Program-made: the position numbers and the translations under genes
The notes under the pieces: model-generated
Database searches by the model: none
Told to the model about the DNA's origin: nothing
What the model saw: the letters and a program-made list of their open reading frames with translations, nothing else
In this document: piece after piece, positions 1-64,000 of the stretch
Position numbering within the stretch: the first letter of the stretch is position 1
How the letters are laid out: every line of letters begins with the position of its first letter
Source of the DNA: Bispira polyomma
Taxonomy: Eukaryota
Assembly (NCBI GenBank): GCA_965649765.1
Contig: OZ287755.1
Span: 22,692,001-22,756,000 of the forward strand
Direction: 5' to 3'
Length of the DNA stretch: 64,000 nucleotides

Positions 1-13427: not shown

Positions 13428-14434
13428 TAAAGGGGGGGGTTCCATATCCAAGTTCGATCGGCAAAATGGGCCTGATTTTAAAGTCGGGAAGGTCAGGGCG
13501 AAAAAATCAATAAAATCCATTTTTGAGCAAGAAAATTCATATGTGGGGCGGCCTTCCCGATCGAACGGGACACTGACCCTGATCTTACTTGAACCAGGAT
13601 AGGATCGAACTTACTGGTGATAGGATCTGACGTATTGCCCTAGGATCGAACGTATTGCCAATAGGATCTGAAGGATTTAGATCCCCGACCATAAAGATCG
13701 AACGTAGAAAAGTCAAAGTCGGGACTGTTATTGTACATAATATATATGACAAAATGAGATAACCTTGTGAAATAAAAGAAATAATACCTGTTTAAACCTC
13801 ATTTTCGATGAAAGTTTGTTGCAATTTTGAATTTGAATTTGGATATTTAACGTCCACTCTAGTACCTTTTAGTAAGTTATATTGGGACGGGTAGTTGGAA
13901 ACGCTGGAGGAAACACTGCATACAGTTGGTCAAGGTTCTGCAGAGAAACCAGCGGCCCACAGTAAGGAACTACCACCTTTCCCACATAGGCATCGACGGG
14001 ATTCAAACTCACGCCGCCCAGAGGTGAGAGACCAGCGATTGTGAAGCGCAATGCTTGCTAGCCACTAGGCCACTGCGGCCCCCAAAGTTTGTTGTAAATA
14101 ACAGCAAATAATTTCACCGTTCGCGTACATGAACTGAACCGGAAGTGGGTTCGATGTCGCAAAGGTAAACAACTTTTAAACTGATTTCCGTTATTGGGAC
14201 AGACAAAATGACAAACTAGGCTTAAAATATGTGTCTATATTCTTCCCGACCTTCCAGACCATCCCGTATTTGATGTGACCTATACGTTTCGACGGGCCAG
14301 CGTTAGGACAAGCCGGGAGTGATATTAAGACCCCGTTTTGGCCCCCGACTTATACGTTTTGCAGATTTTCCTGTTATCGATTACCAAGTTGGGAAGGTCG
14401 GGAACCAAATCCTGAATGTGGCACCCCCACTTTA
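13428..14434. mobile_element. Non-autonomous DNA transposon (MITE-like) carrying a nested SINE
   Basis: Degenerate terminal inverted repeats (TAAAGGGGGGGGTTCCATAT versus reverse complement TAAAGTGGGGGTGCCACAT), CpG-rich relative to flanks, internal approximately 21-bp AGGATCGAACGTATTGCC repeats at about 13600-13705. Confidence 0.5.
13822..14083 (-). mobile_element. tRNA-derived SINE (family A, copy 2)
   Basis: Reverse complement of the 3292 copy, (CAAATT)n-like tail, 11-bp TSD AAAGTTTGTTG at 13811-13821 and 14084-14094. Confidence 0.92.
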
Positions 14435-15448
14435 TAGTCACTGGAATGGGCATGGCCTCTCAGTCGCGGAAATTCGACACATTAAAGTATTGCTTATAAA
14501 CAATTTGTTTACTGGGGAGTAGCCTATCAGAACGCTTAGCTAATGCTTGCAGAAATGTAGTGGAGAATTAAATAACCCACATACTTAATCTAAAACATAT
14601 TTGAACATGGTAAAAAGTGGCACACCCTCTGGTTTTTTAATGTTATTGGTGGAGGTGGCAATTTTACAGCGTTACAAACAAGTTAATAACTAAAGGGTCA
14701 TACCCCTTTTAAAAGTGGTCACTTTCCTAAATTGAAAAAGGTCTATTATCATACTTATCTAATAGCTGGCTGTTTTAACTTACATTTTCTTTACTCGATA
14801 TACAGTGTTTTCTGCTTTTTTGGTATAAATATTTTTTGCTTCCCCAAACAAAATTATTTACAATTCTATAAGAGTGAATAATATGCAATTGTACCTACAA
14901 AGAGTGCTATGTATTTTACATTTAATTGCATAATAATTATAATATATTCCTGCAGTGAATTATTATAAAAACCTATTCAACTCAGTTTTCAATTGGAGTA
15001 AAATAGTTACAAAATTTATGATGAACAGAGATACATGTAACTGCTTTTTTAAAAAGTTACCTTAAAACTTTGGTATGCAGTTATGTGACAATCGCTCTAG
15101 ACTGGTGTTTTCGTGATAATATGATCATTTCAAAGAAGTGTGAGTCTGTCCATTAAAACCCTAGTTCCTTACAGCAGTTTGTGTTTTGTAAGGTGTAAGT
15201 AGACAGTCACGACTGATGACAGAAGGGGGGTATGTTATTACATAGCACTGATAGCAGGCTAATTACTGCTCTACCATAGTCCCTCACTCTAGTTACCATG
15301 GTGACCTAAGGTGTCCTGTGTAACAACTACTCAATTACCGTTTGACTGAGAAATTAATTTTAGCAGTGACAACCAGTTTGGACAAACCTGATCTGGTTTT
15401 GATTTAATGGCAATGACCTTGGTCAAAGTAAAATTTAGGAAAGACATA

Positions 15449-15711
15449 TTTTTTTTTATTTTTTTCAATTTGTATATTTAAAGTCCACTCTAGTACCTGT
15501 TTAGGTTATATTGGGACGGGTAGTTGGAAACGCTGGAGGAAACACTGCATACAGTTAATCAAGGTTCTGCACTGAAATCAGCCGCCCACAGTAAGGAACT
15601 ACCACCTTTCCCACATAGGCATTGACAGGATTCGAACTCACGCCGCCCAGAGGTGAGAGACCAGTGATTGTGAAGCGCAATGCTTGCTAACCACTGGGCC
15701 ACCGCGGCCCC
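15449..15711 (-). mobile_element. tRNA-derived SINE (family A, copy 3)
   Basis: Same family, A-rich tail, imperfect TSD AGGAAAGACATA (15437-15448) / AGGAAAGGCCTA (15712-15723). Confidence 0.92.
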
Positions 15712-15724
15712 AGGAAAGGCCTAA

Positions 15725-16067
15725 ATGTAAATGTGTGTAGGTTTATAGTCTGATGTCACCTCTGTTGAGATATTAGCCGACTTTACAATTATCATCCCCA
15801 GCTTGGATTCTTCCACTTGTCAACCAATTGTTCAGTCGCAACTTCCTCAGGAAGCATACTAGCCATGCTGCCACATGCAGCGCACAAAGACTAATACCAA
15901 TTAGTGGCAAGTTACCCATTTATACAACTGGGTAGAGGGGGACAACTTTGTGTAAGTTGTAAGTTGTCTAAGGGTACAATCTCCAGGCCTGCAGCGAGTT
16001 TCGAACCTGTGCTTTCTGATCACTCATATCCAAAGTCTGACACTCTCACTACTAGGCCATGGAGACC
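15725..16067 (-). mobile_element. CORE-type tRNA-derived SINE (older)
   Basis: Minus strand shows A box TGGCCTAGTAG, B box GGTTCGAAACT, then CCCTCTACCCAGTTGTATAAATGGGTAA, resembling the CORE-SINE central domain. Confidence 0.65.
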
Positions 16068-16499
16068 ATTTCTGAAAAGAAGCATTTATGTCAAAACAAT
16101 GCATTACAGTATTATAAACAACTGATTCTCACACAATCAAATTCTGTTTGGCCAATAAAAATATCAATAGAAAATGCAATTACATAGACAATAATTGTAA
16201 GTTATACTTGCAGAACGTGGGAATTAAATAACAGCTGTTACTTTATTGTAAGTAAAAGAGTTATTTTAGTTATAATAATAGTACTATATAGGGTGATACA
16301 GAATGATGTGTACATTGTTTACATAGGGTCATACTTTAAACAATGTCAATTATATACACACCATTTACATCAATTTACATGTTGCACCTCTGAGCTCTTT
16401 GTTGGAATATACTGAAGACTTCACATATAACATCCAAGTACTAAGCTTAGAAGCTAAGGGATTCTCTTCAAGGAATGTCTACTGCCATTATTAACTCAC

Positions 16500-19130
16500 A
16501 ACTTTGACATTTGCATCAAGTTAGGTGGTTTGTTTCAGTTTCCTGGGGGTGTGTAGAATTTTCCCTTCAATCCAACAAATCCACTCAGACCTTCAGATTT
16601 CGTTAGATGAAAAAGCTAACATGCATTGGAAAGCAGCCTTTATTGCACAACAGAGATCTAGGAAAGCCCTCAAGTCTAATCTATGGCCTTCCTGTTCTTG
16701 TTTTCATAGTTTTCTACAAATCATGCAAAACTACTAATTTATTTGCCATCAGTGTTAATGCCAGTGCACATGAAATCGGATATATTTGTGAGTTGTTTTC
16801 AGTAGGGCAGATTGCTGAAGCTATGTATGTAAATGCATTCCTGTTATTAGGTACATATTAATCAGATTACGACATACAATGACAAAGTTACATCTGAGGG
16901 CCTTGTAGAAACAATGTGTGGCATTACTAAGTGGAATCAGGTAAAGAATTCTCACAGCAGTCTTTCATGTATTTGGGAAATAAAGACAGGGGTAATAGTG
17001 ATAGACCTCGGTGACAAACCACAACTTTGTCTGGTTTTAAATTACTCTCAGAGGGGATCTTGGATGGAATTTACTCGCTGTAAATAAAGTCAGAATGTGT
17101 GAACTTGATTACTCCTACCATGTTACAAGTCCTTAACGGGGACATCAAGCTTTCACTTAATTCTCTGCCTCTTCTACAACTGAATATATCTTTCCTTTTA
17201 GATTTTACTGTTTTCCAAAAGTAGTCAGAGAATATAACCATTGTTATACATATAATGGACAAAATGGCTTGCAAAACAAATTTTAAAATATTGAGACATA
17301 CAATTTCATAGGTAATCATATTAGTTAAGTGGACTGAGATATACAATAGCAACTTAATTGTAACAACTTGTAAATGTTATATGCAGTTTTAGTTGGCATA
17401 AGATATCCACTGTCACAGACGTCTTTCATTTCTTCAGCAACACAGACAGGATAATAATGTTACACCATGCCTACACTTTGGGGGACACACCAAACCTTTC
17501 TGAAAACACTGGGTGTTTTAATTAATCTTAGGGGGGTTATTGAATGTAAGTTAGCAGCTGTAAATACAAGGAAATGTGTGAACTGTATTACAGTTACCAC
17601 ATGCCAAGACATTAACAGTGTCATGTCAAGTCTTTTCACTTTATTATGTTCCATATTCTACTCTGTGGAAATAAAGGGTACAGCTATTCTATCCACTACT
17701 AACTACTTGGTTCTATACCTTTGTTAATTATTATTGTAGAATATATCTCAGTGGCATTATAATCTGTCATATGAAAATTATTACTAATAATCTTTGTAAG
17801 GAATGTAGTATAGAAAAATGTGTAGCTCAGAAATGGCAGAAATTGCCAGTCCATGTGATGTACTAATCATTAAGTATAAAAAATGTGCAATCCTTGGTTA
17901 CAGTGGTGATATATAATCCGCAGGTATAATATGATAATCCTTGGTTACAGTGGTAATTTTATATAATCATTATGTGCTTACCATAGTTACAGTGAAAAAG
18001 ATTTCTAAATTTTTAAATGAGTATCATAAATGGAATATGGCCTTTAATATCTAATGATTTGAGTGCTAAAACAGGTTAGGCCTTGTTTTTGGCCCTGTGA
18101 AGGTATGCAGTGCCCATGTTGACTGTCTCACAGCCATAATATTTATATAGCGACAAATATTTATAAGAGCATCATACCAGAGTTTGTGTATTTGATTTAA
18201 CGTCGCTTTCAACACATTGTATATGTTATATAAGAACGGGTAATTCTAGTGGTGGAGGAAACCAGAGTGTACTAGTTGGTCAAGATTCTGCACTGCAAAC
18301 CAGCAAAGTGCTAACTTACCTATTTAAAGCCTCAGTCAAGATTCGAACTGGAACCAAAGAGGTGGGAGGTAAGTGTGTTAGCACTGCGCCATCGAGGCCC
18401 CCCAGAGTTTGTGGAACTATTTAATAAAGGTTATATTTTCTCAGTGATGCCATAGTGTTCTAATTGTAGTGTAAAAGAACGTGTGATGTCCAACTAAATG
18501 TAGCAATAAAATCATATTTTAGTATAACGTTCACATTTGATTGTTCAACTGGCAGCCTATGGTGAAAACATGTATCATTGTAAGATTACGTGGATTTTCA
18601 TACAAGTATTCATTCATCCTAAAAAGACAAATTTATGTGAAAACGCTCAGAAGAGGAATGTTAGTATGAATTAATACGACACTCTCTACATTGGAGAATG
18701 GAAAAGACTTTGTCATATAGAATTTTATGATAACAGGTGTTAAAATAACAACATGTATGTAGTTTTTCCTTTTCATGTTTGAAGTGTGTAAAATATTGAC
18801 ATTAACTGATATAGTAGTTACACTTAAAGAATAGACCTCCTCATCCATCATTTAACACTGGAGGTGTATCAGTTGGTCTATATTTGTATGTAAAATATAT
18901 CAATACCGATCAGACAACCCATCAGACAAGTTTAAATATTGATAAGGTAACATAATACGCAGGGTAGAATTTCATAGTTTATTCACCTTTAATGCTATCA
19001 AGTTTGCAATGCAATGTGATATTTGGTACTACATGTCCTTTTTTAGACATTCAATTATTTTGTAACTTGTTCAAAATGATAAGTGTTTTTACACAATAAA
19101 GAAATATGACACCCTTTGACTACAATCCAT
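16500..19130 (-). pseudogene. Decayed coding-like sequence, paralog unit 1 of an unidentified tandem family
   Basis: Collinear DNA homology to 26720-29320 and 32705-35310. Shared peptide remnants (HP/SITPxRxIK, VYHYYP, MKDVCD, NEYLY..N.TMIHV, HYGITEK). Many stops and frameshifts. Confidence 0.5.
18189..18401 (-). mobile_element. tRNA-derived SINE (family B; shares 3' body with family A)
   Basis: Head GGGGCCTCGATGGCGCAGTG...GTTCGAATC, body shares GGAGGAAAC...AGTTGGTCAAGATTCTGCACTG with family A, 12-bp TSD CCAGAGTTTGTG at 18177-18188 and 18402-18413. Confidence 0.85.
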
Positions 19131-20715
19131 ATGACTACATTTGCATATGTACATATATATATATAGTGTTTACAAATATACAACAAAAAAAAAACATTAC
19201 AAAAAAACACAAAGGCTTCACAAAAAGGAAAAAGACAAACTCAGAAATAAAGATAAAACAGTACTACTAATAATACTATCATTTTTATATATACACGTAG
19301 GCCACCAAGTGTTACACCTCCACTGGAATAGGAAGTTTATTATGCCGAAACTACTGATCTGATGCCATTACCTGTATTTATATCTAGTTGTTTAAGACAG
19401 ACAATTCAGTCTTATTGAATATTTTACCAAACAATTCTTTGTAGAAAGACTTGGTTAAAGTGGTAATATTTTATCATACTTAGTTACTAGAGGTACCATG
19501 TCAATGTCTTATTTTAACATTATCAGTTAATTTGATTGTCACTATCTAGATTGGTTTAACTTAAATCAAGCAACCCATGTACACACAAGCGGTAGAATAA
19601 CTAAGACAATTTTATCAACAAAAATATTCATTTGATATTTGTTGTGTCATTAGGGAAAGAAATCCTCTTCAAAAAAAACTTCTGGCATTTCAATAATCTT
19701 CAATATCAAATTATGGTTCACACTTTTTATTATAAAATCAAATTCAAAGTTTTCTGGTAGTTTACATAGTTGTTTTATTTTAGTGGTTCAAATCTGTACA
19801 TTCTTTTATCTGTTGGTCTTTAATAAACATCAATCTGTCTATAAGTAAGAGTCAGAACAGAGACTCAGTGGCTGGCTGTTGTCTCCCATTTTATTTACCA
19901 ACACATGACATTTTTACTGTAAATGAAACATATACTGTAAGCCTGATTTAGCTTGAATAGAATGATTGTAAAATTAGATGTAGAAGAGGGATGTTATTAG
20001 GAATCAATAGGACAATCTCTATTTTGGAGTGTGGGAAGGACTTTGTCAAAGAGAATGTTAATAAAAATGGTAAAATAATGTCACAAATGTAGTTTTTCCT
20101 TTTTAGGTTTAAAGTGTGTAAAATATTGACAATGGACGCATTAACTGATACAGTTCCCAGGAACCAGACATAGGCTAATTAGCCATTTACTTATCAACAC
20201 AGAAAAAGATTGCGGTTCATAATTTTATTAGTAGACTACAGGGTTAAAACTACTATGTACATTTTTTTATTAAGAGGAGGGGCATAAGGTAACCTTAAGA
20301 AAGCAAAAATTTTAAGGTCACCATAACATAAAGAATTGTCAAGATGAGGTTACCCTAAGTGAGATTTCGAATTTAAGTTAGGGTGACCATAAGTTAGTAA
20401 CAGAATAAGGTGACCATAACTTGAATTTTAGTTTAAGTTTGAGAATACTATAAATTTAAGTTTAAGTGAATAAATTAAATTTTTAATGAAATTTAAATTT
20501 TAAAAATTTTGGCAATTATAAGTGAAATTTAAATTCAAAGATTTTGAAAGTTAGATGGAGGAGTACATTATGTGCTTCCCACAGGAGGGTGACCTTATGC
20601 CCCAATATGCTGTGATAATTTATTTTATTGACATTTATTTTGCATGTTTTTAAACATGTAAATTTATAAAGTTTTAGGTGAGAGGAAAAGTCCAAACCAC
20701 CAAGCCCAAAAGTTT

Positions 20716-21701
20716 TTAGGAAGTATTTTGTAGAGCAGCCGAGAAAGAGTCAGCCACTTGGGGGCCAACCAAAGCGGAATCAGTAATATAACGCCAGATG
20801 CAGTCCGACGTCCAGGTGCCATGTCGCTGAATATCCTGTAAACAAACATTATTATTGAACGCAAACGTGGCACCTGAACGCCGGAAAGAATGAAAAGTTA
20901 AATTTGAATGCTGAAGATTCAGCATGTGTAATAGGTTTTTAAATGTCGTCTAACTCGATTATCCGTCATGGGAACCCATGAATCTTTTACTTTATACTGA
21001 AATAGTGGGGCATTCCTGCCAGAAGGAGACACAGCCAATACAGCTCTTAGAGCAGCCACAGGACATAATTCTGAATGAGGAAGAGCAGGTAAAGAAAGTA
21101 ACTTAACTGCATCTTTGGTTTGCATTGTCTTGCTCCATTTTACTACTAACAGTACATACCCAGGCTTAAAAAGCACGTCTCCCCTGGCCAGATGCTTAAG
21201 TGGAGAGAATGCTGCCATGGAATGAGGGCACAAATTTGAGAGACGTAAAAAGCTAAAAAAAACTAGTAAGATACATAGCCTTAAATATTAGGCCCATGTA
21301 GGTTAGATGACATTTTTTCACTAAATTTAACATTAGTGGAATATCAAAGACACTCTTTAACTTTACTTGCAGAGGCCTGTTCACTAGCAAAGCCCTGTTA
21401 TAATACGAGATCCTTGGATCAGAAAAAGGTACAACGTCCATATGAAACAGTATACACTTAGCTTTTACAGCTGATAGATAGTTTGCAATCTGAGAAGGAG
21501 ACACACAGTTAAAGCTCAAAAATTCAAGAAAGGCAAGTAACTGAAACACATTCTCCTGAGATTTAGGCCAAGCCATAAAAATGGTGAAGGCTGAGAAGGT
21601 CTTAAACATGCTGTTATCAGCAGATGACGTAGAGGGAGCCAGAGCTGTATGCATTCTTCTACAAGCAAGACTGGTCAGCAAACTTTCCACAGAACTATGA
21701 C
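20716..21701 (-). pseudogene. Tyrosine recombinase of YR retrotransposon 1 (frameshifted)
   Basis: ORF pieces 21253-21690, 20919-21233 and 20716-20925 carry RLSNL (between pieces), KWSKT, LCPV, HSFRRSGAT, HGTW, WRY, the R-K-HxxR-H/W-Y catalytic set. Confidence 0.92.
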
Positions 21702-21729
21702 CTGAAAATACAAATTTAACAACAACTGT

Positions 21730-23957
21730 TTAGATATCCGTATTCACATGTAACAGGGCTTCATCAGTGGGAAGCCATACCACTGGGCCCGCCCATTCAT
21801 GCAGCAACTGTTCATTCAATTTGGTTCTGTCCCACCTGGACAGGAGGTCTGTGACCTTATTTTTAACCCCAAGTATGTGTATGACCTTAACGTCGATATC
21901 AAATCGGCTGGCCCACAAGTAAATATTTCGAGTATAAGTTGCCAGAATTGGGTCCTGAGTACAACCACTGTTTAACACACTGACAACAGCCTGGTTATCA
22001 CATTTGAATAAAACCCTCTTTCCTTGCCAGAGTTTAGCCCACAATTTGAGGGCTACTAGAATGTTAATCATTTCCAACGAGGCAATATTATGATTTGCCA
22101 TTTCTTTGGGAACAGATAACTTATATACCTGGCCAGCATAAATCCCGCCCATACCATTTAAACATGCATCTAGCTCTACCGGAGCATCGATAGGTCTATG
22201 GACAAAGAAACTAGTGCCATTAAATTGCTCCATGAAGGTACAAAACCAGTTAAGATCCCTCTTAAAGTCACTTGTTAGTGAAAACCTTTTTCTGGTATGA
22301 TTATCTCTCAACAATTGCAACATTCTATTGAGATATACTCTAACATATCGAATACATTTTGAAATATATAAAAGGGAGCCAAGTAATGATTGCAACTCTC
22401 TCTTAGTGAAATTCTCTTTAGTGCACCACATTTTACATAAATCTCTAAGTTCAGTCATTTTTTCACTTGGAATAGAAGTGGTAAAATCCACAGTATTGAT
22501 TAAAATGCCAAGACATATTACTTCAGTGCTCGGGGGCACTAATTTTTTAGGGCTAACAGTGAGACCCAATTCCTTCAGCAAGGCCTGAAGCCTGTTGTAT
22601 ATATTTGTGATTTTGCTTGGGAGCGCCACACATAAAAAATCATCAATGTACGCGTGTATATGACAGCCTTCCTGAAGCATGATATACCTTACTGCGTAGG
22701 AAATTCTCTGAAAAATAGTGGATCCGTTCTGGAACCCGAACGGAAGAGACCTATCCAAATAGTAAGAATTCCATTTCAAACCAAATAAATCAACATCCCC
22801 CGGATAAATAGGCACGTGCCTGAATATCTTGCAACCTTTGCCTAACTTCTGAACCTCATTAGTAAGACTATCCACCGACGGATAAGACAGTAAAAATTTT
22901 GTACCAAGATATTCAGTGGGAGAAGCCTCTGCATTCACTGTTTCGCCAATTGGCCAGCTAAGGTCCACAATGACCCGCCTATTGCTGAAGCTGGATTTAT
23001 TACCGTCATCATAGGGGAAAAATGCATTTTTTTTATTGGTGGATCCTTAAAAGGGCCCAGAATAGCACCATATTTGCACTCCTCATTTAAATACGTATCA
23101 ACGTGCTCTGGGAAATCTAGAGCCGATTTGTGATTACTGCCATCTGATTGGCTAATATTCGAGGGGGAAACCGTACTTGACCAATAAGGGAAGCTGCCAA
23201 TCCCAATAAGATTTCAAGTAGTGAAACCACTTTTCAGGATTTAGTTGCGACTTAACGGGTAGCTGCAATCCCTTAAAATTGTACCTCCCATCTTTTCTCA
23301 GTATGTGATGCAATTTTAAAATGTCAGAACTGTAATTTGTGGCTCCACTATCCCACACCCTACAGCACAAGTCTGAAAGGGGAGTAAAACCGTATTCGAC
23401 CTTATTTTGGCTACGCCATTTGCAATGAGTTGTATTGCTCTTAGCTTTACACAGAAGTTCAGTGCCAGCGCATATTTGTCATTAACCATATGGTCGTCAG
23501 TATCACCACAAGCTACAGCGACACAGCCAGCCTTTGCTTGCTTTTTCAGTGTGAGCCCAGCCTCGCCCTCCCCAGTGCTTTTCCTCCCCCCACTAGTTTT
23601 GCCCTTGTGAGGGGTGGTACTGCAGGGGTCTGGCCCGAACCCCACCATAGGAAAGTTGTGACTTTTTTGTCTAGCAAAGGTGCGACTTTTAATGCTTTGA
23701 ACCAAATTGCCAATTTTACCACAAGTAGGACTAGTATTGGGCCATCCACTTGTTGACTCAGATAATTGCCTACATTCAGATCGCTTTACTATGTCACTAT
23801 AACTCTGGTTATACTTCGTACCACGATAGTATTTACACATTTGCCTAACAATATTGCTGTCTAGCAATTGAAAATCCTGGAAACCAGTTTTGAAAATTTG
23901 CCTGGAAAAACTTCTACTATCGCCCACTGCATTACTGCAGTGGGCTCTCAGTTTTTT
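21730..23957 (-). pseudogene. Pol (RT-RNase H) of YR retrotransposon 1 (disrupted N-terminal half)
   Basis: ORF 21730-22968: DLSWP, LPFG, YIDD, CLGI, ELQSLLGSL; RNase H ELDAC, IASLEM, KCDNQAVV, N..TDLLSR. Upstream pieces 23152-23370 (YWDWQLPLLVKYGFPL) and 23316-23975. Confidence 0.93.
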
Positions 23958-25801
23958 GACTGTTTTTTGGTACAATTAACACTCCTGTGCGCCCCAGCAC
24001 ACGTTTCGCATATATGCTTAAAGAAGGTATTTCCACTTTTGTGGCTAGACTGAAATTTGCAAGAACCCTCTTGATAAAATTTTCAATTGGCCGAGCCCTG
24101 TTTCCCTATTCCTGTGCTTTTACTCCCACCCCTCGTGAAAGTACTACTGCTACCACTACTTGATACATGCTTCTGGGCATGGGCTCGACGCAACCTATCT
24201 AGTTTCTCGACCTCTGTCCATTTCAACTTATCCATTTCCATGGTGGTTAACACCACGGCATGGCAGGCTTTGGCGGCCTCCCAAGAAAAATTCTGGGAGT
24301 CCTCTATTAAGCCTGCCATGTAATCCAACATTAGTTCTTTTATTTTCGGATTTTTTTCATCTTGTATAATGCGGGTAAACCCACACACCCACTGACTAAG
24401 AGAAAGATCGTCATAGCTAGGTCGCGTTTTAAAGTTTCCGGACAGCATTTTCTGACGTGATTCTGGGGCCATTCGACCACTCTCTTCACTACAACGTCAA
24501 CGCCACCCCCTCTTTGTGATTTGATCTTAGCTTTTTTTTGATTCTCGTTTAGCTCCTTAAGTTCGCTAAGCCGTTGCTCGACCTGACTTTGGATGCAGGT
24601 ATTTGTTTTCAGAAATTCAATAGTCGGGACCACACTGTTCACGATAATAGCACTGATTTGATCCGTATTTGCACTGGCAACAGTTTCGTCAGTGTTTAAG
24701 CTTTTACCATTCTGATTTCTACCGGCAATTTCAAAAGAATTTTGACCTTTCTCACTACAATTTTTGGGTGAATCCTTGTTACATATAAGGACATTGTGAT
24801 ATGTTAAAGCACTCTGCTAGAGTGATCTATTTATAGATTTGGGGAAACCCCTAAGCTTCTAGAAGCTGTTTCTATTTTGTTTCTGTTATTAAAGTTGTGT
24901 TCATATGTATATCTCATCTCTGGAATGTTCTAGCGATTGCTTACATATTCTAGAGCCTTCTCTAGTAGTTGTATATATAAGGGTTGACAGCCTGGCCACA
25001 GACCAGAGTTAATTGAGTTGAGGTGCTATTTGAACTGCTATACTGTGAAACATTTTATTTCTTTTCCTGAGGATATAAACTGATTACTACATATGTTTTT
25101 GTGGTGAACTCATTGGAGTGAAGTAGATAAAAGTTGTGGATCTACCAGAGATTGGATTTACTGCATATTGGATATTGTTTGCATCCTGGACTGGATAGCT
25201 TAGTTGTGCAGACTCTCTGGATATATACATTTTGTGTTCGTGGACACTGAACGGATAACAGGATACAGGCATTGTGTGGACACAGAGCGGATCTCAAGAC
25301 AGATTGCTGGATACAGTGGACAAACTTGTTTAATTGTTATTTATGTGGACAGGACTGTGGTCAGGTCAGATAGGTTTCATTATTGTATTATTGTGTGAAC
25401 TATTAAGGGTATCACCGTTGACTGTAATTCCGTAATTGTTATTTTATTTGTTAAATAAATTTGTTAAGTGAAACTTTTTTTCTTTTCCTGTTACAACCTC
25501 AAAGCAACCGGTAATTGCTCCCGCGCTTGCTCCCGTGACCGTAACAATCCTTCACCAAAGCCGCCTCAGTGAGGAGGACACGTTTGTCCAGCCAATTCAT
25601 CATTTCACCCATGCTCTGCAATTGCAGTAGAATTTTATTAGAAACCTCAGCCAAACCGCTGGGAGCAACCGAATCCGCCCCTTCAACTAACTCGTCCTCG
25701 GAAATGGACTCCTTGTGTATTACACCATTACATTTGCTACCGACTGGTCTGGCATGCCTTTCAAGACATTTTGAACAACCATACACTTTTACCCGTGGCA
25801 T
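23948..25801 (-). pseudogene. Gag-like ORF1 of YR retrotransposon 1, interrupted by a solo LTR
   Basis: N-terminal CxxCxxxH...GxxC. Removing 24777-25546 plus one ATCCT rejoins ...ALVKD-SPKNC...VNSVVPT in frame. Core WPQNHV/RPSYDDLSLSQWVCGF. C-terminal *KFYQEGSC...SH...HICETCAGAHRSVNC zinc fingers (first Cys mutated to stop). Confidence 0.85.
24777..25546 (+). mobile_element. Solo LTR (copy 2, 770 bp) nested in gag
   Basis: TGTTAC...GTAACA termini, 5-bp TSD ATCCT (24772-24776, 25547-25551), TATA-like TATATATAAG at about 24972, AATAAA at about 25454. Confidence 0.92.
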
Positions 25802-26719
25802 TCTGAGAGACAGTTACTCTAACACACGAAAACGAATGTAAAATAAACATGTAAAACAAATAAGATAAACCAAGACTCTCTGCCAAAACCTCCAGTGTAT
25901 ATATTTAATTCGAAGTTGTTTCTCTGCTGACGGTTGGTGTAAAGAAAGAGATTTCAAATTTCCTTGGTTTATATAGCGAAACGCAATCAAGTGTGACCAA
26001 AAGACTAGTTCCCCGAACTGAAACCACCAACACTATGGCGTTGCCTTCTATAGTGGTGGCTTTTTTCAGATATTAGTTACACTAAAGAATAGACCTCCTC
26101 ATCCATCATTTAACACTGGAGGTGTATCAGTTGGTCTATATTTGTATGTAAAATATATCAATACCAATCAGGCAACCCATCAAACAGGTTTAAATAAGGT
26201 AACATACAATTCCATAGTTTATTCACCTTCAGTGCTATCAAGTTTAAATGCAATAAAGGTATATGTACAGACCATGCATTGTGATATTTGGTACTACTTT
26301 TGTAGACATTACATTTTTGTAGACAACATAATATCATAATAAAAAAATTAAAAACAAAAAGCTTTTGTCCTTACATTTCAATTTTTTTGCAATTTGTTCA
26401 TAATAATAAGTGTTTTTCACAATAGAGAAATCGGAAGGACATCTCTTAAACACAATCCATCAGTTTTTGTTCTTGTTGTCTAAACAATAAACAAATGATT
26501 TTATATAAAAAAATCGTTTTTGACATAGTTAATTACACTATAAATTAAACATAACATATTTAGTGTTTCCTTTTTAAGTGTTCATGTAGTTTCCTTTTTA
26601 AGTGTTCATGTAGTACTGAGGGAATATACACAATTTTGTGTCTATACACACAGATCAGATTTATACAAGGCTACATATGAAGACATATAATAGACTACAA
26701 CGTTTCCAGTACAAATTTA

Positions 26720-29320
26720 ATGCTATTGACGCACAATTTTATAGCAACTTACATGTGATGTGCATGTTATCTGTGGTTAGTATTTTGAATGAAGTATTAA
26801 CTTGATTATCACAGACTTTCTGTTCTTCACTAATCCACATGGGGTAATGGTGATGAACCCTGTCTAACATATCGGTGACATGTCAGACTCTTCTGAAGAC
26901 ACTGCCAGTGTTCTAAATGACACTCGGGGGAGTTATTGGATGTAAGTTAGAACCTTGTGAACCAGAATACTACTACAGTGCAAGACATTAGACGTGCTGG
27001 AAAGCTTTTTGTTAAGTCTATGCCTCGTTCTACTCTGTTGGATGGATAGATAGACATTTACTTTCTATCTTATACTTAAGGTGTTATCTGTTGAATCTGT
27101 TTAGAGGTAAACACTGGTTATCATTAACATCTCAGATCGACATGTGCTATATCCTTTTGCATTAATTACAGCTGGTCTTACTATTTGTTGCTATAACATT
27201 ATGTTGTTCGTGCAATTTGCTAAGCTAAGCATAATTGATGGATTTTGTAGTAATAATACAAAACTAATTTCTAAAATACTTATGAATTCAACCTATGGCT
27301 CCATCACATCTATATGTAATGAATTTTGTCCTTTGATAGATCAAAATATGTCTTCTTATGAGAGTTATTTTGTCAAGTCATGATGAAAATATTTTTGTTA
27401 CTTTTATTACAGAATGTGTATTGAAATGAAAAGCATCAAATGAAAAATATTATATAGAATCTTTAGAAGCAATTTTTGTAGAAAGAGCTGTATTTTATAA
27501 ATAACAGCAATTCCAATGCGGTAATCATTAGGGTACAATGGCAAAATGTTTGGTTACAGTGGTGATATTTAATCATAAGGTTATATAAAAATGATATGTC
27601 AAAAAATTACATGTAAACCTCAGCTTTATCATTTTTATTTAAAGCAACCCCCATTCTAATTATTGTAATCAACATTAGATAAAAAAAATAAAGAGGAGTA
27701 GATTTGTCATTGCTGAGCTGTGACCATGGTTTTGAAAATTAAGTTTAGCTGAATGTATTCATGCATAACTACGGAAGCCTATACAGCTCACACATTGAAG
27801 AAAAAAAATTATCTTGTAATTACAAGATAGACCTATCTTGTAATTACAAGATGACCCTATCTTGTAATTACTAGATAGACCTATCTTGTAATTACAAGAT
27901 GACTCTATATAGTAATTACTAGATAGCCCTATCTTGTAATTACAAGATGACCCTATCTTGTAATTACTAGATAATTTTGTTTTTACTGCATGAGCTGTAT
28001 AGGCTTCCGTACATAACATAATATGCTTATATCTACAATACATTTCAAAGTGTGCTCTACCCTTACTACTTGAATGAGTATAGTCAGTTAAATATGCGCA
28101 TATATATGATGAAGTTCTTTTTAATAAATTGGCCTTTTGTCTTAAACTTTAGTCTTAAAACTTAAATATGTTCTTAAAAATAAAATGATTGAGTCTTAAA
28201 ATAGACTAGGCTTTTTTGCTTCTCTGCAAGTTTGCAGAGGCTCAGGTTGGTTGTCTATCATACATAACACTTAGAGCAACAATATAGCCAGTCTGGAGTT
28301 AGTCAGACTGTATGGGACAGGGACACTGGTTGATTGATTACATCAGATCCTGTTAGGGCTAATGCTGTGACATATTTTGTTTATATATGTCACAGACTAT
28401 CCACCTAACTGGCTGTTATCTTTTGTGCTGTATGTGATGTATGAGGATGGCTGCTTGTCTGGCTACTAACACTTTATTGGTGTGATCTGCTGTAAACAGA
28501 GACACTGCCTTGGATATTTTCAGAAATGTTTTCTGACCTTCTCTGAGTAAACATCATAACTTGATTTACAGAACTGTTCAAAGTATGTTGTATTTTTCAG
28601 TGATGCCATGTAATTGATCATAGAGTTAAAATGTGGTATTTATTGGGTACATATTTTTATGCTTGATATAAATACATTTGGATGACACCAGCAATACTGA
28701 AGGCACAACTTTGTGAAAAAGTCACATTCAATTTCAAACTGATTAAAATCTGTATACGTTTAATTACGCGTGATACACGCATAGAAGTAAGAGCTTTTTT
28801 CCTGGCTCAGATAAAACAACTTTCTTACCTCTGTGACTATTTTATGCTGAATTAAATATTAATTCAATAAATAATTACACTGATAAAACTCTATAACAAA
28901 AATTAGCTTGAGACAAGGAGGACCCATAGAAAGAGTTTTCTAAATCTACATGGACATGTAGTAAACAGTGAACACTTTCTGTAGGAATAGGTGATGCCTC
29001 CTCAGTCTTCCTAGTTACATGTTAGAGAAAGAAATCTCTGAGAAAAAAGATAATAGACCCACTCAAGCTATAAGAATGAACATCTTCTGTGTCACTGTTA
29101 GCTCCGGAAGATCTTGTCAACGTAGGATGACATCCTGATGATATCTGTCCAATTAGTTGTAGTAATGGAATCATATTTAGTGAAATAATCATTTATAGTT
29201 TGTTCAACTGATGCCTGTTGTGAAACGTGTATCATTGTTTGATTGTATGCATTGTAATATAAGTATTCATTTGTTCGTTTATTCATTAATCTAAGAAAGA
29301 TGAATATATGTAAACAAGCT
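26720..29320 (-). pseudogene. Decayed coding-like sequence, paralog unit 2
   Basis: Collinear with units 1 and 3. ORF remnant 29098-29286 (RTNEYLYYNAYNQTMIHV...FTKYD), plus VRWIVCDI, YVTALALTGSDVI, LHIDVMEP. Confidence 0.5.
27810..27973. repeat. 24-bp tandem repeat (about 7 copies) built on an 18-bp palindrome
   Basis: Unit contains ATCTTGTAATTACAAGAT, a perfect self-complement. Confidence 0.9.
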
Positions 29321-29950
29321 CAGACAATTTTAAGTCAGTTATGTACATACCAGGTTTAGATTTTGCAGAACTTTTTTGGATACTGAGAGTTAATTAGTTT
29401 AAAGTTTACATAGTACTTGTTACATACTAGTTGGTGATATTCTGTACTATGTTAGTCACGGCAAGAACATGGTAGCATCTCAGTTCACCTTACAAAGCAA
29501 ATCTATTGTTGTTTCTCCTGAACAAATTATATTCTAACCTCTCTTTCGTTTCCAACCAGGGGTTTAATTTTCTTATTTAAAAGACCCAACAAAGTTTATC
29601 TTATAATATATTCATATCTTTACATGAGATTAGTTAATTTTATAATTATTTAATCTTATATATCTACATTAGATACATTCCTTGAATACATTTAATTTAT
29701 TAGATAAGACACTTTTTGGTGTGTACTTACTGTAACATTTAATAACTTATCATAAAGAGGAAATCGGGTCAAAGGTGTAAAGATGATTGATATATGTGTT
29801 GTCCACCAGATTAATATTTATTACTCAAGTTAGCTTTCTCAATTGAAAGCTACTCAATGTCTGTGAAGATGGTTAATAGATGTGTTGCCTAACACAAAAA
29901 CACCCATTACTCAAACTACCTTACTCAACTGAAAGCTTTCAATGGCTATG

Positions 29951-30303
29951 GTACGGAAGCCCATTTAGGACATGGTGAAAAAAAATTGTTTTGTTGATTT
30001 GTAAACACAAAGTTATTTCGCCTGGGAAATTTGTAAATCGCCTAGGCAATTTAGCTATTTATATTCTGCTAAATCGCCTGGGCAATTTGTAAACCACCCG
30101 GGCAATTTAGCAATTTATAAACTGCTAAATCGCTCTGGCAAATTAACAATTTAAACATTGTCAAATTTCCCGGGAGTTTATATATTGCCCAGGCAGTTTA
30201 TAAATTGCTCAGGTGGTTTATAAATTGCCCGGGCAAAAAAACTTTCCACTTACAAATAAACAAAACATTTTTATTCTAACATGTCTTAAATAAGCTACCG
30301 TAC
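29951..30303. mobile_element. MITE with about 55-bp imperfect TIRs and internal TTGCCCGGGCAA-type palindromic repeats
   Basis: TACGGAAGCCCATTTAGGACATG... versus reverse complement of the right end TACGGTAGCTTATTTAAGACATG. TA at both ends. Confidence 0.8.
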
Positions 30304-30410
30304 TACAGGGAGAGTATTGTGTAACTAAAGTTATGTCCCTCCATCCATTACAGGCATAGTTTGTGTGAGTTATTTTTCCAGTTGAGATCAATCTCTTCTG
30401 GACACCTTTA

Positions 30411-31584
30411 TAGTAAACGCATCTCTGTTAAATATTTACCACTCACTAAAATCGGTGGTAATAACTCAGTTTACTACTCATGTGTAAGTACACAAGTCCT
30501 TAAAGATAAAGCTGAGTGATTAGCTAAACTGTGCAGAGTAACACTTTCACCTCTCACCACCCCCACCAAAGCCGGTCTACACGCTGTACAATTCTGGTAT
30601 TCAGAGTTTTGTGTAATGTAATTGCCTAACTGTTGACCAGTACTCAAAACAAACTGTCTGGCCAGAGAAAAAACACTGCTAAACACTTTAGTAAGATGTG
30701 CTAGTTTAAGATTAGCTGCCCATGAAATGTAAATAGGATTTTTTAGTTGCACCTTCCAAAAATAATTGATTCAAATGTTGGATACAGTAAATGTCTAATT
30801 TTATATTTTTATTTCTTTTTCAATAAATTAAGTAATTAATTCAAAAGCCAACACTTTACGTGAATTCCTTTTTGATTGAAGCTTTAAGTAAAAAAGTAAT
30901 TAAATCAGTGTTTATCGTTTGGCATAGTCTGTTTACCAGAGCCTTATTACATATCCCCTTTGGACTACTGCAGTATGTTGTGACAGTAAAAATTTTGTAT
31001 TATGAGAAAATATTTTTAAAATTTGAACTTAAATCTAAACTCTTAAGATAAAATTATTAGTAATTAGAAATGCCATGGAATTACTTATTTTTCTTTAATT
31101 ATCAGGTAATTTATTTCATTATTTCAGATGATGCTCTTTAAAAGGTTATGGATTTAGTTTAAAAACATAATTTTGAAACAAATTAGTCAACCTTTGACAT
31201 GACATATATCGCGATGACAACTGCATGCACCTTTCCTGTCCTTTCTTTCTTGGAGCCTCTGGGAAAGGAATTTTCTTTAACAAACTTCTGACATCTCAAT
31301 TTGTGTTCAATATCACTTCAAATTAAACCTCATAGCTTCCATTTTAGAACAGAACTAAATGATTCTAGAAGTGACTTACCGCCATAGCCAATTACACAAA
31401 ACTCTGAATACCAGAATTGTACAGCGTGAAGACCGGCTTTGGTGGGGGTGGTGAGAGGTGAAAGTGTGACCCTGCATAATCACTCAGCTTCCTCTAACGT
31501 AACTTGTGTACTTACACACTAGTGGTAAACTGAGTTATTGCCACCAGCTTCAGTGGTAAATAGTTAACAGAGATGAGTTTACTA
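30411..31584. repeat. Long inverted repeat pair (arms about 30411-30627 and 31386-31584)
   Basis: Arms are reverse complements with a near-identical core CTTTCACCTCTCACCACCCCCACCAAAGCCGGTCT..CACGCTGTACAATTCTGGTATTCAGAGTTTTGTGTAAT. Confidence 0.85.
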
Positions 31585-32159
31585 CATGTATTATTATATA
31601 ATCAAATCATAGTGTTCCTTATCATCTTTTGATCAATGATTTGTATGTTTGTTATAAATTGTATTCTAGATGTCATCAATCAGATCAAATGAAAGGAAGA
31701 AAAATTGTATGAATCTATATATGGCCTACAGTCTCCTCCATTGCTTCACCTATTAAGTGGTCTCATCAAAGGTAGTTCACCAAAATTTTCCACACTGAAA
31801 ACCACTGACCTTCATGAGGTCAAGTGCCAACTTTCCTACACAGGCCCGTGTCAGAGATTTGAAACCAGGACGGTAGAGGTGTGTAAACACAACACCACTT
31901 CCACATAAAGATAATAACACAAACAAACTCTTTGTATTATGATGTGTAAGTTTAGTCTGTGTTATTAACAACCCAATTGCTTCCAGAGAACCTTATGACT
32001 TTGAGTTATGTACTGATTGACAGACTGCAACATTCCACTATAACAGTCTGCCTACACGGTGTACACTGTGTAGAGATGGGGTGTCATTGTTAGTGTATTT
32101 TTTGTGCAATTTGATTGGTTACCTGACAAGCAATAATTCCAAACATAACTGTGTGTGGC

Positions 32160-32700
32160 TGCTAAACAGCAATACCAAACCAGACACGAACACCACCCAA
32201 TTTGGAGTTATTAGACCAGAAAAGAATGAATGTGAAAGCTTTGTGGTGGTCGTATGCTCTCAAACAAAGATACAAGCAAAGTTTAAGACATTGAAATCAG
32301 TACTTAAAGCTCTACTGAAAGAAATAGTCAAAAGTATGGGATATTTTCAAATCCAAGGACTTTTACTGAGCATTCAACTTAAGTGGAGATTTGAATACTC
32401 CCTAAATAAATTAATAAAGTAAAATTTAAAAAGTCAATTGTTATTAATCTTTATCATACATTTTTAAAGTACAGCCAGTAAGCTTTAACAAGTATTATCA
32501 ACTTATTTTCCACACCTGACTGTCGTGATTTTTATGCACCAAGCATAAATGATGCCTAGTCTTGTATCTCCTTTAAGTACAGTCAGCAGATGTAACAGAT
32601 CTTCTCCCAGCAGATCGCCAACTTTTTTCCCGAAATTTATTTTTAACAAAGCTTGAATTTAGACTTTAGGTATTAAATAAAGGTCAAGTAAAAGATCATT
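32160..32700 (+). repeat. Local segmental duplicate of about 37290-38080
   Basis: Shared blocks such as TGTGGTGGTCGTATGCT, CAAGGACTTTTACT and AAAAGTCAATTGTTATTAATCTTTATCATACATTTT. Confidence 0.85.
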
Positions 32701-33254
32701 TTAAAATATTGAGATGCACAATTTTATAGCAACTTTAATCTGATGTGCTTGTTATATGACGTAGTAGTTGGAATCAAGTATTAACTTGATTGTCACAGAC
32801 GTCTTTCATTTCTTCATTAATATAGACAGAGTAATAATGATAGACCCTTTCTGGCACATTGGTGACATGATGGACCATTCTAAAGACGTGATAGTGTTTT
32901 AAATGACTCTCGGGGGAGTTATTGGGTGTGAGTTAATAGCTGTGTGAACTCGAATACGGCTACTATATTGCAAGATGTTAGCCATGCTGACAAGCTTTCA
33001 CTTAATTCCATTCCTTGTTATACTTCCAGGGATTGATACAAATTTACTTTCAGAGGTTACCTGATGAATCTGTTGTTTAGAGTTAAAATAATATTTATCA
33101 TTGACATAACAGATCCATACCTGCGACATTTCCATGCCGCAATTACAGCTGTATTTACACTAGTGGGACTGACCTGCACATATTTCAGTGCATCTAAAAC
33201 AGTTTGACTCAGATAGTAATGAGGAAGTAGAAGTTTACTTACATTTCTCCTGTT

Positions 33255-33742
33255 TTAAAAACCCTCCAGTAGTTGCCTATTGAGTATAGAGAATATTCAA
33301 AACTGCTACCTTAGTCAACAATTATCTAAATTCAGGTCTCCCTCGATATTTCAGTCCTCACTTGTCTCCCTAAACATGCCAACAAATACAAGGCGTATTA
33401 GGCCTTAGCATGCTTTCTTAAGTGTTTCTACCTTTGTACGATCAGTTCACAGGTCAAAAAGACATTTTAACAATAGTTTCTCATATAATGCTCCTAAGCT
33501 GTGATATAATCTGCCCCATGATATTCTTACTGCTTCCTCACTTGCCTGTTTATGAAAAGCTCAAAACCTACCTATTTAGCAAGTCTTTTCCACCATAGCC
33601 TTGTTACCTTTTCCGGCTTCTCCATAATTCGACCCTGGTACGTCTAATGGCTAAATGGAATTGACAAAATTATTTTCTGTCTGATGCGCTATAGAATCTG
33701 CTAGCACAGAGATAAGCGCGATAAAATTTAGATAAGATTAGT
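33255..33742 (+). mobile_element. L2-type LINE 3' end
   Basis: Translates to FSYNAPKL*YNLPHDI...KLKTYLFSKSFPP*, followed by a GCGCTATAGA...AAGCGCGATAAAA tail and (AGATT)-like terminal repeats. Confidence 0.8.
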
Positions 33743-33775
33743 AATTATTTGTTGCTATGACATTATTTTGTTTAT

Positions 33776-34116
33776 GATCCCTCATAGTCTAGTAGTTAAG
33801 GTGTTGGTCTAATTATCAGAAGGTCTCCAGTTCTATCCACTGTCCCGGCTGCTAGTTTCATTTGGTGAAATAACATCCTGAGGCAAGATGTGAACACAAG
33901 TTTGCCTAGTGGCCTAGTGGATGACCTCTTAAAATGGCGGTCCTTTGTCACTGAGTAATATCTCCAGTGGCAGATTAAAAATCCTTGGGGACGTTGATAA
34001 ATGGTCATCGTCAAGCACCTCGGCGCGCAGTGGCAGCCAATGAGGAAGCGCTTTAGAATAATATATATAAAGCCCTATAAAAATGATGTATAATAATAAT
34101 AATAACAATAATAATA
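33776..34116 (+). mobile_element. Old tRNA-derived SINE with Deu/Nin-like central domain and L2-like tail
   Basis: Degenerate A box TAGTCTAGTAG, central GGATGACCTCTTAAAATGGCGGTCC...TTAAAAATCC, tail AAGCGCTTTAGA...CTATAAAAAT and (TAA)n. Confidence 0.6.
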
Positions 34117-35804
34117 ATGCAGTTTGCCAATCTGATTTGTGCTAAAAGAACATTTATCAAGGTCATTAAACTCATAATTAATAGATTTTGTGTTGATTAT
34201 TCTAAAAGAATTGCTAAAATGCATACAAAGTCAAGCTATGGGTCTATCACATCCATATGTAATGACTACAAGGAAATGGCTTGTCCTTTGATATGTATGT
34301 ACATATGTTTCTTTTTATAACAGGTAACTGGCATTAAATTGTGACACTGTTTGTTAATTTTATTACAGAAGGTGCATGGGATCAAAGGGATCTATTATTA
34401 TCTCTTGAGTATTTTTGAAAGGAATATATAATCAAAAGAGCTGTATTTAAAATTACACAAATTCCAATGCATACGTAAATGTGTAATCACAGGGTTATAT
34501 AACTTACCTTTACATAAACACTTACCATATTAATTTTTATTCAAAGCAACCCAACTGCCAACTCCAATTATGGTAAGCAACATTAGATGAAAACATCAAG
34601 ATGAGTATATTTTGACATTGCATGACTTTGGCTATGGCGTTAGAAATTAAGTTAGATATTAGTTTTAATGTACTTTTAAATAACATAATATGCCCCTACT
34701 TACCATATATTTTTCCTAGTGTGCTCTAACTTTACTGTTGAAGGGTAGATTTGTGACAAGCCAATATTTCCAAGTACCATATATATTATCTTCTTTCAAA
34801 TGCAATAACATTTTATCTTAAACTTGAGTCTTAAAATGGGCTGGACATTGTGTTTGGTTCTGTGAATGTCTGCACAGCCCATGTTGGCTATCTGTCAGAC
34901 ATAACATTTAGAGGGACAAATATAGCCAGTCCAGAGTTAGTCAGATATGGGACAGGGACACTGGTTTATTTGATTACATCAGATCCCATTAGTGCTAATA
35001 CTGTGACAAAGTGTGTTTGCCTATGTCACAGACTATCCATCTAACTATCTTTTATCTTTTGTACTGTATATTATATAGGATATCATAGCTGCTGTCTGGC
35101 CTCTAACACTTTATTGGTATGATCTGATAGAGTAACAAAAGTGTACACTGATTTGGGTATTGTCAGAAATAAATCCTCTCTGAATTCACATCAAAACTTG
35201 ATTTTTAGTTTAAAAAATATAGTGAATTAGATTTCTCATTAATGGCATAGTTTAATTAATTATAAAGTTCAAATGTTTTGTTTATACTTGGTACATATTT
35301 GTTCGCTGGATATAACGCATCAGGTAAGATTGTTGTAGTCACTGCTCGCAAAGCATGGCTAGTCAGTTGTGAAGTTGTAATACTTCACTGTATTATTTAC
35401 CTACTTAAAATTGTTATCCCAGCTACACCAATCATAGTACAGAACACCCTCACACCACTACCAATCAGATCCCTTGATGTTCTTAATGTTAAGTCTTTTC
35501 CCGCTTTTCTTCTAAATGGTCATTATTAAGTTGCAAATTATTGAAGCAACATCTTGACCGCCATGTTTTTACCAACTTAAACGGCTGAATAGAACAGGCT
35601 TATGTGACATTGTTAAGAACTAACATTTACTATACGTAAAACATATACAGTAAAACCGATATTACCAGAACACATCGGGAGAGTTTGATTTAGTTTGAAT
35701 GTTTGTACATATAGAAGTAGCAAAATAGAAAATCTCCACTTTTGGCGAGTAAAAAGGATTTGTCAAATAGTCATACATTCCCATAATAGAGGTTGTACTT
35801 AATA

Positions 35805-37247
35805 CCCTGGTCCTACCGGCACTCACGTTAGGAGTCGTTTGAAAATTAATTTGCGTAGGGCTTGCGTGGTATTTGCGGGAGCTGACGTAATATACATAAA
35901 CATACATAACCTGGCGTGAGGGTTGAGATGCAAGAAATTTATAATTTTAAACCGTTTGCAATTTGGACACGCAAGAGATGAAAAAGTATGACATACTAAA
36001 ACGTGGATATGCATCACAGTGTGTAAATATGCGTCATTATGACGTCATTTTACATGTATTGACGTACTCATACAAGTACTTGGACGTGAACTTATGCATC
36101 CCCTGCGAGACTTTACAGCTTTTGACGTAATAATACATGAATTTCAACGTCTGTTGCATCAAATATTTTACAAGGCCATGCGTGACTTACATATTCTAAT
36201 GTAAGTCTGGTGGGACCGGCCCATATAGCATCCTAGTTTTTATGTTTAAATATTTTTGACAAAACAAGAGAATTGGTGGAAAATCTCACTTTCATCTTCC
36301 AGACATTAGTTACACTTAGCCTGCGCTTCCTTTCATCATATTTTTCTCGGCCGACGTCAATTTTCTAAGTCCTTATTTAATATAACCAAGTGCCTCCTTT
36401 CATCATATTTGCAGCAGATCAGAAAAAATCGGGAGGTCTTTATTAATATTTAGTAGCATGTTTTTCTCGGCCGACGTCAGTCGATCGATTTTTTTTTTAG
36501 TCATTACACAATACTACCAAGTGCTTTCTTTCAGATCAGATCATACATCAGAAGACATCTGTTGGGCCAACATATTATATCTGTCAGGAAGGGAAAAAAA
36601 TCAGATTGTCCGTCTGACTTGACAACAAAACTACACATACACTATCATAGGTATAGGTTTCACCCGATATATACTCAAATTTCGTCGGATGTTGAATGTG
36701 AAAAATGCATGAGAAAGCTTATTTTATTGTACCCTTATTTAAATGTATATATCTCAGCCGTTCTCAACGAATTTTGGTGGAAAAATCGCACAGTAATCAC
36801 AATAAAATAAGCTTTCTTATGCCACTTTCAACATCAACGTCCGACGAAGTTTAAGTATATATCGAATGAAAAGAAGCACAACATCAGCCAACGTTGGATC
36901 GGATTGGACATACACAAATCGCCCGGCATCAAAATGTGCTAAAAGGAGGCATAGGCTTAAAGAACTTCTCATCCAAAAATTAATAATGAAGTCTCGGATG
37001 ACCTGTGTTCTTTAAATCAAAACAATTATGAACACTGATATAATAATTCAGATTTCCTGATTTTAATAAGCATGCAGGGTATACTTGCACATTTTATTTA
37101 AACGATGCTATCAAGTGTGAAGTATGTTTAAAAATTCATCGGTAACAAATATCACGATACATGGCATGTACCTCTTTGTACATGTATTTGCGAGAGCCCT
37201 GCGTGGTTAACATAGACTAACGTCAATCCGGTGGGACTAAGGCTTTA
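35805..37247. mobile_element. Cluster of non-autonomous DNA transposon remnants (nested MITEs)
   Basis: CCCTGGTCCTACCGG..ACGTTAG (35806) is inverted relative to CTAACGT..CCGGTGGGACTAAGGC (about 37217-37243) and CTGGTGGGACCGG (about 36207). A second imperfect TIR pair lies at about 36317 and 36960. CpG-rich. Confidence 0.5.
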
Positions 37248-37289
37248 CACTACTATTTTGTAGTTGATAGACCAGAATAGACTGATTAT

Positions 37290-38080
37290 GAAAGCTAATC
37301 AACAACACCAAACCAGACACTTACATCACTAATTTGTAGTTAATAGACCAGAATAGACTGAGATGTAAAAGCTCTGTGGTGGTCGTATGCTTTCAAACTA
37401 TCAAGTCTAATTAACATTAAAGCAATGTTTTAGATATTGAATTTAGTACTTAAAGCTCAACTAAAAAGAATTGTCAAAAGTATGATATATTTTCAAATAC
37501 AAGGACTTTTACTAAGCATTCAGCTTCAGTTAACATTTGAATACTCCCTGAATAAATGAATAAAGTAAAATTTTAAAAAGTCAATTGTTATTAATCTTTA
37601 TCATACATTTTCAAAACTGTATGATAAAGGTTTTTGCACTAAGCATGGAATCTCTTTTTGTTAGTTTTGTTAGTTGCAATGAAACTTTTGTTGACTGCAC
37701 AAGTACAGTCAGTAACTTTTGACAAGTCAAGTATTATCAATATATTTTCACCACCTGGCTGTTAGTGTGGTTTTTGTATCTTTTCTAGATTGCATAAGCA
37801 CAGCCAGTGAGCTATAACAGGCTAATTTTTATCAATTTATGTCAACACCTGGCTGTCATTGTGATTGTCATGATTCATATTGTACTAACAATAAATAATG
37901 CTTAGTCTTGAATCAAAATAGTTTAAGTCAGTCAGCAGCTGTAACTAATCTTCTCCCAGCACATCTGCACATAATTAAGAATAATAGTTATGGAATCTCA
38001 GTACACAACATTTTTCCCAAAATGTATTTTGCACAGAGCTTAAATTTAGACACTATGTATATGATGAAGGCTAAGTAAAG
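37290..38080 (+). repeat. Local segmental duplicate of about 32160-32700
   Basis: See partner. This copy has extra internal duplications. Confidence 0.85.
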
Positions 38081-38227
38081 TGATTTGTGATTACTGAACT
38101 ACCAAAGAAAAGAGTGGCATTGTTGTATAATCTTTTAGGAGTTATGTATTAACTAATTGCAATGATTTATGAAAAATCTATATATATATATATATATTGT
38201 ATCTGTAAAGGGATTTAACATGAAGCC

Positions 38228-39101
38228 ACATTATATATGTGTAGAGGGTTTTACACAATATTACATTATAGATGTGTAGAGGGTTTTACACAGTGTTATA
38301 GATGTGCATGAGCTAACACGATGTTACATCATAGATGCACATGGGTAAGACGATGTTACATTACAGATGTACATAGGTAAGACGATGTTACATTATAGAT
38401 GTGCCTGGGCTAACACAATGGTACATTATAGATGTGCCTGGGCTAACACGATGTCACATTATAGATGTGCATGGGCTAACACAATGGTACATTATAGATG
38501 TGTACATGGGCTAACACAATGTTTTATTATAGATGTACATGGGTAACATGATGTTACATTGTAGATTTACATGGGTAACATGATGTTACATTGTAGATTT
38601 ACATGGGCTAACACAATGTTACATTATTGATGTGTACAGTGTTTTACACAATGTTACATTATAGATGTGTACAGGGCTTTACACAATGTTACATTATAGA
38701 TGTGTACAGTGTTTTACACAATGTTACATTATAGATGTGTAGAGGGCTTTACACAATGTTACATTAAAGACGTGTACAGTGTTTTACACAATGTTACATT
38801 ATAGATGTGTAGAGGTTTTTACATGATGTTACATTATAGATGTGTACAGTGTTTTACACAATGTTACATTATAGATGTGTAGATGGTTTTACATAATGTT
38901 ACATTATAGATGTGTACAGGGTTTTTTACACAATGTTACATTATAGATGTGTACAGGGTTTTACATGATGTTACATTATAGATGTGTAGAGGGTTTTACA
39001 TGATGTTACATTATAGATGTGTAGAGGGTTTTACATGATGTTACATTATATATGTACATGGGTTCAACATGATATTACATTATAGATGTACATGGGCTAA
39101 C
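38228..39101. repeat. 32-35-bp minisatellite, about 26 copies
   Basis: Unit ATGTTACATTATAGATGTGTACAGGGTTTTACACA with blocks of subtypes. Confidence 0.95.
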
Positions 39102-39189
39102 AAGTATTGTGTGCAAGCTTGACAAGTCAGCTATATGACACCATACCCCACTAGCTACCTACCAAACAACATATTCTTTTTATTTACAA

Positions 39190-39473
39190 ACTTCTTTTTT
39201 CAAAGCTATCAATTTTAGCAGGCGCTTCTATCACGGCTCTTGTTGAATTGAACAAGCTCCCACAGACTTCAGCTCATAGGATACAATCACTAGTTTCAGA
39301 AGCTATCTCAAAGCCTACATTTTTAGACTGGAATACACTCCTTTATGTCCCTTCCCTGGTGGATGCTTTTTGCTAACAATCTTTGGCTTGCCCCTGGACA
39401 TTCCCTTTTTGGATATCAGCGCCTTAGAGGATGTTCTCATTAATTTGGCACTCTATAAATGCTTCCATTATTA
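39190..39473 (+). mobile_element. L2-type LINE 3' end
   Basis: SRRFY...NKLP...FRSYLKAYIFR-like ORF2 end, then CAGCGCCTTAGAGG...GCACTCTATAAATGC...(TTA)n tail. Confidence 0.65.
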
Positions 39474-40262
39474 TACCATGCTTTGTTTATGCAGGGGTTC
39501 ATATAATGCCATTTTATTGTATTGTATTCCAATTTATATTAGTTATCTGAATACCTGAGTAATATGCCCCAATTACCGAGCTGTGCTGTACTGTTGTTTA
39601 ATCATCAATATAATCAATCTTCTGAAAGTCTCAGTGTTTCTATTATGTTCTCATTTAATCAATGAAATCCGAGTCTTAACCTTCCAGGGTATGAAACCTT
39701 GATCAAAGGCATGGTCTACTTTGTTATTCTGATCTAGGCAGTAATGGGTTGTTACAGACGTTTACACAGGTTTGAAGTAATATAAATGTATACCTAAAGA
39801 GACACATAGGCCAGATTGTCATTGCAATATTCACGTCAGACTTCACACAAAGTTGCTTTCATGTCTAATCACTTTGATTTTAAAGGTTTGGAAAACCGTT
39901 AGATGTATATTCATTACCTACATGTATGCAAATATAAAATAAGGGTATTTTGAGAAGATGTTTCAGTTGATTTTTTAAAGGTAATTTTACATGCCCCTGA
40001 AATAAATACAACCTGACGAAGAACGTTTGGTGGTTATGTTACACTAACAGAACATTATATTACCTGCAAAAAAGGTCAGTTTTATTGTTCACTGGAGTGT
40101 CCAAGTAAAGGGACTGAATGTTTGTTTAGTAATTGTCATGACTTACTTTTATTTCACATTCAGATTTCTCCAAATTCTATTGAAAACACAAGTGGTGTAT
40201 TTTTGTGAATTAACAAAGTGTTGCAAAAAGTAAAATAGACAAGTAATGCAATAGACAGAACA

Positions 40263-40683
40263 TTTCTTGTTCCCAGTGTTGTTGTGTATCAGTTTGGGAA
40301 GAAGGTTTCTTGTTCCCAGTGTTGTCCTGTATCAGTTTGGAAAGAGGATTTCTTGTTTTCAGTGTTTTCGTGCATCAGTTTGGTAAGAGGGTTTCATGTT
40401 ACAGTGTCGTTGTGTATCAGTTTGGGAACAAGGTTTCTTGTTCCAGAGTTGTGTATCAGTTTGGGAAGAGGGTTTCATGTTCCCAGTGTTGTCGTGTATC
40501 AGTTTGGAAAAAAGGTTTCTTGTTCCCAGTGTTGTCCTGTGTCAGTTTTGGAAGAAGGTTTCTTATTCCCAGTGTTGAAGTATATCAGTTTGGGAAGAAG
40601 GATTCTTGTTCCCAGTTTTATCGTGTATCACTTTGGTAAGAGGGTTTCATGTTCCCAGTGTTTTCGTGTATCACTTTGGGAAG
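40263..40683. repeat. 43-bp minisatellite, about 10 copies
   Basis: Unit TTTCTTGTTCCCAGTGTTGTCGTGTATCAGTTTGGGAAGAAGG. Confidence 0.93.
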
Positions 40684-42202
40684 ATGTTACTTAGATTATA
40701 TCTTTAACATGTCACATAAACTGCCCTATTAGGAATAATAACCTAATCAGCAGGTAATAAATTTAACCACAAATATAAAGGTAAAAATAATTTAATAACC
40801 CCTCTCAGCTGAATTACTGGAAATATCACTGTATTCTAATTCCTTGGGTGGTCACTGTAGACATGCTTAGCTGAATACAGAAGTTATCTTAACATATCAA
40901 AACAAGGATATACCTTTCTATCTGGTATGCATAATACAAATACAGTCAGAATGGGGTTTTTGCAAGAACTTTCCTACAGCCATCCATCACTTAAAAACTT
41001 CAGGACAATTACATGTTTTTTTTCATACATTGTTGAGTAACAGGATTTATTGGGTATGTTCTGACAGATGTTTAGTTTCTACTGTTTTGACCTGTGCAGT
41101 CTTTAAGAATATATACTAGTATACATGTTTATATATGTATATATATACTATGTGTTGTCTGACTGACAACTTATGTCAAACTCTGGTAATGTATCTGAGA
41201 TCTCTACAAAACAACTCTGAATTATTTTGTGGAGTTGTAACATTTAAATATTTTACAACCAAGGTGTGTTTACACATTACCCACAGACGGCTAATATTTC
41301 TGTAGAAAATCCTAAGCCACAGATATGAGGTAGTGGATAACCAAGGAGAAGCCAAAGTATCAGTGGTTTGTTATACCTTAAGTAAGAATTATAAACTTTA
41401 ATTAGTCAATTAAATGGGCATAAACGAATACTGCCTGCCTTGTTATCTCCAAAGACAGCTGATACCTACATCTTTGGGGAGGAACATGAAATCATTTGCA
41501 TCATCTGTGATATACCTGCTTTTAATTGAGAGCCACCACTTTCCAAATAACATCTTAACAATTTAGCAGATTCTTGCCCAAAAAAGCCCCCAGAAATGAG
41601 TGAAAGTCACAAGTTATCTAGTAAAACAAATCTCAAACTTTTTACATAGACACATTCTACACTTCTGACATAATAAATGTAACATTTTATACCCCAACAC
41701 TTTTAAATGCCAGAAAATAACTCTAAAACGGACTCACATAAGAACTTAATACTTGCACTACTCTTATATTTTAGCATTGAAACAATCAAAGTAACAGAAA
41801 TTGTCTCGTATCCCAAGTCACAAAATGGGAGGTTGTTATGGTTCTGAACGTAACCATGAATTACATTAATAAAATACATCTTATTATAGAATGTCTTCTT
41901 ATTTTACATGTAAAATGAAGAAATATATTTTAGTCTTCTATAACATTTACTGTTTGTTAAAGATCCTTTGTTAGTAGCTCTCAGCTCTGACCATATCTGC
42001 TTGCTCTTTGTATTTGTGTTCTGATTTGCAGAATGCTGTTATTTTTCCATTCATGTATCACACAAACACACCAAGCTTGGTGTGAGTAAATAACGAGTCT
42101 GTCCTTGGAAGGGAGTGGATAGTCAGTGGGGGGGAGGGGGGGGGGCGGGCATTATTATCATCAGATAGATTACTGTCATACACACAGAGGTGAAATTGTA
42201 CA

Positions 42203-42662
42203 TGTTACAGTCAATCTGTGAAACGAGTCATTACGCGTAATGACTATAATTTTCAGTCATTTCGCGTAATGACTGAAACCACCAGTCATTACGCGTAATG
42301 ACTAAAATTTCCAGTCATTTCGCGTAATGACTGAATCCACTAGTCATTATGCGTAATGACTAAAATTTCCAGTCATTTCGCGTAATGACTGAAATTGATG
42401 GTTTATTTTTACACAGATTGACTAATCAGTATAATTTGATTTCAGTCAATCTGTGTAATGGTGTTGGTAATAGTTTTTACATAGATTGTCTAATCAGTAT
42501 GATAAGATTTCAGTCAATCTGTGTTATGGTATTGGTAATAGTTTACTGTGAAAAGATGTAGTAAGCCAATATGAAATGACTGGAAAATATAGTCATTACG
42601 CGTAATGACTGAAAGTTTCAGTCATTACCCGTAATGACTGATTTTACAGATTGACTGTAACA
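42203..42662. mobile_element. MITE with TGT...ACA termini and 4-bp TSD (Ginger-like)
   Basis: TIR TGTTACAGTCAATCTGT / ACAGATTGACTGTAACA, TSD TACA (42199-42202, 42663-42666), eight internal AGTCATTWCGCGTAATGACT-type palindromes. Confidence 0.85.
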
Positions 42663-44379
42663 TACACACGTTTCTCAACAACCCACAACAGTAGGCACAT
42701 GTCCTTGTTTCTGTATACTATGCCAATAGTCATGGAACTTTTTTCTAAAATCTTTTCTTTTCTATGGAATGATCAGAGTTGTACCACAAGTGCCCAGTTA
42801 ACTATATAGATAGGTATGTGTTCAAGGGTCCCAGGTTTCTCTAGTTTGTGGTATTCATGAAAACCTTGAACTCCAAAAATTATCACTCTGACGTTATTTT
42901 GTCAGGTAAGGTATTACTTTTACTTTTGCTACTGTCACATTCAACGGCCCTCACATTATTGCCATGTTCATGAGGTCAGAATAAATAACCCATGGGCAAC
43001 AACATCAGACAGCAGCCTGTGTCCAAAAATTCAACTTTGACATTATATATAGGTGATAACAGCACAAAATTTAGGCAGTCCATAGGGACTGTTTGCTAAA
43101 GGTGACTATAACAATTCTAGCATGTCAGTTGCTGTGAGTAATACAACCCTTCTGTTGACATTTACTCAAAATTTCCAAGCCCTCTTACTAATGTTTTTAA
43201 AAAATCTAAATTAAATTTAAATAGACAAAAAGTAGGGATCTCATTGCTCAGCTTGTAGACAACAGAAAAGGCACATAGCATTGTATTTCAAGACCCCATG
43301 TGTCATGCTGTAAATATGTGTTAAAATAGAACATTTTAATTAGATATTTTCAATTCTCTAAAGTTCTTTATGGATGACATTATCCCTAACCAGAGTAGAG
43401 ACTATTGACTTTTTATGTTCATGTTGCACTGAATTTACTCATGTTGAAATTGTACTGATTCACTGGTGTTAAAATTATATTGACTTTGTTAATGTTGAAA
43501 TTGTAATGAATTATCTTTTTTTCAAATTGTATCCACTTCACTGGTGTTGCAATCTTACTGACTATGGTTATGTGAAATTATACTAAATTATGTTAAATTT
43601 GCCACAGTCACCTCCAATTTTGTGTAACAAAGTCAATGTTATGATTTGATTATAATTATACATATACCTCAAATGTGGGAGTTTTAATTAGATCTCGCCT
43701 CACTTGGTACTGACTTTCAGTCATCTAGGAGTAGAAACCCACATTCATTCAATGTTATAACCTACCCCCCCTGAGAGCTGTCCATTTAGATTGCTCTTCC
43801 ACCCATTTTGACACGCAGCTCAGGGGAGAAGTTTGACTGTATTACTGCTCTGACCTTGGCTGTAGTGAGTGTTCACAATGGGCTCATCAAATGGTTGTCA
43901 GGGTCTACACTGCTGGAAATATGCTTAATATCTAGTAATTCAAGATAGCTGTTTTTACATTTCACATAATAGTCCAATCATTTGTCCTGCTAAAAGTACC
44001 GATAAGAGGTTTCAATATTATATAATGAGTGTGATGTCCTTGGTCACAATACGATTGGAATTACTAAGCTAGCTTTTGAAGAAGAGAAACACTCTTCTCA
44101 ATTAAGGCATTGATGAACTGTTTACCCATATTAAGGTAATACAAAGGGACGAGTAATGATGCCATTCACCAACAACAACACGCATTGACATTAAGGCACA
44201 TATGTTTCTGCTAGTTATAGCATTTATTTCCACATATGACGAGCAATATCCGAACTGCTAAGATGCAGAACACACAGTTTTCACATGTATGCTGGAGGTA
44301 AATTACAAGTAATATATATTGGATATCAGAGAGAGTAAAACAAGACTTAAATTAGTATAGTCACTATTGATGACATTGA

Positions 44380-44619
44380 CATGTCTAATAACCTGAGAGA
44401 CATGTCTTCTAACCTGAGAGAGGCCATTATAACATGTACCATAATGCTGTAACCTGACCACTCTCTAAATATCATGGGCATGTCTCCTAACCTGACATAG
44501 ACCACATTATAACATGTACTTTAGTGCTGTAACTTGACCACTCTCTAAACATCATTGACATGTCTCCTAGCCTGAGATAGACCATTATACCATGTACCTT
44601 AGTGCTGTAACTTGACCAT
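44380..44619. repeat. About 79-bp tandem repeat, about 3 copies
   Basis: CATGTCTCCTAACCTGA...CATTATAACATGTACC...TGCTGTAACTTGACCA recurs at 44401, 44479 and 44559. Confidence 0.85.
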
Positions 44620-45967
44620 TCAAACATTAAAGTTTTTAGGAACAAGGTGATATTAAAGCAGTTATAAGATCACAAGACATTGATAGGAAACCATGTCTTA
44701 CTGGGGCTAGAGAAAAGCAACCATAACAGGAGTCATCTGAGTGCAGGAAGAATGAGTTACTTTCAGCTCTCGACATGTCACTCACAGAATACCACAGATA
44801 TATTCAGAGTGGGAACATCTATCAATATTCTGAAAGAAAGATGATTGATGTGGACATAAAGCAGCTGTCATTGAAATGAGGACTTCATTGATGTTTGACT
44901 ACATCACATCTGCTTTCTTTACCACCATCGAGGCCCTCTGATATATCCAGGGTTGGAAACTTTAGAACACTGTCTACTGTGATTAAAATCTCGCAAGATC
45001 AACACATCATAAATTATACACTTCAAACTTCAGCCTTTTGGAGCATCAACTACTTTTGTAATGTTTAATTGTAATGTGTTATTTAATGTTTTACGTAACG
45101 ACTTCTTTGCTCCAAATCACCACCCTGACCCTGTGGCTGGCCAAATGTGAAACCAGAGTGTCTTTTAATACAATAATGCTGATATGGCCACCATATACTC
45201 AAACCCGCTTGGCATCCCAACAAATATTAATTTGACACCCCTTAGTTTAGATGGCTTGATTGCTTCCAACCGACATATAAAGGCCTTTCATATTATTTCA
45301 AAGATGGCGGCATCCTTTTTCAAGATGGCGATGCCATTTTCAGAATAAAAACAATATTAGGCTGTGTCTGATAATAATAGATGTCACATTACTAAAACCT
45401 GCCAAGGACGATGACTGATTTGTATTGTGATTTGAATTCCATCCATTGTTGTAACATCTCAGCCAGAGATCAAAGCTCTATTAGTTGGTGTCCTTGGTTA
45501 AGGTTGGACCAGAATATTAACTGATATTCTGTAAAACAAACACAATGTATAAGCTGGTGTAGGATCTTTAAAGGAGAGTAGTTATAGTTACTTAATGAGT
45601 GATATAGGAAATGGTAGATGGGTGTTTATGCTGTAATTATACAGTTAAAACTAAATAAAATATCAATACATATATAACATACATTGTGTGTATACTATAA
45701 TGACACAGGTAGTAATGAACCAAATTAGTATGTTACATACACAACTAATACTGTACCAAATTAAACTGTACACTTTTAAATATACAGTGTGTAATTAGTA
45801 TTTAAATTGAGTAGTGTTTAAATTAAGTTCAAAATATAAAAAAAGTATGAAAGAAACAGACAACTTTTAAAATTTGATAGTATACAGTATGAATATTGTT
45901 TTAACTGCACCATGATATTGTATTCAACATAATACGTTTTAACTGGACTTTCTAAATACAACAGGAC

Positions 45968-46750
45968 AGTATCTCTGGAGAAGTCACATGACCACACAGT
46001 CATTTAAGGCATTATTTTTGGGACAATCTATTTCTGGAAGCAGAACCTACGCCAAAACCTCTTCTGAAAATAGAACGTTTCCAAAGAAATCAGAAGTATC
46101 AAACAAAACGTGGTTATACAAGGCTGTTTTCGAAATGTATCTTTCAAAATAGTACAAATATATTATGTAATTAAAAAAGCAAAAATATTTCTTCTAAGAA
46201 GATATAAATACACATTCGTAACATATACACATATTTATAATTTAATTGTAATGTATAGTTAGCTTCTTTATTGCATATGGCATATTAGGTGTATAACTTC
46301 AAAAAGTGACTTTCAAATAAAGCCAACTCTCTACCAACCTAGCTTCATGGTTTGGTCAGTTCCGGAATACATAGTAATGCTTCTGTAAACAAAATAGCTT
46401 TCAAAGAAATAGCATCCCAGAGAAATGCGCCTATTGTATCACTAGAGAAATCACATGACCAAACAGTCATTGTATCTTTGGAGAAGTCACATGACCACAC
46501 AATCATTGTATTTTTGAAAAAGTCACATGACCACACAGTCATTGTATCTCTGGAGACGTCACATGACCACATAGTCGTTATATCTCTGGAGAAGTCACAT
46601 GACCACACAGTCATTGTATCTTTGGAGAAGTCACATGACCACACAGTCATTGTATCTTTGGAGAAGTCACATGACCACACAGTCGTTGTATTTCTGGAGA
46701 AGTCACATGGCCACACAGTCATTCTATCTTTGAAGAAGTCACATGACCAT
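45968..46750. repeat. 36-bp minisatellite split by an insertion
   Basis: Unit CATTGTATCTYTGGAGAAGTCACATGACCACACAGT. One unit at 45968-46004, about 8.5 units at 46434-46750. Confidence 0.9.
46005..46433. mobile_element. MITE-like insertion within the 36-bp array
   Basis: Degenerate TIRs TAAGGCATTATTTTTGGGA..CTATTTCTGGAAGC versus reverse complement TAGGCGCATTTCTCTGGGA..CTATTTCTTTGAAAGC. It interrupts a repeat unit at GTCAT|TGTATC. Confidence 0.6.
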
Positions 46751-49020
46751 CACAGTCCACGTTGCATTATTCTAAAAGAGTAAACTTGAACTGTGAATTG
46801 TGAAAGATTTATTTGTACAAGAAATCCCAGCTGTTTAAAATATTGCTTGAAATAATTGTATTTCATTGGGACTGTACATGTATAATATGATCAATATTTA
46901 TTACATAAACCACCAGTAAATTTCCTTTCCCGTGATAACATGAAATTAGATAAGACATTGAGGGATGTGAAGTTGTGTCCACAGTGTCCTATAAAGTCAC
47001 AGCAAAAGATAAACAGTTGGCTCTTACATTAATACTTCTAAATTATCTCCCAAAGAGGTCTTGGCTATGTACTTGTACTGTAGTTATTGAAACCGGTATC
47101 CCACATGGGCAACACAAATGCACGACAGTGTCGAGATCATTTGATGGTTATTGTCCTAATTGTTTGTGCATGGAAAAACGAAGAAAAGGACAATATGATG
47201 ACACCCAGAAGACACGCATGATATAGTTTTGAGACAAAGATATGACAAGGGTATTTATAAATGGCGACAGATGGTGATTTTCAGTTGTCTCATGACAGTA
47301 ATAAGACCATTGTAAAATATGAATGTAGTTTTTGTACGACATTGTTGCCAGATTGTCTCTTTCATGTCTCCTGTTTGTCGCTTACTGTCACCTTGCTGTC
47401 GCCTACTTCAATTGGTTTGGTGACAATAGAAGGTAATGACATTCCATCAAAGCGCGGCAACTTTAAAGAAAAGCGCGGCAACTTTAAAGATGTGACAATA
47501 AGGCGATTGTTTCCACATTATGGCCTTTAAGGGTTGTCATGGTGCAGAATTTAAACATTTTTAAATTCTGTGCCATAACAATCGAGCCAATGTGATTACT
47601 GAAGACAACAGTGAAAAAGTGTTAGACAAGTGTGGGGGCTTGTCGTGTGGGATGTCTTTCATCGTTAGCAATCTGTTCGCATTTTATATAACAATAATTC
47701 ACATTGTATTGTTCCATTGTAGCATTTTATCTCATGTACATCTATGAATATGATCGCCCCAAAGACCAGATGTCTCCATGTAGCAATTTCAGTAATTCTG
47801 TGAATTAAGTGACTTCTAATATTTCAGATCTGACCTTGGGACTGAAATGTCCTTGGTGACAAATAAAGCTGTATTTATTCCTGACCATGCTTTACAAGCT
47901 TTATTTTGTGGCCTTTTGTTTATTAGCTTAGAACAGTGCCAGTATTATTATTATTATTGACATTGTTTAGCACAGAATCAGAAATTCTTCCCTCTTTTTC
48001 TGAGCTACCATGGATACCTAATCTAACTAAAAAAAGTGGAAGAGTGACAATATCCTTATTTTGTTGGCAACACCAAGTCAGTAGAGGATTTGTTCTAGTT
48101 CCACTTCAGTTGGCATCTCTGTAATAGCAGCCCTTTGACTCTTAGCTTGGTACACAAAGTGTCTGACTACAAACAGACCTAATGGCTTCCTAGCATTAAT
48201 CACACACAGATCAGAGGTTTTTTCTAGGACAGGCTTTTATGTCTAAGTATTTAAAGGCCCGTTATAGCTTTCTAGGCTTCAGATATGTTATTGCTAGTCT
48301 TGAGTATTACAAATTGATAAACAAGGTATTATAAATACTGTCATAAATAGAAGTAAATTAAATAGAATTAGAGTATAATAACTTTTCAAATGCCTTTTAC
48401 AGGCCATTTTTTAGGATTACTGAAATCACGTCAAATGTTTAAAAGATATGGTTTATAGCTAGATACTACAATGCTCACAATAACAGTTCTTAAAGAAACC
48501 CTCTTGAGTAATAGGTATATCAGTAATCTTAATGTTTGATTTGCCTTTATAATATAAACACTATTTTTTAAGCAGGCTAGTTGAATGACTGTCACACAAA
48601 CTCCCTGGTCAAATTACAGTCTGTACAGGACTTGACCTAGTTCCACTTGAGTTGGCATCTGTGTAATACCAGGGAGTATAATTGTATGCTTCCATTTTCT
48701 GCTACTGATCCAGTCAAGTGTTCCTGCAATAAAGTAAAACTTGTAGTAGTTATAAAATATCGCAAATGGGTCTGTGCTGACATAAGCTAGCAATATCCAG
48801 TTTGCTACAATCAATCAGCCTTATTCTTTAGGTTCATTTGAAATCAATACCAGGCTGTGAATGTATCCTTTATCACGGGATGTATCCTTTATCAAGTAGA
48901 AGTAGAACACTATTGTTTGTCATACCCTTTGTCATAATAAACAATAAGGTGAACAAATAGTGTCAGAAACATAACGGACACTCATTGAAGATTTTAGTGT
49001 GAAAGCACTTGCTATATATA

Positions 49021-49099
49021 TGTCACAGGCCAAATTAAAATCAAGCCGGATTTAAAATCAGCATTTTGATTTTCCTAGATTTTAATTTGGCTTGTGACA
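49021..49099. mobile_element. 79-bp hairpin mini-element with TGT...ACA termini
   Basis: 22-bp TIR TGTCACAGGCCAAATTAAAATC / GATTTTAATTTGGCTTGTGACA (1 mismatch), flanked by TATA/TACA. Confidence 0.7.
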
Positions 49100-49642
49100 T
49101 ACATATATAAATTGTAAAAATGAAAGGTTCACACAAAGTTTGTAAAAAAATTGACACAGACACTTTGAATCTTGCACTATGATTTTAAACTGTGGTAATG
49201 CAGCGATAAGAAGCTGCTACACAGTAATGTTCTTGAATCCCCAATATTTTATATATCATTAGAAATTAGCTGTATTTATATACATATCAGAAAGGAATGT
49301 AATGTTAGTATTATGGATATTCTATTTTCTGTGTTGATGTGACATCTGAAGAGCTATCACAATCTGAAGAGGATCAAATTGGTGTTAAGGATATCTAACT
49401 GGTAGATAATTGTATAAGTAGCCATCAAAAAGCTGTGGTTCCAGACAGCCTCCTTAGACATATGACCAATCAGTGTGAAGAGGGGGAGACTGTACAGGGG
49501 GGCAGACAGAGATCTCCTCAAACAAGTAATTCAATCACAGGCCTATTTAAGCTGATCCCCTCGCTGATGTGCTGGATCATACCCTTTAACTGGAGACCTG
49601 AGGTCAGCTAGGGAGCAAGTAAATCATATAACCGGCTCCATT

Positions 49643-51876
49643 ATGTCTAGGTATGACAACTATAGAAATAGTATATATGTTAGTACCTTATCCTAATAAC
49701 AGTTATGTCTTAATGTCAAGTTATGACAACTATAGAAATAGTATGTATTTTAGTACCTTTTCCTAAAAACTTTTATGTCTTACTGTCAAGTTGTGACAGC
49801 TATATAAATAGTACATATTTTAGTACCTTATTCTAATAACCTTTATGTCTTACTGTCAAGTTGTGACAACTATAGAAATAGTACATATTTTAGTACCTTT
49901 TCCTAAAAACCTTTATGTCTTACTGTCAAGTTGTGACAGCTATAGAAATAGTACATATGTTAGTACCTTATTCTAATAACCTTTATGTCTTACTGTCAAG
50001 TTGTGACCACTATAGAAATAGTACATATTTTAGTACCTTTTCCTAAAAACCTTTATGTCTTATTGTCAAGTTGTGACAGCTATAGAAATAGTACATATGT
50101 TAGTACCTTATTCTAATAACCTTTATGTCTTACTGTCAAGTTGTGACAACTATAGAAACAGTACATATTTTAGTACCTTTTCCTAAAAACCTTTATGTCT
50201 TACTGTCAAGTTGTGACAGCTATAGAAATAGTACATATGTTAGTACCTTATTCTAATAACCTTTATGTCTTACTGTCAAGTTATGACAACTATAGAAATA
50301 GTACATATTTTAGTACCTTTTCCTAAAAACCTTTATGTCTTACTGTCAAGTTGTGACAGCTATAGAAATAGTACATATGTTAGTACCTTATTCTAATAAC
50401 CTTTATGTCTTACTGTCAAGTTGTGACAACTATAGAAATAGTACATATTTTAGTACCTTTTCCTAAAAACCTTTATGTCTTACTGTCAAGTTGTGACAGC
50501 TATAGAAATAGTACATATGTTAGTACCTTATTCTAATAACCTTTATGTCTTACTGTCAAGTTGTGACAACTATAGAAATAGTACATATTTTAGTACCTTT
50601 TCCTAAAAACCTTTATGTCTTACTGTCAAGTTGTGACAGCTATAGAAATAGTACATATGTTAGTACCTTATTCTAATAACCTTTATGTCTTACTGTCAAG
50701 TTGTGACAACTATAGAAATAGTACATATTTTAGTACCTTTTCCTAAAAACCTTTATGTCTTACTGTCAAGTTGTGACAGCTATAGAAATAGTACATATGT
50801 TAGTACCTTATTCTAATAACCTTTATGTCTTACTGTCAAGTTGTGACCACTATAGAAATAGTACATATTTTAGTACCTTTTCCTAAAAACCTTTATGTCT
50901 TACTGTCAAGTTGTGACAGCTATAGAAATAGTACATATGTTAGTACCTTATTCTAATAACCTTTATGTCTTACTGTCAAGTTGTGACAACTATAGAAATA
51001 GTACATATTTTAGTACCTTTTCCTAAAAACCTTTATGTCTTACTGTCAAGTTGTGACAGCTATAGAAATAGTACATATGTTAGTACCTTATTCTAATAAC
51101 CTTTATGTCTTACTGTCAAGTTGTGACAACTATAGAAATAGTACATATTTTAGTACCTTTTCCTAAAAACCTTTATGTCTTACTGTCAAGTTGTGACAGC
51201 TATAGAAAAAGTACATATGTTAGTACCTTATTCTAATAACCTTTATGTCTTACTGTCAAGTTGTGACAACTATAGAAATAGTACATATTTTAGTACCTTT
51301 TCCTAAAAACCTTTATGTCTTACTGTCAAGTTGTGACAGCTATAGAAATAGTACATATGTTAGTACCTTATTCTAATAACCTTTATGTCTTACTGTCAAG
51401 TTGTGACAACTATAGAAACAGTACATATTTTAGTACCTTTTCCTAAAAACCTTTATGTCTTACTGTCAAGTTGTGACAGCTATAGAAAAAGTACATATGT
51501 TAGTACCTTATTCTAATAACCTTTATGTCTTACTGTCAAGTTGTGACAACTATAGAAATAGTACATATTTTAGTACCTTTTCCTAAAAACCTTTATGTCT
51601 TACTGTCAAGTTGTGACAGCTATAGAAATAGTACATATGTTAGTACCTTATTCTAATAACCTTTATGTCTTACTGTCAAGTTGTGACAACTATAGAAATA
51701 GTACATATGTTAGTACCTTATTCTAATAACCTTTATGTCTTACTGTCAAGTTGTGACAACTATAGAAATAGTATATATTTTAGTACCTTTTCCTAAAAAC
51801 CTTTATGTCTTAGTGTCAAGTTATGACAACTATAAAAATAGTATATATGTTGGTACCTTATCCTAATAACCTTATG
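49643..51876. repeat. 70-bp satellite (about 32 monomers) organised as a 140-bp A/B dimer
   Basis: A: ..GACAAC..CATATTT..CCTTTTCCTAAAAAC; B: ..GACAGC..CATATGT..CCTTATTCTAATAAC. Strict alternation over about 49861-51680, degenerate edges. Confidence 0.97.
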
Positions 51877-52954
51877 CCTTGACGGATGGGATTTACACTT
51901 CTGCACAAATCATAGCTATGTACTTGGCATATAATTTAGCATGTAAATCAATTGGTATGATAGGTATGGGCTACATGTGTTGTGGACCATGCTGATTCTA
52001 ATGCTCAGCATAATGCGTCATGAAGCTGGTGCTTGTACTCTACCTAGCAAGCTTTTCATATCTGCTAACATATACTGCTACATGCAATCTACACAACACA
52101 GAAATGGTACACATATGACACAAGTCAAAATCAAATTTTGTGGATAGTTTCAGAACAGAGTCATTGATGTACCCTATTCATTAAGCCATGTATATACTAT
52201 ACTAACAGTAGATTAGGTTGCTCTATACCTTATCCTACAAGTCATCACTATGTCTTGCTAGATGTGATTTGCAGTTATGCACACATCACCGCCATCACTA
52301 AAAATATTGATGAAACTTTTTTGGAAAGAAACATATTCTGAATAAAATGTCCGTAATTGGAACCTGTTGATTGAGATTTGATTTGTATTTGATTTGCAGA
52401 GACATTTTGCATGAGAATATAATATCATAGCAGGGATTGTGTCACAGTTCAAATGGACGCTTTGTAATACATTAAATTGGTCTATTATGTACCCATAGTT
52501 ACCGGAGATTGGAGAATGGATAATGGAAAGAAAATTGAATTTGCTATACACAGGAACAACTAGGAGCTAAACTAGTTTCAGTTAAAGTATTACAAAAAGA
52601 AAAGAACTAATACCGGCATTTGGAAGGGCATGGGTGTGTAACACCTTTAATAGTTTCTGGCTATACCATTTTAATATGGTACAATCTAGAAGTGCAGCAA
52701 TGTAGACTTCCCAGTCAATCAGATTGAGTTAAAACTACAGGGATTCAATCAGTTGGCTCATCACAACTCTTCATATAATCAAACGTCACACTATTAAATT
52801 TCCTCATTGTGCATCAGTCAGAACTTACATTTACTCTCAGCTGAATCAAATGGTAGTGACTTTTGAGGTTAATGTCATAAGATAGAGGCTGACCTTGTAC
52901 TGGTGTGAAGGTGGATATGAAATTGAGAAGTAATAAATCAGATGCAGTTTGAGA

Positions 52955-55112
52955 TATTTTTTAATAAATCTTTAGCTACTATGTATTATACAGAAAATTT
53001 TACTTTAAAATTAAAATTTTAAAATGCCAATAAGCAAGTATAAAAAGGAGGGTTTAAAGGACCCAACACATAAAGTAAAAAAAAAAATAAAAAAAGAGTA
53101 AAAATGAACTCATACACATAGCAATATAGTCAATATAACCAATCATAGCTAGAAGTCCTAGGGCAACGACACAATATAGTGTGAATGTTAACTTCACAGT
53201 TTAAAAAAGTATTTTGACCTCTAAGGCCTACAAATATGTACAAGGGAGGGGGTTGGGACATTTTGTTGTTGGTAGCTTGACTTCTGACTTATTAGTCAGC
53301 TTATAATTGAAAGGGCGCGAAAACGCCGAGGAGTGTAAGAAGGTGATAGGCTGTTGATACACAGATGCAGCAATAGGATTTGATTAGCTCTGATAAACAA
53401 TTTGTTTAAAATAGGTGGTACTGTAATGTATAATATTTTCGCGGCTGACTAGCCATGTTACTTTGTGGCAGTGACGAAGAGTCACAATACAATGATAGTT
53501 GTCACGGAAATACTTAATACAACATATCCAATCAACCTGATACCTGATACTCTGCTCGCAGAGATGTTTTTCACTTTATGGCGAGTTCCTTCAAATGTCT
53601 CAGCTATGTTGGTCATAAGAATATCTCCTGATTCCTAAAAACACCAAGGTCGCCAAAACAATTGTTCAAACTATTTTCTTTTACTTTGTTTTGTCGTGAT
53701 ACTATTTAAAACAGGGTTTGGTTAAATAAATTATTCAGCTATTTTTTATTTATTATAATAAGTTACACTAGGAGTTTCTACGGTCTGGGTGAATATTGGG
53801 AAACTTTGATTTGTTTTAATGTTCAACGAAATAAGTCATTTGTTTTAACCTAGAAAATATTGCATCCTGGTCTTTTAGGGAAAATCAATTGTTGAGATTC
53901 ATTTGTTAGAGCCTCACAAGAGCAGAAAGTCTTGGTTAGTAGCTCAGTGAATATTACCGACTATGAGGATTTCAATATTGACTAAAATCAGTATTTCACT
54001 TTTAAATTAGAAACTTTTGCCTTGTGAGTGTTTTTGTCAGGTAACTTGACCTTTTGGACTTACAACAGAACTTATGTGATCAAGATGTGTTTGTAAGTGT
54101 GTTATCCCTATTTTAAGTAGTTAATAGAAACTAACATTAAATTTCCAACGAGACACTACTTCATCAACAGGAGGCAGAGTAAGGGGAAGTACTGGTGATT
54201 TTTGACTTCTATCTCTGTTTCCAAAGATTTTGGCAGGTTTGGTGCTGGGTTCTGATGGCGTTTCTAACTCCAGCAAAGATCTCACTGTCCCCAATAGTTG
54301 CCTATAAGAGGGGTCCTCCTCTTTCTCTGCCACGTGGTCAACCTGGTCAGTCGTCTGATCATCATCCATGGGTGACTCAGATCTCTTCCTTCTACGTCTA
54401 GAAGTATGAAAATCTTCTTCTGATTCATAATTTCTTGCGAAAGTACTGGTTTTTGAGGCTCTGCCTCTACCTTCTACTTTCTCTAGACGTTGAGATAGTT
54501 GACCTAGCTCAGCTAGTATTTGTTAGAGAGGATCATCTTTCTTCATGGAAGGTGGAGATGCCTCATCCAGAAGGCTATCATCTGTGATGGTTGTAGCAGG
54601 AAGCTTGTGAAACTTCAGTCTTCTAGCTTGTAGATGTCTGGACTGGTCTGAAGCCATCTGCATACAAATGAAGCAGTCCTCAGAACTGGAAGAAACACAG
54701 ATATCAGCCCCAAGCCCTTTGTCTCTGCATGTAAGGCAATGACCATGGTGGTCAAAATCGTAGACTTCGTGTCCACACTTCAGGGCAACCCTCTGGCAGG
54801 AGACGGAAGAAATCAGTTCGTTTTCCGCCATACCTCAGTCAAATACTCATAAAAAAATAAAACCCTATCTTGAAAACGGTCAATATGGTAAATTGGCCGA
54901 GGCGAGAAAATGAATCTGAGGCGTGCAAGCACTAACAGAAGTGACAACACTTCCTGCGCATGCGCGGGCCTCTTTGTCGGTTGAGAGTAAAAATTAAGAA
55001 ACAAGAATAGTCTTTATAAAAAAGACTTTTGGTCGAGCAATTATTCAAAATGAATAAAAGCACTTAGTGAGGATAAGGTAAGGATATTTATCGCAATAAA
55101 AAGAGGTATTTT
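52955..55112 (-). mobile_element. Internally deleted DIRS1-like retrotransposon remnant
   Basis: Gag-like ORFs 54523-54831 (CGH..DHHGHCLTC...C...CFIC) and 54121-54369 (SYRQLLGTVRSLL...LPLTLP), GCGCATGCGC motif upstream, weak YR-like remnant (RHKVKNISAS) at about 53550. No RT seen. Boundaries approximate. Confidence 0.6.
54121..54831 (-). pseudogene. DIRS1-like gag fragment with N-terminal Cys/His finger
   Basis: ATG at 54829 (ORF track 54523-54831). Cys/His pattern, then a low-complexity S/R/E linker, then the 54121-54369 block. Broken by stops. Confidence 0.6.
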
Positions 55113-55404
55113 CACATCTGTAACTCCAGCCCAGTGTCCTATTTGCTGGTCCCACAGAGTGTCTGACTACAGACAGACTAAATAGGTCAAACATCAGTCT
55201 CACAAAAATCAAAGGTTTTTCCCAGGTTTATTTCCATTTGCTAGACTTTTCTGTCACGAAAGTTCATTAAAAATCCGCATAGCATCAAACCTTCAGTTTA
55301 ACAAACAGGAAGCTCAGTAATACAAAAATAAATCTGTGATTTCCTTTAAATCTCACATATATTGTTGCATGTATCTAATGTCAGTAATATAGGTGATCTA
55401 TTCA

Positions 55405-56090
55405 TGTGATCAATCATTCCTGTGATCAGCCTTTGTGTCATCGGTCATTTGTGTCATCAGTCATTTGTATCATCAACCATTTGTATCATCCGTCATTTGT
55501 ACCATCAACCTTTTTGCCAACAGTCATTTGTATCATTAGCCATTTTTGTCATGTCATTTGTATCATCAGTCATTCGTTTCATCAGCCATTTGTGTCATCA
55601 GTTATTTGTATCATCAGCCATTTGTATGATCACTTTTTTTGTATCATCAGTCATTCATATGATCAGTTTTTGTATCGTCAGCCATTTGTATTATCAACCA
55701 TTTGTGTCAACAGTAATTTGTATCATCAGCCATTTTTGTTATCAGTCATTTGTATCATCAGTCATTCGTTTTATCAGCCATTTGTGTCATCAGTTATTTG
55801 TATCATCAGCCATTTGTATGATCAGTTATTTGTATCATTAGTCATTTGTATGATCAAGTGTTTGTAACAACAGCCATTTGTATCTTCAACCATTTGTATT
55901 ATCAGTCCTTTGTATCATCAGCCATTTGTATTATCAGCCATTTGTGTCATCAGTAATTTGTGTCATCAGTAATCTGTGTCATTAGTCATTTGTATCATAA
56001 ATCATTTGCATCATCAGTCATTTATATATCATCAGCTATTTGTGCCATCCATTATTTGTATCATCAGCCATTTGTATCATCAACCATTCA
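55405..56090. repeat. Degenerate about 16-bp minisatellite
   Basis: Unit CATCAGYCATTTGTAT, about 40 copies. Confidence 0.92.
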
Positions 56091-56764
56091 GTAATCTTTT
56101 TAGAAGTAGATGGAGCTACAAATTCTGTTTTTTTTCTGATTTTGATAGTTACCTGCACGAAGGCAGTTGTTGTATTTACCATTGTTTGTTTGCTTGTTTG
56201 TCACCTGTCTGTTCGCTTTTTTATCATAAGGACTTTTGAATTAACAACCTGACTTAAGCTAATACTAATGTAAAAATAGTTTTTTTACTGTACTCTTTTG
56301 AGATAAAAAAGCTAACTTTGTGAAAATATAATATATATTGAGGCTAACGCCTACGACAGTAAATGATACTCTTGAGAAGATCATAGTTAATCCTGAATTA
56401 CACTAAAGAGTGATAATTAAACAGTCATGTGTTACCAACATAATCAGGTATATTAAGAACGGTCCTGGTAGAGCGGCATTGCATTGACATTTCTCCACTT
56501 GACAGTGGATGGTTGTCACAACTTGTTTTATTATTTTACACCATTGCTGACTGAAATAAATGTGTCAGTCGTACAACATGGCTTTTTTCCAAAACAATCA
56601 TCTTAAGTTCACAAGTTAACAATAATCACAGCCTGGTGTATTTCACATGCTGTGTCTAAATCCTCTAGAGCTAGATTCCTATCACTATATCATCAATGAC
56701 AGCCCAAATTTACTTACAAATAACTTTTAAGACATATTATGATATTTATCATTGTGGTCTCAAA

Positions 56765-56915
56765 TGACCTCGTGGTTAGTGAGTTAGTCTTTTGATCAGA
56801 CCAGTTCGACTGCAGGTTTATCCCCATAATGGTTATTGTGTGATAACATTCATGGGCAAGATATGAACATGCCATTACCTACTGATGTCAGCCAATTTGC
56901 AATGTATGGGTATCA
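56765..56915 (+). mobile_element. Very old SINE remnant
   Basis: CTCGTGGTTAGTG...GTTCGA...TGGGCAAGATATGAACA resembles the head of the 33776 SINE and the CORE start. Confidence 0.35.
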
Positions 56916-59900
56916 TGAATTATAGTTTATCAATTATGCTATTCTGTAGAAGATGCCTGGTACCAATAAGGAATGATAAAATCTTACATTCCAATACAAT
57001 TACTGCTAAATGTCAGTAAATGTATCAATTGATTAGTTGTGGTTACTGTGTAATTATCAAAACAATCATACACCTCGGGATTACCTAGAATTGGTAATAA
57101 CTAGCATTGATATTATATAAACAGTATATCTCTATTAACTGACTTTCACTTCATTGACAGTGCAGTTTGTGTTTTTACTTATCATTAGAAATAGCAGGTG
57201 TTAAATTGAAGATATTTATGTGTGTAGACAATCACAAAATTTGAGTGAGTACTTATTTAGTAGTACTCTTGCAGTAAATAATAATTTTTTCAATTCAATA
57301 CTGCGCACTTCCAACATCACTGTTATCAAATGCGCTTTGACATTATTACCTCAGCCTAAATAGTATTATTTCTATACTAGATGCCACTGTCTGGTGTTAT
57401 TCTCTGGTTTCTGGCCTTGTTGACCTGTTAACCTCTCCATATAATGGCAAATGCATTTTACCTCATTCATTCTATTGTACAAGAAAACTGCCCCTCTCTG
57501 CTGCCTCCCAACTACCGTGCACATGATCACTGTAGTTTAAATCCCTTTCACCTACTATCCTTGAACCTTGTTTTCGACATCAGGTTGATACAGCTTTGTC
57601 CTTGAAATATATAATTTTACACTGGCTAAGATCTACCAGTACCAGAAACATTTATGGGCAGAATGTTTGATCCCAGCCTGTGGTGCCTAGGTACACAATT
57701 AAATAATTTGTTATAAACCAATTAAGACTGCTACTTTAGTGCTAAAATGTTAGGGTCTCGTGATGATGTGTAGAGTGCATGTAGGCGACAACATTGGGGC
57801 ATTGATAAATAGTGACACTCTCGCTTGTCTACAGCCAATGATTCTGTAGTGGGTGATGCAGGTCTAAGTCTTAGAAAACAGTCCAATCAAAGAAGCTAGT
57901 TATCACTGCCATATTAAGTGGAGAAAATGTCTGGATATCCAAGTGCCAGGTAATTGGTTTGTCCCAGACAGCCTCCTTAGAATTCTGGCCCACCAGGCTG
58001 TCACGAACAACACTTTTATAAAGATGGGAGATCTCCTCACACAACTAATTAAATTACGGGCCTATTTATGAGGATGGTGCCCTAGCTTATGTGCTCCTCA
58101 GCAGGTTTAACTATGTCAGCAGTGTAGATTGACACTCCGACGTCACATGCTCTAAAAGAATATCTCAGTTTGTTTTAAATATGATGGTCATGCGATAAGG
58201 TGGGGTTATTGGTCAGCACAACGCTAGGCACTCGGTGTAATATTTGGTAACTCTTTTTTGTGCTGAAATGTTGAATTCATGACTCCATTAACTAACTATG
58301 AGCATTTCATATTGGTTATTTGTGAATGTAAAACAGTCATTCGTTTTTAGCACTACAACAAAATGAGAATTACTGAGCTTGAAGTAATCTTCTGTATACA
58401 TTAAATATTTTAGTGTGTTAGTGTGTTATATATGTCAGCATCTTATTAAAAGACATAATATATACTAATCAACTTACTTTTAAAAGCTCTAATGGGTTGA
58501 TCAACATTATAGACTATATTAAAATTGTGACAAAGTACTATTTATTGTACCTTAGATAAATGAATGGGGTAAGATGTTATAAGTTCAAGTAAATTTGCAA
58601 TTAATCTGAACCATCACAATGCATAGTCCATCGTGTTAACGGGACATGTTAAAACCTAAAATATGGAAACTTGGATGTCCATAAAATAAGCAAAAGTTAA
58701 AATGAGCTGTGAGTTTATTTTATTGGTAAAACTGTAAACAAGTTACAAAACTATAATAATGTGGGGATTTTCCTAAGAAAACAACACACACAAGGAATGT
58801 AGCTACAGAAAGATTGTAAAGATAACACTTTTAATGATAAATGATAGGTACTGGAAAGTTTGGATGTTTTTCTAAAACTAATTGCCCAGTTTATTGATGA
58901 TTGAGTTCCATTTAATTGTCACAATGTCATGATAGATGCTTCCTTTATTTTGTCTGTTTTTAGTCCGTTCCCGTTTCCCCCTCTGAAAACCTCAGGTGGA
59001 TCCCATAATTCATCTTTGCTCTGCTTTTTCAGTGCTGCTTTTTAACTCGTGTTATTTGTTTATTATTTCATCAGAGTATTTTTCATTTAGCTGTAAAGCC
59101 ATTGCCACTGGCTCTCAAAGTAAAGAATATTAGAGTATGGCCAAGAGAACTCTCCTCTATCTGGGACAATTGGGAAACCAAGAGTTAAGGCTCCAATCCA
59201 CTGCATCTTGTATAAGCCTTATGTATGCTATAAGGTTTATTGTTTGACTATTTAACCGTTACAGGCTGCTAAAATGAAGCCTTAATATATCTACAGAATC
59301 AGTGCAATGTTATCTTGGCCTACTTTGCGAAAGACTTTAAAAAGTATAATAATATTTAGACATACATTGTCATGTCACTGTGGATCCAACAAAGTTGATT
59401 AATAATTAATTAAATAATTAATTAATAATACTTCTATTAACAATCTAACCTTAAATCAACCTATTTTTATTTTAAACTCTAGTATATTTTGTTCATTTTC
59501 CCCGGCACAAAATAGAATGTATGGTCTTCTGCTAAGTTTATATCAGTTTACCCCAAAAAATTAGAACTTGGATGGTCTCGAGAGAATGTGTTAAATGCTC
59601 ATTTGCATATATTTCACCAGATCATGCCCAGGATATGCCCAGTTTATACCCAGGATATGCCCAGTTTTTACTCACAAGTTTATGACCAGATAATTCCCGT
59701 ACCATACCAGATCTAAGCAGTTCATTACATGTTTATGCAACATTTGCACCAGATTACACCAGTCCTGTCTGGGTCACACAATTTCTGAGCAGTTTATTCC
59801 CCGTTTAAGCCTCGACCACATCCTTGGGTCCAGTTTTCTCAGATGTGTTTTTAGAGCCGACCACCCAAGGAAGTTTTTAACGGTTATAGAACACAAAGGT

Positions 59901-60797
59901 GTGAACACCACATTAGTTTGCAACAACTATGTCAGGTACCAAGTAACACCTTAATAGTGTACCCCCCTCCGTCCATGCCACCCCTCCCCTTCTAAACCTA
60001 GACATATTGCTGGCTAAGCTTGTCTGTAATGAGTTCGACTTACAACATGTGTTGACATAACCTGTCAAACAGATAACCAGGGCCTGCTCTTTCTACCACT
60101 CATTTCCCCGGTAGCAGGCTAAAGGATCCGAGGTCATGAAGACGAGGTAAGTAAACACAGAATGCGGTAATTTATTTATTAGACTAAATGTTAGAACCTA
60201 CTATGTACATGGTGACTTAAGGTCACCTCAAATAAAGTTAAAACAAGATACTTAGGATGACTTAAGGTCACCTAAAGTAAAAAAATTTAATTTAGGAATA
60301 ATAAATAAATTTAGCTAAAGGTCACCTTTAATTAATTTAAGTTCGTAATTCCCGAACCAGAAAGATTTCGAAGATAAGGTGACCTTAAATCCAATGGAAA
60401 AAATTTTGAGTAGAAATTAATTTTTAATGTAGCTACTGTACTGTAGCAATACTTGGCGTACCCAAGTGTTTAAGTTGAAACTACAAAAGTATTTAAAGTT
60501 ACCTTAAGTATGTAGCTACTGTACTGTAGCTAAATAATGGGATCATAGCCATTTACAGTATAATAATTTAGACTTCACATAGGCATACTTAATAGAAGAG
60601 CAGACCGAAGTCAGTTTAACAAGGTATAATTACACAATACTGTTAAGCTTAAGCAATAACTTCAGTTTTTATGACAAAGGTAATATGTGAAATGAATGAT
60701 GACTAAAATTACGTAATTGTTTTACATAACCATTAATTATTACAAAAGAGAGGAGTAGATTTAAAGTACAACCAGCCAAACCCCAATGAAGTAGGAG

Positions 60798-61832
60798 CTA
60801 GGAGGTGGAAGGCAATAAGTGATGTCTAAAGGAATCAGCTACCTGATTACCAGCGTCCACAGTATCAGTAACATATCTCCAAACGCAGTCCTACGTCCAG
60901 GTGCCATGTTTTTGAATGTTTTGAATGCTTACATTATGGTTGAAAGCAAAGGTGGCACCTGAACAAAGGAACGCGTGGAAGGTGAGGCCAGAATCTTGCA
61001 GTTTGAGTTTGAGCAATATGTCTTTAAAATGGCGACGCACTCTGGTGTCTGTGAGCGGAATCCAAACATTGTTAACCTTAATTTGGAACAATGGAGAGTT
61101 AGGTCCCGAAGGGGTGAGCCTCATTAAAGCCTTCAGTGAATCCACAGGGCACAACAGTGAGCCAGGTAACCGGGGAACAGTGAGTAATTTAATTTGGTTA
61201 TTACTTTGCATGGTTTTGGACCACTTGATAAGGATAACGGCCTTATCAGGGTGAAAAAGGACATCAGCTCTGGCTAGATGCCTAAGAGGAGAAAATTGTG
61301 AGACAGAGTGAGGAACCAGGTTTGAGAGTCTAAGAAAAGAGAAAAAGCTAAGCAAGTATAATGCTTTAAATACTAAACCCATGTAGGTTGAGTGTGACAA
61401 AGACACAATATTTTGCAAAGTTGCAACATCTATAATTCTCTTGAGTTTGACTTGAAGGGGGGTGGAAAGTGGTACAGCCTTCTGGTAATAGGCTATGCGC
61501 GGGTCACTGAAGGCCTGAATGGGAACATTATGTACTATTAATTCAGCCTTGATGGCAGACAGATAATTTGCCATATGAGCAGATTTGACTACATTAAAGT
61601 GTAAAACTTCTAAAAAACATAATATATGAAACGCAGTCACCTGATGTATAGGCCAATCCATGAAGACCATAAAGGCCAAGTACACCCGAAATATGGCTCT
61701 GTAAGACCTGGCAGTGGACCTGCAGAAGGCCAGGTGGAGCTTTTTAGTAGCATTGTGATACAGTTGTTTTTGCAAAGGAGTCTTATCTGAAATACAGGTT
61801 GGTATAAGGAAGACGAACTTACAATTTGACAT
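60798..61832 (-). pseudogene. Tyrosine recombinase of element 2 (catalytic HxxR lost, premature stop)
   Basis: ORF 60891-61832: FLRLSNL, KWSKT, LCPV, HAFLCSGAT (versus HSFRRSGAT), HGTWT then a stop. The frame continues DCVWRY... to a stop at 60798. Confidence 0.92.
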
Positions 61833-63922
61833 TATATTGTGTTATCTAGTAGTAAATGTTGGTCAGTCACAGGGCACCACTGCACCGCACCTACAAGTGT
61901 ATGTAATTTAGCATGGTTCTGTGTAGAATTTTCCCATCTGGACAGCAAATCTGCAGTCGTGTTGTGGTCACCTAATATATGTATAACTTGTAAGTCAATG
62001 TCATGATGGCTAACCAGCATAAAGATGTTACGTGAGTACAAAGCCAGGATACTATCTTTGGTACGACCATTGGTAAGTACACTAACCACAGCCTGGTTAT
62101 CACATTTTATGAGCACTTTCTGGCCTTGCCAAAGGGGCCCCCACAGTTTTAAGGTGACAAATATGTTCAGCATCTCCAGGGAGGCAATATTAAGGTTCTG
62201 CAATTCATGGCGTAGACTTTATTACCAAAAACCCCCCCATGCCTGTAAGACAGGCATCCAATTCTACAGTGGCTGTAATGGGGTTATGGTGGAAAAAAGA
62301 AACACCATTGAATTTTTTCAGAAAGGTATGAAACCAATTTAAATCTTTCATGAATTCAGTAGAGACTTTGAAAGTTTTTGCCTTATAGTTACTCCTAAGG
62401 AGATGCAACATACGGTTCAAGAAAAATCTTGAAGATTTAACACATTTTAACACGTAGAGAAGGGAACCCAATAAACATTGGAGTTCTCTTTTCGTACAAT
62501 GTTTCTTTCCAGCCCACTTGTCACACAAGGCTTGAATAGTAGTTAATTTTTCCTCAGGAATAGAAGTAGTGAACTTGACCGTATCTATGACTATACCAAG
62601 ACAAGTGACACGCGTGGCAGGAGGGACTAACTTTTTGTCACTCAAGGTGAGACCCAATTCTGCCAGAAGGCTTTGCAATCGCTGGTATGTGGTATATATC
62701 TTAGACGGAACCGAGCAACAAAGGAGATCGTCGATATAGTTGAGGATATGATGACCTTCACCCTTCATGATATATCTGACCCCATCTGAAATTCTCTGGA
62801 ATATGGCCGAGCCGTGCTTGTAGCCAAAAGGGAGGGACCCGCCTACGTAGTACCCATCCCAATATAGCCCCAGTAAATTTAGCTCCTTTGGGTCCATAGG
62901 CACGTGTCTGAATGCACGACTAATGTCTGCTTTAAATATGAGAGAACTTCTACCCATAGCAAATACCTGAGCTGTTATAGTGTCTATAGACGGGTAGGTC
63001 AATAAGAATTGTCTATCCAGGTAGGAATTTGGACACACGGCAGAATTCACGGAGTGGCCTTCAGGCCAGCTTAAGTCAATTATGACACGACGGTTGGAAG
63101 AGCTAGACTTGTCGCGAGTCATAAAAGGGGAAGTATGTAAATTTAAAATTGGTGGCACATCAAAGGGACCAAACATGGCCCCTAATTTACACTCTTCATT
63201 CAGGTAATGCGTGACATGGTCGGGGTACTGGTTAGCAGAGGAATGATTTTTAAGATCAGACTCAAAGTCGCCCCTGGCACTACAATCGAGAGGAAAACCG
63301 AATTTAATAAGCAAGGGGAGCTCCCAATCCCAGTAGTCCCTCAAATAAGCAGCCCACACTGGAGCATTTAGTTGAGAAGCGACAGGGATCTGCAGCCCCC
63401 GGTAGTTAGGGCGGCCGTCCTCCTGCAAACACTTGTGAAGTGCAAAAACATTAGTAAAACTTCGTTTCTGAGCATTATCTGAAAGTTTTTCACCCCAGGA
63501 TGACAGGGGAATAAAACCAAATTTTCCACTGTTTTGCACGTCCCATATTTTAAAAGTATCACACTCTTTAGCATCATTAAGTCTTTTGCGCTTATCAAGT
63601 GAGCGACACATGTCCAGAACATACTGATCGTCAGTTAAATTATTGTTTGTTTTCGTTGGGTTTTTCTTGGGGGCTGACACCTTTGTATTTCTATTAATTG
63701 TTTTCTTTGTTGGCACCCCAGTTCAGAAAAGGGGGCCTCTAGACAATCACCCAAATTAGTGTCACTTCCCCCCTCCCCACAAGGGGTGTCTAGCATTTCA
63801 TACTGATTGGAAAGTGGTAATTGAAAACCTGTGTCAGCACTCGCAGGTTTATTCCCTCCCTTTCTCAACAAAAGCCTGTTGGCATGTTTACACTTAGTCA
63901 TTGGATTAAGAGGGCTGGACAC
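61832..63922 (-). pseudogene. Pol (RT-RNase H) of element 2, frameshifted
   Basis: ORF 62205-63716: YWDWELPLLIKFGFPL, RRVIIDLSWP, KADISRAFRHVP, LPFG, YIDD, ELDAC. RNase H continues in 61832-62203 (IASLEM, KCDNQAVV, NTTADLLSR). Confidence 0.93.
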
Positions 63923-64000
63923 TTGAACTGAGTGATTTTTGAGACCTCGTGTGTACTTGTGTTGAATACCACTGTGGCACGTTTCACGATTAACGCGAGG

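What the first reader, a model, noticed from the sequence alone, without database searches (positions are those of the whole stretch)
20279..20603. Array of TAAGGTNACCTTA palindromes in the 3' UTR of YR retrotransposon 1
Seen: GGTNACC cores at 20288, 20316, 20348, 20382, 20409 and 20588 (spacings 28, 32, 34, 27, 179) separated by unrelated AT-rich spacers. Copies 1 and 6 form an extended inverted pair (GGGGCATAAGGTAACC / GGTGACCTTATGCCCC) that brackets the region. Copies 3 and 4 form an inner inverted pair around AGATTTCGAA. The same motif is arrayed in the diverged element 2, although most other UTR sequence does not align. Inference: a conserved cis system, either recombinase or Gag binding sites (YR half-sites are about 13 bp) or a folded RNA/cDNA scaffold that replaces terminal repeats during replication. 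I know of no description of this in DIRS/Ngaro elements.
Basis: partly seen in the sequence, partly recalled or inferred. Interest (0 to 1): 0.8.

Follow-up and report, generated by a model that had tools for sequence, protein, structure and literature searches.

The report
Palindrome boxes in retrotransposon terminal repeat
A 13-base palindromic "box", repeated 2 to 7 times, sits inside the terminal repeat of a group of tyrosine-recombinase retrotransposons in this genome and in at least one other species, so it is a conserved recognition or control site whose partner is still unknown.

Summary
Six GGTNACC-centred palindromes lie at the stated positions, and a diverged second element carries five more.

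The context needs correcting. Both elements are on the minus strand and are Ngaro-like (Gag, RT/RNase H, tyrosine recombinase). Other copies of family 1 have canonical split direct repeats: A1-body-B1-A2-U-B2. The array lies inside the 551-bp B repeat (window 20151-20699). The window copy is a derivative without A2-U-B2. So the array does not replace terminal repeats; it is part of one.

The box is under selection:
- 29 cores occur in the B repeats of 10 families, against 1.1 expected.
- Density is 7.2 per kb in B, 0.04 in coding sequence and 0 in U.
- The genome holds 5146 perfect boxes, against 36 for a control word.
- Elements of another assembly, with recombinases 45-58% identical, carry it at the same place.
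- Within family 1 the boxes are better conserved than the rest of B.

Best reading (about 0.45): dyad-symmetric binding sites for a dimeric protein in an LTR-like repeat, upstream of a conserved poly(A)-type block.

Main rival (about 0.3): paired boxes form stems in RNA or first-strand cDNA.

No binding or RNA data exist. Other first-stage readers of this scan noted similar arrays elsewhere in this genome. I found no published description.

The parts
20285..20297 (.). Box 6 in element order: perfect TAAGGT-A-ACCTTA.
   Evidence: 0 mismatches.
20313..20325 (.). Box 5 in element order, 1 mismatch.
20345..20357 (.). Box 4, 2 mismatches. Its core is lost (GGTAGCC) in the young copy L033.
20379..20391 (.). 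Box 3, 2 mismatches.
20406..20418 (.). Box 2, 1 mismatch.
20585..20597 (.). Box 1 in element order, 2 mismatches.
20279..20603 (-). Whole array, bracketed by the extended inverted pair 20279-20294 / 20588-20603 (15 of 16 complementary).
   Evidence: In the predicted fold the boxes pair 1-6, 2-5 and 3-4.
20151..20699 (-). B repeat of the split direct repeats (551 bp in intact copies). It starts 17 nt after the recombinase stop and ends in GGGAACTG.
   Evidence: The same stretch occurs twice, about 1.4 kb apart and 96.7-99.6% identical, in L031-L035. Coordinates.
20209..20261 (-). Conserved tail block of B: TGTACATA (20254-20261), AATAAA (20224-20229), CCGCAAT (20209-20215).
   Evidence: Aligned across 11 B repeats; coordinates.
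20716..21690 (-). Tyrosine recombinase reading frame of element 1, broken into three pieces (20716-20925, 20919-21233, 21253-21690).
   Evidence: It is about 66% identical in DNA to element 2. Homologs carry PF00589.
21730..22968 (-). RT / RNase H reading frame of element 1.
   Evidence: Pfam RVT_1 and RVT_3.
24778..25545 (.). Foreign insertion inside element 1, absent from the other copies of the family.
25905..26050 (-). A1 repeat, the 5' end of element 1.
   Evidence: Matches the A2 segment that directly follows B1 in L031-L033.
18649..19130 (.). Paralog of the insertion site without the element (empty site).
60100..60797 (-). B-like untranslated region of element 2, with boxes at 60218-60230, 60263-60275, 60317-60329, 60375-60387 and 60494-60506. 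Tail block: TGTACATA 60202-60209 and CCGCATT 60161-60167.
60891..63716 (-). Element 2 coding region: recombinase 60891-61832 (premature stop), RNase H 61832-62203, RT 62205-63716.

Best explanation
The array is a set of copies of a conserved 13-bp dyad-symmetric box (TAAGGT-S-ACCTTA). It sits in the B repeat of Ngaro-like tyrosine-recombinase retrotransposons. B is the LTR-like repeat that begins right after the recombinase stop codon, carries a conserved poly(A)-type block, and abuts A at the internal and circle junction. I read the boxes as binding sites for a sequence-specific dimeric protein that recognises the box as a duplex. The protein could be element-encoded (the recombinase, possibly with an added N-terminal zinc knuckle, or the Cys/His-rich coiled-coil ORF1) or a host factor. 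Several boxes 130-450 bp from the B|A junction would act like arm-type or subterminal accessory sites. They would load protein on the terminal repeat to organise circle or junction processing and integration, or to control expression. Shown: the position, the symmetry, the enrichment and the conservation. Inferred: that a protein binds, which protein, and what the binding does.
For: Conservation and enrichment:
- Sequence, not only complementarity, is conserved. The position matrix of 39 boxes from 9 families is reverse-complement symmetric. GGT and ACC are kept in 36-38 of 39, and the centre is C or G in 33 of 39 in a 31% GC background.
- There are 29 cores in 10 B repeats against 1.14 expected (largest of 1000 shuffles: 5). 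GGTSACC words top an unbiased k-mer ranking.
- Density is 7.15 per kb in B, 0.89 in A, 0 in U and 0.04 in coding sequence.
- The genome holds 5146 perfect boxes against 36 for the reversed control, and 1632 close pairs against 58.
- Elements from ENA assembly ERZ22147071 have recombinases 45-58% identical. They carry 2-7 boxes at the same place while the spacers are unrelated.
- Among 33 distinct family-1 B copies the boxes are 98.3% conserved against 93.9% for the rest. Only 13 of 5000 random placements reach that.

Form of the site:
- An odd-length palindrome with a free or S centre is the usual form of a dimer site. Alone it cannot form a hairpin, because the loop would be 1 nt.
- Most close pairs in the genome sample share the same centre base, so they are not perfectly complementary.
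- Complementarity of the flanks is not general.

Candidate proteins: ORF1 has an N-terminal CX2CX3HX7C knuckle, a coiled coil and a C-terminal Cys/His cluster. The recombinase has a SAM-like core-binding domain.
Against: - No binding protein is identified and no experiment exists.
- Some features fit pairing between boxes better. Every B has at least 2 boxes. 5' boxes tend to have centre C and 3' boxes centre G.
- Three pairs carry compensated changes that destroy self-symmetry but keep mutual complementarity (L051 113/204, L048 125/284, L047).
- Folds are more stable than box-preserving shuffles in element 1, L043 and L048.
- One element of a third assembly (L046) has lost the cores but keeps an outer inverted pair.
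- The distance from the element ends argues against a crossover site, not against accessory sites.
Confidence: 0.45

Rival explanations
1. The boxes work as nucleic-acid pairing elements. Pairs of boxes form stems in the genomic RNA or in the single-stranded first-strand cDNA, or link two RNA molecules. This would fold the B region or dimerise genomes for reverse transcription, template switching between B1 and B2, or packaging.
For: - There are always at least 2 boxes per B.
- C-type boxes lie 5' and G-type boxes 3' in most families. Among close pairs in the genome sample, C..G occurs 11 times against 1-2 for G..C.
- Compensated inter-box changes occur in L051/L048 and L047.
- In the folds inspected (element 1, L033, L043, L047, L048, L049, L051) the boxes mostly pair with one another; in L050 they do not.
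- Structure beyond the boxes is significant in element 1 (z -2.6 sense, -4.0 antisense), L043 (z -4.8) and L048 (z -2.3 / -2.6).
- L046 keeps only the outer stem.
- DIRS-1 uses single-stranded cDNA intermediates, and a 3' hairpin has been proposed as its primer (PMC7192593).
Against: - A pure stem need not keep its sequence, nor make each arm self-symmetric, yet both hold across families.
- Most close pairs are direct, with a centre mismatch.
- Extra structure is absent in L047, L050 and L051.
- Flank complementarity averages 3.1-3.4 of 10, close to chance.
- G-U-type changes show no clear strand bias within boxes: 6 sense against 5 antisense.
- No covariation can be scored across families, because the spacers do not align.
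Confidence: 0.3
2. The boxes are host transcription-factor sites. The obvious candidate is a nuclear-receptor extended half-site (TNAAGGTCA type). They would make the LTR-like B repeat an enhancer for germline or embryonic expression.
For: - Every box with a C/G centre contains RGGTCA on one strand, preceded by T-T/A-A. There are 36 RGGTCA in 5.4 kb of B against 2.6 expected, and 13 of them lie outside palindromes.
- TGACCT is the only 6-mer found in all 10 families.
- The tails of L049 and L050 carry TCAAGGTCA, and the tail of L043 carries a DR1-like GGGTCAAAGGTCA.
- Transposable elements that carry such sites are known in mammals (my own knowledge, not checked here).
Against: - The half of the box that a monomeric receptor would not contact is just as conserved.
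- Outside palindromes RGGT is followed by CA 13 times and by GA 9 times, so the strand asymmetry expected of a receptor site is missing.
- T at the position before GG (TGGTCA) recurs in element 1 and L045.
- Six boxes have an A/T centre.
Confidence: 0.12
3. The boxes have no function of their own. They are by-products, for example of template switching or local inverted and tandem duplication in an AT-rich repeat, carried along by successful lineages.
For: - Number and spacing vary widely, from 2 to 7 boxes and 27 to 179 bp.
- Local duplications that include boxes exist in the element 2 family and in L045 and L049.
- The excess of direct pairs fits duplication.
Against: - The same 13-mer is kept in families whose recombinases are only 45-66% identical and whose spacers do not align, and in more than one species.
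- The boxes are confined to B.
- They are better conserved than the rest of B.
Confidence: 0.08
4. One reading: the array is a scaffold that stands in for terminal repeats, or the boxes are the recombinase crossover sites.
For: The window copy has no second copy of A or B nearby. The half-site arithmetic looked plausible.
Against: - The family has A1...B1-A2-U-B2 in many copies.
- The element ends are at GGGAACTG and TAGAAGG, not at boxes.
- A 6+1+6 site cannot hold the 6-8-bp staggered cuts of known tyrosine recombinases (my own knowledge).
Confidence: 0.03

Closest known systems
B repeat of Ngaro-type split direct repeats (A1-[ORFs]-B1A2B2)
   Same: Gene order, a recombinase ORF followed at once by B1, B1 abutting A2, near-identical B1/B2 and A1/A2 within an element, and solo derivatives (definitions in PMC9210276, PMC8547959).
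   Different: A unique non-coding U of 0.6-1.9 kb separates A2 from B2 in every complete element seen here. None of the papers I could read mentions a conserved palindromic box array in B.
Arm-type and accessory sites of tyrosine-recombinase systems (lambda attP arms, Xer cer/psi accessory sequences); my own knowledge
   Same: Several short sites within a few hundred bp of the crossover point of a tyrosine recombinase.
   Different: Those sites are not dyad-symmetric and are bound by a separate N-terminal domain or by host proteins. Nothing is shown to bind here.
Subterminal repeats of DNA transposons (En/Spm TnpA 12-bp motifs, Ac/Ds subterminal hexamers); my own knowledge
   Same: Many copies of one short motif, in both orientations, clustered near an element end and conserved among related elements.
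   Different: Those belong to cut-and-paste DNA transposons with DDE transposases. Here the element is a retrotransposon and the motif is itself palindromic.
Folded single-stranded substrates of tyrosine recombinases (integron attC, CTX phage attP); my own knowledge
   Same: Imperfect inverted repeats that fold to give a duplex site. DIRS-1 has single-stranded cDNA intermediates (PMC7192593).
   Different: Those hairpins contain the crossover site. Here the ends of the element lie elsewhere.
Palindromic dimer-linkage sequences of retroviruses and LTR retrotransposons; my own knowledge
   Same: Short self-complementary words in the genomic RNA of a Gag-encoding retroelement.
   Different: Those lie in the 5' leader and are even-length, perfect palindromes or loop palindromes. 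These lie in the 3' repeat and have an unpaired centre when self-paired.
SIRE, the short A2-30 bp-B2 derivative of VIPER (PMC6681497)
   Same: The solo A-U-B copies of family 1 (L006, L015, L028) have the same make-up.
   Different: U is about 710 bp here, not 30 bp. This concerns the element's structure, not the boxes.

Membership tests
Ngaro-like retrotransposons (order DIRS) | Gag-like ORF, then RT/RNase H, then tyrosine recombinase, all on one strand. | tested here: met
   RVT_1 and RVT_3 hits in both window elements. The ORF order is seen. The same order holds in L043, L045, L048 and L051.
Ngaro-like retrotransposons (order DIRS) | Tyrosine recombinase catalytic domain. | tested here: met
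   The L045 recombinase scores 33.3 bits on PF00589 (cut-off 27.1) and also hits PF13495. The window's element 2 ORF is 45-66% identical to such proteins. It has no Pfam hit of its own and carries a premature stop. The element 1 frame is in three pieces.
Ngaro-like retrotransposons (order DIRS) | Split direct repeats: A1 at the 5' end; B1, A2 and B2 at the 3' end. | tested here: met
   Met in family copies L031-L035, L008, L010, L016, L022 and L027, and in L043, L047, L048 and L051. The two window copies themselves lack A2 and B2. An extra unique U lies between A2 and B2.
Ngaro-like retrotransposons (order DIRS) | No methyltransferase-like domain between RNase H and the recombinase (this separates Ngaro from DIRS1/PAT). 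| tested here: met
   The RNase H ORF ends where the recombinase ORF starts (61832) in element 2, so there is no room for such a domain. Pfam shows no extra domain. Pfam may lack a model for that domain.
Ngaro-like retrotransposons (order DIRS) | Insertion without target-site duplication. | tested here: met
   The empty-site paralog 18649-19130 shows a conservative exchange at ACT(A/G)|TA with no duplication. This is one locus, and the paralogs are only 80-85% identical.
Tyrosine-recombinase core (crossover) site such as loxP, FRT or dif | Two inverted 11-13-bp arms around a 6-8-bp overlap, located at the element's recombination point. | tested here: not met
   The arms are 6 bp and the centre is 1 bp. 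The boxes lie 130-450 bp from the B|A junction.
Nuclear-receptor response element (extended half-site) | RGGTCA with an A/T-rich 5' extension, asymmetric (AGGTCA far preferred over AGGTGA). | tested here: inconclusive
   The half-site and its extension are present and enriched. But the other half is equally conserved, and CA and GA follow RGGT about equally outside palindromes.
Known RNA families (Rfam) | A match to a curated covariance model. | tested here: not met
   No match at E up to 1 in window 19900-20900.
Tandem repeat, minisatellite or inserted MITE | Head-to-tail units, or an insertion with its own ends that is absent from related copies. | tested here: not met
   TRF finds no array of the boxes. 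The stretch is present in all 33 distinct family-1 B copies.

The most novel reading that the evidence does not exclude
The boxes are arm-type sites of the retrotransposon's own recombinase and are read as duplexes in two states. The first state is ordinary double-stranded DNA. The second is a C-type box paired with a G-type box in the single-stranded first-strand cDNA, which recreates the same duplex. The recombinase would then assemble on a folded single strand, as integron integrases and XerCD do on attC and on CTX phage attP. The recognition module could be the N-terminal zinc knuckle of Gag, if the spliced Gag(N)-recombinase fusion proposed by other first-stage readers of this scan is real. 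That would give eukaryotic tyrosine-recombinase retrotransposons an attP-like architecture with defined protein-DNA contacts.
Probability: 0.12. Interest if true: 0.85.

Novelty: new variant of a known kind. Interest (0 to 1): 0.55.

Why it matters
Little is known about how tyrosine-recombinase retrotransposons prime cDNA, close the circle and choose what the recombinase acts on. Apart from the internal complementary region of DIRS-1, no cis element has been defined experimentally. A short box that is conserved across families and species, sits in a defined compartment of the terminal repeat, and is present thousands of times in one genome gives a concrete handle for binding assays, structure probing and chromatin profiling. 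It also serves as a simple marker for annotating B repeats and solo derivatives of this clade. If the partner is a host factor, the box would show how these elements tap host regulation.

Tried and rejected
- RNA evidence. No run on record as RNA holds the family. The three runs that hold it are short contigs of unknown kind. They show only many diverged copies: no ends, no strand, no informative joints.
- Metagenome scan for box pairs. It found 118 or more stretches. Most of those listed are unrelated 21-bp coding repeats or high-GC bacterial sequence. None of the 79 loci examined has a recombinase or RT homolog. One contig labelled as human gut metagenome (L091) was left out of all analysis.
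- Rfam, tandem-repeat and bacterial promoter/terminator scans gave nothing relevant.
- General complementarity of box flanks was rejected. It averages 3.1-3.4 of 10.
- Nuclear-receptor reading. It was tested and not confirmed.
- U as a coding or conserved segment was rejected.
The figures quoted come from the families that finished.
Copies of the element 2 family and further families of this genome could therefore not be fetched, and their repeat structure is unknown.
- Goodwin and Poulter 2004 is not held. Repbase and Dfam are not available here.
- In one search a majority line of the 551-bp non-coding repeat was computed, only to index column conservation. It is not reproduced or used otherwise.

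Full report
**1.

Reading window 19900-21000 and scanning for the motif confirms six GGTNACC cores at 20288, 20316, 20348, 20382, 20409 and 20588. Each has TAA/TTA-like flanks. The 13-mer with up to two mismatches occurs 19 times in the window against 4.6 expected (largest shuffle 10). Eleven of these fall in two clusters: 20285-20597 and 60218-60506.

The bracketing pair 20279-20294 / 20588-20603 is complementary at 15 of 16 positions. The boxes are not a tandem repeat and match no Rfam family.

**2. What the surroundings are**

The long reading frames next to both clusters are on the minus strand. They carry RVT_1 and RNase H-type Pfam hits. They are followed by a frame 45-66% identical to proteins with the phage-integrase catalytic domain and a SAM-like core-binding domain. 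RNase H abuts the recombinase, with no room for a methyltransferase-like domain.

These are Ngaro-like tyrosine-recombinase retrotransposons. Read on their own strand, the array lies just 3' of the recombinase stop.
- Element 1 is decayed. Its recombinase frame is in three pieces and it holds a 770-bp foreign insertion.
- Element 2 has a premature stop in the recombinase.

**3. The family has split direct repeats, and the array is inside one of them**

The 581 bp around the array finds 336 candidate copies in the window's 1.04-Gb genome. The 40 that were scored are 90-96% identical. Several lie in pairs about 1.4 kb apart.

In five loci fetched with more flank, the stretch equal to window 20151-20699 occurs twice per element at 96.7-99.6% identity. 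A 145-bp segment equal to window 25905-26050 directly follows the first copy, and in L033, the one locus read through the 5' end, it recurs there at 100% identity. On the element strand the structure is A1 - Gag - RT/RNase H - recombinase - B1 - A2 - U - B2.

This is the Ngaro pattern described in PMC9210276 and PMC8547959, plus a unique U of about 710 bp.

Among the 30 loci I find three forms:
- the full form;
- sixteen copies of A-body-B without A2-U-B2, the window copy among them;
- solo A-U-B copies.

The last two forms are what recombination between B1 and B2, or between A1 and A2, would leave, like solo LTRs. The solo A-U-B form parallels SIRE of VIPER (PMC6681497). Whether these forms arise after insertion or during replication is not settled.

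A paralog of the insertion site without the element (18649-19130) shows a conservative exchange at ACT(A/G)|TA with no target duplication.

Element 2 ends near 60100 and has no repeat partner within 56000-72000.

**4. The box is conserved beyond this family and this genome**

A protein search with the element 2 recombinase returned 366 relatives. All 120 listed come from ENA assemblies. I fetched ten loci: nine from assembly ERZ22147071 and one from ERZ25073805.

Every ERZ22147071 element has 2-7 GGT[C/G]ACC cores with the same flanks right after the recombinase stop. Where both copies are present, the cores lie inside B1 and B2 (L043, L047, L048, L051). The spacers are unrelated. These elements also have a unique U between A2 and B2.

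The single ERZ25073805 element (L046) has no exact core. It keeps an outer inverted pair with the same sequence as that of element 1.

The organisms are not named. Atlas neighbours of the recombinase are eukaryotic, with molluscs, chordates and fungi among the labelled members.

**5. Statistics**

- Across the B repeats of ten families there are 29 cores against 1.14 expected (largest of 1000 dinucleotide shuffles: 5). GGTSACC-derived words head an unbiased ranking of shared k-mers.
- Box density is 7.15 per kb in B, 0.89 in A, 0 in U and 0.04 in 28 kb of coding body.
- The genome holds 5146 perfect boxes against 36 for the reversed word, and 1632 close pairs against 58.
- Among 33 distinct family-1 B copies the box columns are 98.3% conserved against 93.9% elsewhere. 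Only 13 of 5000 random placements reach that value.

**6. Architecture of B**

All B repeats share the same order of features:
- a G-rich start (TTGGGGTTTGG type) just after the stop codon;
- the boxes;
- a TGTA-N-ATA word;
- AATAAA;
- CCGCA(A/T)T;
- a GT-rich stretch;
- a GGAACTG-type end that abuts A.

This looks like an LTR-type repeat with a polyadenylation signal. The boxes would then be in the transcript and in the cDNA. That is an inference; no RNA data exist for this organism.

**7. Form of the box**

The matrix of 39 boxes is symmetric under reverse complement, and the centre is C or G in 33 of 39. A single box cannot fold on itself, because the loop would be one base. Sequence-level conservation plus dyad symmetry is the signature of a dimeric duplex-binding protein.

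ORF1 has zinc-knuckle and Cys/His motifs and a coiled coil, and the recombinase has a core-binding domain. Nothing links either protein to the box.

The boxes are not crossover sites. The half-sites are too short, and the element ends lie elsewhere.

**8. Evidence for pairing between boxes**

- Every B has at least two boxes.
- Centre C boxes tend to lie 5' of centre G boxes. In a sample of close pairs from the genome, C..G outnumbers G..C by 11 to 1-2, although same-centre pairs (about 33) are commonest.
- Three pairs carry changes that break self-symmetry but keep complementarity to the partner (L051, L048, L047). The first two are homologous, so they are probably one event.
- Folds are more stable than box-preserving spacer shuffles in element 1, L043 and L048, marginally in L049, and not in L047, L050 or L051.
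- Ungapped flank complementarity is near chance overall.

I therefore keep a pairing role as a strong rival. The two readings can be combined, because a C-box paired with a G-box recreates the same duplex.

**9. Host-factor reading**

Boxes with a C/G centre contain an extended nuclear-receptor half-site. RGGTCA is enriched in B (36 against 2.6 expected), and some tails carry textbook receptor words.

However, the opposite half of the box is as conserved as the receptor half. Outside palindromes, CA and GA follow RGGT about equally (13 and 9). That is not what an asymmetric receptor site predicts.

**10. Novelty and limits**

Four papers on Ngaro, VIPER and DIRS do not mention palindromes. Searches for the box sequence, and for Ngaro together with "palindrome", found nothing relevant. 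The primary Ngaro description is not held, and repeat databases are not available here.

Other first-stage readers of this scan noted a similar array elsewhere in this genome. That agrees with the genome-wide count but is not independent evidence.

**Verdict:** Its mechanism is open between protein binding and strand pairing.

Noticed in passing
window 18649-19130, compared with 19982-20131 and 26070-26460: An uninterrupted paralog of element 1's insertion site. It shows an exchange at ACT(A/G)|TA with no target-site duplication, and the target shares 5 of 6 bases with the B|A junction of other copies.
   Followed up: partly
L033:3714-4419; L043:6594-7714; L048:6661-8534; L051:6609-7394: Every complete element has a unique non-coding segment U (0.6-1.9 kb) between A2 and B2. 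It has higher GC than B, no shared ORF and no similarity between families. Solo A-U-B copies exist (L006, L015, L028), like SIRE of VIPER.
   Followed up: partly
window 20209-20261 and 60161-60209; the tails of all B repeats: A conserved block: TGTA-N-ATA (the form of a Pumilio recognition word), AATAAA and CCGCA(A/T)T. It suggests regulated 3'-end formation inside the repeat.
   Followed up: partly
window 20692-20699 and 60776-60786; B starts in L043-L051: B starts with a TTGGGGTTTGG-type G-rich word right after the recombinase stop. In the other assembly A starts with TGGGGG. These words mark the 5' borders of both repeats.
   Followed up: no
window 25499-25801 (minus); L043:1292-2305; L048:1546-2544; L045:1100-2221: ORF1 has an N-terminal CX2CX3HX7C knuckle, a coiled coil and a C-terminal Cys/His cluster. 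It has no Pfam family.
   Followed up: partly
window 27786-27997: A separate 24-bp tandem array made of 20-bp perfect palindromes (ATCTTGTAATTACAAGAT), unrelated to the boxes.
   Followed up: no
window 24778-25545 and 12804-13303: A 770-bp foreign insertion in element 1, 94-96% identical to an inverted copy 12 kb away. It is another repeat family.
   Followed up: no
window 59528-59881: A repeat with 2846 first-look candidates in the genome (75-81% identity), next to the end of element 2.
   Followed up: no
L043:6381-6393; L049:4521-4529; L050:4316-4324: Nuclear-receptor-like words (a DR1-like GGGTCAAAGGTCA, and TCAAGGTCA) at the same tail position, about 40 nt before the B end, in three families.
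   Followed up: partly
L054-L131 (metagenome contigs): The box word also recurs as a 21-bp in-frame tandem repeat in many contigs of one metagenome series. It is unrelated to the retrotransposon.
   Followed up: partly

Follow-up and report, generated by a model that had tools for sequence, protein, structure and literature searches.

A family-wide array of 13-bp dyads in a terminal repeat of Ngaro-like retrotransposons, and its possible role as docking sites for a host factor

We have analysed a 64-kb window (C8:22692001-22756000) of the 1.04-Gb genome of Bispira polyomma that carries two related retrotransposons, elements 1 and 2, and a striking array of short palindromes in the non-coding end of element 2. 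The frames and repeat B of element 2 lie on the minus strand, with the array positioned 3' of those for reverse transcriptase, RNase H and a tyrosine recombinase. Reverse transcriptase and RNase H (61832..63722) are split over two frames by a frame break in pol, and the recombinase frame (60891..61841), which adjoins or partly shares sequence with the RNase H frame, has an early stop, leaving 316 amino acids compared with 339 in a relative, L209. The frames of element 2 gave an RVT_1 match (E=3.5e-10) plus RNase H-like matches; its recombinase has no match in Pfam, that of L209 matches PF00589 weakly (E=0.013), and PF00589 is present on several among the 120 homologues listed. The gag gene (L031:370-1371) and the 5' end (near L031:1588) lie outside the window. 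The 3' non-coding end is terminal repeat B (60101..60779), whose end at 60101 is set by junctions at 28 other loci and whose extent is the counterpart of B1 and B2 in the full-length relative L210. Directly after the array, with some 60 nt of B still to follow, is a predicted poly(A) region (60150..60209) consisting of TGTACATA (TGTAYATA), AATAAA, CCGCA and a GU-rich tract; a role in polyadenylation is suggested by these motifs, and the order of such parts recurs in many of 42 families. We note that a full-length RNA would need to read through the poly(A)-like region in B1. Elsewhere in the window, element 1 is interrupted by a different repeat (24813-25546; second window copy at 12804-13268), and there are tandem arrays at 49504-51900, 6064-7091, 7843-8680, 38530-39107 and 55393-56075 with units of 70, 56, 42, 35 and 16 bp, respectively. 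Outside it, at L380:5312-6055, an open frame with a NADAR domain adjoins remnants of a tyrosine-recombinase (YR) element.

Full-length relatives of element 2 have the order A1-ORFs-B1-A2-linker-B2, with A repeats of 134-163 bp and B repeats of 545-746 bp that are 95-100% identical. Both repeat pairs were present in 7 of 11 fetched stretches, all picked for showing a second B, and the B pair alone in 2. The window copy of element 2 consists of A1-ORFs-B only; it lacks the split direct repeats, and there is no long repeat within or beside it. A B/A junction is present at 2 of 29 family-2 loci and 9 of 29 family-1 loci. Ngaro-like YR retrotransposons (order DIRS) have the arrangement A1-ORFs-B1-A2-B2 in the accessible portions of published descriptions (PMC4157794, PMC9210276, PMC8547959, PMC3783388). 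Because the relatives have split repeats in the order A1-B1-A2-B2 and no methyltransferase domain was matched in the scanned element frames, the Ngaro definition fits, and element 2 is best described as a Ngaro-like retrotransposon, an assignment made from published descriptions; the tree that was built contained only unnamed YR pieces (L222 and L207 were left out). A DIRS1-like or PAT-like identity was rejected for want of a methyltransferase, the long inverted repeats and internal complementary region of DIRS1 also being missing, and the split repeats of the full-length copies rule out a repeat-less class of element. We also note that the unique linker that follows A2 (0.4-0.7 kb, between A2 and B2 in L209, L210 and L212) has a splice-acceptor-like start, and that a promoter at B1/A2 would yield a short, probably non-coding RNA. 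The B/A junction itself is foldable: the terminal bases of B are complementary to a stretch some 35 nt inside A, and a hairpin lies between the two (60101-60120 with L031:1530-1590 for element 2, 20151-20170 with 26000-26054 for element 1, and the L208-L216 junctions), and the pair co-changes in some families (GAACTG/CAGTTC, GCACTG/CAGTGC). This fold may represent a folded recombination site.

The array (60211-60530) was originally predicted to contain GGTCACC at 60221, 60266 and 60320, GGTGACC at 60378, and a one-mismatch copy at 60497, which reads AGTTACC; all of these coordinates are exact, and the 17-mer hairpin at 60211 (60211-60227) and the 21-mer duplicated hairpin at 60427 and 60510 are likewise as predicted. 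Four sites in this space is beyond chance: when the 320 nt were shuffled 5000 times with dinucleotides preserved, no shuffle contained as many (mean 0.06), and across 200 shuffles of the whole window no 320-nt cluster held more than 3 sites. The whole-window count of GGTNACC alone is not significant (15 versus 9.7 expected; reached in 9 of 100 shuffles). Public contigs from 3 runs, which belong to one study that is possibly the assembly's own source, span the array as well as the insertion junction and differ from the assembly at 0-2 positions, and the array is thus not an assembly artefact.

Comparison across families indicates that the true unit of the array is a 13-bp dyad, TAAGGTNACCTTA. 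Read in the sense of the element, site 1 (60375..60387) is a perfect dyad that can pair with site 2 (60317..60329) in one strand, site 3 (60263..60275) is part of a paired module (60256-60272) like that of site 4, and site 4 (60218..60230), the last, shares bases with a second, degenerate dyad offset by 10 bp, with which it forms the 17-mer hairpin. A further degenerate dyad, with two changes, lies at 60494..60506. The sites had been thought to share mostly the same context, which proves not to be the case: the full TAAGGTNACCTTA is present at only one of the four exact sites (60375), and the others have 2-3 changes in their flanks. The duplicated hairpin is a second palindromic motif with a TACAGTACAGTA core (copy 1, 60510..60530; copy 2, 60427..60447) that is found in 8 families, most family-2 elements having 1-3 copies of it. 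As for AGATTTCGAA, it is positioned as predicted at 60363 and 20362, but is not conserved among family copies (2 of 46 in family 2, 5 of 27 in family 1), and we have rejected it as a shared signal.

In element 1, repeat B (20151..20699, minus strand) contains a homologous array, with GGTNACC present six times (20288-20588). The suggestion that the repeated sites are under selection is upheld in both families represented in the window, with site columns varying less than spacer columns (5 of 44 versus 53 of 169 variable in family 2, p=0.0075; 0 of 66 versus 31 of 253 in family 1, p=0.0008). What does not survive is the idea that the two arrays are independent. Both lie in repeat B of related elements, and the families of this genome make up almost a single clade. 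Sites keep the same order along 12 sequences, and the spacers of element 2 align with those of sister families (z 3.4-13.9 in 7 of 8, with L129 at z 1.2; L152, L223 and L237 were left out) and weakly with those of element 1 (z 3.3). Collinear sites together with alignable spacers in the element-2 clade argue that the two arrays are homologous. The motif is conserved as proposed, whereas the spacers, taken to be unconserved, are drifting homologous DNA that can still be aligned; nor do they derive from other sequence in the window, as the 64 kb contain no meaningful match to them elsewhere.

The motif extends well beyond these two families. GGTNACC is present in 181 of 189 loci found by homology rather than by motif, a figure that may include a few same-place duplicates and that excludes 70 loci obtained by a motif pattern search; at least one site lies in the 1400 nt that follow the recombinase at 59 of 60 loci of this homology-derived kind, and 25 of 32 families have at least two in some copy. 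The density of the motif is above background, as had been anticipated: 16 family representatives contain 56 sites versus 2.2 expected, a 25-fold enrichment calculated without the 6 clusters, out of 22, for which no end point could be defined. Motif-led searches indicate that the motif has been kept behind recombinases only 33-41% identical. Relaxed dyad sites number 235 in 42 families, 3 of 45 clusters having been left out of these statistics for having fewer than 3 sites, and the exact TAAGGTNACCTTA occurs 7,312 times genome-wide compared with 90 times for a reversed control. The two halves of the dyad are not equally constrained. Fewer mismatches have accumulated in the TAAGGTCA half than in the other (86 versus 129; p=0.004, with this and the other p-values across families being optimistic because the single-linkage clusters are related), yet immediately after an exact TAAGGTCA (n=93) the bases C, C, T, T and A are each found, in this order, at 77-94%, and 32% of dyad centres are A or T. 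Elements have from 1 to 8 exact sites with free spacing (10-289 bp) and no significant helical phasing at periods of 9.5-13 (p at least 0.059). Modules expand and contract between copies, and arrays are polar, with C or A centres first and G centres last. Metagenome relatives have no relaxed site in 30 loci, 15 of which have a tail of at least 400 nt, and in the tree the YR families of the genome form nearly one clade, with one short metagenome row nested inside. The literature searched, leaving aside subscription-journal reviews, Repbase and supplements, yielded no description of the motif. We consider the array to be a genuine cis-element that is under selection and present family-wide in repeat B of these Ngaro-like retrotransposons.

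The position of the array relative to putative promoters offers a clue to its function. In full-length copies 124-141 bp separate the end of the array from the B/A junction, the sites lying 124-442 bp before it, and a sequence matching a TATA box lies 66-89 bp after the junction, in repeat A (6 of 6 full-length copies), placing the array approximately 200-520 bp upstream of that TATA. A similar arrangement is seen in a 3.6-kb Gypsy LTR family (TG..CA ends, a tRNA primer site and an integrase C-terminus; 257 candidates; most of the 5 copies inspected flanked by 4-bp target duplications), which in 11 of 11 copies checked has 1-3 dyads, in the same orientation, about 30 bp before TATATAA. The dyad stretch of this family (64 nt) resembles a piece of YR tail (E=7e-5), and as this is one lineage, the occurrence may reflect a captured piece or chance. 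We note that the LTRs are unusually long and mostly solo in the 5 copies examined (L365:3292-6860; L385-L395), and that in L365 a piece of the repeat inserted in element 1 also abuts the LTR. In a single-copy stretch (L364:4937-5800; C1:2522700-2523600), 9 dyads in units of about 90 bp precede TATATAA; this could be either a host promoter or an old element. Exact sites sampled on contig C1 are mostly in YR tails; judged by eye, however, some 9 of the 27 places lack any sign of a YR element, compared with the roughly 1% that the reversed-control count predicts. The dyad has also been amplified into short satellites with 96-bp and 28-bp units (L363:3823-4591, L370:3363-3587) and occurs in further unclassified repeats (L373, L376, L379, L370:5052), one of them with a GGAC/CGGA microsatellite.

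The explanation that we favour, with a probability of a little over one half, is that the dyads are U3-like enhancer docking sites for a dimeric host factor. Such a factor would bind the TAAGGTNACCTTA dyads in repeat B as double-stranded DNA, and the bound array would activate the predicted TATA promoter in repeat A, at B1/A2 in full-length copies and at B/A on a circular intermediate. In the window copy, which has no A behind B, the array would either have no function or exert its effect from afar. That an unrelated Gypsy LTR carries the dyad before a predicted promoter makes a host DNA-binding protein the likely reader, and the finding that metagenome relatives without the dyad have an unchanged N-terminal zinc finger in Gag also counts in favour of a host factor. 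We note that, because the YR families of the genome form nearly one clade, the contributions of host and of element ancestry are inseparable. A monomer site for a nuclear receptor was considered and rejected, given that the five bases after TAAGGTCA are also conserved.

We read the sites as recognised in double-stranded form, perhaps with some pairing of outer sites on top. Changes in the 235 sites are strand-symmetric (80 of G.U type and 70 of A.C type, p=0.46) and include 214 transversions, which favours recognition of double-stranded DNA; moreover, degenerate sites match potential partners within their own tail not clearly better than those of other families (10.38 versus 10.30, p=0.06). 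It is possible, though we think it unlikely, that the sites instead form the arms of a folded single strand, either RNA or minus-strand cDNA, in which outer sites would clamp a domain of 200-400 nt and inner sites would form hairpins, the fold marking the genome for packaging or priming or controlling read-through of the poly(A) region in B1. The cDNA of DIRS-1 is single-stranded and its primer is unknown according to the accessible part of one study (PMC7192593). The array does fold well (z of -4.85 as sense RNA and -6.81 as antisense DNA), but the palindromes alone inflate these values; compared with shuffles that leave the motif in place, folding of the tails is stronger in 41 and 40 of 42 families, and the consensus fold is stronger in the sense strand (-21.1 versus -15.2), yet overall there is no strand preference (23 of 42, p=0.61). 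Outer sites covary as pairing predicts in 10 related element-1-like families (34 of 40 versus 28.3 expected, p=0.001), but not beyond shuffles in the element-2 clade (117 of 500). Likewise, deviations in the clamp of 6 other families are 7 G.U and 0 A.C, whereas the element-1-like clamp has 1 G.U and 6 A.C and a centre that is unpaired in 4 of 10 families, so that the two clamps show opposite wobble bias; the extension of the second clamp is not significant (p=0.05-0.10). Hairpin modules lean towards G.U (42 versus 13, p=1e-4, a count biased by the loci from the motif pattern search; 9 versus 3, p=0.15, for variants seen twice), which favours folding, and the polarity of the array counts against double-stranded recognition. 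Against a folded strand are the preponderance of transversions among site changes, the uniform orientation of the sites in the Gypsy LTR, and the return of 0 matches from Rfam at E<=1.

An improbable alternative to a host factor is that the element reads its own sites. Gag starts with a conserved C-x2-C-x3-H-x7-C followed, by eye, by a coiled-coil-like stretch, and this zinc finger and coiled coil, possibly spliced to the recombinase, could recognise the dyads, which would then be arm-type sites with an organising role in recombination at the B/A crossover. The sites do lie within a few hundred base pairs of the B/A junction (124-442 bp), and the motif has survived deep divergence of the recombinase within one clade. 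Nevertheless, the 30 metagenome loci with the same finger have no array, including the 15 with at least 400 nt of tail, the Gypsy LTR also carries sites, and the spacing from site to crossover is neither fixed nor phased. A search of the ESM Atlas with Gag found no named family. A more elaborate form, which we hold to be more doubtful still, would have a spliced Gag-recombinase build a λ-like complex at the folded B/A junction, with the outer sites clamping a single-stranded genome. In a core site of a tyrosine recombinase the crossover takes place inside a spacer of 6-8 bp. We have rejected the dyads as core sites, since the element ends at the termini of B and A, at least 124 bp from the nearest site.

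A neutral residue of shared ancestry or local duplication would fit spacers that still align within the clade and modules that expand and contract, but it is largely refuted, and has very little to recommend it, when the sites are conserved over the spacers, enriched 25-fold and kept behind such diverged recombinases, and the same holds for a CRISPR-like array, which has near-identical repeats, regular spacing and unrelated acquired spacers, whereas here the spacing is irregular (10-289 bp) and the spacers are inherited homologues shared between families.

A 13-bp site kept in dozens of diverged families and in a Gypsy LTR provides a handle on the factor that reads it, and opens the question of whether unrelated transposons in this animal converge on one host regulator. 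If a protein of the element reads the site instead, the array would constitute an accessory-site system of a eukaryotic tyrosine recombinase, and if neither a host factor nor an element protein does so, the dyad would be a marker of one transposon clade.

The array can be compared with several known systems. TAAGGTCA is a nuclear-receptor half-site that is used as a TR element, and the dyad resembles such an element in that it contains TAAGGTCA as its better conserved half; it differs from the layouts given in the accessible portions of that work in having a second half that is likewise conserved and shares three bases with the first, and fits neither DR0-5 nor Pal0 (PMC2045677, PMC11601197). 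For Ngaro-like elements, the searchable literature (subscription reviews, Repbase and supplements aside) yielded no description of the cis-signals that drive them, and the portions of the structural descriptions that were accessible mention no motif array in B (PMC4157794, PMC9210276, PMC8547959, PMC3783388). The elements described here also depart from the Ngaro-like plan in that unique sequence separates A2 from B2 and most sampled copies are without A2-B2. The U3 region of LTR retrotransposons and retroviruses contains enhancer repeats, with several copies of one short site in variable number. Like U3, repeat B combines a variable number of short sites, in a terminal repeat, with a position upstream of a TATA box and a poly(A) signal; unlike U3, it is part of a split repeat and meets the promoter only at the B/A junction.
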